A DNA stretch of 62,705 bases, the filler included, from Globobulimina sp. (lineage: Eukaryota): the NCBI GenBank assembly GCA_003354225.1. It is 20 parts of 20 records of this genome, joined end to end, with 100 filler letters (N's around TTAATTAATTAA, not from the genome) between each part and the next. Parts side by side here need not be neighbours in the genome. Positions count along the whole stretch, not along the records: positions 56,530 to 59,567 come from PIVH01003927.1; 19 more parts are not named here. The stretch is one strand, 5' to 3'. The translations under genes were made by a program, and so were the position numbers. This document shows positions 1-62,705 of the stretch, one piece after another. The notes under the pieces were generated by a model that was not told the DNA's origin, ran no database searches, and worked only from the letters and a program-made list of their open reading frames with translations. Position 1 is the stretch's first letter; every line of letters begins with the position of its first letter.

Positions 1-755
1 TTTATAAGATTTTATTTCTTATAAATATAGCGATTTCGTCATTTAGGGGGGTCCATTTATAAGAAACACCATCATTTATATATGAAAAAGCCATTTATAT
101 ATGAAAAAAAAGCCATTTATATAGTATTTACATGAAGTATTCCAAGAATAGCTCTCCGTATTCCGCAGAAATATATTTAAGAAATAAAATTAGATTAATT
201 AATACAATCAGAGAAATAAAATGTGTTAACACCCCTGCCCTCATAAAAATAAATAGAATACAATTTCAACGACTAAAACTTGGCGGAAAAATATAATAAA
301 ATCGGGCTATAATACGTCAATTTTATTTCTTCTCCAATTTAGGTCATCGAATACTAGGTTAACTTTGAATACTATGTTGAAAACCACTCTAGCTACCCCA
401 AAAACTTTGCTAATCTTTGAAATGAAACCAAACGAAACTAAGCCAAAAAAGTTAAATATAGCTTCACTGGATAATTCCTAATTTCCTAACTATCATTTAC
501 AAAAAACAAAAGACAGCGTGATCAGCGTGACAATTACTTTAGAATACCTTTTGGAAACACCGCGTGTTTAAACAATTTGAAATTCTATGGGGATTTACAT
601 GCAGTGCAAGGATATGTATACAATTTAAAAAGAAAAGTGTTTCAAACACAATAACACAACAAAAATTAGATTGGACAACAAAAAAAAATGAGATACATAT
701 ACATTTTTTTCCCGCAATAAACAGAAACTCTCAGTTTTCCCGCAATTCCGCAGAA

Positions 756-2425
756 TTAATCCAATTTTGTATATTTATATTGAAAATTTTTATTCTTTGA
801 CAATTTTCTTTGATTTTTATATATATTTTCAAATATAACTTCATCCGTTTTTGTTTGCAATGACAACGAACCAAAATATGAGAATAATTTATTTTCTTGA
901 GTTTTTTTATTTTTTTTCACACCAAAATCAAAATAATCAAACTTAACAACATCCTCAATACCATTCATATGACAAATTTGTTCAAAATTTGAAAATATTT
1001 TCTTTTCTTCACCTACTTTTTTGAGAAGTGCGTATATACAAAATGTTAATTGTAACACACCAAACATGACAATCCATGTAAATCTGATCAAATCGTCCTG
1101 TCTCTTATCCACCTCATCGCGCACAATGGCCACCATCACAGTGGTCGCCACTAAAAATAAAAAGGAGACCAACATATATTTGTCTAATAAGGTAAAATAC
1201 GGCTTTGATTTGGTCTTAATACTGGACGCCACGGCTGTTAATATTAAGGTTAACACCAAATTAAATCTATCAACGTAGGACTTGACGGGTATACTAAATA
1301 AAGCTAATGACAAACCGCATAATAACATAATAATCAACGGCTGATTCAATAAGATATCAAACCATCGTCGTTGCATTTTTAGCGACAATATTATGGCGGT
1401 TTTTTCCCGCGATACACGATCACCGACTGCGATATCACCGATATCCAAAAAGGCAGCTTTCATACTAAATATATATAATCCAAATCATAGGCATTGATGT
1501 GATAATTTCACAAAATACTCAAGGAATATGATTTGGATTTTATTTTCAACGACAAAACCAACCTAAATTCGCCGATTTCGATACATTTCCTGGTCACGAC
1601 ACAGAAATTTCTCTCTCGAAATTCTGGATAAAACACGAATTTTTTGCTGTTATCCACTAAGATTGTGGTCAAATCCTGACAATCAAATGGATAGTTTTGC
1701 ATTTCATATTCTTCATTAATTTGGCATTCGAAGATAACTTTTGTGCGAATAAACCATATCTTGTCAGAAGTCATGTTTTTGTTCATAACCGCCACATCTT
1801 TGAATCTTTTTAATTTGAATTTCTCGTAAATGACGTCGACCTCTCTGGCATTCCTACATTCAAATTGTGGATGATCGTCGGGAACCCACCAATTACACTC
1901 AGATCCGTCCGGTTCTGGCTCATGCTTTTCTTTTCTTTGTTTTTTCAAATCTTTCTGGCAACTTTCAAAGGCTTTACATTCATCGTATTCTTCTTTGGTC
2001 GGTACCCAATTTAAATACATTTGGAAATATATATGAAACGTTTCTTCCTCATCATCGACGCCAAAAACATCATTCACTTTCACGCCAATAAAAACGGGTC
2101 TTTTTTCTTTTTTATTTGGTTTTTTCGCAAACCATTCACCTGAATCTGATTGATATAAATTATAATATATTTCACGATAATGCGGTGGGAATTCTGCCCA
2201 TTTTTTGGCTTCTTTTTTATCGTTATTATCATCAAGACTTGTCATTGTAAGATGTCGACCCATACAAGTTTTATCAAATGGTGCTTTTTTTTCCTCTTCC
2301 ACTTCAATTGATAGTAATTCAGTTAGCTTTTCTTTGGTTTGTTCAGCGGTTACTTCCGGTGTTAATTCCGGTGTTAATGATCGCTGTGATTTGGCTGTGG
2401 TTGCACCATATCTGTTAAGCGCCAT
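756..2425 (-). CDS. Pentameric ligand-gated ion channel subunit, Cys-less type; join(2425..1563,1464..756)
   Basis: Extracellular domain with VNDVFGVDDEEETFHIYF and the YPFDCQ loop. An inferred intron at 1465-1562 (GTTGGT...TTTAG) joins it in frame to four TM helices (M1 NQPLIIMLLCGLSL, M2 DRFNLVLTLILTAVA, M3 PYFTLLDKYMLVSFLFL, M4). Confidence 0.85.
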
Positions 2426-2613
2426 GATCGCTACTTTTTAACACTTAACAGATTTGAAAAGATGGTTTATCACTAACTATTGTTGACTTTTCCATTCTGT
2501 TTCATGTTATATTAGTAGTATATTATAAATAATTTAATAATCACAACACAATAAAAAACACAAAAACGTTTGTTTACAAAAAACACAAAAACTTTTGTTT
2601 ACAAAAAAACATG

Positions 2614-2973
2614 TCACAAATCAACCACATTTCCTATATAACAGGGCGACCTTCCATTATTAATATGATATGAATCAGGAAATGAATGTGATTCTTCACC
2701 ATTTAAAAATATATGACGATTATGTGTCTGCAGACTCTGCACAGTGTCGTCCTCATCACTGCTGAGTCCCATTACAGCCGCAGCATTCGCAATGATAGCA
2801 TTAATCTCTTGCTGATCAATCGCAATATCATCTGCATCATTTCTATGTATCTGAATCATTTTAAGATTATCATCTTCAGACAGTCCATCCGATTCATCCA
2901 CGTTGTTCCTTATTATGCTTATATGTCGTTCATACGCTGCATGACCAACGTTATCAATGTCACTCTCATGCAC
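2614..2973 (-). CDS. Acidic hypothetical protein, probably the 3' part of a gene cut by the contig end
   Basis: 119-aa Asp/Glu-rich ORF with no recognised domain. Confidence 0.35.
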   Translation of the reverse strand: MHESDIDNVGHAAYERHISIIRNNVDESDGLSEDDNLKMIQIHRNDADDIAIDQQEINAIIANAAAVMGLSSDEDDTVQSLQTHNRHIFLNGEESHSFPDSYHINNGRSPCYIGNVVDL

Positions 2974-3043
2974 TGAATCCTCATCACCTAAATTACGATG
3001 AATTGCTTTACTTTCGTATTTATTCTCATTTTTAACAGTAAGT

Positions 3044-3143
3044 NNNNNNNNNNNNNNNNNNNNNNNNNNNNNNNNNNNNNNNNNNNNTTAATTAATTAAN
3101 NNNNNNNNNNNNNNNNNNNNNNNNNNNNNNNNNNNNNNNNNNN
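3044..3143. other. Artificial contig-joining spacer N44-TTAATTAATTAA-N44 (first of 19)
   Basis: Identical 100-bp spacers at 3044, 6187, 9330, 12473, 15616, 18758, 21900, 25041, 28182, 31322, 34461, 37600, 40739, 43878, 47016, 50154, 53292, 56430 and 59568. The core has stops in all six frames, and the segments between spacers shrink from 3043 to 3038 bp. Confidence 0.99.
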
Positions 3144-3488
3144 ATATGACAATATTAACACAATCACAAATACCCAAAATGGTTGTACCATGATCAAGCA
3201 TCCATTTAAAATGACTTAAAATTTTTGAGCTCACTGGGAATGCAGTCATAATGGCAAACTGTGACAAAGCAAGAGACGATTGAAAGATTGGATATTGTGT
3301 TACTGATATTGGTGTTACTGATATTGGTATTACTTATTATGATGAAATTAAATTGATTCAAGACATATAATGTATACAAAACATCAGAAACAAAACATGT
3401 TAAAAGTCAAAAAATAACGGATCCTTAATAAACTAAATAATTCAAAAAATTCAAAAAATAATTATACAAAGTCAAAATTCATTTTGAT

Positions 3489-5738
3489 TTATTTTTTTAA
3501 TTTGTCCGATGAAATGAATAATAATTGCCGTAAACACATTGTAGCATAACATGATTTTTCTAATTGTAATGATACAATCCATGCAGTTCTTTTCTTTCTT
3601 TTCTTGCCATCATCATCCTGTTTCATATCATCATCTTCATCTTCATCCTGATCCATATCATCATCATTCTGTTCCTTATTATCATCTTCATTCTGTCCCT
3701 TATTATCACCATCATCATGTTCCATATCATCATCTTCATCATGTCCCATATTATCATCAACATTCTGTTCCTTTTCCTTTTCCTTTTTAATCAGTCTCTT
3801 TCCAAGATTTGGTACATCCATCAACAATTCTTCATGATGCCGATACTTTTTGACAACCCCTTCAATATTCGTAGCTTTCGCCAAAATATTTCTATAATTG
3901 GTGGTAACGCCCCATACATCCATCTTATTAAACGACTTCAATGCCAATCCATCCCTCTCCAATAAATCATGCATACATTTAACCACATCCTCTAAACGCG
4001 GCAACATAATATTTGGCGAAGCCAACGGAAATACCACATCAAAAATATCATATTGATCAATATTTGCTTGCGTTAAATATTCGAAATTACAGTTTACATC
4101 TTCCCCCGTAACGTCTCTTTTTTCTTTCAATCGCACAATATCTCCAATCACCGCCTCATATCCATACTTCTTTATCCTTTCCGAGACACAGTGGTTCCAA
4201 ATATAACTCTGATACGAATGTGTATACATTGAACGAGTGCGCGTTGCCATTCTCATAAATACCAATCCGTAATCCACCGAATTCGGCGAGTCAAACTGCA
4301 CCAAATTCTTAATACACCTCTTTTCGATCCCTAATTCGTGTGGAAAATCTTTAATATCTCCACTGGCAACAAATTCATTTCTTCGCTTCGAAAAATGTCC
4401 GTTTTCGCCAGCACGCGGTAATATTAATAGAGCCAATGCCAAATCTAACTTTTTGGCAAAGATAGCCCGGCCAACCAAATGCGTTCCAACTCGCGAAGCA
4501 CCAAAGCGTTGCATGCCAAAATAATTTATAAATCCCGTATTGCTCAAAATATCCAATCTGTCCTTTAATTCGCTTTCCTGTACTGTTGAATGTGCCTTTC
4601 CTTCATTCAAATAACGGACATTTCGCAATGCGATGTTAAATTCATTGCCGAGCGAACATCCCAACTGAATTTCATCCGCAACATATTCAAAATTACCAAC
4701 GCGAACATTGTGGAGTCCAGACACGGCCTTATTGAGCTTAGCAGCCGTGACATGCCAAGCTGTTGCAACTTGCGAAGTCACAGCGTGTTTGTCCTTCATT
4801 CCGGCGATGGAAAAAGTTTTGGAGTTTACGCGTAATTTGTCACCAATTTTGCGTAAACAGTGCTGGTTATCCATTCCACATTTCACTAACACAAATTTCA
4901 AGTAAGCGCCTCTGCGCGACGACCACCTTTGTGTAGCAACCTTAGCTTTGATTATTCTCGCTTCAATGCAGGAGGAATGAAGCGAAGAACCATGATTTGT
5001 TTTGGTGGCAACATGCGGTAAACGTTGCAATGCGGTATGGATTTTGGTTCTTTTTTCTTTATCTTTGCACTCATCAAAAAGAAATGGTTTTGCAATTTCT
5101 GCCTTTTCTGGCGGTGGGATGGTAACAATGATAAAATCCTCCTCTTCTTTTTTCTCGTAATCTGTATTTTTTGGTTCTCGAAGGGATTGTGTGGATTTTT
5201 TAAACCAATGTATAAACTTTTGCGCTTTTCCCATGGTCACTAATGAGAGTAATTGCCGATAGACGGCCTCGACGTTGGTATAGATATCCGATTGAGATTC
5301 GATATCCATTATATTTTCGGACCGTTCATCTTTTATTAATTCATTATTTGTGAATTTAACAACTTTTCCTGATTCATCAATTTCGGAGACGATAAAGTCT
5401 TCGTATTTGTGTTTAAAACTTGCAATGATTGGTTTAGGTGCTTTTGAGTCGTCAGCAATAAAATGTTGAATACCAACATCACATTCGGAAAATTCGGGTA
5501 ATTTCATTAAATCAATAGATTCAATTTGCAAAGCATCTTGTAAGTCTTCCATGAATTTTCGACATTTCTTTCTTTTCCCTTTTGCTGATATTCTTGTTCT
5601 TGTTGGTTTTTGCTTTTTTAATGAACTCAATCGGTTATAACCCTTAGGAAATTTTCGACGTTTTTTCTTTGGAGGAGCGGAGCCTTTGTTTCCATATTCT
5701 CGATTTCTTTTTTTGTTGAGTGTTGGCTTTGTTTCCAT
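3489..5738 (-). CDS. PUS7: TruD-family pseudouridine synthase (PUS7)
   Basis: Motifs AGMKDKHAVTSQ (catalytic Asp), LGNEFNIALR, GFINYFGMQRFG, SYQSYIWN and CYATMCLRQL. Basic N-terminus and an acidic repeat insert near the C-terminus. Confidence 0.95.
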   Translation of the reverse strand: METKPTLNKKRNREYGNKGSAPPKKKRRKFPKGYNRLSSLKKQKPTRTRISAKGKRKKCRKFMEDLQDALQIESIDLMKLPEFSECDVGIQHFIADDSKAPKPIIASFKHKYEDFIVSEIDESGKVVKFTNNELIKDERSENIMDIESQSDIYTNVEAVYRQLLSLVTMGKAQKFIHWFKKSTQSLREPKNTDYEKKEEEDFIIVTIPPPEKAEIAKPFLFDECKDKEKRTKIHTALQRLPHVATKTNHGSSLHSSCIEARIIKAKVATQRWSSRRGAYLKFVLVKCGMDNQHCLRKIGDKLRVNSKTFSIAGMKDKHAVTSQVATAWHVTAAKLNKAVSGLHNVRVGNFEYVADEIQLGCSLGNEFNIALRNVRYLNEGKAHSTVQESELKDRLDILSNTGFINYFGMQRFGASRVGTHLVGRAIFAKKLDLALALLILPRAGENGHFSKRRNEFVASGDIKDFPHELGIEKRCIKNLVQFDSPNSVDYGLVFMRMATRTRSMYTHSYQSYIWNHCVSERIKKYGYEAVIGDIVRLKEKRDVTGEDVNCNFEYLTQANIDQYDIFDVVFPLASPNIMLPRLEDVVKCMHDLLERDGLALKSFNKMDVWGVTTNYRNILAKATNIEGVVKKYRHHEELLMDVPNLGKRLIKKEKEKEQNVDDNMGHDEDDDMEHDDGDNKGQNEDDNKEQNDDDMDQDEDEDDDMKQDDDGKKRKKRTAWIVSLQLEKSCYATMCLRQLLFISSDKLKK

Positions 5739-6286
5739 ATTCTCACTGTTTTTTGCTGCAAAATACTGAACTTTTTACTTGAACATTTATTGAAATTTGT
5801 AATGTCATCAAAAGAGAAACGATTTGTAAACGCATTGTTGACCTTTGCAAATGTATGAATTCATTGAATTGTATTTGTATTATGGAGGTAACTTATGTAT
5901 GGTGTGCAAAAAAAAGAAAACTTAAAAAACAATACATTTAATTACTATACAATTGTACGTAAAACTGTATGGTATGCAAAATGATGATAAAATACAAAGG
6001 AAAATATTAAAAATCAATAAGTGTTTTATTCAACTCATATATTATTATCTTTTTTGGAGTTGTTTTATTTATTTCTGAAATTCACATTGTGTTTGTTTTG
6101 AAGCAATCATGCTTCTTCACAGCACTTATGATGGCACTGATTCTTTTTGTGGTTCCTCTGGAATTAATTGATCGCATTGGCCTAATNNNNNNNNNNNNNN
6201 NNNNNNNNNNNNNNNNNNNNNNNNNNNNNNTTAATTAATTAANNNNNNNNNNNNNNNNNNNNNNNNNNNNNNNNNNNNNNNNNNNN

Positions 6287-7445
6287 CTAGTCTAGATTTA
6301 GTTCTCTCTAGCGTTAATTGATGAAAAATGGAATTCATTCTCAATGCATACTTATTAACATTGTATCTCTCCGTACTGTATGAATCCAACAATGATACAT
6401 CACATACTTTGTTAACCACCAAAGCCAATTTCCAGGCTAAATTAGAGACATCATGGAAACCCAAATTCATTCCATGACCTAATATAAATGAGCAAACATG
6501 AGCTGCATCTCCTGCTAAAAATATTCGATTTCTTGAATATTGTTGAATTTGTGTTGATTGATGCACGCGGAAATTTGTTGACCACAACATCTTTATGATG
6601 GTTACGCCATTTAACCCTCTTTCATTGAATAATTTGTGCCAATCAGCTTCATTCGGTTTCTCAAAGACACCATTATGATAATTTAATAATTGTTTTTCAT
6701 TCATTTCTGCAATAATAGCCCATGAACCATCACGAAATTTAAAACAACTACAGCCACCATTCGTTCCTTTTAATAAGGACAAATGTTTTCTTTCTTTAAA
6801 TGGCATATTCTTTAAATAGCCATGAAATTGAATAAATCCTTCCTTATACTGCTTAGCTGGAAATGAAAATTTTAATTTTGAACGAACAAACGATTTTGAC
6901 CCATCGCAACCAATCAAATATCTAACTTTTAAAATTTCTTTCTTTTGATTTTGTTTGTTTAGTTTAACTGTGACGTATTTTCCTTCATCCACAAACTGAA
7001 TTAATTCCACTCCTCGTTCTAATGATACATTATAATTTTGTTGTAAACACTGTAGAATGAGGTTTTCAGTTTTATATTGTTGATGACCTGTTGAAGTGTT
7101 AAATCGTGAATCTGCAGAGTGAACACTATACTTTGCATGACGAACAGTTTCAAATTGATCTTGCGATGTGCAGTTGGGTGGATAATGTAACAACATATAT
7201 TCCTCTACATTTTGAGCAGTTGATAAAATGTTATCTAACAACTTACCGTCGCATGAGTCAAATATTTCCATGGACCTTGCTTGAATATTAAATGCTTTCG
7301 GCCATTGACTTTGTTTCTGTCTTTTATCTATTATCCGAATACGACAAGGTTTTATTCCATTGCTGCACAATTGAAGTGCACAAAGTAAACCAGTTGGTCC
7401 ACCACCAACCACTAACACATCTAAATCAAAATCTGTGTCTTGCAT
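6287..7445 (-). CDS. FAD-dependent monooxygenase (PheA/TfdB-like, FAD_binding_3), 3' truncated by contig end
   Basis: VLVVGGGPTGL, LIGCDGSKSFVR, IFLAGDAAH, GMNLGFHDVSNLAWKL and LLDSYSTER motifs. Likely ATG at 7445. Confidence 0.9.
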
Positions 7446-7733
7446 TGTTAAAAATAAGAGAGCTCGAGGCAGGGATAACAAATATAAATATAAATATAGA
7501 ATAGAATAACAAATATAAATAGAATAACAGATACAAAATATAGAATAACAAATTCATAATTTCATAATTAAACAAACGAACAGCTACAATATTAAGCCAG
7601 TCAATCAATTGTTGCATCCATGGAGCTATGAAAACAGCGCTATAAACAACTTCTCCTATCACCTATGAACGTATTCTATTGATTTTCGCGAGATTTCACA
7701 ACAATTATTTGACAAAAAACTTGTTCTTCAGTC

Positions 7734-9039
7734 ATGCCAAGTCAAACAAATGTAGCATTGTGTAGTGGAATATCAAGGCAAACTCTAATTGCTGGTTTAT
7801 TTACAACGATTATCCCATCTACAATGGATATTTTTGGCAAAATTATATTGGATGAATTCCATACACTGCCTTTTTTGTCCATCGTCGTGGATGCAGTGTT
7901 TTTATTTATCATTTTAATGTCATTATTTCTATACACAAATATCATTTCGCACAGATCAAATCTAATAATTTCACCATTTTGGATTACTAATTTATTTGGG
8001 AACATTACAAATCATTTACATTTAAAATGCATTTTATTCTTAATATTATTAGCATTATTTTGGTCTGGTAACTGTATTTTTACCTATATAGCCACTCTAT
8101 GCGATGTCCCTTCATTTGTTGGGATGCTAAAAGGATTTGTAAGTCCTGGATTACTGTTCGCATCGTGCTTATTTGGCGGTGTGTGTTATATTTATTTAAT
8201 TCCAATTTTAATATGAATATGTTATATTGTACTGTACTAAAAAAGGAAAAGAGCAATTAACTGTTTTGAAAACAGTCAGTATTTTGTTGTATGCGTTTGG
8301 AGAGATTCTCATCGATTATGGGGAGGTTGCATTTAGTTTGAATTGCTTATTTATGGCAATGATCGCAGTGTGTTGTACAACTGGCAAATGTATGTGCTTT
8401 GTGCTAATATTAAACTAACATTTACATATAAAAAACACTGTAGATTTTATGATTGAAAAGGTTATGAATTGCAAATTATCGGATAAAATAGATTATAGTT
8501 TGCCGTTTGATCCATATTCTGATCACGATGGCAATCATGGCACCACAGAGGAAGCGGAGATATTATTATCATCCAATGAGGTCACTATTAATCATGAACA
8601 TGAACATGACATTGAATCAATGGAATCAACGGAATCACTGCAATCAATACCAAGTTTATTGGCATTTGGATATATTTTGCCACTTCAAATAATTATAGGA
8701 ATGATTGTTTTTGTGAGTAAAGAATATGAAGAGGTTATGTACAATGTAGGAAGTGAGAGTTATAGAGGTGCTCGAAGGGAATGGTTTTGGTATTCACGGA
8801 TGATACAAAACTGTGTGTTTGCAGTGATTTATTGGGCGGAGTTTCATCTCGTAAGTGAATTCTCAGCATTGTACATGATGGTATTTGGAATGATGCGGAA
8901 TACTGTCACGTTGATATTATCGTGGATTATATTGCAATATAAACTGACCATCTATGGGTGGCTGGGATATGCAACAGCAATACTCACTGTGTCTCTATTT
9001 CAGTACGCAAGAACATTTGACAAAGCACAAAGCAATTAA
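7734..9039 (+). CDS. Triose-phosphate/nucleotide-sugar transporter family (DMT/SLC35-like); join(7734..8178,8246..8389,8444..9039)
   Basis: Three hydrophobic ORFs join in frame through introns 8179-8245 (GTGTGT...AAG) and 8390-8443 (GTATGT...TAG). About 10 TM segments, and the C-terminal pattern SALYMMVFGMMRNTVTLILSWII...LTIYGWLG. Confidence 0.75.
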
Positions 9040-9116
9040 GCGAGCAGCGATATATTTAAGTTAATTTGAGCTTCGAAATCTATTAAAAAACAAAAAAACT
9101 TTATACAAAAAAAACA

Positions 9117-9329
9117 ATGCCAAATCGAATAGGTAATTATCGTTTAGGCCGCACCTTAGGCATCGGTGCCTTCAGCAAAGTAAAAGTTGGAACCCATGAG
9201 TCGACGCGCAAACGCGTGGCCATTAAAATCTTAAACAAAAAGAAATTACGTAGCATGGAAACGGAATCCAAAGTCGAGTCAGAAATCGCCATCTTAGCCT
9301 CCTTGAACCACCCACACATCATCCGATTG
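9117..9329 (+). CDS. SNF1/AMPK-alpha family kinase, N-terminal fragment
   Basis: IGNYRLGRTLGIGAFSKVK...VAIKILNKKK...EIAIL..LNHPHIIRL, cut by the spacer. Confidence 0.85.
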
Positions 9330-9429
9330 NNNNNNNNNNNNNNNNNNNNNNNNNNNNNNNNNNNNNNNNNNNNTTAATTAATTAANNNNNNNNNNNNNNN
9401 NNNNNNNNNNNNNNNNNNNNNNNNNNNNN

Positions 9430-12400
9430 ATCCCTCTTCAATCCCACCACCGCCACCGCCACCATATCACCATCATCATCACCCACATCCGCATCCCTTT
9501 GATGGTCCTCCACCCCATCAATTATTCAATGCACAGTACGCCTCCGGTCTCCATATCCCAGTGACACCAGTCAGACACATCGGAGTCCCACCAAACGTAG
9601 TCTTAACCCCCATTCATGGCCCACCTCCACGGCCACATAATGTTCGATTTATAAACTCAAGTTTTAATGTCCCGCCCGTACAAACAATCTACAACAACAA
9701 TAATAACAACAACCATTCTGACAACGCATTAACTAACATCCGACAAAAGGAATTGTTACCAATCAATCCCAATAACCACATGTACGCAAATTCGCAACCC
9801 ACTCACAACAATGTCCCGCCACATATCAGATCCACCTTAAATTCGATGCAAAACAACAACGCCAACAATGACGGCACCAACAAAGGTAGCAATGTGGGCT
9901 TAGCTCAAATGCCGGCCATCCAATCTGCAAACCGTCCCAAACAACAACCATTTGGCTACTCTGAATTCCAGGGACAAATGAAGCGCATTCAAACGTGGAA
10001 TAAAAAGAAAATTAAACAAGAACAACAATTAAAGGAAATCGACGAGAAATCCATTGGTGTGCCACAACTCCATAACGCCGATAATGAGCAAAATATCACC
10101 GGACGCGCTCATTTCATCCCCTCTCATAACCACAATGATGGCAGGATGCTACACAATGAATATTCGCACATTGGTTATGATCCCAATCAATATGACAATG
10201 ATCGTAAACGCAAACGGCCCGATGAGTTATCGGACGATTATTATTCTGAGACAGACGAAGAAGACTATGACATGGCGGACTTATTAGGCGATACCACCAC
10301 TGAGAGTGAGGAGGATCTGCACTTGGATGGCTATGGCGGTCCGCCCAAAAAGAAAAAACGCAAAAAAAGCAGCAACGGGCGACACAGGAACAGAATGAGC
10401 AAAACCGAGCGCAAAAAGCAATATCTACATTACATGAAACAGTTCGTCGGCATTGAAAACTCGTTAAATGCGTTGCAAGCCATTGAACCGATGGAGGATT
10501 TGAAAAAATCGCGCAAAGAATACCACGGTGACAGCAACTTAATGGTTGAAAAGATTCTACATCGGCGCGAGTACGAAAACCCCGACACCGGCTTACCCAA
10601 ATACGAATATTATGTGCTGTACAAATATTTATCCTATCTCCACTGCGAATGGATGAGCGAGGATTTACTCTTAGAACGCGAGAAAAAGGGCAATCAGAAA
10701 ATCAAACGCTTCATCAAACAGGGCAATGTGAACTGGTGCGAAGGAGTGGAGCTATTTGACATCAACTTCAGTACAGTGGACCGCATATTGTCCGCGCGGC
10801 CCGGTCCAGGCTATAACGACGGCGATACGCGCTTTGAGTATTTCGTCAAATTCAATGGCCTGAATTACAGTGATTGTCGCTGGGAGTTTGCAGACGACAT
10901 CGATGACGACAGTAAGATCATCTCGTTCCAGAAACGGAGTTTGTTGAATAACAATATCTGGGAACCGAAGATCCGGCCTCGCGCCAATTTTTATAAGCCA
11001 ATATCGGAGCAGATGGCGGTGTATAAAGACAATAATAAGTTGCATGAGTGGCAGGTGGAAGGCGTGAATTGGTTAATATTCAATTGGTACAATCGGCGGG
11101 GCGGCATCTTGGCGGATGAGATGGGTTTAGGCAAAACCGTGCAAGTGGTGGCTACGTTGGAGGCCATCTGCAAGATCTATTGCCATGGCCCCTTTTTAGT
11201 GGTGGCGCCATTGTCCACTATCAATCATTGGAAGCGAGAGATTGAAGGTTGGACGGATTTAAATGCGGTCATTTATCAAGGAAACAAAGAGGATCGCCGC
11301 ATTTGCCATTTCTTCGAGTTCCGCTATTTTGACAATACGGGGCGGAGATTGATACATAACGATATTTATAAGTTCGATATATTGATCACGACGTATGAGA
11401 GTGTCATGTTAGATGACGAGTTGCAAGGAATTAAGTGGAAGGTCGTGGTGGTGGACGAAGCGCACCGTTTGAAGAATAATGAGGCGAAATTGAGCAAACA
11501 TCTGCGGAAATGCAAGGTGGAGCATAGTATATTATTGACGGGCACGCCGATTCAAAACAATATGCGCGAACTGTGGAATTTGCTGAATTTTGTGGATGCG
11601 AACACGTTTGTGTCGTATAAGGACTTTGAGTACAAATACGGCGATGATAAAATGAAATCAGATGAGCAAATCCATGATTTAAAATCGCTGATTAAGCCGT
11701 ATTTTTTGCGCAGATTGAAGGAGGACGTCGCCAAGTTCATACCGGAGAAAAAGGAGACGATCATTGAGGTGGAATTGACGCGTATACAGAAGCAATATTA
11801 TCGTGCCTTGTTGGAGAAGAATCGCGAGTTTTTGTATCGCGGTGTGTCGACGCGGAATGCGCCCAAATTGACGAACATCGCCAATGACCTCCGTAACATT
11901 TGCAACCATCCCTATTTAATCTCGGGTGCGTACCAACGGATTACGAGTGGTTTGAAAACGATGGAGGAAAAGATAAATATTATGATTTCCTCCAGTGGCA
12001 AGTTTATATTATTGGACAAGTTGCTGCCTAAATTGCGCAATAACGGCAATAAAGTGTTGATATTTTCACAATGGAGAATTACTTTAGATTGGATCGAAGA
12101 GTATATTCGTCGTAAAATGTATCCCTATGAGCGGATTGATGGTAATATCACAGGCAATTCGCGGCAGGCCGCCATTGATAGATTTTGTGCGCCAAATAGC
12201 GAACAAGACTCATTTATATTTTTATTAACCACGAAAGCCGGCGGGGTGGGCTTGAATTTGACTGCGGCGGATACGGTGATTATAAACGATTCGGATTGGA
12301 ATCCCCAAAATGATATACAAGCCATGGCGCGATGTCATCGTATCGGGCAACATAAATCCGTCAAAGTGTATAGGTTAATCACCTCCCGTTCGTACGAAAA

Positions 12401-12472
12401 GGAGATGTTTATCAAAGCGAGCAAGAAATTGGGATTAGGCCAAGCCATTATGGGTGGTACGATGGAGGGGGA
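9430..12472 (+). CDS. CHD-family chromodomain helicase (SNF2 ATPase), partial at both ends
   Basis: Tandem chromodomains (YYVLYKYLSYLHCEW; YFVKFNGLNYSDCRWE), ILADEMGLGKT, VVDEAHRLKN, LLTGTPIQNN and DSDWNPQNDIQAMARCHRIGQ. Confidence 0.95.
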
Positions 12473-13074
12473 NNNNNNNNNNNNNNNNNNNNNNNNNNNN
12501 NNNNNNNNNNNNNNNNTTAATTAATTAANNNNNNNNNNNNNNNNNNNNNNNNNNNNNNNNNNNNNNNNNNNNATCCCCAAAGCATATTGCACCTACTGAT
12601 GGAAGATGCAAAAATTGATGCAAGATGTGCACAACAGTATGTAGTATTACTGTACTTAGTTAGTATAAGCATTAATGGTTTACAGTTGAAAGGCAATGAA
12701 AAGCAATAATGTATACCCCTGTGTAGATTTTCACATGTCACCATAGTTTGAATTGACAGGTACACCTTTCTCTGGAAGTATACAAGTTCAGTTCAGTAAT
12801 AACAAACTAGTTATCTCAAAAGTTATCTTACAAAGTTACAGGCCATCGAAAATCGAATTGCATTGTATTATCTTCTTGCTGCTGCGGATCGCCATGGAAA
12901 AACTTGTTAACTAATCCCTAACATACAAGGCAACCCTTCTGTATGTTTGACATTGCCTGATGTTGTTGGCCATACACAGACTGCATGAAAAGTTATAGTT
13001 CCTTTGTAATAGTCATCGCGGTCGTTGGTACAATATGTCTTTCCACTTCATAACATAAGACTTCGATTTGGATG

Positions 13075-14487
13075 TTACCTTTGCTCATAACCTAGTGTAT
13101 TAAAATTTTATTTATTTGTTGTTCTAAACTAAAGACAAAAATCCCAGACAAAAAGAAAACAGTTATTGGAAGGTCTGGTTTACTATTGTACTACTTAGTA
13201 ACTATTGTTTTTACTATTGTCTACATCTTGCATCACTTCCTTGCATGTTGAATCAATTGATACAATATGCCTAAGTATTTGAATATTACTATTACACAGT
13301 ATTATAGAGAGTACATATACATACATTACATACACACACTGTAACACTGACATAACTTGTTTTAGTATTGTAAGTATTGTATTGGCTTGTAAGTATTAAC
13401 TATGTCTACATAGTCTATGTGTGTATACAGTACAAAAGTGCATACCTGGACATTGTTCAATTTCTTTTTGTTGTACTGCCTGTTCAGCACACAATGCAGT
13501 TCCAAGTCCAACTGCAACAGAAACAGGACCAAGAATGGGATTATGTAGTGATGATGGGTTAGGATCATGACCTGGAAGAGTAACATATTATTACAATGTA
13601 ATGTATATATCGACGTTGTGGTGCAAAAATGGCCTAACTGCAATATTTCTCAAAATTCTGTCATAAAATCCTTTCTTACCCTAAGTATAACTATTTCAAT
13701 TTTACCAATTTTTATGCAGTTAGGCCATTTTTTCACCACAGCATCGGTATGTATATATACTGTTATCTGACATCACTTAATTGCATAATTAAGGGTGTGA
13801 CCAGGGGTGTGCCAAGTGTGCCATGACACTTTTGCATTTTAAGACTTGAACATAATTTACCCATATTTACTGGACAAAACAAAAACATTTATACTTACCC
13901 ATATACGTTAAAAGCAGATGATGAAATCTATAGAAATTGAGAGTAGACTACCCATAATGGGATTTCGACAGCAATCCGCCACTAAAAGGCGTCTACTCTT
14001 CAACTTCAATAGAATCTGTTGCTTCAGGGATCATTTATTCGTACTAGGGACAATGTTGTAGTGGGAGGAAGTACATGATTTAGGATTTGTAGGGATGTCG
14101 AAGGTTGACATACACAATGTAGGAGAGAAAGGGCATCAACATATGCACTGTACACACAGCATACTAAACATAGATGTAAACTGTACATACTTGGATTTTG
14201 AATTTCGCTGTGGTTGAGTTTGAGTGATATTTCTTCACAACTAAACACTGTTTCACCCTCTCCAGAAAAACGGGAGCCACTACCAGTTGTCAATGCAGTT
14301 ACCACATCTGCAACATACAGTATGATATATAGAACAGTATAATACACATATATACATAAACATATATGACATATGTACATATGTTATTACGTATACAGGA
14401 CATTATTACTTTGATGATCTTTCTCCATGCTTTCTATTTGGTTTTCTTCACTATTGACTGATGCTTCCAGATGGGAGGTGGATTTGA
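13075..14487 (-). CDS. Short exons of an unidentified multi-exon gene (candidates 14487..14410, 14307..14191, 13571..13446, 13091..13075)
   Basis: Open, phase 1-1 exons with pyrimidine-rich YAG acceptors and GTAATA/GTATGT/GTATGC donors. The encoded sequence is low-complexity and no domain was recognised. Confidence 0.45.
13607..13750. mobile_element. MITE-like element with 36-bp terminal inverted repeats
   Basis: 13607-13642 (ATATCGACGTTGTGGTGCAAAAATGGCCTAACTGCA) matches the reverse complement of 13715-13750 at 32/36 positions. TA-rich flanks and no coding capacity. Confidence 0.7.
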
Positions 14488-15110
14488 CTAAAATGAAAAT
14501 AAAGTTGTTCATACTCATACATTACATTTATTAAAATTTAACATGTATGGATGATCGGATCAAGTTAGCAGACTATATACATAGATAGATCGGTACATTG
14601 GCAATCTCTATTGTCAATGGGTATTAAAAAACCAAGGAAATATTTCAAAGAGTAGACGCTTTCTCTTCACTTTATACAGTAAAATTGGCTTGTCATACAA
14701 CTTTATACTGGTATGTACTGTTACAGTACCGGTATTTAATAAAATAACAAACAAAAGTAGACATAAATCAACACTAGACACAATCTGAGTGACACACATC
14801 ATATACTGGCATAAATTTGCTTACCCGAAAAAGGGCATATGAAAGCTTAGAAAGCATAGAAATTAAAAATTATATAATTAATTAACCATTAAAAATTGAG
14901 TTTCAAAATATACTACAACTATGTATATTCAAATTCAAATCACTACTATTAAAAAATGAAGGAAGACAGAAAAACAATCATGATAAAAAAGGAGAGTTCA
15001 TTTATACCGATTTTAGTTGGATATCAAAACCACCAGACAATTATTATACTAAGTAAGACCAATATAGGATCAGAACATCAGAATAAAACATAAAAACTAG
15101 AATCATTTAC

Positions 15111-15461
15111 TCATACATTGTACTTGTAATTTTTCAACAGATGCCATCTTCTATAGCAGGATGGAATGCACAGTCTTACCTTACATGAACCACAAGCAGT
15201 AGAAGCCTTTACTTTTTTTCGATGCACTATACATACACCTCTTGTTGTACAATAATTGGGGAAGTGATGGTATTTTCTGCTGAGTCTCCGTTTGTCCAAC
15301 ATAGTTTTGAATTTATGCTGCCGAAACATTGCCAACTCAAACACTTCAGTCTTTGGAACATCTTCATCAACAATCTCTTCATCTTCCTCAAGAGCACAAC
15401 CATCAATGCTACTGACATGGTCTGACTGACCATCCATGTCATTGGCACATTCCAGAAGACC
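15111..15461 (-). mobile_element. piggyBac transposase-derived C-terminal Cys-rich (zinc-ribbon) coding segment
   Basis: RRLSRKYHHFP...RGVCIVH...STACGSCKVRLCIPSCYRRWH fits the piggyBac/PGBD C-terminal pattern. It is preceded by a TTCATTCAG splice acceptor, and no DDD domain is in this contig. Confidence 0.75.
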
Positions 15462-15715
15462 CTGAATGAAGACTTACATTGTACTCTCAAAAAAGCAAAC
15501 AGAAGAAATCGATTAAGAAGGTAGAGTAATAAATCAATAGATAGACATCAGAGCAAAAACATACATAGATCAGAAGAATCAGAGAATGAATGAATAGAGT
15601 AAAAAGAAATAGAGANNNNNNNNNNNNNNNNNNNNNNNNNNNNNNNNNNNNNNNNNNNNTTAATTAATTAANNNNNNNNNNNNNNNNNNNNNNNNNNNNN
15701 NNNNNNNNNNNNNNN

Positions 15716-18585
15716 ACTCTGAAATAATGCTCTTTCTTTTTGTAACAACTTTGTTTCTTTGTTTCTCCGAAATATATCAACTGGCACCAGATTCAAATCC
15801 CACAAACCTTGCTCTCGCAACGCAGCAATGATATCCACTGCGCATTTCCTTTCCGCATCCTTCTTATTCCCAGCAATATTCTTAAATTGGCATTGATTCA
15901 GTTTCCATTTTTTCGTATTAAAAGTGATAATACATTGATAACCTTGCTCCGTTTCAACATGATACTTATCAATCTCGTCCACATTACGAATGCCCAAATA
16001 ATCGATATATCTCTGTAACATGGATACGGCATTCACAGTGCTGACAAAAGCTTGCGTCTCCTCCACTTTGTATTCATACCTCTCCATATTAGTAAAATAC
16101 GGGTCATCCAGCTCACTCTTCGGAGCTACATTGGAATGCGCGGAATTTATCATTTCCCGCTCATGTTTGGCAAAGTTGCTAACTCTCTGTTTTTCTTCCT
16201 CGTTTTCAGAGTCAATGAACAACACAAATTTGGAGGACTTCTTCCTCGCTCTCCCGCGGGACTGAATATAGGTTTTCACCGTAGGCGGCAAGGTATACAT
16301 TACCACGCAATTGCAAGCCTGTATATCAATGCCTTCTTCCGCCACGGAAGTGGCAATCAAGTAATTTATATCCTTGGTTTTGAATTTATTAATACATTCC
16401 AACTGTTGTTTATCATTCATGCCCCATAACCGACAGGAATGCCCCGTCAAAACACCAAATTTAATATGCTTGAAGCGTGTGGATAATATGTTTTGCAGTA
16501 CATAGGAAACGAGTCGCTCTTTCACAAATATAATGCCCTGTTGTTTCATGCTATCGCAGTTATTGAAGAACAACGAGTTTAACTCCGTCACATCTCCATC
16601 CCCTTCCCCTTCGTATTCGCCTTTAATGCTGCAATGTGAGTCCGAGATAAACTTTATTAACACCGACAATTTCATAGATATATCGCTATCAAAGGACCAC
16701 AATGAATCCGTATATCGTCCATTGTTCACTAGATAATAATCGAAGAAGTTTACATGTTTACTGATATATTGTTTGAACAATGCAATGGCTTGTTTTTTCT
16801 CTTTAATTTTCTCATCATCCTCGGACACTAAATATTTATCATCCCGCTCCTTCAACTTCTTCTCAAATAATCGCATTGCTACGCAAGCGCCGTAGATGCC
16901 GCATTCCATAATGACAGAGCCCAATCTGTTTAATAGTTTTGCATACTTCGGTAACTTATCAATAAATACCTTGGGAACGGTAAACAAGTCGATATCTAAT
17001 AAGTTTATAGTGCATAAGTATGGATAGCATACTATCATCGGATCACTCACAACGGACTTCAGCTCGTCGCATTCGGCCCGCATTAATACGGCATCCATTT
17101 TGCGCTGCAAGTCTTCCGCTTTGCGAGTAATCTTCAAAGAGTAAGCTTCCTTCGTTTTGATGGGCGATGCAGTTAAGCCCATTATGCGCGGCAATAGTTG
17201 CGCATTGCGAGTATATTTTTTGTATTGCAAGTATTTGTCCATAATGACTGTATATGGGTGGGATTGGTTTGACTTATTACCAACGACATGGTGGCATTCA
17301 TCCAAGATCAATGTGTCGATGTTCCTCATCCTAATGTATCCGTGCGAGAGAGCAGAGATTAGGCAATCATGCATCATCACAAATACATCATAGTAATTTA
17401 GTTCAACGCGCCAATCATTCTTATTCCAAGTGTCTGGATTGTTGGCACCGATAATTTTGCGGATTTTTATAAACGGGATGGCTGCTTTTATGGCTTGCTT
17501 CTGTTGTTCGGCCAAATGGGTGGTGCATACTAAAAAGATTAGAAAGCGTTTGTTGTCCCCTTCATTCTCTTTATCATTCTCATTTTCGTGCTCCTGCAGT
17601 TGGGACAAATATGATAATTTCAGCCGATATTCTATAAATTTAATGGCGATGCGTGTCTTGCCAGAACCCGTTGGCATAAAACATATTATATTTTGTTTTA
17701 TGGCAGCATGGAACAGTTGCATTTGATAGTCACGTGTTTTGATGACATTGTTATCAAAGTTTTTCATCATTTTATCAATATCATTGATTTGATCATCCAT
17801 ATATATGTCGAGTGGATGGATGTTGTTATTTTTATTATCGTTTAATGCCATTTTCTTTATTCCGATCTTGAACCACCATTTGACGACGCCATTTATGATT
17901 CGGTCCAAGGCGTCACGGCCTATGCTCTCATCCATTGGTAGGAAGATTTTGTTATTGGATATATAATTAAATAATTTGCCCGGTTTGTGAGGGACTTTCG
18001 GAAATCTGCGCATTAGCTCCATTTTAATTTTTTGCGTCGCAGATACAATCTTGGGATTCTGTACACAATTTAACACAATAACTACAGGTTATCTTTGTAC
18101 ACAATTTAATGTACATTAGAACATACATTATCGTTGTTCTCATTATTGTCATTATCCTCATTATTGTTTGAAACATGGATAAATGGCTTTCGTATAATGG
18201 GTAATACACTGCATGACGAAGATGAAGGTGGTGGTGGAGGTGGTGGTGGTGGAGGTGGTGGTGGAGGCAGCGGCGGTAACAGTGATGGTGATGGCGAAGG
18301 TGGCAGTGATGGTATTGATGCACTACAAGATATATAAAACAAAGCACTGCTATTATCATTCGCAAATAGTATTTCTTTCGCGATGGAAAAATTTTCATAA
18401 TTGATTGGTGAATGGAGGATTTGAGTTTCATTCAATACAATGGCGTTTGGATCGTTTAAAAAAATAAATCTGCCACATATCTCCGAGTTTAATTGATCCA
18501 ATGTGGTGTTTGAATGTATCACTATTTTTTTTTTCTTCCCTTCATAGCAAAAATTGGCAAATATACTCAGATTATTTGAGTTCAT
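15716..18585 (-). CDS. Dicer-like protein, N-terminal part (DExD/H helicase plus Dicer dimerisation domain); join(18585..18127,18058..<15716)
   Basis: RDYQMQLF, MPTGSGKT, LILDECHH, IMGLTASP and ATSVAEEGIDIQACNCVV...YIQSRGRAR, then a DUF283-like segment (AVSMLQRY...KKDAERKCAV...GLWDLNLVP). Phase-0 intron at 18059-18126. PAZ and RNase III domains are not visible because the contig ends. Confidence 0.85.
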
Positions 18586-19049
18586 GTAACGGAGGAAGGG
18601 TTTTCGGATAAGTGGCAGATTTTTTTTTGCTGTTCGAAAAGTTTTTTCTTTCGCATTTTCAACAATCCAGCCGTTACCTTAAATTAAACTTTTTTTGTGT
18701 TCAAGAGCAATATTGCTATATTCACAATCAATAGACCAACCTTGACCAGATTATGGCNNNNNNNNNNNNNNNNNNNNNNNNNNNNNNNNNNNNNNNNNNN
18801 NTTAATTAATTAANNNNNNNNNNNNNNNNNNNNNNNNNNNNNNNNNNNNNNNNNNNNAATATCATATACATATTTTTATTTCTATTTATTGTCATATCAT
18901 ATACTTATAAAAGTACTAATTAACCATTCTCAGATATTTTTTAAAAATACTACTCAAGCTGTAAACCAGTCATCATTTTTTGATCATTTATTAATTCATT
19001 TGTTAATAAAAAAAAAACTTAGCTTCAACTTTGAAATAAAAAACTAACA

Positions 19050-21899
19050 ATGTCGAACAACCAAAACAACAAACCGCGCAAAGCACAGTTAAAGTCTCCA
19101 AGTGGGCAACATCGAGCTCACCACTCAAGTTCCAACTCTTCCAATCGATCTCGCGGAGGTAAAATGGGACGTAACTCGCGTCGAAGTAATGTGCATCATA
19201 GTAAATCCGGCAAAGGTCGTTCGCAACATAGCAAAAAAATGACTTTTGTAAATAAGCCTCCTGAGCAATTAGGACCCTATAAAATCACCAAAGAGATTGG
19301 CAAAGGAGCCTTTGGCCGCGTCTATAAATGCATCGATAAGCGCACCTTGAAAGTGTTTGCCATCAAAACCATCACCACCCGCAATATGAATGCGCAGCAA
19401 AAAAAAGACGTGCAGTCTGAAGTGGAATTATTAGCGTCCTTGCCGCCGCATGAAAATATCGTGCGATATATCGAAACCGTGCAAGACTCCACTTTTTTTT
19501 GCATTGTCTTGGAATATGTCGATTTGGGTTCGCTTCAATCCTTCATTCGCCAGTTTGGTACGGAAGTAACCGAACAGAATGTGGCCTCCTTCATCATTCA
19601 AATACTGTCTGGTTTGCATTTCTTGCACGAACAAGGCATCATTCATAGAGACATTAAGGCCGTTAAGTTACACGCAATTTCGCTCTCATCCAAGTACTTC
19701 ACAACAAAACAACACACTAAACATAGGCGAACGTCTTGATTACCAACGACGGCGTGGCCAAATTAGCAGATTTCGGCGTGGCCATCAAAAACAAGGGAGA
19801 CGGCGCCGGCAATAACAATATAATGGACGAGGAAGTCGCGGGTTCGCCTTATTGGTACGTAACGGTAACGATTCTCTACGCCTTCACACTCAAAATCACA
19901 CACAAAACACTCAAGGATGGCGCCAGAAATCATAGAGATGCGGGGACAGTTGACCCCGGCCTGCGATATCTGGGCAGTGGGCGCGACCGCCATAGAATTA
20001 TTTACCGGCCACCCGCCGTACCATAACCTCCAAGCCATGTCTGCGCTGTTTCGAATCGTCCAGGACCCGCATCCCGAAATACCCGCCAAAGCGTCCAACT
20101 TATTCAAGGAATTCCTGTACCAAACCTTCTGCAAAGACCCTTCGCGCCGCCCCTCTGCCAACGACCTGCAATCACACAAATGGCTGATTAATATGATGCA
20201 GGACAACAACTCCATGTATCCGGACGCCACAGAGGCTGTGAATCCCGCCAATGCCAAGGAAGAGGAGAAAAACGACGACACGGACAGCGAACACTCGTTA
20301 TCCGCCGGCATAGCGCAAGTGACGCAAGAATTGATCGATAACACCATTACGTTGGGAAAGAAGAAATTGACGCAGGAATTGGCGCGGATCAAAGAGGAGG
20401 AGAATGCCAAGAAGAAAGAGAAGAAAATCAAGATCAATGAGGACGAGGAGCAGACCTTCGACGAAAGCACCATTACGTCCATATCTGTGGGGAATGGACA
20501 GAACACATTAACTGCGCCGGACGGCAGCATCGTACCCATTTATACCACGCCGCCGTCCATCTACACCACGCCGCCGTCGTCGTCGTCGTTGGCGGTGAAA
20601 TCCGGCAATAAAATGAAGACAAAAACACCCAAAGTCAAGGCTAAGAAACCGAAAAAAGTAGAAGAGGATGAAGATTCTGCCTGGGATTCCGATTCGAGCG
20701 GGAATGAGACGTCTGGTGTGTTACAGCAACGTTTTTTGTGTTTTCAGAAACGTTTTTGAGCTTTTTTGTTGATGCATAGGGGACAGTGGGGACAGCACGG
20801 AAACTGACAGCGATGACAGCAGCTCTGATACGGACAGCGACAGTGACAGCGATGACAGCGACAGCGAAGGTTTCGCCGATTTGGAGGTGAATGCCAACGA
20901 CTTCGCGTCGCGCTTCGATGCCCAAGAACACGATGAAGAGTCTGAGGAATCTGACGGCAGCGAATGGGTCGACGAGGAAGAAGAGATGGCCTCTCATAAC
21001 GCGTTTGGTGGCAATCAGAATCAGTTAGATGCCATTCATCAAATACTGAAGAAACTGGACGAGAATATCACGCATCTCCAGCACTATGAGACCACCACCG
21101 ATGGCATCGACCGCCAACGCGAAGAGGCCATGGTCTCTGAGCTCACCAAATTGAACAACATTTTCGAGAAATCCTCGCAATTAATCGGGCAGTGCATCAA
21201 AACCGCCATTATCCCCATCATGGAAATGCTGAGCATCCCTTCGGAAGACGTGAAATGCACTGCTTTGAAGACTATGGATATTATCATCTCGGACCCGAAG
21301 GACGGCCCTCAACATTTGCAGACTTTGTGTTTGGTGCAATTGATCCCCGCCATCGGCAATATGGTTCGGGTCCGTTCCATCCGGATCAAGAACGCCGCGG
21401 CGCCGTTTTTGAAAAAATTCTGCGAAGATTCCGATGGGAGCTCCTCGAAAAAAAAAGGTAAGAACAAGAATTTTGTGCGACAGATGTTTATCGCTTGCGG
21501 TGGTATTGGGATCTTAGTGGATTGTTTACGGAATAAATATTGTTTGGATAATAAAAAGATTATCTTTGTTGCCGTGGATTGTATTCACAGCATCTTCGAG
21601 TCGAAAATGCATAATCGGCGAGATTTGGGCCGTTTGTTTACGAAATCGAAGCTATTGAAGAGATTATTGAAGCGTTTGCATGACTCCTTTGGCGACGTGG
21701 ATGACATTAAAAGCGCCATTATTTACGGCGAGAAGATGGCGGAGATATTTTTCCGCATCGCAGAGTTAACGGACCGTGTGGTGAAAACGAACATTTCTGG
21801 CCCGTCTTGGCAGGTAAATATGGCGTCGAATATGAATGGCATGGCGGTAACGAATGGGCATGGCGGCAATTCCAACATTTTCGAGAATATCATTGCAAT
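19050..21899 (+). CDS. Cdc15/Cdc7/SepA/MAP3K-epsilon-like STE kinase with C-terminal ARM-like region; join(19050..19661,19727..19854,19916..20715,20780..>21899)
   Basis: After splicing three introns it reads IGKGAFGRVYK, HRDIKAANVL, KLADFGVA, AGSPYWMAPEIIE, PPYHNLQAMSALFRIVQDPHP and RQMFIACGGIGILV. Confidence 0.88.
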
Positions 21900-22408
21900 N
21901 NNNNNNNNNNNNNNNNNNNNNNNNNNNNNNNNNNNNNNNNNNNTTAATTAATTAANNNNNNNNNNNNNNNNNNNNNNNNNNNNNNNNNNNNNNNNNNNNA
22001 GAAACCGAATAAAAAAGTTTGAATGTTATAGCACCAATAAATCCCGAGATATCGCATTTCAGCTTTTTTAAAGTTTGGATTTAGTATAATAAGTATATAT
22101 ATTGCAATATAAGAACAACCCTAATTGCTAATCAATTGATATCGAAACGAAATAAATTCCTTGTTATATTTTTGAATATATCAACAACAAACAAAAAAAA
22201 AATGTGTGACAAAAAAACAGCAACAAATCAAAAAAAAACAATATTGCAGACAGTATCGCAAATTCGCAATAAACGCAACGTTTTGCGGGTTGCGTTTTTG
22301 CGAGTTGCGCGTTGCTAAATATTCAGTTACAAAAACTAAAAAAATAATTATATTATATAACAGACGGAGTAAAATGATACGGTGGATAATACATTCAAGA
22401 AACAGTGT

Positions 22409-23521
22409 TCAATCAAATGATGGTACACATTTATACAATCCACTAAGCAATTCGTCCCAAAAATTCTTTTTCATTTTTACTTTTTTTTCAACACAAAACA
22501 ATGATAGATCTTCAATATCATTATCATTTGACGAACTTACTGAATTCACTGAATTGGCAATATTTACATCGGGCATTGTCTTGTTTTCCTCACTTCCATT
22601 AAAGTTATCTCCTTTATTACTAATACTGTTTTGCAACGCACATAGCAATTCTTTTAATTTTTGATTTTCATCCTCTAAACCATCCATTTTATGACTTAAC
22701 TTTCTATTCACACTCAATATTTCTTCTTTTTTCTCAGTCATGTTTAGCATTTTTATTTTTTCCGATTCCAATTGCTGTTGTAACTGATTTACAGCGTCTT
22801 TGTACACTGAAACCTCCTGTTCTGAGTCTATTAATTTCCTTTGTGTTTCATCCGCCACTTCCTTCAATATATCATTGCTTTGCTGTAATGTTAAAACTTG
22901 TGACTTTGAGCGTGACAGTTCATGCACCATTTGATGCTGTATTGCACTCGTTTGTTTTCTGAGTTTCCTTCGAGTTGGCTCCACTGCGGCTGTGTTTATT
23001 TATTTTTATCAAAGTAAAGTAAACCAAACAGAACTAAAGCAAATGCATAACGTATACAGTTAACTTTGTATATCAATCACATCATTCACATGCATGTCAA
23101 GAATCGGTTTGGATAAACATTGTTTATGATTGATATGTTGATGAAGTTGCAAAATAGTATACAGTTTTTTTATGCTTCTTTGTAAATCGTAATGATGGCT
23201 ATTTTCGGTCATGCGATTTTTTTGGTTGATATAGGTCAATGCAGATGACACAAATTCTGATTTGTTGATAGATGAATTATAAAACTTTTCTATGTTTATA
23301 TTGTTTGTAATGAAATATTGCATCATGTCGTCATGATATTTATCAAGAATACATGTTTGGCCTTTTGATGAATAGTATTGCGAAATTTTAGGAAATGCGT
23401 AGGTTTTTAGAATGGATATGGTATTAAACGGCACACGAACCAAATCTGAAAGGATGTCGTCGGTGATAGAAACATTTGATACTAATTCACCAACATGACT
23501 GCATGTTGGTTTCTCCTCCAT
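22409..23521 (-). CDS. Hypothetical coiled-coil protein; join(23521..23065,22989..22409)
   Basis: Two ORFs join in frame through intron 22990-23064 (GTTAAC...CAG). Heptad-rich second exon. The start codon is uncertain. Confidence 0.55.
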
Positions 23522-23559
23522 ATATATCGACAATACGTTGACCAATTATTCGTAGATGA

Positions 23560-24531
23560 CTAGTTCTGTAAATTAAAGTTTTCTAAAGAAAGTTTTGATG
23601 TTAGTTGCTGCGAAAAAATAAAACGAGTTCGTTGCGTTAATTCTCTATATCTCCGAATCATAATATGACAATAAATCCGCAATGCATTATAACCGATCGG
23701 AATTATAACATAGGCGATCCATAACAATATATCCTTGCATTGATCTATAAACAGATAAGTTATAACAGATCCGGTTCCAACGAAAACACTAATTATTGTA
23801 ACCAATATTGCGGCAATTTCAAAGCAAAATAAAAACGAATTATGTTTGATAAAAATACCCATTAAACCACAAAAAAATGATACAAAGTATGTTAATGCAA
23901 ACAATGTCCATAATATCGCATTCCACATATCCCTATCAAAGGTTATGCCAACTTTGATCAATGAAACAAAAAACATAACAAATTCCCAAGTTATAAATAA
24001 TTGTAATGCAATTTCCAGTGAAATACATCCATAAATTTGATCATCATCAAACCTCATTTGCGCATTTTCGGATGTATTTGAATTTAATTTGGTGAATCTG
24101 TAAATTATAAAATTACAATAGATGTGAAATACTATTATGAGTAATGGTATTATAAAGAAAATAAGCCATATAATTACTCGATCATCCGGCGCAGGAAAAT
24201 GAAACACCCAGATTTCATACGCTATAACACAAAGATAACATCCTCCACAGACAGAAACACCAATGCTCATTATCAAAAATCCAAATAATAATCCATGTTT
24301 ATTCATAAATACACCAACTACGCCACAAATAAAAGAAATAGCACCCAGTATAGCAATATATGCGAAAATAATACCCACTAAAAGTTCTTTGTCAGCGGGT
24401 TTTGCAAAATACATCTCCCAAGCAAATATTGTTCCTAATCCACACATTATTAATTCTATGAAAACGATAATTTTTGCGGCAATCGTGATCCGTATCAATC
24501 CACAGCAAACATAATCAATAATGTTAAACAT
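23560..24531 (-). CDS. Multi-pass membrane protein with two internal four-helix repeats
   Basis: The halves YVCCGLIRITIAAKII...SFICGVVGVFMNKH and QIYGCISLEIALQLF...SFFCGLMGIFIKHN resemble each other. About 8 TM segments. Confidence 0.7.
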   Translation of the reverse strand: MFNIIDYVCCGLIRITIAAKIIVFIELIMCGLGTIFAWEMYFAKPADKELLVGIIFAYIAILGAISFICGVVGVFMNKHGLLFGFLIMSIGVSVCGGCYLCVIAYEIWVFHFPAPDDRVIIWLIFFIIPLLIIVFHIYCNFIIYRFTKLNSNTSENAQMRFDDDQIYGCISLEIALQLFITWEFVMFFVSLIKVGITFDRDMWNAILWTLFALTYFVSFFCGLMGIFIKHNSFLFCFEIAAILVTIISVFVGTGSVITYLFIDQCKDILLWIAYVIIPIGYNALRIYCHIMIRRYRELTQRTRFIFSQQLTSKLSLENFNLQN

Positions 24532-24659
24532 TGTATAGTAATGTATAAAGACAACGAGTAAGAGTCGCTTAGAGATTTGATTTGACGTTTTTCAGAAAAA
24601 CAGCCTACAGCTTGTATTAAACTCAAACGCAGTTTGTATTATAAACATCAAACGCGGCA

Positions 24660-25040
24660 ATGTTTTTGCTGAATATCATTATTGGTACATTTTATTTTGG
24701 TATTTTTGTTAAAAGTGAGGATGTATCATGTCCAGAAATAGCCGAATCATTTACCGTCCACAGTTCAAGCAAATCCATATCATTGGTCGAAATTGATATA
24801 AATGAATATACAAATGCAGAGATACAAAGACAAAAGGAAATTGCACACGTTTTGGATGTACAATTACATGAAATCGGAACATTTAGAATCAAAAATCACG
24901 GCTTACCGTTGGCATTAACCCATAAATTATATGATGAGACCAGAGCATTTTTTGAACAAACAACGGAGTATAAATCAAATTATGCAACAAATGGTGTATT
25001 AGGAACAAATGGATGGGAACCAATCGGGAGCAAAACTATT
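24660..25040 (+). CDS. 2OG-Fe(II) oxygenase (DIOX_N / isopenicillin N synthase-like), N-terminal fragment with signal-peptide-like leader
   Basis: LDVQLHEIGTFRIKNHGLP...LYDETRAFFEQ..EYK matches the DIOX_N pattern. The first ~19 aa are hydrophobic. Confidence 0.75.
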
Positions 25041-25140
25041 NNNNNNNNNNNNNNNNNNNNNNNNNNNNNNNNNNNNNNNNNNNNTTAATTAATTAANNNN
25101 NNNNNNNNNNNNNNNNNNNNNNNNNNNNNNNNNNNNNNNN

Positions 25141-28100
25141 ATTTGAAAAATAACCCCATTGACAATTTAAACCATTACCGTCCATTTACAATCTATTACT
25201 TATCACAAATATCAATGTTTGATTCCAAATCCATTTCACAAAATGAATTAATTGAATCGCGACAACGCTTCGAACGCAATGAAATCGACAAATTATTAAA
25301 CGAATCCAAGCAAAAAGATGAAGAAATATTATCGCTCAAAAACAACATCAAAAACCTACTCCAATACAAAAACGAATCGCAGCAAAGCATACAAGAACTA
25401 AATCAATATATCGATCAACAAAAACAAAACATCAACGATCTAAACACGCAGATGATGACTCAACAGCAATTAATTCGGAATAAAAATGATTCTTTGCTCA
25501 AAACCAGAAATGAATTGACTGAAATGGAGGAAAAATACCAAGAATTACAGCTATCAATGCATCATATGGACAGTTACCAAAATGAGCAAAAGGACGAAAG
25601 CGAGTCGTTGCCACAAATCGAAATGCCCCAAACCCAGGACTTTGAAGTTAAGAAATTGTATTTGTTGTTAGCGGAAAAATAAAATGTATATTATATTTTT
25701 GCAAAAGGTGAGACTGCCTCAAAAATTAAGCGAAGCGTGCTCAGTGTACATAGACTCTGTGCAGTCTGTAAATGAGTTAATTGCGAGGTACAATGACTTG
25801 CGACAACACCATGAGTCGCATAAGGAAAATATGAGTGTCATTCATGAACAGATTGTGAAATCAAACAAAGCTTTAAATAAATTGAAGCAACGGCACAGTA
25901 TTCGTGTTTCGGTGGAGAATCCCTTTGAAAATGATGAGTATTCGCGTATATTATCAGAGCCACCGTCCTTTAATATGGAATGGAACGTATCGCCCATTTT
26001 AAAGCACAAACAAAAAAAGGAAGACAGCGATCGCGAAGAATACCAACACGAACAGAAACAAATAATAATCTCTGACGACAGCATTCAAGCTAAGATCGAC
26101 GAAGCTCATCGCATTGAATCTGAGATCAATAAAATTGAACACGAGCTACAGTCAAAACGCACTGGCAAGCAAAGGAAAAAAAGCATGCATCACAATCATA
26201 ATGGTTCAATGCAGACAATTAACACATTTCCCTCCGACATTCAAGAAACAGCCCAGGCCCAAAATGAATTGGTTCAGCAGTTTGTAAATTTAATTGAATC
26301 TATGGATAAAATCGAAAATTCGTTTTCTACCAAACAAAAATTGTCCCATTCGCAGGATTTCGATGATTTACGCATAAAATTGGTGAAGTTATATATCAAA
26401 CGGTACCAAAATGAGAAGAATAATGTGCAGGAAAATGTGAACCGCATAGAAAAAGAGAGCAATAATATCGAAAATCAATTAAATGATTATATATCTAATC
26501 GTAATCAATTGTTATTAGATATTCATCGCATTTTAAATCAACTCGACTCAGATTGCATCGATGCGAATAATTATCAATTTCTCCCCAAATCATACACTGA
26601 CAATCTGCCCGAAGCCATACAGGTTAAATACGAAAATCTATTGAAAAATGTCGAAACGCACAAAAATGAGTTAGAAAAAGAGAAGAATGTCGCCGACTTA
26701 TTACGCAATCAAATGCAACAACGAACTGCCATAAAATCTGGCAACAGTTCGAAAAAAGTGCACGATTTAATTGTACGCGCAGAAACTGCAGAAAATAGAG
26801 TGCATCAATTATCATTTATACATAAACCGACCTCTAATCACAAATCATTACAGCATGAATTATCTGAGGCAAATAACAAAATAAAGTCCTTAGAAAAAAT
26901 GATGAAACCAAGCCATGACAAACCGTTACAGTATGAACTATCTGAGGCAAATAACAAAATAAAATCTTTAGAAAAGATGCTAAAATCGCACGAAACTGAA
27001 TTGGTCGACACATTAACCCAAAAATTGGAGCAATCTGAAATTGAATGTGGCCGCTTACGGAGGGAAACTGAGGAAAAGTTATCCTTTGCTAAATACTTAA
27101 TGACCACTAAGGAGCAACGATTGGAGGCTGAAAAAACCATAAATGTCACTTTGCAGCGCGAGATTAATGAGATGAAGGAGCAAAGTGAGATATTTTCGTC
27201 GCCCGCGCAATATAACAAATATCATTCCCCGTTGCAACAGCACGCGATGCAGAGCTATACGGAGCCGCTGAGTATGAACCAGTCGATGAATAATAAGCGT
27301 TTGTTTGACAGCCAGCCGATTCAAAATACCTTTTCCAAGAATTTACTCATCAATGACCATGATGTGGACCATGAGGAGAATGCCTCTGAACACGACGCTG
27401 TGCGCTTAAACATCGACGATGATGATTTGCTATCTGATGACTGCGGATCTGCGACGCAGAGCATTGTGCAGCTCTCGTTGCGGTTATCCAATCTAAGGAC
27501 AAAGGTACAGTCTGAAGAGGAGAACATTTCTTTATTAGAATCCAAGAAAGTGGATTTAACGCAGGAATGTACGCAATGTTTGGAGACATTGAATGAAATC
27601 CAGGCTGATATCGCACAGTGCAAAGATAAAAAAACAGAAATTAGCAATAAGTTGGATGAGATTGAGATTGAGCATAAAGAGAATAAACGCAAACAACAAC
27701 AACATGAGGAGTCGCAATCCATTGTACAGGAATTAAGGAAGAAAAGCCAAGAATATGGGAACAGGATTCAAGAGCTGGAGCATAATACCAATGAGATATT
27801 GACACAGAAAGACAATGCACAAAAGGAACTGGAGCAGATATTGAAAGATATTGAGGATAAACAGCAGGAATACAATCAGATTGCAAAGCGAATTGAAATT
27901 AAAAACTTTGAGTTATCTAATTTGGAGACAAAGGAGGATGAGAATGAAATTGACAGCGTCGACGACGACATTGATGATGAAGAAGATGCAAAGGAAAGCA
28001 TGTTGGGACAAATTCCGACCAAAAGATTTGAAGATGATTTGCAAAACTTAGCCGGCTCGAAAACGGAACTTAACAATGTCTGCAATGAATTAGCTTCGTC

Positions 28101-28181
28101 GTTGAGGCAATTGAATGCCATCAAGACCGAGCTGCGTAATCATAAGAATTACCACAAAATAATCCGTTTGGATGCGATTGA
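25141..28181 (+). CDS. Large coiled-coil protein, 3' partial; intron 25647..25707
   Basis: E/Q/K/N-rich heptads for about 1000 codons. A phase-0 intron (GTTAAG...AAAAG) joins the two ORFs. Confidence 0.75.
26840..26992 (+). repeat. In-frame tandem duplication (78-bp period)
   Basis: LQHELSEANNKIKSLEKM and LQYELSEANNKIKSLEKM, with near-identical DNA. Confidence 0.85.
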
Positions 28182-28281
28182 NNNNNNNNNNNNNNNNNNN
28201 NNNNNNNNNNNNNNNNNNNNNNNNNTTAATTAATTAANNNNNNNNNNNNNNNNNNNNNNNNNNNNNNNNNNNNNNNNNNNN

Positions 28282-29529
28282 CAAGATAATTGAGTATAAA
28301 ATGATCGATTTTTAGACCATTTAAATACAGATTTTGAATCTCTTTGCTTTATAACTACGTCCAACCTCACTTTTAACCATAACTTCAATTCATTTCTATA
28401 TTCCATCTCTTTTTCTTTACTCATAACATCTTTTAACCATTTATGCGATAATAATTCATCGAACTTTGCCCGTTTTGTTTTGTCTCTTACCATGCAAACT
28501 GAAATAAAATCTTTAAACTCTTTCGAACATTGTTTAGCACCAAATATTATGTCCTCCGGATCCATTTTATATTCATCTTTGAATAACAACATCATTGCTT
28601 GCATAGGTTTTAGCTGATAATTTGGAGGCTGACCAGTTGCTAATTCCGTTGCTAATACACCCAATGACCAAATATCTGATTCCATTGAAATATTACCGTT
28701 AATTGCTTCAGGTTGCATGTAATATGCATCTATTTTATAGTTATCATAGTTTCTATTGTTTTGATGATAGTTTTCAATGTTTACTACCGATAATTTCACA
28801 TTATCCAATTCATAATGCCCGATAACATACAGTGCCTTTTTATGGTATATAACTCCGTCAAAATCCGACGTTTTTTTTTATGAAAGAAAATGATACCTTT
28901 AATTTTCCAAAATATATATCATTTGAATGTAAGTGTTGTAATGAATGAATAATGTCATAAATGATGATTTTAATCTGATTTTCGGTTAACTTGTTTCCAA
29001 TGTTACAATGCATCAAATCATAAAAATTATTCATTGGATGACATTTATAATCCATCATATAATAAATGTGATTGCTTGCTTTTGATATGTTGTCATAAAA
29101 TATGCCGTCAATATTCACACAAAATATGGATGGATTTATATATCGTTTCCATATTATTTGATCAAAATATTCATTTACAATATCTTTATTAACAAATTTG
29201 TCATAATAATAATATTTTAAATCAATAGCATGCAATGAATATAATTTTGATGAAAATAAATCTAACGTTTTATATAGTTTTGTTAATTCCGGTGATGTAT
29301 CACAATATTTGTTTTGCATTGTAATGCTTGAAGATGTTAATTGAATGCCAATAAATGTAAAATGCTCTTCAATTTTAATGGTAATATTTTCATATACTAC
29401 CACAAGTTCAATGATCACTGTCGGTATTTCAAAATCTTTAAACATTGTTGATTGTTGACATAAACGAATGTATCCATTTACAAGCAATTCTGATTGCTGG
29501 CTGCCTCTACAGAACTTATCAACACTCAT
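28282..29529 (-). CDS. STE20-like pseudokinase, 3' partial; join(29529..28897,28835..<28282)
   Basis: The C-lobe is intact (YYMQPEAI, SDIWSLGVLATELATGQPP, ELLSHKWL), but HRD reads FGK and DFG is missing. Phase-0 intron at 28836-28896. Confidence 0.75.
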
Positions 29530-30307
29530 TCTGTCAACACTGGCAGTGTGAAAACTTTTATTAAATAAAAAACTTCAAAAACACCATTTTGTGGAGGTGC
29601 CATTACTCGACATAGCAAAGTCAACAACACGTAAAGATGGTAAGTTTACAATATGTGATAGTCACTCATGTCTAAATGGAAAATAATGCCCAAATAATAA
29701 AAAAAATATAAATAATAATAGCCATCACATAAGAAATTAAAAACAAAGCTCAAATTAGCGAAAAGGAGAAGGCAAAACCGTCCAATCCCACAATGGATTC
29801 GATTAAGATTCGGTAACACTGTCAGGTGTGATATTTATTGCAATGTTTATGATTCCTATTATTTGTAACATCATCAAAAAAACAAATATGTTTAATGTAT
29901 AGATACAATGCAAAGAGGAGACATTGGAGAAGAACAAAATTAAAGTTATAAATTGCAAATTACATTATCTATCATATTGGACACTCATTGTATTTATCCA
30001 ACAAAATTGACAAAATCATGTATTTTCTTTATAATTATCAACTCAAAAGCAATCAAACATAGTTGTTAATTGTTAAACTTTATATTCATTGATGTTTTAA
30101 ATTAATTTCAAAATGCGTACTAAAATTAAAATCTATCCTTGCACTCAATGCAAATCAAGTTCTGATTAAAACACGAATGCGCTGTCTCTGAGTTAGTGTA
30201 TTCCTTCGAACAGATTCCGTATTTAAGCTGGATTTAATCTAAAATTTTAAAAATTGTTTTTTTTAAAATATATCCACGCGAAAAAACAAACGTACTGTTC
30301 TGACAAA

Positions 30308-31321
30308 TCACTTATATATATCGTCAATATCATCATTTTTATCCTTATCCTTTTCCTTATCCTTATCCTCTTTACTCGTCATATCAGTATCTCCATCATC
30401 ATCTATTTTATCTGCTTTCGCCTTATCCTTCTCTTGCTTTTCCTGTTCTTTTTGTTCCGCATCACTTTTCCCAGACGCCTCATTTGGTTGAATCGCATTG
30501 ACAAAGGCAGTCACTCCCATTGCATTTTGATTCGCCGCTTGTACGCCCATTTGCGACAACAACGTCGGCATTTGCGGTCCGTTGATGGCAGACTGCAATC
30601 TCCGCAATGAACCCTGGAATTGAGGCGATTGTAACTGTTCAATGATATCAGTCCTCGACCGCATAGAGGCAGGCAAATGTTGCGCTAGCTCTTGCACCGT
30701 CTTCTCATCATCCAACAACGCAATGATCTCTTCATTGGCATTGGGATCCAAAATATCCTCCAAATCCGGCTCACGTTTCATCTCTTCCATAGCGGCCCGT
30801 TGCTGTTCTCTCATCATATCTCGCATTTGCTCCATCAAATCGTTGCCTTGTCCTCCGGCGCCGGTCCCACTGCCACTGCCTCCATTGGCTGCTGCGTCCC
30901 CGGTGGCCGCTGCATTATTTGCGCCGGTTCCGCCCCTTTGTAGCGTATCTATTATCATTTGGGTCAACGCATCCTGGCCACCACCACCTGCTCCAAAGGC
31001 CGCCTGTGTGCAGAATGTATTTCATTTCGTAGGAGTGCAAGGAGATAAATTGAGATTATATACGTATGGGTTTGCAACTGCTGGGTTTGCAGTGGATGGT
31101 GGGTTGCTCGCTGTGGTTGCGGTTGTGGATGGTTTGGCGTCGGATATGGACTCACCGTTACATAATTTATTAATGTTTTTGAAATATTCGTCGTCTTTGT
31201 CGTCTTTGGGCTCTTGCATCCAAAAGAAGTGCTTTCTGCGCGATCCGATCATACGTAATACGAATACACGGCCATCCGTGCATTCATTCACTTTCTCCCA
31301 GACGGCAGATTGAGGGAAGAC
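30308..31321 (-). CDS. RPN13: Proteasomal ubiquitin receptor RPN13/ADRM1, 5' partial; join(>31321..31064,31003..30308)
   Basis: End of the Pru domain (CTDGRVFVLR...HFFWMQE...DDEY) and a C-terminal DEUBAD-like region (LAQHLP...LQSPQFQGSLRRLQSAI). Phase-0 intron at 31004-31063. Confidence 0.92.
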
Positions 31322-31421
31322 NNNNNNNNNNNNNNNNNNNNNNNNNNNNNNNNNNNNNNNNNNNNTTAATTAATTAANNNNNNNNNNNNNNNNNNNNNNN
31401 NNNNNNNNNNNNNNNNNNNNN

Positions 31422-31775
31422 ATTTGCAAGAACTTCTACGGCAAAATGAGCAAAATCAGAAAGAACATCGGCGACTTAGAAGAGACAGAAGAAGACATTC
31501 ATCACTTAGCGGTGGCTCAATACAAGAAACGTAACTGGTCGTTAGGGTGCATATTATTTTTGCGTTTACTGGGCATCAATCCAGAACACAACCTAGCCTC
31601 GGTTCAATCAGATTTGTTCAGATTTGAAATTCAATCAGATTCATTCATTAGCTGTTACATTAATTTATTTACACAACATAGAAAGAAACACATAGTTAAG
31701 ATATCTGAGTTATCGACAGATTTCAAACAGCGAGATGCTTCAAGCAGTGGCATCTTTAAAAAGTTTTTTGCATGA
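31422..31775 (+). CDS. Hypothetical protein, C-terminal fragment
   Basis: 109-aa ORF at a contig start with no recognised domain. Confidence 0.35.
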   Translation: MCKNFYGKMSKIRKNIGDLEETEEDIHHLAVAQYKKRNWSLGCILFLRLLGINPEHNLASVQSDLFRFEIQSDSFISCYINLFTQHRKKHIVKISELSTDFKQRDASSSGIFKKFFA

Positions 31776-32712
31776 TTTTTCATGATTTTTAACATTTTAT
31801 AATTATAAATAAAAAAGGGTACATCGTTTCGAAATCCATAATATTAAAAAATATCAATATTAACAATTTAATGCTTTTGAAATTTAAGTAATTTTTTTGG
31901 TTGCTTGGTACACCATAATATTGGCTTTGTAATCACAGCAACAGATTGGGGAGCGAGTCAAATAGAATATACTGCACAAACATCACCAAATACCATGCAA
32001 CAGTTAATTCGGTTTCGGTTGCTCGTGGATTCATTATTACAAAATGAGTTTGATTCATTTGTCCAGGTCAGATTCAAATAATCTCAACAATAATCACTCT
32101 ATCTTCAGTAATTTGGAAAGCTCTAATCGAGCTAGTTGATATGGTATTGAATGTATGGAAATCCCCTGTATCATAATGGACAAAGACATGGAAGTACATA
32201 CAAAAAATCTAATTCCGCGAATATTTATTGAATTGATCTCGTTCGTACGTGATTGGACTGAGAATTTAATTCTTAATCATATACTAGTAACTAAATTAGC
32301 AGAAGGACATTTTCGTTGAAGATAGTCACCTCAATTGTATGCACATTCGTTTATCTGTCCATTAGAATACAGTTGATTTCCACATATTCAATACCATATG
32401 AACTAGCTCAAACATTAGAGTGTATTCAGAGTGTGCAAGGGAAAAATCAATGTTTTATTGATATGCAATGGGATATTATCCATACACAAATGTCACACAT
32501 TATTATATTGGCCCTATTCCATATTCAAAATAGTTAGGAAATAGTGTTACAGCACTAGTAGATAGGATGATTAAAATAAAAAATATGGGAAGGCAATCAT
32601 CTGTACACCTTCCAAATACAATACAAATCTAAAAAACAAAAAAACAAATAAGTTGGGAAAATATAGAAAAACCAACGAGAAATTATTGTATTATTTGTGA
32701 TAATTTGAATTT

Positions 32713-34110
32713 TTAAGTTTCTTTTTTGTTTGAAACAGTTGTTATAAATGTTTGTATTGCAGCATAATTTGGTCTGATATATTTATATCGGAATTTTGTG
32801 CATGGATCTTGCACCAAATAATGCAAAACGACTGAAACAACCAATGTTAAACAAAATATTTTAAAGCCTGTTGAAAATATATAAACGAAACCATAATTTT
32901 CGCAGCCAATACCACCATTTTCTGTGTCTGCTATCCACGGCTCATAGTACCACGTCAATAGACCCACAGCATACACATGATATAAATATATGGCATATGT
33001 ACATTTTGACAACCATTTCCATACTTTATTTGATAAACATTTAAATATCAATTTACTAATTCCATTACGAACATCCATTGTTAATAATACATCCAAAATG
33101 AAGTAAATGCCAACTGCAAATATTTTGCTTTGTACTGCAATCCAGAATGGAGTGATAAAATTATGCGATGCTACAAATGCTAAACAAGCAAATGAGAATA
33201 GCACTTTAATGATGACATATTTTAATGTTTGAACATCTCTTTTTAATACATTGAGAGCCAAAATGCTTCCAACAAACATTGATTCATGTTTAGTAATCGA
33301 AGCGAAGTACAAATGTTTCAAAAAATTCATGAACTGCAATTTCATGTTTACATATTTTATATCATCATAATCTGCCAAAGGATAAAATGTCCTAGATTTT
33401 AAATCGTGCTCTTGGGAAAATATTTCTACTGTTCTTGTTTCTATGCCATGCATCGCCACATATCCTACTGGACCATGTATATCATAATAATATGCAGTGT
33501 TAATGCAATTAATTGTAATTAATCCCACTATGAATATCATTATATTTCTTAATCTCCTGTTTTGTTGATTGGGTGATGCAAATAACACAAACAATAAAAT
33601 AATGAATAAATATCCATGAATGTCCACATTGACACTCCAACCGATACTCGAACATTTCGTAAGTCCACCAAGATCCACAGAATAATCCATAAAAAATACA
33701 GCATTTAACACATCATTGATTGTGTCGCATTCAACGAAGTCCGGAACAAAATATGACAAACAAATAACAATTAAATAGAAAGGATATATTCGTAATAAAC
33801 GGTTAATAATAAAATAAAATATTTGTTTGAAGTTATAATGTGATGCAAAAAATCTTTGTAGATTGTATTGACACAAAAAACCAGATAAAATCCAGAATAC
33901 TTCAATTGCAGCCGGTGAATTAACCATTATTCCGAGTATGGGGAAATTTCGTACGTAGTTTAAACACGAGGAATTTAGAGGAAATGCTTTGTTTCCAACT
34001 ACCGCCTGAAGATGATATAATAATATCCAGAAACAGCATACACATCGAATGCCATTAAATATGGATAGATTTAATTGTTTCATCGTTCTTTGTTTAAACT
34101 TATTTTTCAA
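32713..34110 (-). CDS. Acyltransferase family 3 (OafA/NRF-6-like) membrane O-acyltransferase
   Basis: FNGIRCVCCFWILLYH, EVFWILSGFL, RLLRIYPFY, IGWSVNVDIHGY, WLSKCTYAIYLYH and HYLVQDP. The start codon is uncertain (ATG at 34083). Confidence 0.88.
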   Translation of the reverse strand: MKNKFKQRTMKQLNLSIFNGIRCVCCFWILLYHLQAVVGNKAFPLNSSCLNYVRNFPILGIMVNSPAAIEVFWILSGFLCQYNLQRFFASHYNFKQIFYFIINRLLRIYPFYLIVICLSYFVPDFVECDTINDVLNAVFFMDYSVDLGGLTKCSSIGWSVNVDIHGYLFIILLFVLFASPNQQNRRLRNIMIFIVGLITINCINTAYYYDIHGPVGYVAMHGIETRTVEIFSQEHDLKSRTFYPLADYDDIKYVNMKLQFMNFLKHLYFASITKHESMFVGSILALNVLKRDVQTLKYVIIKVLFSFACLAFVASHNFITPFWIAVQSKIFAVGIYFILDVLLTMDVRNGISKLIFKCLSNKVWKWLSKCTYAIYLYHVYAVGLLTWYYEPWIADTENGGIGCENYGFVYIFSTGFKIFCLTLVVSVVLHYLVQDPCTKFRYKYIRPNYAAIQTFITTVSNKKET

Positions 34111-34826
34111 TGAAGCTAAAGAAAAGGTAATAAGATAATAAATTTATATAATAATAGAATATATAAATAGCACACAACTATAAATATGAATTATGAATTA
34201 GTTGTTTACTAATTCCGTCTATTCACAACTATAAACACGTTACGTGACTATAAACTTTCAGTTTGTTTTCATGTTTTTCGTGTAATGTTGCTAGTAGAAA
34301 TTCAGTAGAAAGAAGAGTGCAACAAATTAGTAGCTTATTATTTCCTTTTTTTGATTGGATGTAACATTTAAAACTCTTAAATAAGGTTTGTTGCAAAAAA
34401 GTGGACAAATGTCATGCAACAATTTAATTCATGTAAAATTCTAAAAATATTGCTGTGCTTNNNNNNNNNNNNNNNNNNNNNNNNNNNNNNNNNNNNNNNN
34501 NNNNTTAATTAATTAANNNNNNNNNNNNNNNNNNNNNNNNNNNNNNNNNNNNNNNNNNNNTATTCACCAAAATAATAATTTGAACAGTTATTTCGGAAAT
34601 AATTATTTTGACGGAATTACTATTTTTGACAAAAATCCAAAAAAATGCAATAAAACGCTGCAACGGTGAAATTAAAAGTTTTAACGGTTTGAAAAAAAAC
34701 ACATTTAAAAAAACCAAACCCTTTCGAAAATAGTAATACTAACTAACACCATCCTTGCACTGCTGAAGTGAGTGGAGTCTGAATTATCTGAAAATAAATA
34801 CAGGGAACGTAATGCTAATTGTATAT

Positions 34827-37599
34827 TTACACTAAATACTCATCATCCACAGACACATTTGGCAAGCAATCAAAGTATTTTTGAGTAATAACATTTGATT
34901 CCGTATCATAGACATCAATCAAATGTATTTTTGCAGTTAAAGTAAGTTTATCCAATTTTTGAATTTCCTTCAAAGAACATCTCGCAGTCTCCCATCCTTG
35001 CGATAAATGATTATGCCGAAAATGTGAACAATGAGTCCATCGAGTTTTTGTTTCCATAATTTGTAATTCAAAGTATATTGATATACCACCAATATTCGCT
35101 GGTAAACATAACAAATTTATACATAAAATTGTTTCTTTTTTGAATTTTTTCGTTGACCCATTTGGAAAAAATTGTAATCTCCATTCAAATTCATCGAATT
35201 TACCAAAAGTTTCACTATAAAAACATATCCCATTTGCAGCATTTTTCATATTTTGCAACAATATCTCATCATTTATCACATCAATATTCCATTTATATTC
35301 ATCCATTATCATGGATTGCAAAGGCGATGGTATTAATTTCTCATATTCATTGCGAGCAATTACATCGCCATCAACTGTAAATATATCAATAATTGCCATT
35401 TCTAATTTGAATATCAATTGTTTTACATCTTTAATCTGATGCTTTTTTAATATATTATTGCCCCATCCCCAGGAACAACTGCCAACGCGCAATTCCTTGG
35501 AATCTAAATCATTAACATTTGACTCCAGCTCTCTTCCTTGTAATTTCAGTTCAAAATTATAGTAAAATGCTACTTTTGCTATGTTTGGGGGAATCGATGC
35601 AATATAAATGTACCAATTAAACGAGCCACATCTTTTTGGATTCGATCCATTTGGACATATTTGCATCATAAACTTCAGCGATTCCATACAAAACAATTTG
35701 CTTCGATAAATTTCACCATTTCCCGCATTCTTCAACCTTTCCACCATGTTTCTCTCCGATATATTCCAAATATATTCATGTTTACAAATGTCTATTTCTT
35801 TCACTTTACCTTTATTTACATAGAAAGACGTAATATTTTCGCTTTCTTGGTCATAAACATCAATTAAATTAATCCGCGTTTCAAATGTTAACTCATTTAA
35901 CTTCTGAATGTCACTCAATTGTGGTTTCTTAATATTTGACAAACCGATGGTTGTGTCGTCCTGCGTAAATTGCTCAAAATGCGAATGAATAATCTGTAAT
36001 TGCGGAATAATTAACTCGTACTGAAAGGATATGCGTTTAATATTCGATGGTAATACTAAAGCGACATATAACTGACACCGTTGCTCCTTCTTTTCCTCCT
36101 CTTCGTCGCTGCCATCGCTCGGATATTTATCCAAATTAAAAAACTGCAGATACCATTTTAGACCATACATTTGAAAGTACGAACTCATGAAACATTTTCG
36201 AACATTTCCATTTTTCATTTGCCGCAAAGTGTCATCATTGATGTTCCACACATATCTCCGCGACGGCAATGCAATTGCTTTTCCTTCATTTTTTTCATCG
36301 CAGTCCCTAACATATTTGCTTGTGACTGCGTGGCCATCGATGTCGAACACATCAATTATGTTAATATCAATGCCGAAGGTTAACTCATTCATATTTTCCA
36401 AATCCTTTTGTTTGAGCGCATTCGAAGGCCATCCAGTCAAGAAATTGTCCATTGAAAATTGTTCAGAATATGTGAAATTGGTCGCATTTTCCTTCAAAGT
36501 CATGCTGTAATTCATAGCAATGTAGGAGATATTGGGTGGTATCGACACTAAATATAAAAATAAATCCGCACTGGCATTACTTTCGTCGTTATATCCGCCT
36601 GGAAATAACTGCATAAACCATGAAAACTGATGCATTGAGAAACAGTCACTGTTGAAATGTACGCCATGTTTAGCTATTTTCATCTCATTCAATCTCTCAT
36701 CATTGTCAACTGCACTTATTTTCCATTCATATCTGCTGCATTTTGTAGTCATGTCTGCATTTTGTAATTGTTTGTAATTCAATACACTTTCACCATCGAT
36801 GTCAAATATATCCATTACACTTATTTCTATTTTAATACGTAACTTATTGTATTTCGTCATATGTTCATTGGTCAGAAACGTTTGCGGCCAAAAATGTAAT
36901 GATTTGGAGCCAAATGCTATGGAGCCATCATTTTGTGTGCCGGTTTCATGCAAAATGAGCCTATAATATAAGCACAACCTTTCTATTGCGGGACTCAATG
37001 AAAGTAGACATAGACATAAATCATATTCGCCATCATTGGTTTTGTAGATTTTGAATATAAATTTAAACACATTAATTAAAAACATTTCACTTTCATAGTA
37101 TTTGCCATTCGCAATGCAGCCATTTATTGTATCAAGAAACCAGATAAAAGCTTGAGAGCATAAACCTAAATCTGTGCTAATTTGAGTTGGATGATATTCA
37201 ATGTCGGCACCGGCATCGTTGTCTTTGTTATCTTCAATTTCGTTATAAATCGCCACTGTTTTTATTTTGAGCGTGAATGTGAATGTATTTGTATCAATAT
37301 CTATGATATCGTCGCGTGGTATTCTCGATATACACGAACTAATATCGTTATCATTGAAGGAAGCCTCAGAAAATGTAGTATCTGAATCTTGTTTCATTTC
37401 GTTGAATATTAAGCAATATTTAACAGTCAATCGAGGAATTATTGGTGATAAACTGGCGAGATTTAAAAATATATCCATGTTTCCTTTGGCTTCCATTGCA
37501 TAGCCATTGGGGTATAAATCCATGAAAAATTTAAATTTGCCAATACTGAAGAATTTGCTCTTAAATCCTTGTCCGTTTTTAGCGTTTTTAATGTCGGAA
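34827..37599 (-). CDS. Tandem MATH/TRAF-like domain protein (about six repeats), 5' partial
   Basis: Repeated units of the form Y.W.I...K.A..G..F.S..F...W.L..FPNG...L.S.P.NI....Y.L...GW...L.F...I.D.D. The frame is open to the contig end. Confidence 0.8.
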
Positions 37600-37983
37600 N
37601 NNNNNNNNNNNNNNNNNNNNNNNNNNNNNNNNNNNNNNNNNNNTTAATTAATTAANNNNNNNNNNNNNNNNNNNNNNNNNNNNNNNNNNNNNNNNNNNNA
37701 TTTTGATTTTAATCCTTTGCTGTATTTCCCTGTTTGTTTACCGTCACTTAATATATCAATACCACAACGAACACAAAATCAATGGGATTGTAAACATCCC
37801 AAACAAATTGAATAATATACTATTATTGCTTTCGTCAGTTCACCGTTTCCCATCTTCTGCGTTTGAGACAGATATAGCGCAGAGCACATTGCTTCGCTCA
37901 ACAAAAAATACAAAAAAAGTGGGACCAGAAGAACTCCGTACGAAAATCTAACGTTTCTTGAGCTATTTTAAAAGGAGAATGCG

Positions 37984-39239
37984 TTATTTTTTCGAGGGAA
38001 TAAGTTGATTACTATCAGTTTGTAATTTGTTCCATTCATCGATTTCAGTTTGTAATATTGTCGCATGTTCCATTAATGGAGCAATTGATTGTTGAATAGT
38101 AACATCCGGAAGGCCCATAGCTTCGAATCTTTTTTTTATATTTTCCACTTCTTCCAAACATTTACTTTTTTTAAGCGTCAACGCATCAATTTCTTGCTGT
38201 GTTCCCTTTTCAATTTGTTTCCAAACTCCATTAAATATTGAATTTAAAACATTCGCAAACTGATTTGAAATATCATTATAAACATTATTCCAGCCTTGAA
38301 ACTGCGCTCTATTATTTTGCAATATCCTCATATGTTTGCTGCCAAATGTTGCTTGCATTTGTTGTAACACTTCAAAGTTACTGTGACTAAGCACCTATTT
38401 GTTTGGTTACACAACTTAGCACTTTAATAGGCACAGTATACACAACATACATTCAATAAACGCATTGGAACTCTTAGCTTCCGTTTTTCATAATTATTTT
38501 GCGTTAACCTCAAAGCATTATTCATCAGCTGTTTGGCATCAGACTGCGCACCATTTGCGCCAAAAGAACAGGTAATTTCAGTGATCAGTCCTGGCTTATT
38601 ATGATTAATGGCAACCAAAACGTTTCCGTCATTCCAATCCGCAATTCTGTCAATATTATTATTCTGCTGTTCTGTTGCTGCAATTTGGCCCATTGAGCGA
38701 CGTTTCTCTGAGCCTAAAGTGATAGCTTTCACATTGTGCATAAGTGGGTGATTGGGTTTGTATATACGCGACAAAGTACCATCAACACTTTCGCACTGTA
38801 CCCGTGTGGTTGCATTGTATTGTTCCTTCATGAACCTTCCTTGTGGGTGTTTGTAATTTAATGCGTTTGAAAATAATACTATGACAACGTTGGTGCCTTT
38901 GTCCACTGCGTCTGCTACTAATTCACCAAGCGTTTCTTCATTGATTTTGCTCCAAACTGACAATAATATGGTGTCACAATGTTCAAATACAGCGTCTGAC
39001 AGATTGCTGCGATCTTTTAATGTCTGCAGTGTATATTCGTTGTTGGTCAGTTGTAAGGATTGGTTTAGAAATTCCTCTGTTGGACTGTAGCAATCGTGAT
39101 TACTGATGTGTACGATTTTGAATTGTGTTTGTCTTAAACTGTACGCCACTGGAATATGCATTGAAATATACTCATTGTTTGCGTCATTATTTTTGAGATC
39201 ATCTTTGTCATCATCCAGGTCAGCTTTTTCATCAGCCAT
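37984..39239 (-). CDS. Hypothetical protein: alpha/beta (possibly class I glutamine amidotransferase-like) domain plus coiled-coil tail; join(39239..38451,38394..37984)
   Basis: LGELVADAVDKGTNVV, HPLMHNV, IADWNDGNVLVA and DAKQLMNNAL. Phase-0 intron at 38395-38450. The fold call is inference. Confidence 0.65.
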
Positions 39240-39288
39240 TTGTAAATATAAAGTAAGTAAAAAATCTAACAAAACATTGTGAGTAACC

Positions 39289-40407
39289 ATGGAGAAATTA
39301 TCAACTCGTACTAAACCATCTCGTCGCAATACAGCACCATTTATCAGTATTTCACCATACAACACCAGCAAAATCCATCGTATATTCCGGAAAATCGGCT
39401 TTTCGAATGCTACTAAAATAACTGATACGTTGCAAGGCAGTATCTGGCGTGTTCAGAAAATGGCATCGAAAGAAGGAGAAGGAGGAGCAACACAATTTGT
39501 AATTAAAATAACAAACAAATGTTTACATAAATACTCGTTAGGAATTGTCGGCTATTCAACCTATAGCGTGTCGGAAGACATTTTATTGGAACAGAGCATC
39601 TTAAAATATCTGACGCAGCAACATCAGTGTCCTAAATCCATCGTAAAATACCATCGATTTTGCAAAACGTATGCATCAAATTATCCATTTGTATGTAGTA
39701 CAAATATACAAAATATATATATATATCCACCCAGAAGCACCGATTATTTTTTGATAATGGAAGATGGCGGTTCGTGCTTATTTGATTTTGTGCGCGAAGC
39801 ACACGAATTAATTCGCGGAAAAAAGCTTGCCATGTCTGAGTGGCGCAAAGTGGTTAAGATTTTATATAAACAAATGGCAGAATGTATTTATTTTATGCAT
39901 TCCAGAAACGTGGTCCACTTTGATCTCAGTTTGGAAAACGTTTTAATTAACGATATTAAAATCGAAGTGGTTGAAAATGTAAAAACGAAGAAATGCAAAT
40001 TAAAATTTGTGACAAGGGATATACAGATAAAATTGTGTGATTTTGGCCTGGCGGAATTATTTACAAAAGAAGAGTGTCAAAGTAATAAAAATACCGGCAA
40101 GAAACAGTACAAATCACCGGAACTTTTGAGTAATAAAAAGCAGTTTGATGCAAAAGCAAATGATATTTGGTGTTTTGGCATTTGTTTATTTATGATTGCC
40201 ACGGGATGCCCGCCCTGGGATGTTGCGGATAAAAGTGATAAAACATTTAATTATGTGATGAAGTATTCTGTTGGGGATTTATTGACATATTGGAAGATTA
40301 TTGATGATATTGATGAGGGTTTAGTCGATTTATTAGATTCAATATTTCAATATCAACAAGAAAGAGTGTCTATATATGATATAAAACATCATTTTTATGG
40401 ATCTTAA
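39289..40407 (+). CDS. CAMK-like Ser/Thr kinase; join(39289..39668,39735..40407)
   Basis: FVIK, HFDLSLENVL, KLCDFGLAE, GKKQYKSPE and DIWCFGICLF. An AT-rich, stop-free 66-bp intron (GTATGC...CAG) lies inside the ORF. Confidence 0.85.
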   Translation: MEKLSTRTKPSRRNTAPFISISPYNTSKIHRIFRKIGFSNATKITDTLQGSIWRVQKMASKEGEGGATQFVIKITNKCLHKYSLGIVGYSTYSVSEDILLEQSILKYLTQQHQCPKSIVKYHRFCKTYASNYPFVCSTNIQNIYIYPPRSTDYFLIMEDGGSCLFDFVREAHELIRGKKLAMSEWRKVVKILYKQMAECIYFMHSRNVVHFDLSLENVLINDIKIEVVENVKTKKCKLKFVTRDIQIKLCDFGLAELFTKEECQSNKNTGKKQYKSPELLSNKKQFDAKANDIWCFGICLFMIATGCPPWDVADKSDKTFNYVMKYSVGDLLTYWKIIDDIDEGLVDLLDSIFQYQQERVSIYDIKHHFYGS

Positions 40408-40838
40408 TGAATGAATTAATTACTTACTTACTTACCATATTACTGTACGTTGTATAACTAATTATAACATTAAATATTGTTTATAGTATATTATTTTATA
40501 ATACTTTGTATTGTTTATTTCATTGGTATTATTTCTATTAATTGTGCTGTGTTATTATTTTTATATTGATTGTGTTATGATGTTTGTCAACATTTTATTA
40601 TTCCAATTCTGTTTAAATCAACATATTGTGAGTCGTGATCCTGCTCCACACTGACCACACAGTATATGAATATGATTTATCTCGTATTGATTCGGTTTTG
40701 TCTCTCCAACAAGTTTCTTTTTCTCGCGATTCGACCATNNNNNNNNNNNNNNNNNNNNNNNNNNNNNNNNNNNNNNNNNNNNTTAATTAATTAANNNNNN
40801 NNNNNNNNNNNNNNNNNNNNNNNNNNNNNNNNNNNNNN

Positions 40839-41882
40839 ATCCACTGCCTCATTCACTGCACATTTAATCACAAACTCATTCGATTTATGTTCCTCATTCG
40901 ACACAAACTGCCATTCCAATTTTACTTTATATCCACTGCCATCTTGCTTTAATTCTGTGACATCCTCCAATAATATTGACGGGATACTAAATATCTCACT
41001 CTTTACATTTTCATTCAACTCACCAAACGATTGCAAATGTTTCATATTCATCCTTTCTTGAAATGCCACCGCAATCAATGTCGTATTATTCGCCATATAT
41101 TCTTGCAATAATTCCATGTCTTGATACGCTTTAAACGTCCCATTATTAAATATCTTATCCGCAATATCTTTTATTTGTTCCTCCCGTCTACGAATACCAC
41201 TCTTTCTCAACAAATCATTCATTCCCATTTTGCTTTTTTTTAATTTATTATGATACGCCATAATATCTGCAATTTCCTTATTTATATTTTCTAATTTCTT
41301 TACTTTCCACGCAGCCAACTTTATTTATTTTGTATTTTTATTTTAAATATGTTGCGATTTTGCGTATAGTGGACATACCTTTTCATGTAATGCTTGTTTC
41401 CGATTTTGCAACGACTGTATAACTGCATCGATTTCCGTATCAATTTGTGTTTTTGTTTGGGAAATTTGGTCATCGATTTGATTGAAATGTGCTTCAAAAA
41501 CATGTTGTATATCAGTTGATTGTTTCAGCGCCAAATCTATTTTATCGATTTGTGTTTGTTCCTTTTCTGAAATGGTTACGATTGTTTGTTGTTGCTTCGG
41601 CTTAAATGCAATTTGTAGTTTGCGCACTGCCGTTTTAAATTTTATTTTATGCCCAAATGATAATTTTAATGCAGCACAGAGTTGCTGGGTGTCACTCTCA
41701 TCGAGAAATATTAATTCATCTATTTCTGAGACACCTACTTCTGTGCTTAATTTGCTATACAGGCCGGCAATTTGCCCTAATTCTTTAGCTACAAATTCTT
41801 TAAGAGTCGGTTTGTTGGAAGATGATGATCCTTCATTCTCACCAACTGTTTGATCCGCACCCGTACTGAGGTGGAACGCCAT
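40839..41882 (-). CDS. SAM-like domain plus coiled coil plus start of a possible FN3-like domain, 3' partial; join(41882..41379,41318..<40839)
   Basis: GVSEIDELIFLDESDTQQLCAALKLSFGHKIKFKTAVRKL is SAM-like. Phase-0 intron at 41319-41378. Confidence 0.7.
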
Positions 41883-42172
41883 TAACTATATTAAAAACGA
41901 CAAAGAGCAACTACAGGAGAGTGATTTGCCGAGAACTAGCTACGATTGGAATATGTCGTTGAACTCTATTAAAAACAACAAAACTTAAAAAATCTTTCAT
42001 CTCAAAAACTGAGAAACGTGCAAAAGTATCCCCATCCGTATCTAAACTCATTTCTTAAAGTTTTGAAGATACTTTGTTGCTATTTATAGTTTCTATTATT
42101 ATAGCGTTCGTATTACACAACAAAAAATCAATTCAAAATAATTATTTAGTTTAATATCTTCGAATTCAGAAA

Positions 42173-43054
42173 ATGTTGGACATAAATCACATGCTGCAAT
42201 CAAAATGGTCATTCTTTTCATTACCTCCTATGCCGAAAGATACAGAGCCAGCATGGCCAGATCCGTCAACATTTTATTCGGATTTGTTAGCAAACGGATT
42301 ATTTCAACAATTATGCATTGTAGGATTAATTATATTTTATTTATTAGATATTTTAGGATGTTACATCTATGATAAATATGTTCCCAAAGCTGAAAAAAAT
42401 AGACTCCAACGGGAGCAATTTGCTGGAACCTTTATCTCAATGTTTCATTCATTGATGATTGCAGTTTCAGCGACATTGGTGGTCTTTTTTTATTTACCAA
42501 TGGATGTATTAAAGGCGGATAGTAATGAAATAATAATATTACAATATAGATATTGTGCAACATTCAGTGGCTCGTATTTCTTATTGGATACTTTATTTAT
42601 AAGCTATTATTATAACTGGTCCACTGCTAAAAAAGTTGTATTTGTGCTCCATCATTTTTCATCGGGGATATGCGTCATAACTCCAATTGTTTGCCATCCC
42701 ATTATTAGCTATATCTCTGCATTGGCTTTTTTAGTGGAATGGAGTACGGTAATTCTAAATATCCGAATATTTGCACGAATTTGGTCTAGAAAATATTTAT
42801 ATTTTGTATCCGGATGGGCAGTAATTATCACATATCCATTGTTAAGAATCTTGTGGTATTCGTACATGATTCTTATTGCGTGCACATCCGAATACCTTTC
42901 CAATTATTCAGCAGCCGGCGCCTCATTTGTTTTAGGAGGCGCTGAAATATTTGTAATGTTGTTATCAGTATATTATTATTTTGCTGTTATGATGCGAAAT
43001 CCACAAAACATGTACATATTGAAACGACAAAGTGAACCTAAAAAAGATTGCTAA
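42173..43054 (+). CDS. TLC (TRAM/LAG1/CLN8) domain membrane protein
   Basis: ISMFHS, FSGSYFLLD, FVLHH, LVEWSTVILNIR and YPLLRI. Confidence 0.85.
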   Translation: MLDINHMLQSKWSFFSLPPMPKDTEPAWPDPSTFYSDLLANGLFQQLCIVGLIIFYLLDILGCYIYDKYVPKAEKNRLQREQFAGTFISMFHSLMIAVSATLVVFFYLPMDVLKADSNEIIILQYRYCATFSGSYFLLDTLFISYYYNWSTAKKVVFVLHHFSSGICVITPIVCHPIISYISALAFLVEWSTVILNIRIFARIWSRKYLYFVSGWAVIITYPLLRILWYSYMILIACTSEYLSNYSAAGASFVLGGAEIFVMLLSVYYYFAVMMRNPQNMYILKRQSEPKKDC

Positions 43055-43353
43055 TCTGTTGTTCTTGCACAAATATAAACTTTTCATATAATTATTACGT
43101 TTTCAATTTTTGCTGATGTTTGTACTTATTAACGATATTCCAAAAGATAACTCCCCCACCCCTTTGTATACCGAAAATTCAATTATAAATTTGTTCTGAC
43201 TTTGTTCTGGATTTGCAAACCCAATTAAGACAAAGTTATAACAAACCCAGAACAAACCCAAGACAAACCTATAGCAAACCGTTTCTGAAAAGCGTTTCTC
43301 AGAATATATCGTTTAGGCATTTTTGCTTTATCGTAAAAATCTATTTATACTAA

Positions 43354-43572
43354 TTTTCATAATCATTGTCGTTCATGTTTTAGGATCCTAAGACTTTTGG
43401 GATTTTGGAACTTTGCGATTCTTCTGTCCCGCTGCAGATAGAAACGTTTCTCAAGGTTTTGAGCAAGTTTTTCTGTCAATCCGCAACGCATTTGTTACCA
43501 TATAACGTTTTTGTCACCCCGCAAAGTTCTAAAAGTCCTGGAATTCCTGAAAACCGACAATAATTAGGAAAA
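43354..43572. repeat. Imperfect fold-back inverted repeat (MITE-like)
   Basis: The left arm 43354-43417 (TTTTCATAATCATTGTCG...GGAACTTTGCG) matches the reverse complement of 43520-43572 (CGCAAAGTTC...CGACAATAATTAGGAAAA), with indels. Confidence 0.5.
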
Positions 43573-44137
43573 GAAACTGAGGGACAATGATTTTGACAAT
43601 TGGTATTATCATTTAATTTACATTACTATTGTGCAGATATCATTTTTATCTCGCAATGAAATTGTTGGATACCAATGTGTGATTTCCTTGTTTTGCACTA
43701 ATTTCAGTTGGTAATTCATTGCATTTTTATTGTACTGATATGAGAAATGTAATAGTTGTGTCACTGCGTTGTACTGCATTCTTATGACACTATCTTGGTC
43801 ATATAGTTTGAATTTTGAATCATTTGTATGCGCCCATCCATTTTTATTCTCAATATTGCCCTTGAAAACATAGCCGGNNNNNNNNNNNNNNNNNNNNNNN
43901 NNNNNNNNNNNNNNNNNNNNNTTAATTAATTAANNNNNNNNNNNNNNNNNNNNNNNNNNNNNNNNNNNNNNNNNNNNAAATATAGAGATTTTCTAAAATA
44001 ACTAAATAATTCAATCCCTTTGTTACTTTTATCACAAGCATTGAAATCTATTTTGGGAAATTTCCCGCAAAGTAATCTAAAAAGAAAAAGAGTGAAATTA
44101 CATTTGGATCTGCGAATAATACGCTATAACTAACAAA

Positions 44138-45046
44138 ATGCCATCAAAAACAGATTCAAATGAAAAGAAAAAAGTGCCAACCTGGACTAAATTCGCAGTT
44201 TCAGGCATAGGCGGTGCCACCGGATGGTTAGTGATTCATCCCGCAGATGTATTGAAAGTACGTTGTCAAATCCGAGAACAAGAAGCAATATCAATGTTTT
44301 CAGTCGCAAAAAATATCTCAAAAACAGAAGGATTCGCCGCATTTTATAATGGTTTATCAGCCGCATTAACCCGCCAATTAACTTACACTACGCTGAGATT
44401 AGGATTATACGAAGTAATTCGCGAACGAGTAGTGGCCCGGAATGGTGATGGTCGTATCTCAATATGGCAGAAATTATTAACTGGATTGACATCGGGTGGT
44501 ATTGCAGCAGCGACGTGCTGTCCTGTCGAAGTAGCATTGGTTCGAATGCAGGCCGATGGCGCTCAAAAAGAGTTGGCATTAAAAAGGAACTATAAAAACG
44601 TTTTTGATGCAATATTTCGCGTAGCAAAGGAAGAGGGCGTCCAAACCTTATGGCGGGGAGTCATTCCCACTGTGACTCGTGGCATGGTTGTGTCGTGTGT
44701 GCAGTTAGGAAGTTATGATCAGGCAAAAGAATCACTGAAAGCATTTAATATTATTGAAAAGGACGGGGTTGCATTACATTTAACGGCGAGTTTAATCTCC
44801 GGATATTTATATTGTTTGGCAAGTTTACCATTGGATATTACAAAAACACGCATGCAAAATCAACAAACGAATAATATTAAATATACGTCGGTACCACAGA
44901 CATTATGGTATATCGTCAGAAATGAAGGATTTCTTAGTTTATGGAAAGGATTTTTACCGTATTTCTGTAGAAGTGGTGGACACACTGTTACTATGTTTTT
45001 ATGTGTTGAACAATATAGAAATTTTGTAAAAAAAATATATGAATAA
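44138..45046 (+). CDS. Mitochondrial 2-oxoglutarate/malate (dicarboxylate) carrier, SLC25A11/DTC-like
   Basis: Three carrier signatures (PADVLKVR, PVEVALVRMQADG, PLDITKTRMQN), GLSAALTRQLTYTTLRLGLY and QLGSYDQAKE. Confidence 0.93.
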   Translation: MPSKTDSNEKKKVPTWTKFAVSGIGGATGWLVIHPADVLKVRCQIREQEAISMFSVAKNISKTEGFAAFYNGLSAALTRQLTYTTLRLGLYEVIRERVVARNGDGRISIWQKLLTGLTSGGIAAATCCPVEVALVRMQADGAQKELALKRNYKNVFDAIFRVAKEEGVQTLWRGVIPTVTRGMVVSCVQLGSYDQAKESLKAFNIIEKDGVALHLTASLISGYLYCLASLPLDITKTRMQNQQTNNIKYTSVPQTLWYIVRNEGFLSLWKGFLPYFCRSGGHTVTMFLCVEQYRNFVKKIYE

Positions 45047-45228
45047 AGAAGAAGTACAGTATGGTAATTGAGAAAATGTGCATGTGAATTATTATTTATT
45101 ATTTGTAAATTGTAATTATTTACTATTCTCAAGTTCGCAATAACGAGTTAACGACTGTAAATATTATGAATCCATAATAAATACTAGTCTTTTCACACTG
45201 TCATAAAATAAAATCTTCTCTGTATATC

Positions 45229-45878
45229 ATGGAAACTATGCCAAGCATTAGTTGGGGTGTAACTATATTGTTAACCTCACTCATTGGAGGGATTGTGATC
45301 CTGAACCTACTGTGTAAAGCAACAAAAGCAAAACAAATAGTGCCAAGAGAGCTAGAGGCAGAAGAAAAGATTAATGAATACAAAGATTTATTAAGATCAA
45401 CATGGAATATATTATTGGAAAAAAAAGATGAAATTGGTATATCAATTTATGAGTCTATTGTTTTTGGAACAAAATCACGAACATTTGGAACCGCATCAAC
45501 AACCATGAAATTTGAAAATACCAATTTAAAACTACAACAAGTCCGTTTTATGGATATGTTTGCTACGGTTATCTCGTTAAGTTATTTAATAATGTGATTA
45601 ATATCTGAATGAGTGTCAATTCATTTTATCCGCTATGCAGTCAATTGGACGAACCTAAAATATTAATGAAAACATTACATGAAATATCCAAAACTCATTC
45701 AAACGAATATCACGTACAAACGCGAAATTATATTGATTTTAGGAGAGGATTTATGAAAGCAATAAAACGCGAATTACAATCACAATCAATATGGACTGTG
45801 AAACATGAGATTGCATGGCAATGGTTCTGGCAGTTTATTATTTCTGTAATGTGTCCAAATGCATTCGTGTCTGATTAA
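45229..45878 (+). CDS. Globin with N-terminal transmembrane anchor; join(45229..45575,45641..45878)
   Basis: TM segment WGVTILLTSLIGGIVILNLL, A-helix LLRSTW, B-helix IGISIY, E-helix LKLQQVRFMDMF, proximal His in LHEISKTH and H-helix WTVKHEIAW. Intron 45576-45640 (GTTAAG...CAG) joins the two ORFs in frame. Confidence 0.8.
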
Positions 45879-46143
45879 TCAACTTTAATCTTTACCTATT
45901 TTATATTAATTAATTAGTCTCATTTTTTTACTGTGTAAATAGATAAAAAATAAAAAATGAACCACTTGGCGATCATCATGATCTCGTGATTCTCGTCACC
46001 AATCTCCAACAAAATGATTTGCGAATTTGAAAAACAAAGTAACAAAAAAACGCAGTTTTATTAATAGGCTAATAACTGACCTTTCCACATTATCTATTAA
46101 CAACCGCGCATTCTAAAGCAAGAAGCATCCACAAGATACAATA

Positions 46144-46689
46144 ATGTCTCCAACTCGTTTTACAGCACAGTTAGCTTTGTTTTGGGTAATATTAGGTCAC
46201 ATTGCAGTAAATGTAAATGAAGCATTTGAATCTTATGAAGAAGCATCCATTTTTGCAGATAAAACAGTTCAAACTATTGTTAATTGGTGGACTATCGAAG
46301 ATTGTGCAGTTGCAGAAACATCGTATTATAAAATGCATGCTCAAACTGATCGTTATGTCTTTTGTGTAGATGAATGTAGTTATGGTAAACCCGAAGATGT
46401 ATTACAAGCATGGGCGGGAGGATTGAGTTTATATTCCAAAGCCGATTTTGTTGCTGAAGCTATTGTCACTGGTTTCGGACGAAGTTATGTTCAACATCGA
46501 GTTCGATGGAGATACAGATCGACAGCGAATGATCCATTCAAAGAATTAATTGGCGATTTTTTATCGTATGTTGATGATTATGGGTTCATTACACAGCAAC
46601 ATCACATTTATGATCCAGCTGATTTTTCTGAATTTTTAGCCGCTATGCAAAAACAAATTGCAATCAAAGAACAAAAAAATGATTTATAA
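46144..46689 (+). CDS. Secreted hypothetical protein, possibly NTF2/SnoaL-like
   Basis: Signal-peptide-like start, and a C-terminal strand pattern VRWRY...DFLSYVDDYGFITQQHHIYD. The fold is inferred. Confidence 0.6.
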   Translation: MSPTRFTAQLALFWVILGHIAVNVNEAFESYEEASIFADKTVQTIVNWWTIEDCAVAETSYYKMHAQTDRYVFCVDECSYGKPEDVLQAWAGGLSLYSKADFVAEAIVTGFGRSYVQHRVRWRYRSTANDPFKELIGDFLSYVDDYGFITQQHHIYDPADFSEFLAAMQKQIAIKEQKNDL

Positions 46690-47183
46690 ACTATTTATTA
46701 ATATGTATGTATGTATGTGTGTGTGACTGTGTGTGTGTACTAGTGTTGGTGTTGGATGATTGCGTTATTGTGATCAAATATTTATATATCACACAGATTT
46801 ATAATTATGAAAGCACGGATCTTATGTATTATGGTCGTCTCATAAATCAGATAAATTAAAATCTAAATTTTTCTACAAAAACTTTCCATAAAAAGGAAGA
46901 GTTAGATTTTTTGTGTATAAATATTTCATCCACAAACTTTAGGGTCTTTGGGTACAGCAATACTGGCTAAATCTAACATATCTTCTTCAATAATTTCAAA
47001 ATCAAATATGTCAACNNNNNNNNNNNNNNNNNNNNNNNNNNNNNNNNNNNNNNNNNNNNTTAATTAATTAANNNNNNNNNNNNNNNNNNNNNNNNNNNNN
47101 NNNNNNNNNNNNNNNTTGGTTTAGTTTCTAACATTTCCTTCAAATTTGAAATATATATATATATATGAACAAAATAAGACAAA

Positions 47184-48278
47184 GTGACATCGGTTAAACT
47201 TCCTGGTTCTGTAGGGTATGTTTATAGTAATTTAGTTTCATACACTGATATTTTAAACAATATTTCATATTATGCGATAATCAACGGATTTGAAGTATGG
47301 ATCATTAAACATTTTGAACCAGAAAAATTGAGAAAAAGCGAATGTAAACATATAAAAGAACCAAACGTTGAATTACGGAAAGTACCATTTGATAAATCAG
47401 AGAGTATCACTGCCGTTAAATGGTGTAAATTTAACAACAATTCAATGACAGCGTTTGTAGTTTGTACTGATTTCGGAAAAATTCACATTTATGATTTGGA
47501 AGGGAAAAAAAGTTTGCATTCACATGACATAAATAATACAAATACCAACAACAATAATATGACCGTTAATTGTATTGAAAGTAATAATGGTAATTTATTA
47601 TTTATTGGTCTATCATGCGGTGCATTATTGTCATTTAATTTGAATGATAGCGGATTATCAAACAAAAAATTAATATTTCAATGTACAGATAACGAAGGAA
47701 TTAATTGCATATCAAAACCAGTAATAACAAAGAATAGAGATAATAATAATAAGATATATATTGGATGCGATGATGGATCAGTCATTCAGTATGATTTTTA
47801 TTCTTCAGATATTGATATATTAATCGATAAATCAAATGCAAATAAAATAATGAGTGATGACAACAATGATAATAATAATAATTACAATAATTGCGGTTCA
47901 TGTATTTGTATCTCATCATGTGATGATTTTGTTGTTGCGGGATATTCATCGGGTTTTATTAAAATTGTTCAAAAGTCGGAATTATCATTTGTTATTAAAC
48001 AGATTGCTATGCACAGACGAATGGTTACTTCTGTTGATATTTTACAAGAATGTTTAATTGCTACTGTTTCTGAAGATGGTTACTTTCATATTCTTAGAAA
48101 TACGACATCATCATTAGATGTAATTAGATCTGGATTCTTTCAAAATTCTATGTTGATTGGTTGTAAATTTATTAAAACAAATATTAATATTAATCATTAT
48201 CCATTATATCATCAAAAATCTAAAGATAAAATTCTTTTAATTGCTGCGTATGACAGAAATAGACTTGCTTTTGTTTAA
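47184..48278 (+). CDS. WD40-repeat protein, WDR54-like, probably 5' partial
   Basis: LPGSVGYVYSNL, ITAVKWC, VAGYSSGFIKI, MHRRMVTSVDI..ATVSEDG, MLIGCKF and AAYD recall WDR54 from memory. No in-frame ATG at the start. Confidence 0.7.
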   Translation: MTSVKLPGSVGYVYSNLVSYTDILNNISYYAIINGFEVWIIKHFEPEKLRKSECKHIKEPNVELRKVPFDKSESITAVKWCKFNNNSMTAFVVCTDFGKIHIYDLEGKKSLHSHDINNTNTNNNNMTVNCIESNNGNLLFIGLSCGALLSFNLNDSGLSNKKLIFQCTDNEGINCISKPVITKNRDNNNKIYIGCDDGSVIQYDFYSSDIDILIDKSNANKIMSDDNNDNNNNYNNCGSCICISSCDDFVVAGYSSGFIKIVQKSELSFVIKQIAMHRRMVTSVDILQECLIATVSEDGYFHILRNTTSSLDVIRSGFFQNSMLIGCKFIKTNININHYPLYHQKSKDKILLIAAYDRNRLAFV

Positions 48279-48574
48279 TGTTACAATATAGTGGGTGCAA
48301 TGAGTGCTTTTTTTTGTTATATTTAATTAAATGCTGTAGACGTCGTCTTGATCATTGCTAATAAATGAAACTATTCGTAATGTTTATACAAATGACCAAC
48401 TTGATGCTTCTGCACAGTTAATAATACACGATGTATAATCATTTGTGAACAGTTTCTGCAGCACAGTCTACGCATTCTAGTTAGATGCAATATATTTTTT
48501 ATTTCAGATTTTATTCGATGAAAATAAATATGGTCAAAAAGAAATCATGCAATTAATTAAATAAATAACAGTCA

Positions 48575-48970
48575 TCAAAGTGTGAGTATGTTAACTATGT
48601 CTGCTATGTGGATAACGCCCAATTGGGTTAACACAAATAGAATGAGCAAAACTAAAATAATTCCAATTATCAATCCACAAAACCGCCTTTTTGTTTTGCA
48701 AAAACAACAACAGCAATCTCTTGATGATATTAAACATATTTTGCAACATTCTGCATTAATACATCCTTTTTCTTTTTCGGCCTGTCTTGTAAAATAATCA
48801 CCAACGAGTCCTGTCTCCTCACTTTCTTTCCTCACTTCTGTTTCCGTACAGAGAAAATCATCAATTCTATTTTTCCTTTGTTGTCTTTCCTGTAATTCCA
48901 GGTCAGACCTCGCTTTCTTTCGCGACGGGCTCCATGGACTACTATTTGATGAAGAAAAGTACGCTGCCAT
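48575..48970 (-). CDS. Small tail-anchored protein with a Cys-rich juxtamembrane segment
   Basis: Starts MAAYFSS, has CCKIC...CCCCFC, then one C-terminal TM helix. Confidence 0.6.
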   Translation of the reverse strand: MAAYFSSSNSSPWSPSRKKARSDLELQERQQRKNRIDDFLCTETEVRKESEETGLVGDYFTRQAEKEKGCINAECCKICLISSRDCCCCFCKTKRRFCGLIIGIILVLLILFVLTQLGVIHIADIVNILTL

Positions 48971-49098
48971 TGATGTAACAAACAAAGGGCACAAATAATC
49001 TGCTCTCACGACAACTTTGGCGTACAACATTACTGAACTTATATTAATCAATAATGTAAATGTAGAAACATTACGCAAAAATGAGAAATTGGCCAACA

Positions 49099-50153
49099 TT
49101 ACATAATTATTTTGCCGATAGTGCTAGTTTTTGTTACTTTTTCCAATTCGGACTGTATATCATCATCGATTTCATCATTATTTTTTTGAGTCATTTCTAA
49201 ATCCACATTTCCCTCTCTATCACCATCCACATTCCCTTCTCCATCCACAGTATCCTTTGTGGCGGGTAATATTGTGTTGTTATTCGTGTTTGCTTTTAAT
49301 TTAACATATCGAGTGTTGTTATTATATGTATTTTTTATTAATTGCTTGTTACGATCTTGCAAATCATTTTGAATATCATCAAATATCTGATGAATATATT
49401 GATTCTTATTGTTTTGCAAATCATCAATCGTTTTATTCACAAATTCATATAACATATAACTGCCAATCTCCGTATTTATTTTTGATTGGAAACCTCTGTT
49501 TGCTGCGTTAATTTCAACCAAACGATTATCCGGATTTTTTGTGTTATAATCCCAAATTACCATTGACTCTGTTTTTTTGATATCATCCACTGTAAAACTT
49601 TTGCATTTCTCTTCAACATCTTCTGTTTTTGATGGCTGTTCTGTACGTTTTCTAATTCGTTTTCCATGCTCATTATCACCATCACAGCAATCAAACAAAA
49701 ATATTCTTGGAATCTCGCGCGACAATGGGTGGTTTTGTGAAAATATACGATGCACAGAAGTTTTGTCAATCATTTTATAATCAGATGTGCAAATATTATC
49801 ATTCCAGCCATGACCAGATATTGCTACAATAAGACCATCAAAAATATGCAAATTACGCTCCAACAAACCTGCTTTTTCTGTTAACAAACTTATAATTTGC
49901 TCCTGCGTCCAATATATATTAATATTACTGCTGCTGTTATAATTTGGATAAACTGTATAGTTGAGATTATTACAACTAAATAATCGGCACAGATTTTTAA
50001 TATCCAAATCGACTGCATCCAAATCGCATAAATACACATGTTTTAATTCTTGATCTGCGTCATTTGGCTCTTGGTCATATATACCAACAGCTAATAATAT
50101 TACCATTGCATTTTTCATTATATAGTCATTGTTTTGTGCTTGTTCTGCTTTAT
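49099..50153 (-). CDS. Caspase-like peptidase (C14), 5' partial
   Basis: Catalytic His motif VAISGHG, Cys motif PRIFLFDCCDG, and a p10-like region with GFQS...GSYML. The frame is open to the contig end. Confidence 0.85.
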
Positions 50154-50253
50154 NNNNNNNNNNNNNNNNNNNNNNNNNNNNNNNNNNNNNNNNNNNNTTA
50201 ATTAATTAANNNNNNNNNNNNNNNNNNNNNNNNNNNNNNNNNNNNNNNNNNNN

Positions 50254-52627
50254 CATTGGCCGCGTTATATGCATCGGTTAAATATGTTTGTTTAAATTGA
50301 AATATATATTGTCCAGTTTCAGGGATAATGACTTGCGGACATCGCATGCTTTGGATATTAGTATATTTATCATCGGATACTAAGATTGCAAAAGATTCGA
50401 ATTTTAGATTTGCATCTTTTGCATTGGTAAATACACATTTTATGGACATGTTATTGGATAAAATATACGTCAGACTGCTATTATGTTTGTAATAATAATA
50501 TTGATAATGATCAATATATAAATTTGATAATGTAAAGCCAAAATCTGTGATATTATTAATTAGTAACAATGTATTATTAATACTGTTTATCATCGGCTTA
50601 AAAGTCTGAAATTGCAAATTAAACAATATAAATGATGTAATTTTATCTTCATCGATATCAAACGCAGTGAAATTGATGTCGCACGAAATATTATTCTGAT
50701 TAAATGCCATTGGTGCTATATACGACCAGTTTAATATTCCATTTCCCATATCATTCATCACAAACTGCATCGAGACGCAATCAGCACTAAACATTGCATA
50801 TTTATATCCCTTTGGTGAATAAGTAAAATTATTATACGCTTTATCCACAATTTGGGTATAAAAATATTGCAAACTGGAGGCCGGGTAAATATTATTATTG
50901 CTATCTTTAAATATAAATATAGAATTTATTAAGTACGGCGCTGAATTGTTTATCAAAAATGGGATTTTACTCGAATTAAAATACGTTTCTGAGCTTAAAT
51001 AAAACTGATAATTTCTCGATGGCGGAATTAAATTTGTAGCGATTAAACAAGAAACATATGCACCATTTGCTGTAATTTCACCCTTGCTGTGATACATTAA
51101 TTTATTCGGATCTTTTGAGTCAAGAAAATTGCAATAAAATGGTTGAGAATATATGAAATTGCTGCCATATACCAATAATACGGCGGCTTCGTCATTATCA
51201 GTGAACGATGTCGCTGACAATTCTTTAATGGACGGCGCATTGTATATACTTATCTTATTCGATACTGTCGTATAATTATATGTTTCTGAATAGATTTGTA
51301 AATTATAATTTGTGGACGGTAACAACGACGATAAATCTGTGAATTTGCAAATTATCTCCGAAGTCGATAATATTTTAGCTGGAATATCGCGATTTATATT
51401 ATTTAAATATAAATGACAATGCAATTTGTCGTCGTGTGGAGGTATACATTGTGACTGAATGGTAATATTAAAATAGTTAATGGCAGGCAATTGGTCGGGC
51501 AATACGCGTATATTCGGACTATAGGTCGATATGGAAACGCTTTTATTGTTTATAAAACAATTATGTACTTTTGATGTTATGTTTATGTATATTTTATCAG
51601 AACATATGTTATTTAATGAGGCGGATTGTGCGATATTAAATGATATTTGATTGCTTGCTACATTTATAATGGATGAGCTTGCAATATTTAATACAAATTT
51701 ACTGTCATATTTATCGTATACTACGATTACAACATTATCGCTGCTGACATCGTCGCCAAAATTACCATACAAATGAATAGTGTCTCCACCATTTAATGAG
51801 ATTGCTTGCGGTGAAATTGCATGGATGTAAAATAACTGCAAACACAAATGTTTCATATTATTTGTGGTTGTATTATTCAAAAAATCGTAATATACAAAGA
51901 CGCCGTTATTGTCCGCATGGCTTAGGTTATAATTCAAATCAAATAAATGTTTCATTGTTTGTTTACTGATGCTTTTATTATAGAAACGGATGTCGCTCAA
52001 TAACTGCATAAATCCGCCATTATTTGTATTATCTCCGTCGCCTATACATAACACATTGTTCGATTGTATTGGATTTCGATTTTGTTTGCTGTCGCCCCAT
52101 GTGATGTTGTTCCATAATGTGTTGTTTGAATATACATAAAACCCAGTTTTTTGCTTGTATATGATGGTGATGTATTGCCAGACATTATTTATCATCACAT
52201 GCTGTGAGGAACATTGCGCAGTGTTGGCATGTATGGATGCGCATTGTTGCGAATTATTGAAATATACATCAAAATAAGAGGTCTTAGTGGCTCCACTCAC
52301 CGTTTCTGTTGCGAGCAGGAATGAGGTGATGTCGGATGCTACGCCGTTGGAGTGGCAGTTGGAGATTATATTGTGAGTGGTTGAGGTGTTGCGGATGCTG
52401 TTTGTTTGTGGATAATACCAGAATGAGAGTGTAAAATTGCCATTCCATACATATTTTGGCCATGAATATTGTCCCAATAATTGTGCTGCGGAACTTAACT
52501 GCAAACACGATGATGTTCGCGGACAACTGGATGACTGGTAGTATGACACATATTTATTGGGCGACAAGCTGAAGGGTTGCGATTGGCACAATACAAACAA
52601 TGATATCACTAACACAAACAGCACCAT
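50254..52627 (-). CDS. Secreted/surface protein with LamG (concanavalin-like) domain and IPT/TIG-like repeats, 3' partial
   Basis: Signal peptide, NFTLSFWYYP...WQYITIIY...LCIG...LSDIRFYNKSIS, ISPQAISLNGGDTIHLYGNF and LLVYGSNF. Confidence 0.75.
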
Positions 52628-53391
52628 TGTCGCAAACTTTAAATTCGAAAGGGTTGACGTTTTCTAAATTAAAGTTAGCAGAATTAATTATTTGGTTGAA
52701 ACTTCATTTTGTAGTGAAAGTGTGTCGTAATCATCGTCCCACTCAAACACTGTTATTTTAATGCATTCCGTGCTATTACTGCTATATTGCCCCACTGCTT
52801 CCTTTGCTGACAAAGGTGAATCTTTCCTCGCTTTGATTAGCATTTTTTTCAAATTCCATATCGATTGATTGTCGTCCATTATTTGTGAACATATAACATA
52901 ATATTCCTGATTTCTATAACTTTTACATTCGGGAAAATATCAGTTAATATTTCCAAATTTCCACTGATAATCAGCTCGACAAATTAAATTGAATACGTTT
53001 GGATATTTCTGTTCCAAAATTAAATAATCAATGGTCAATTTCTGTAGTCGCTCTTCTAGCTTTGCTTAACAGTTTTTGTTTATTTCTCTAACTTCACATT
53101 TTTCCCACATTACCATCCCCTTTTTTTTCATCTTGAACTAGCACTGTAATTTGTATCGTTTCGTTCGACCAAGAATTAGTTCGCGATGGAGAATCATCAT
53201 CAAAAACACCCGAACGATGATAAAAGTAGCAACACAACCAAACCAAGCATTGATTTTAATTTTTTTTTAAACACAGAGATAAATGACAGTANNNNNNNNN
53301 NNNNNNNNNNNNNNNNNNNNNNNNNNNNNNNNNNNTTAATTAATTAANNNNNNNNNNNNNNNNNNNNNNNNNNNNNNNNNNNNNNNNNNNN

Positions 53392-53958
53392 CTCTTTGGC
53401 CTGGCCATCCTCTCGGATCCGGATCACGTCCATAACCCTCGTATCCTCATCGATCCTCAGTGCAAAGCCGATAGGTCCGCAAAACATAAAGTCCATCATT
53501 TGCACCGGCAAATCCACCTTCAGCTGGTTCATGTAGTCCTCGTTCAGATTCTTGGCGTGTGTACGCGCAGCCAACTCCTCGTCGATGTACGCCATGGGAT
53601 CGTCGGTGATCTCTATCCACATCACGCCCGGTGGCGGGTTCACGCCTTCAATGGCGTACCAACAGCGCGGCGGAGGAGGGTACAAATTCAACTCTGACAA
53701 CAACAGTATGTTCCTCCCACCGATACTGTCGTATTTGAGCGGATTGCCATACAACAATTCATCGTCGTACACTACCATCCAAGTACCGTTTTTGGCGCAG
53801 TATAGCGCGGCTTTATTGTCCTGCATATGATTGAACATATAATGGTCGTTCTTCTTACCCGAACAGGTGTAATAGCCGTTGATTAGCGGGTTGCCGCCGT
53901 CCCGTATAAGCAACGCGTATTCGCAGTAGACGTCGTCGGCTAACAGATGCTCCACTTC
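53392..53958 (-). CDS. Hypothetical protein fragment, ending in a probable PDZ-domain start
   Basis: GC-rich coding bias, GGNPLINGYY...PPPRCW...GVNPPP module, and GPIGFAL...VIRIREDGQA. No ATG precedes the first module. Confidence 0.6.
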
Positions 53959-54659
53959 TTAGAGCCATAGCTTGCGTTTCTTATTCCGCCCGGTGCGTTT
54001 TTCTGTGTTTTGCTGATCGGATTTTAGACTGTTTCTGCTGTCGTGTTTGAATTTGATTTGTTTTGTTGGTGGGGAGTCGGCGGATTTTTGTCTGGTGGGA
54101 TCTGGGAAGGGCGCGGGCGAGTTTTCTGTGGTGGGCGCAGGGGTTACGTTGAGTGATGGGGGCAGACATTGGGTGGCAAAGCGGATGAGGTCTGACAGGG
54201 AAGTGACTCCCGTTTGGTTGAAGTCGCCTATATAGGAGGAATAGCCATGGTTTTGTAGCAATTGCTCGAGGGTGGAAGGTAAGGCGGTGTGGGATATGGA
54301 GAGTTGTGGCGTGAAGTTAATGTGGGAATAGTCGTCATTGAATTCAGATTGGATTGGCGTTTCTAGGTTTGATGAGCTGTGTTGCTGTTGGTTAAGTTTG
54401 ATGGTTGGATTGGTTACGTCTGGCTGTTGAGAGGTGGATGGGAGCTTAGATACAGGTTCTTTTTTGTTGTATGTGTGCGTGTGTTTTTGTAATGTATTTG
54501 GATATATTTAGGTGTACCAAGAACAGCGTCTGAATGCATAGGTGGTGAATTGGAGGAGAATGAGATGCCATTAATGATGGATGATAATGACTCTTCGAGC
54601 AAATCAAGTTTGCTTTTTGTTGGTGTGCCGAGTTGAGGGGTCTCACGTAATTGTGACAT
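53959..54659 (-). CDS. Ser/Pro-rich protein with SAM-like segment; join(54659..54518,54458..53959)
   Basis: Phase-1 intron 54459-54517 gives a continuous frame to LEQLLQNHGYSSYIGDFNQTGVTSLSDLI. It may be spliced to the downstream fragment. Confidence 0.55.
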
Positions 54660-54729
54660 GATCGACTTAACATTTAAGTCACCGGTTTTGTTTACAATTT
54701 TCGTTCTTTACAACCGGTTTTGTTCACTA

Positions 54730-56268
54730 ATGCATATTATCCAGCTCTCACTCTTTGTTTTATTGCTATTATTTCCTTCAAACATATGCCAGGGACAACG
54801 TGGGGAACAACCTGAGAAAGTTCCAGGCAAAAATACGTCTTACTCTGCATCTTATGATGATACCATATCGCCAACCATATTCCCAACCATATTCCCAACC
54901 ATATTCTCAACCATATCCCCAACCATATCCCCAACCATATCCTCAAATAATTCAACATTTACAATGATGCAGGGTCAGATAGCTAAGGTGAACAATACAG
55001 CATTTTTGTTGGCATTGTTTTTGATTGGCATACCATTGCTATTAATGATTTTCGCAGCCACACACAACACCAAATTCAAAGGCAGCGACCCTCCAAATTT
55101 TATATCAATATGGAAGAGTTTTGGCAATATTGCGGATTTATACACTGATCTGTTTTTTTTGTTACTATTGTTTTGCAAACGTAACTTGTTTCTCTTGCTA
55201 TGGGGCTCAATATTTCTTTCATTATCACATATTGGCTCGAATTCAATCGGATTATATTATCTCCAGAAATGGAAGAAAAACAATGTTTTGTACATTAGAG
55301 ACTATTATATTTTAGTTTTACTGATAAATATATTGGGTATGTTCTGAACTAGTTTTTAAAATCCGTCTGCTTGAATTATTTTTTTATGAGAACGTTTTTT
55401 ATATACAAAACAACACAAAATATATTAATATAATTATATAGTCGGATTTTACGCTTCGATACAATTGCTATCCTCAAAATTATTTTATTCAAAGTCGCTT
55501 TCAATGCAATTATCCGCAGCACAAACATATGCAATACAAAATATAAGCATTTGTAATGACATATTCCTTCGAAATATACCATTGATTACCATACAAATTA
55601 TTAGTGTCTTCGACTCGGAGATGAGAATGGATTCAATTACAGCCATTGCATTTGTTTGTTCTTTAATATCTTTAATCATTGGTTCATTAACATTGTTATC
55701 CCGATGTTTATCTACAAAGTGTAGATTTAATTATTATTACAATGAACCGAAAGCGAAACTGAATATTTTATTGAAATCTAGCGTTATTAGGGAGCATCAT
55801 CAATATTGTCATGTAATATTGTCACAATGTATAGCATTGTCATTGGAAATAGCAGCAGATCGATGCGAGACTGTATCAATTATACCTATTAAGAATGGAA
55901 TATCCTGTAACTTGGACATATTATTAAACAACGATGCCATTCAAATATATCAAAGAATCAACGACATACAAAACAATTGGCAATCTTCACTATGTAAATT
56001 AAAACGGAAATTATGCAATTCATTGCATATAATAAGTGATCATGAAATTGAAAATGATCAAATATTGGATGTTATAATCAGTGAAATCAATGCTGATCGT
56101 TATGCAGAATATGAGTATAAAGCATTGGATTTGGATCAAACAATGAATGAAATTGAAATTGTCAAAGTATTAAACCATCATCAGTTATATGAGGGGCACA
56201 CTTTTGATGATATGCGGGCAACATTGGATGATGAAAAATATGTGGAAGACAGTGATTCCTTTGTTTGA
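54730..56268 (+). CDS. Multi-pass membrane protein with signal peptide and PT-rich stalk; join(54730..55336,55442..56268)
   Basis: Signal peptide, PTIx repeats, and TM helices with ADLYTD, GFYAS..LLSSKLF and RNIPLITIQ. Phase-1 intron at 55337-55441. Confidence 0.75.
54862..54945 (+). repeat. Coding 12-bp tandem repeat x7 (TISP/TIFP)
   Basis: ACCATATTCCCA-like units, directly visible. Confidence 0.9.
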
Positions 56269-56529
56269 CAATTGCAATAATATACTGAAAACGGAGAAAA
56301 AAATAGTTTGATCGAAAAAATGTTTCACTCATTGTATTAATATTAAATTATTTATTAATTATTGCTACTATCACTAAACGATACATTCAAAAAGATACCC
56401 CGCCCCCCCCCATGTATACATTTTTCTCGNNNNNNNNNNNNNNNNNNNNNNNNNNNNNNNNNNNNNNNNNNNNTTAATTAATTAANNNNNNNNNNNNNNN
56501 NNNNNNNNNNNNNNNNNNNNNNNNNNNNN

Positions 56530-56884
56530 CAAATTGTAAATAATGATGAAGATTGGGATTAATTAAATGATTTATTTTGTTTTTAGCAAAGTCGATTTGC
56601 ATAAATTCTTTAAATCTATTTAAAATCAATGAATTTTCATCAACTTTATTTTGTAGATCATTATTTATAGCAAATGAGTTATGTTCAATAACATCGATTT
56701 GATGACTGTTTGAATTATGATTATTTGATTGCGAATTACGTTGATTCTCGAATGCGATTCTAGATCTTTTCAATTTTGTGTCGCGTAATCGATCAATTTC
56801 ATGTGTCATATTTGCATCGTCATCATTCTGTTCTAATTTATCATTTTTATTTTTATTTAATTCTTTGATTTGTATTTTATACAT
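56530..56884 (-). CDS. Asn-rich hypothetical ORF downstream of the ribozyme motif, 3' partial
   Basis: ATG at 56884, open to the contig end, on the same strand as the RT. No domain recognised. Confidence 0.45.
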
Positions 56885-57087
56885 AATTTGATGAATAAAT
56901 AAATAATATATATTGATATTATTTATGATATTTGATTTGATTCTAATCGTAATGATTTAGGGAATTTGTAATCTTGCGATACAAATAGTAATTGATGAGG
57001 TAACTTCCAACGAGTGGATAAGAGGGGAGACGTAAAATCTATATGGATAGATACGAGATTCACTCTTCAACGAAATACTAAAACAAT

Positions 57088-57149
57088 TTTATAAATTAAA
57101 TTAGTGACTAGTTTCGTGCTAAAATGCACTGATTCACACTTTTGATAAA
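57088..57149 (-). ncRNA. Candidate minimal type I hammerhead ribozyme with variant core
   Basis: The minus strand 57140-57103 reads AGT-GTGAATCA-GTGC-ATTTTA-GCAC-GAAA-CTAG-TC-ACT. That gives stem I AGT/ACT, stem II GTGC/GCAC, GAAA, a palindromic ACTAGT stem III and a GUC cleavage triplet. It lies in the 3' region of a Penelope-like RT. Confidence 0.65.
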
Positions 57150-57511
57150 CGTGAAAGGAAAAAACTGAAGGTTCTTGATTAAAAATCAAAAAACTTTGAG
57201 TTTGTAACACTTTGTGAAACAAATAATAAACACACACGTAATATATAAAAACACCATAAAAAGAAAAATCTGGGAAACACTAATAACGAGTGCGTAATAA
57301 ACGAATTTAATCCAAACTAACTCTAAATATATAAAAAAACAAAAACATAAAAATTGTGCACAACAATAAAGGGAATGGAATAAAAAGCGTTCAATATTTT
57401 CAATAACAAAATAAAAATACATAAAACAGTAAATTTATAATGTATCTAATTAAATAGAACAAAGAAAATAATTAAAATAGGGTAAAAAGTATAAAAATAA
57501 ACAATGAAAAC

Positions 57512-59567
57512 TTAATTTAAATATCTCATTAATTTATCATCAGTTTTATTGCAAATAGATATTTTAATCTTTTCTGCAAAATCTTGAGGTAATATACTCT
57601 TAAATTGTTTGAATATTTCTCTAAATCGATTATCATCATCAAATAATTGTTGATATACCTTTTTAAAATATATCGTTTTAACTTCATCTTCTTCAATTTC
57701 TTGCAAATATTTACTGCTTAAATCTGATATTCTTTCTTCAGACAAAAACTTAAACTCCGGACCCCAAATATTTTCGTCGTATAATTTCAAAAGATTTACA
57801 TAATATTTTTTCAATCTGTTTTCTTTTAATTTATCCAAATAAATATCTCGGTTAATATATTGAGGGAGTTTACGTTTTTTGAGGATTTGTCTAATAACAA
57901 CCGGCGGGAAATCACGGTTTTTCATTCTTTTTATCAATTTTTTAGTGAACGATTTGTGTTTCGTTTCACTATCATTTAAACAAATGGATCTAAATAAGAA
58001 TGAAAAGAAAATACATTCTTTTTGATTGAATGGGTTATTTGAATGGAAATGTAAATTTATATGCAAATTCAATGGCTTTTCGTACATAAATGTTACAATT
58101 CTGTTTGTTAAATGACATATTATCGACGTAGTATCCAAAAAAATAGATCTTTTGGAATATTTTGTTTTTAATACGAGGTTTTTTGGATAGATATTGTTTA
58201 ATGCAATTTTTCAATTTCGTCGTTAAATTGATCATTATCGATATCGATGATAGTTTTTAAATCGTCGATATACCGTTTCCTTAATGGAATATCACAATAA
58301 GTCAGAAATCGAATTGAATTATGAAAGATTCTTAGATTTTTAACTTCGTATCCATACAAACACAAATTTGCTAATGGGCCAGAATGGAAATTGCCAGTTC
58401 CTAAACCTATGACCATTTTTCGTGTCCAATTTTTGTATTTAATATATGTATTATCTCTGAACAACATTAACGAATCAATAACAAAATGGAATTTAAACGG
58501 ATTATATTCCAGATCACTTTGGATGTAATTTAAAATATCAAGGCATTGATTTAAAATCATTGAATCATACAACGCCACGACGTCAGAATCGAAGCTAAAT
58601 CTGTCTGTATTATTAAAATGGTGATCCTTTTCATTGATTGATTTGTAATTATTTATAAGTTCAAATGAGTTATTTAATACAATGAATAATTGCTTCTTTT
58701 CTTGGAATAACACTAACATTTCATCCAAAATGTTGCCAGTGTATACCGATAAAAATTGCGTATAAAAGTTGCCTGGATTGAAAATAAAACGCCATCCAAT
58801 TTTATGCAATTTCATCATCGGTCGAAGCTTGGGAAGAGGGAGGATTTTATTTTCATATTCAATCTTTTCCCAATCATTAAAAATACGATTCTTTCTCCAT
58901 TTTTCTCTGAAATAATTCAAGTGTTTTTGTGTAACACTTCTAACCAAAACAGAGATATTACGCGAGACTGCATTGCCCGACGCATAAACTGGTTTAAATT
59001 GCGGGCCATCTAAAAATTTGAGCACTTCCGTGTCTAATACACATACATCAATATAGACACTGCCCATCTTCTTATCTGACTCAATAATCGTAAATTTGTT
59101 CTTTTTTAATTCAAATAAGATGCCACGGATTGCTTTCGTTGTATTTTGGCGTTGGATATAATACTTTTTATTAAAAAAACACTTACTTTTCTTATTATTA
59201 ATATGTTGATTAACATTAATATCCAAGAAATTGTACGCTTTTTCTAATTCGTCGCTGGCAAATCTTTGTTTATTGTATGTTTCATTAAAAAACTTTGATA
59301 AACTTGATTTAAAATTGGTTTTTGCTCTTTTTATGCCTTTTGACCATAGTTTGATTGAGGGATTATCCAACGTATAATTACGGCCTTTATGTCCTATAAT
59401 TTTCACAATAAATGGGAGCGATTTCAACTCAGTTTTATTAAATATAGATTTGGGAAAACTTGTTTCCTTATTTCTATATTCTTTATATTTACTATGAGAT
59501 TGCGGATGAGGTGTTTTTGAACGGTATAAACCCGGACAAACGCATTCGGCGATGGTTAGACTGTCAG
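57512..59567 (-). mobile_element. Penelope-like retroelement reverse transcriptase (RT core plus thumb), one frameshift, 5' partial, no C-terminal GIY-YIG
   Basis: IIESDKKMGSVYID, PKLRPMMKLHK..WRFI, SDVVALYDSM, GLGTGNFHSGPLANL and RYIDD. After a shift near 58207-58211 it continues LNNIYPKNL...IFLD, YEKPLN..LHFHSNNP..QK and RDFP. The frame is open from the contig end at 59567. Confidence 0.88.
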
Positions 59568-59667
59568 NNNNNNNNNNNNNNNNNNNNNNNNNNNNNNNNN
59601 NNNNNNNNNNNTTAATTAATTAANNNNNNNNNNNNNNNNNNNNNNNNNNNNNNNNNNNNNNNNNNNN

Positions 59668-62600
59668 ACAATGAATTTGTGTTTACTGTGATTGATGATA
59701 CTTTTTCATTCGGTTCCATTGGATTAAGAACCTGGAAAACTCCTGCAATATTCACTTCGGTTCGAATTAGGTTCCCGTCAGACAACCATTTATATTTAGT
59801 GTGTCCGGTTGGATCCACGCAAGTTGGCGACATCAACGCAGATATTGAGGTATGTGGACTGGAAGCCTGTGATGCACGGTATGATAAAGCAACCATTGAT
59901 GACTGTTTAATGCATTGTATGTTGAATACAAATTGTAAATCCTTTCGGTGGTCTCCCATTGACGGGGACCAAAATCATTTATCAACAGCAGTTTGTACTA
60001 TATACGATACTGAGGCAGCGACTACGACATTGGGTCCAAATGGCATTCTTTGTAGAAGAAATACTTTCAATTTTGGTAATTTATACAATGACAAAGATAT
60101 TAGCAATGCAATATCAACACAACAAAGTAAAATATTATCCAATATCGAAATTACCGACCCATTGAGCATCAGTTTTGATTTTATTATTGGTGAAAATGAG
60201 TGTACCACAATACAGGATAAAATATGTAATTTAATTCAATTTGGCGCCACAAATAAAGGTATATTTTTCCCACGTATTTCGACAAAAAATGATAATATTA
60301 ATGGATTATTATATTGGAACATTCAAATGTCGGATGGGTCGACAACACAAAATATTACATACAATTTAAATGAAACAGGAGCAAATAATGAGTCATTTGC
60401 AATTACAACCAATGCAAAATCAAATTTTCATATAATATTCAATGGGCTGCAACGTCAATTTTATATTGGAGCAAAACTATTTCATTATTCCAACGATATT
60501 AGCAATGATTTTGAAGCAATTGTTGGCGATTCGCAGCCTTTTTATGTCGGCAATCCTGATCCAGAGCAAGTTTCATTGAATGCAAATATAACAAATCTTT
60601 GTATTTCTACTGCCTCCGGATCACCAACTACCAGCCCCACAGATAAGCCATCAAAAGCACCAACTGTTAAACCTACGGAATCGCCCACTCATTTAATAAA
60701 TGCTGAGGAATATACAAAAATAGATTGTTATACAGAATATGGCGAAGCTGGGGAACGAAGTGTATCATGTTTAAAATCACATTTTATGATGGTTTCATGT
60801 GGTATTTCTCGATCAAATAGTACTGATACAGAAGATATTATATTTTATAAAGGATCATATATAGAAAGAGTAAATACGAATGATTTAACATCTCGAGAGA
60901 TTTGTCATGTTGATTATAATACAAATAATCCAAATAACACAATAAGAGCACAAGCCCGTTGTTGCAATTTTAAACAAGAATATAATGACGATTTTAAATG
61001 TAGATATTTTAAATCTGACGATATACAGTTAGGTACTGGCCAGGTATGTCAATAAATACATACAAATTGTACACATTTATCGTACATTTGCCACTTGTTA
61101 GTCTTCATCAGAACGTGCCGCGAAAAAATCAAATGAATTTACATACACGACCTGTCCCAAAGAGTTTCCCTTATTAATATCATGTGCAACACACGTGGAT
61201 GAGACTAAAGTAACTAATTTTGCCGAAACTATAGATGATATTCAATTTTATGGTACTGTTTATTCAACCAACCCAGAAAATAATTTATACTTTGAATTAA
61301 ACACTGGAAATGCGAGTAGAACCATACCTTTTCCACCAACATCATCGACGACATCTACATCACACATTTATTCACCAACAAAATCGCCAACATATACACC
61401 AACCTCTTCTGCTGATACATTACAATTAAATATCTCACAAACAACCCGATGTGTTTCGCAATATGGCCCAAAAACTGGCAATTATACAATATCTGCAATC
61501 GCCACCTGTTGCACTGCGGGTCATTCGACCTCGCAAACCATTATACAAAGAACCTCCGCGCCCACACCCTCTCCAATAAAACCACCGTTATTAGAAACTG
61601 CTTTGTTTGGATCGAATGGCACCAACACAGGCGAGAGATTTAAAGAATTTCATGATGTGAATAGTTCAATAATTGGTATTGATGAATGGGGTATTTTCCA
61701 AGTTGACGACCAAAGAGCGTCTCCAGTGAATAACATAAAGATCAAATATCAAGGTATCACAATTGAATAATTTGTATATGCACAACAGAAACAAATGCTA
61801 TTGCGCAAATTGTGCGTTGTGACGTTGAAAATTATTCAATTGTGCAAGGTATATTGATTGGAACGTATAAAGTATGGAATACCACTCACATACTAACAAC
61901 ACAAACACTTACTGACTATCACAACATAGCGGGGAATCTGTTTCACAAATTGGACAACAAACCTTGTTCATCTTTCATGTTAGATACAGATGTGGATGGA
62001 CATAGAGATTTTATCAATGGATTCGATGTTTATTATACTCCCATAGCAATATATGGGTTAACATTCTATACCTCACTTGGTAGGAAATATTCTTGTCCGG
62101 ATGATGGAGACTTTATTGATACATCAGTCACAACTCACGAACCAACATCTGAGCCAACTGTAGAGCCCACAAATGGACCAAGAAATGATCCAAGCAAAGA
62201 TCCAACAAATGATCCAACAAAAACTCCAACTGCAGAGCCAACAACTTCTGCGCATACAACTTCTGTGCCTGCGCCCACTCCTTATCCAGGGTACAATTAT
62301 CTAGCTGATAAATGGTATAATATGTCAGTGGTATCACAAAGAAATGTATTTGATAAACAGGGTACGTATAAGTTGAGTGGATGGACGGGTTGGTATCAAA
62401 CACGCACTGTGCAAACTGCTGTGGTTCGAAATATTATGGGTTCCATTGCTTTTTTGTTTACAGCTGAACAATCCATAAATGCCAGCACTGCCTCCACTGT
62501 ATCAGCAAACGCTGCAGCTCGAACTCGACACGTTTCTGACTCCCTGGCACCTTCCTTAGAGCCTGCCAATACAACACATAATCCAACAGTTTCTGAGCAA

Positions 62601-62705
62601 TCCACGAAAGAAATAAAATGCTTTGCAATAGCAGGCGTTAATAAAGTTGCATGTAAACGAGGGTCTGTTGAGTTTATGACCGGTTGTAATGGCTACTCCA
62701 TTAAT
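59668..62705 (+). CDS. Large modular extracellular protein, partial at both ends; join(<59668..61043,61102..61753,61849..>62705)
   Basis: PAN/Apple-like module (TIDDCLMHCMLNTNCKSFRWS...CTIY), lectin-like beta domain, PT linkers, Cys-rich modules (VSCG...ARCC; ATCC) and a jacalin-like segment (INGFDVYY..IYGLTFYTS...LSGWTG). Two in-frame introns, and the last exon is open to the window end. Confidence 0.75.

Follow-up and report, generated by a model that had tools for sequence, protein, structure and literature searches.

The repeats of Penelope-like elements (PLEs) carry minimal type I hammerhead ribozymes that are distinguished by a palindromic helix III, an unpaired nucleotide at A9/10.1, and a G10.1-C11.1 pair (PMC4209133). 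Their 5' core strand usually consists of seven core nucleotides followed by one unpaired nucleotide before stem II, eight in total, and the ribozymes are barely active in vitro, with weak activity as dimers (PMC4209133). Within the element they occupy the flanking repeats or a site close to the 3' end (PMC4209133, PMC8557442), and among PLE clades only Naiad and most of Chlamys are described as having none (PMC8557442). The terms Rhizaria, foraminifer, and Reticulomyxa do not occur in that PLE survey (PMC8557442). Among the literature matches listed, none treats a hammerhead or a Penelope-like element together with foraminifera or Rhizaria, the one co-occurrence being an entry in a reference list.

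Variation in the core has been reported in several of these systems. Natural U3-A8 covariation is present in the Cercyon PLEs of Schistosoma (PMC4209133), and natural U3-A8 pairs are found in several further hammerheads (PMC3088659). A natural insertion after A6, designated A6a, was accompanied by low activity and is expected to disturb a backbone contact with U4 (PMC3088659). In the PAc PLE hammerhead of Anolis, C3G or G8C alone abolishes activity and the C3G/G8C double mutant partly restores it; this ribozyme cut only with added protein, and insertion in vitro did not depend on its cleavage (PMC11167929). A G3-C8 variant was more active with G17 than with C17, a result given as 'data not shown' in that source and one that fits a G3-C17 trap (PMC3884650). 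The terms for core variation that were searched do not occur in a 2026 preprint on animal retrozymes.

The locus described here lies in a 62,705-nt stretch of DNA, which was analysed as a whole and which we refer to as the window (1-62705). The window is made of approximately 20 separate contigs, in descending order from 3043 to 3038 nt, chained by linkers of the form N44-TTAATTAATTAA-N44 (for example, 56430-56529 and 59568-59667) that appear as paired 44-N runs every ~3.14 kb. Sequence outside 56530-59567 has no physical linkage to the contig that bears the element, and gene neighbourhood across the linkers is meaningless. The element-bearing contig (56530..59567) is 3038 nt long and cuts the reverse transcriptase (RT) open reading frame at its 5' end. 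Long uninterrupted frames on other contigs encode a chromo and SNF2 helicase protein (9561-12524, plus strand), a TruD pseudouridine synthase (3489-5738, minus strand), and a caspase-fold peptidase of the metacaspase type (49099-50118, minus strand); a protein kinase is also encoded among them. The organism is an intron-poor eukaryote with a GC content of ~30-37%. On the element-bearing contig itself, downstream of the element, a minus-strand open frame with many N, K, D, and Q residues extends from 56884 into the contig end (56530-56884). No family was assigned to this frame, which could be host sequence or noise.

The RT gene occupies two frames of the minus strand. The N-terminal and core part (58201..59567) contains the motifs DKxMG, LRPMxKLHK..WR, DVVALYD, and RYIDD and has lost its 5' end at the contig end, while the C-terminal part (57512..58195) contains the FLD...YEKPLNLH...HFHSNNP region and terminates at a TAA codon (57514-57512). 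The reading frame shifts once, near 58195-58201, beside a run of A, at a place where all aligned relatives read through. A 669-residue relative (P0001) that is 38% identical to the window RT spans both pieces unbroken, which implies that the window copy is frameshifted or misassembled; the shift may mark a dead copy or an error of assembly at the homopolymer. An exhaustive phmmer search returned 505 relatives at E<=1e-3, 19 of them at <=1e-30, and the close relatives are 600-740 residues long and end where the window frame ends. The two closest relatives with a source label, which is from EukProt (P0002 and P0005), belong to the protein set of the foraminifer Nonionella stella, suggesting that this RT family lives in Foraminifera. 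A second copy of the element was sought in the window; the repeat search returned only the Ns of the linkers, and tblastn with 14 family proteins returned only this RT.

Family assignment of the RT drew on profiles and on a structure model. Pfam gave only noise at E<=10 for the two window pieces and for P0001, with no RVT_1 assignment. A domain scan covered 35 of the 150 relatives listed; RVT_1 was found at E<=1e-3 in 20 of these, eight of which scored above the Pfam cutoff, and one of the 35 combined RVT_1 with a weak C-terminal GIY-YIG match. The six closest scanned relatives had no Pfam family. We found no GIY-YIG endonuclease domain in the window frame, and the predicted absence fits the endonuclease-less kinds of PLE. 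The ESM Atlas model of P0001 aligned over nearly its full length, at TM scores of 0.66-0.79, with clusters of DUF8422, HTH_animal, RVT_1, and GIY-YIG proteins from rotifers, arthropods, and chordates, and this combination of domains is the PLE domain set. Sequence searches of the PDB gave only noise for P0001 and 0 matches for the family profile. The family profile aligned with the RT of a distant metagenomic locus (L001) at an hhalign probability of 99.2% over 479 columns. The family alignment shows DKxMG, LRPMxKLHK..WRRV, RYIDD, and IYEKPLNKH, and the L001 frame reads ADKGSG, RKIHK..LRPIVS, DVKSLY, and RYIDD. We take ADKG, KIHK...LRPIVS, DVKSLY, and RYIDD to be hallmarks of PLE RTs. Homology and modelling support the assignment of the gene upstream of the motif as a Penelope-like RT, apparently endonuclease-less, and probably of a rhizarian protist host.

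The hammerhead-like motif begins 371 nt beyond the RT stop codon, on the same strand. Read from the sequence of the minus strand, positions 57140 to 57103 give the 38-base RNA AGTGTGAATCAGTGCATTTTAGCACGAAACTAGTCACT, on the sense strand of the RT. The parts follow in type I order with an open stem I: AGU/ACU, GUGC/GCAC, and A-CUAG-U are arranged around the junction. The 5' strand of stem I, AGU (57140-57138), is followed by the 8-nt core strand GUGAAUCA (57137-57130), which stands in place of the consensus CUGANGA. Stem-loop II (57116..57129) has four Watson-Crick pairs, with G10.1-C11.1 as the first, and is composed of GUGC (57129-57126), the 6-nt loop AUUUUA (57125-57120), and GCAC (57119-57116). 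Then come GAAA (57115-57112), representing G12, A13, A14, and A15.1, and the palindromic loop 3, CUAG (57111-57108), so that A15.1-CUAG-U16.1 (U16.1 at 57107) leads into C17 (57106). The return strand of stem I, ACU (57105-57103), forms 3 bp with AGU, and the predicted scissile bond is 57106|57105. A 70-residue open frame runs over the motif.

Comparison with the hammerhead consensus places the departures in a single strand. On the 3' side, G12 A13 A14, the A15.1-U16.1 pair, and a residue at position 17 that is C, not G, are all present, and the palindrome at 15.2-16.2/loop 3 that is typical of PLE minimal hammerheads is provided by ACUAGU. The consensus strand C3 U4 G5 A6 N7 G8 A9 is absent, the motif reading GUGAAUCA, of eight nucleotides, in its place; U4 G5 A6 are kept, as is the A that adjoins stem II, and the letters at the two ends are complementary. 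The 3' core strand, stem II, the minimal palindromic stem III, and the C of the cleavage site are therefore intact, and only the 5' core strand departs. A preliminary description of this DNA had given the motif as 57088-57149, a span that takes in flanks, the motif proper being 57103-57140. On re-reading, the letters were as described there. The perfect 4-bp GUGC/GCAC stem II was recovered both from the sequence and by descriptor match, and the canonical GAAA and U16.1-C17, the predicted cut at 57106|57105, and the palindromic stem III ACUAGU, through which two copies are joined in a modelled cofold, agree with that account. Stem I of 3 bp and its possible extension by UUUAU/AUAAA across an internal loop, which is A/U only, are likewise both in the sequence.

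The core strand can be read in two registers. In register 1, which the preliminary description adopted, the strand is G3-U4-G5-A6-(A,U)-C8-A9, and no unpaired nucleotide precedes stem II. In register 2, which follows the '7 + 1' layout of PLE hammerheads, it is G3-U4-G5-A6-A7-U8-C9 with one further A left unpaired. Positions 3 and 8 would form a Watson-Crick G-C pair only when two nucleotides are placed between A6 and position 8, and would otherwise be G.U; the unpaired nucleotide before G10.1 is absent in register 1 and present in register 2, in which position 9 becomes C. By length the second register is equally possible and would mean a damaged core; the first would describe a ribozyme that is plausible yet handicapped twice over. 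The sequence by itself does not decide the matter. Register 1 has one point in its favour: every departure from the consensus falls within the 8-nt strand and the remaining 30 nt match perfectly, an outcome that would be rare under random decay.

A metagenome scan with a four-row alignment of the RT family identified three distant loci (L001, L002, and L003) at 22-23% identity; relatives were found in 0 of 15 candidate stretches of genome contigs and in 0 of 49 from viral contigs. L001 contains two tandem RT frames (1960-3768 and 4530-6461) and a minimal hammerhead at 7133-7167 on the plus strand, ~670 nt 3' of the second frame and on the same strand. This motif has a U3-A8 core, one unpaired nucleotide, a 4-bp stem II, GAAA, and a palindromic 2-nt loop 3, with a stem I of 3 bp that continues through a small internal loop into a 6-bp extension, and it fits the published PLE minimal hammerhead exactly (PMC4209133). 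The presence of a minimal hammerhead 3' of the L001 RT frames shows that the RT lineage travels with hammerhead motifs. At L002 and L003, candidate hammerheads with putative stems I at ~2612-2645 and ~3112-3150 (plus strand) lie upstream of the RT match; one has a U3-A8 core with GAAACGTT and the other a C3-G8 core.

We searched the window with several descriptors. The canonical CUGANGA descriptor gave 0 matches in the window, and a descriptor that takes a 7-nt core, allows a bulge, and requires positions 3 and 8 to form a Watson-Crick pair does not match the motif. A relaxed descriptor (stem I of at least 3 bp; N-UGA-N1-2-N'-A with N and N' complementary; stem II of at least 4 bp with a loop of 3-10 nt; GAAA; a palindromic loop of 2, 4, or 6 nt; U; H), which was composed after the motif had been seen, gave exactly one match in the 62.7-kb window, the motif itself, and matched 0 of 200 dinucleotide-preserving shuffles, or 1 of 200 when G-U pairs were allowed. 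Because this descriptor was post hoc, the core was then left free in the shuffles. With any 7-8 nt as the core, 56 of 300 shuffles contained the scaffold, at a mean of 0.227 per window, and stems, GAAA, and palindrome are all cheap in the AT-rich DNA of the window. At the scale of the window, chance could account for the scaffold by itself; the weight consequently rests on the letters of the core together with place and strand. The mean of 0.227 covers ~122 kb over both strands, which would correspond to ~0.002 for the ~1 kb of non-coding sequence that follows the RT on its sense strand. A loose-descriptor match at ~43040-43109 on the minus strand (3-bp stems, a U3-A8 core, and a long hairpin III) is AT-rich and was judged to be chance. 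A pattern of 18 fixed letters, the variant core plus GAAACTAGTC, had 18 matches among prokaryote genomes totalling 596 Gb and another 4 among viral contigs, and stems I and II accompanied none of these 22 matches.

Covariance models and folding were less distinctive. Rfam returned no hammerhead family at the gathering score, and none at E<=10 within 56500-57700. Since Rfam at E<=1 also failed to report the L001 minimal hammerhead, which served as a control, its silence on the motif says little. The predicted fold of the motif is not unusually stable (MFE -8.1 kcal/mol, z = -0.88) and pairs AGUG with CACU, which places G3 against C17, in both folds that were predicted. The cofold of two copies gave -18.6 kcal/mol versus 2 x -8.1 for the monomers, with the palindromes paired.

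Only one public run, X1, contains the element contig, alongside two further runs of the same sample; all are in the form of contigs, and no RNA run is listed as containing it. X1 is probably the sample from which the window came, so its contigs are not independent evidence. At a likeness of at least 80%, 88 X1 contigs align to the element, and since 56 of these are less than 90% alike, the sample holds many diverged relatives of the element. Three contigs are loose-ended at 57142, with near-identical letters resuming after a small indel, a 1-nt deletion at 57098 is common to two contigs, and single contigs each lack one base at 57082, 57087, or 57091. No indel is listed within 57103-57140, and all those listed nearby fall at 57082-57098. 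Substitutions within 57103-57140 were absent from the 40 of 208 rows listed, each of which represents at least two contigs, so that changes in single contigs are possible. This pattern of indels, taken from tables and not from letters, is a hint of constraint on the motif. Across 57142-57447, no contig of X1 other than the one present in the window gave cover at >=80%.

We consider it very probable that the motif is of hammerhead descent. The opposing view, a chance look-alike in an AT-rich 3' UTR in which only a 4-bp hairpin is real, would draw on the frequency of the free-core scaffold (56 of the 300 shuffled windows), on the composition of the 0/200 descriptor after the motif was seen, on a stem I of just 3 bp whose extension is A/U only, on the fold z-score of -0.88, on the silence of Rfam, and on the spurious AT-rich match that a looser descriptor yields elsewhere in the window. 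It is made improbable by the free-core expectation of ~0.002 for the region behind the RT, by the retention of U4 G5 A6 and of the A before stem II with complementary end letters, and by the lack of stems in all 22 matches to the sequence pattern elsewhere. Furthermore, the place and strand are those expected of a PLE hammerhead (PMC8557442, PMC4209133), and the motif is common to other X1 contigs.

Given hammerhead descent, activity is the point at issue. Our leading interpretation, with a probability of about 40%, is that the motif would be a descendant of the minimal type I PLE hammerheads that still cleaves, carried by a PLE-like family without an endonuclease, the nearest named relatives of which come from a foraminifer. 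Two copies in read-through or tandem transcripts would pair through ACUAGU, or the RT protein of the element would assist; the core would form by G3-C8 pairing with A-U looped out at position 7; and a slow cut after C17 (57106|57105) would trim the element RNA ~400 nt 3' of the reading frame. Any cleavage might be weak and dimer- or protein-dependent, a suggestion that we offer tentatively. We placed the cleaving version first since its mechanism is more specific and easier to test, and since the changes do not look random in their pattern: neutral decay would not be expected to confine every departure to the 8-nt core strand and leave the other 30 nt perfect. Weighing against it, the A6a precedent had low activity (PMC3088659), and C17 is present where the G3-C8 variant prefers G17 (PMC3884650). 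The competing account shares hammerhead descent with the cleaving one, differs from it only on activity, and was rated close to even with it. It holds that the descendant is catalytically dead, having lost C3, G8, and, in register 2, A9, and survives as a relic in a decaying copy or as a conserved 3' structure, for example one recognized by the RT; we regard it as a strong contender that falls somewhat short of probable. Because its RT frame is broken, the window copy may indeed be dead. The 8-nt strand has the '7 + 1' length of PLE hammerheads, which makes positions 8 and 9 non-consensus (PMC4209133); the MFE fold favours G3-C17, and for the G3-C8 variant C17 gave lower activity than G17 (PMC3884650); activity was low with the A6a insertion (PMC3088659); PLE insertion in vitro proceeds without hammerhead cleavage (PMC11167929); and there are entire PLE clades that flourish in the absence of canonical hammerheads (PMC8557442). 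Loss of activity by random decay, however, sits poorly with three core changes that leave the strand ends complementary and all else intact, with X1 contigs that have no listed indel inside the motif and indels in its flanks, and with the partial activity of the G3-C8 double mutant of a PLE hammerhead (PMC11167929). The remaining probability belongs to readings that we have not thought of.

The preliminary description had placed the motif 3' of a Penelope-like RT, an identification borne out by homology, by the hhalign probability of 99.2%, and by the Atlas TM scores of 0.66-0.79. The motif also sits where PLE hammerheads do, on the sense strand 371 nt 3' of the RT stop. Its expectation that standard searches would miss the motif was correct, with 0 matches for the CUGANGA descriptor and none in Rfam. 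The novelty of the further proposal, that of an overlooked ribozyme family, was overstated in view of precedents in PMC4209133, PMC3088659, PMC11167929, and PMC3884650. Precedents cover each of the odd features, and the novelty lies in their combination and in the host lineage. The broadest reading, that an endonuclease-less PLE clade in Foraminifera or other Rhizaria carries a selected G3-C8 hammerhead with two looped-out nucleotides at position 7, cleaving as a dimer or with the aid of the RT and invisible to current descriptors and models, seems to us unlikely. If the core works, this would be the first natural G3-C8 hammerhead found in the literature searched, where the matches are engineered or laboratory mutants, with the qualification that the PLE variants of Lunse et al. 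2017 may include similar cores. A working core would also mean that a ribozyme under selection can accommodate two nucleotides at position 7, that searches based on CUGANGA may undercount hammerheads, and that it may be worth re-examining PLE clades described as 'lacking canonical HHRs'. A dead motif would be an ordinary relic and a reminder of how readily AT-rich DNA yields scaffolds that look like hammerheads. In either case, the RT family contributes a PLE-like lineage that is endonuclease-less and has relatives in a foraminifer.

Of the known systems, the PLE minimal hammerheads (Cervera & de la Pena 2014, PMC4209133) resemble the motif in their type I arrangement, short stem I, G10.1-C11.1 pair, and GAAA, in a 1-bp helix III whose palindromic loop implies dimers, and in a non-coding location 3' of the RT on the sense strand. 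The motif differs from them in its core, GUGAAUCA instead of CUGANGA plus one unpaired nucleotide, in a stem II of 4 bp compared with 6-8 bp in many metazoan examples, and in an element that is without a GIY-YIG endonuclease and apparently of a protist (PMC4209133). The endonuclease-less Athena and Coprina elements, as described in PMC8557442, similarly pair a PLE-type frame that encodes only an RT with a hammerhead motif close to the 3' end. Unlike the window locus, these elements have reverse-complement telomeric repeats next to the hammerhead (PMC8557442); on the 3-kb contig no telomeric array lies beside the motif, and a single CCCTAAA occurs ~140 nt 3' of it.

With respect to the core, the motif resembles the U3-A8 hammerheads of Cercyon (PMC4209133), of PMC3088659, and of L001 in that the putative 3-8 pair is altered on both sides and the core is otherwise retained, and it shares with those of Cercyon (PMC4209133) and L001 the association with a PLE RT. 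Unlike the published U3-A8 hammerheads (PMC4209133, PMC3088659), its pair would be a swapped G-C that needs two nucleotides looped out after A6, whereas the U3-A8 motif of L001 fits the 7-nt register with an unpaired nucleotide without an insertion. As in register 1 of the motif, the A6a hammerhead (Perreault et al. 2011, PMC3088659) has an extra nucleotide between A6 and position 8, but it kept C3-G8 and is apparently not associated with a PLE. The engineered C3G/G8C mutants (Martick & Scott 2006, cited in PMC11167929, and Anolis PAc) are made in the laboratory on a 7-nt core, while the motif is natural, one nucleotide longer, and known from sequence alone (PMC11167929). They contain the G3-C8 pair that is proposed for the motif, and they keep partial cleavage, including in a PLE hammerhead that requires protein (PMC11167929).
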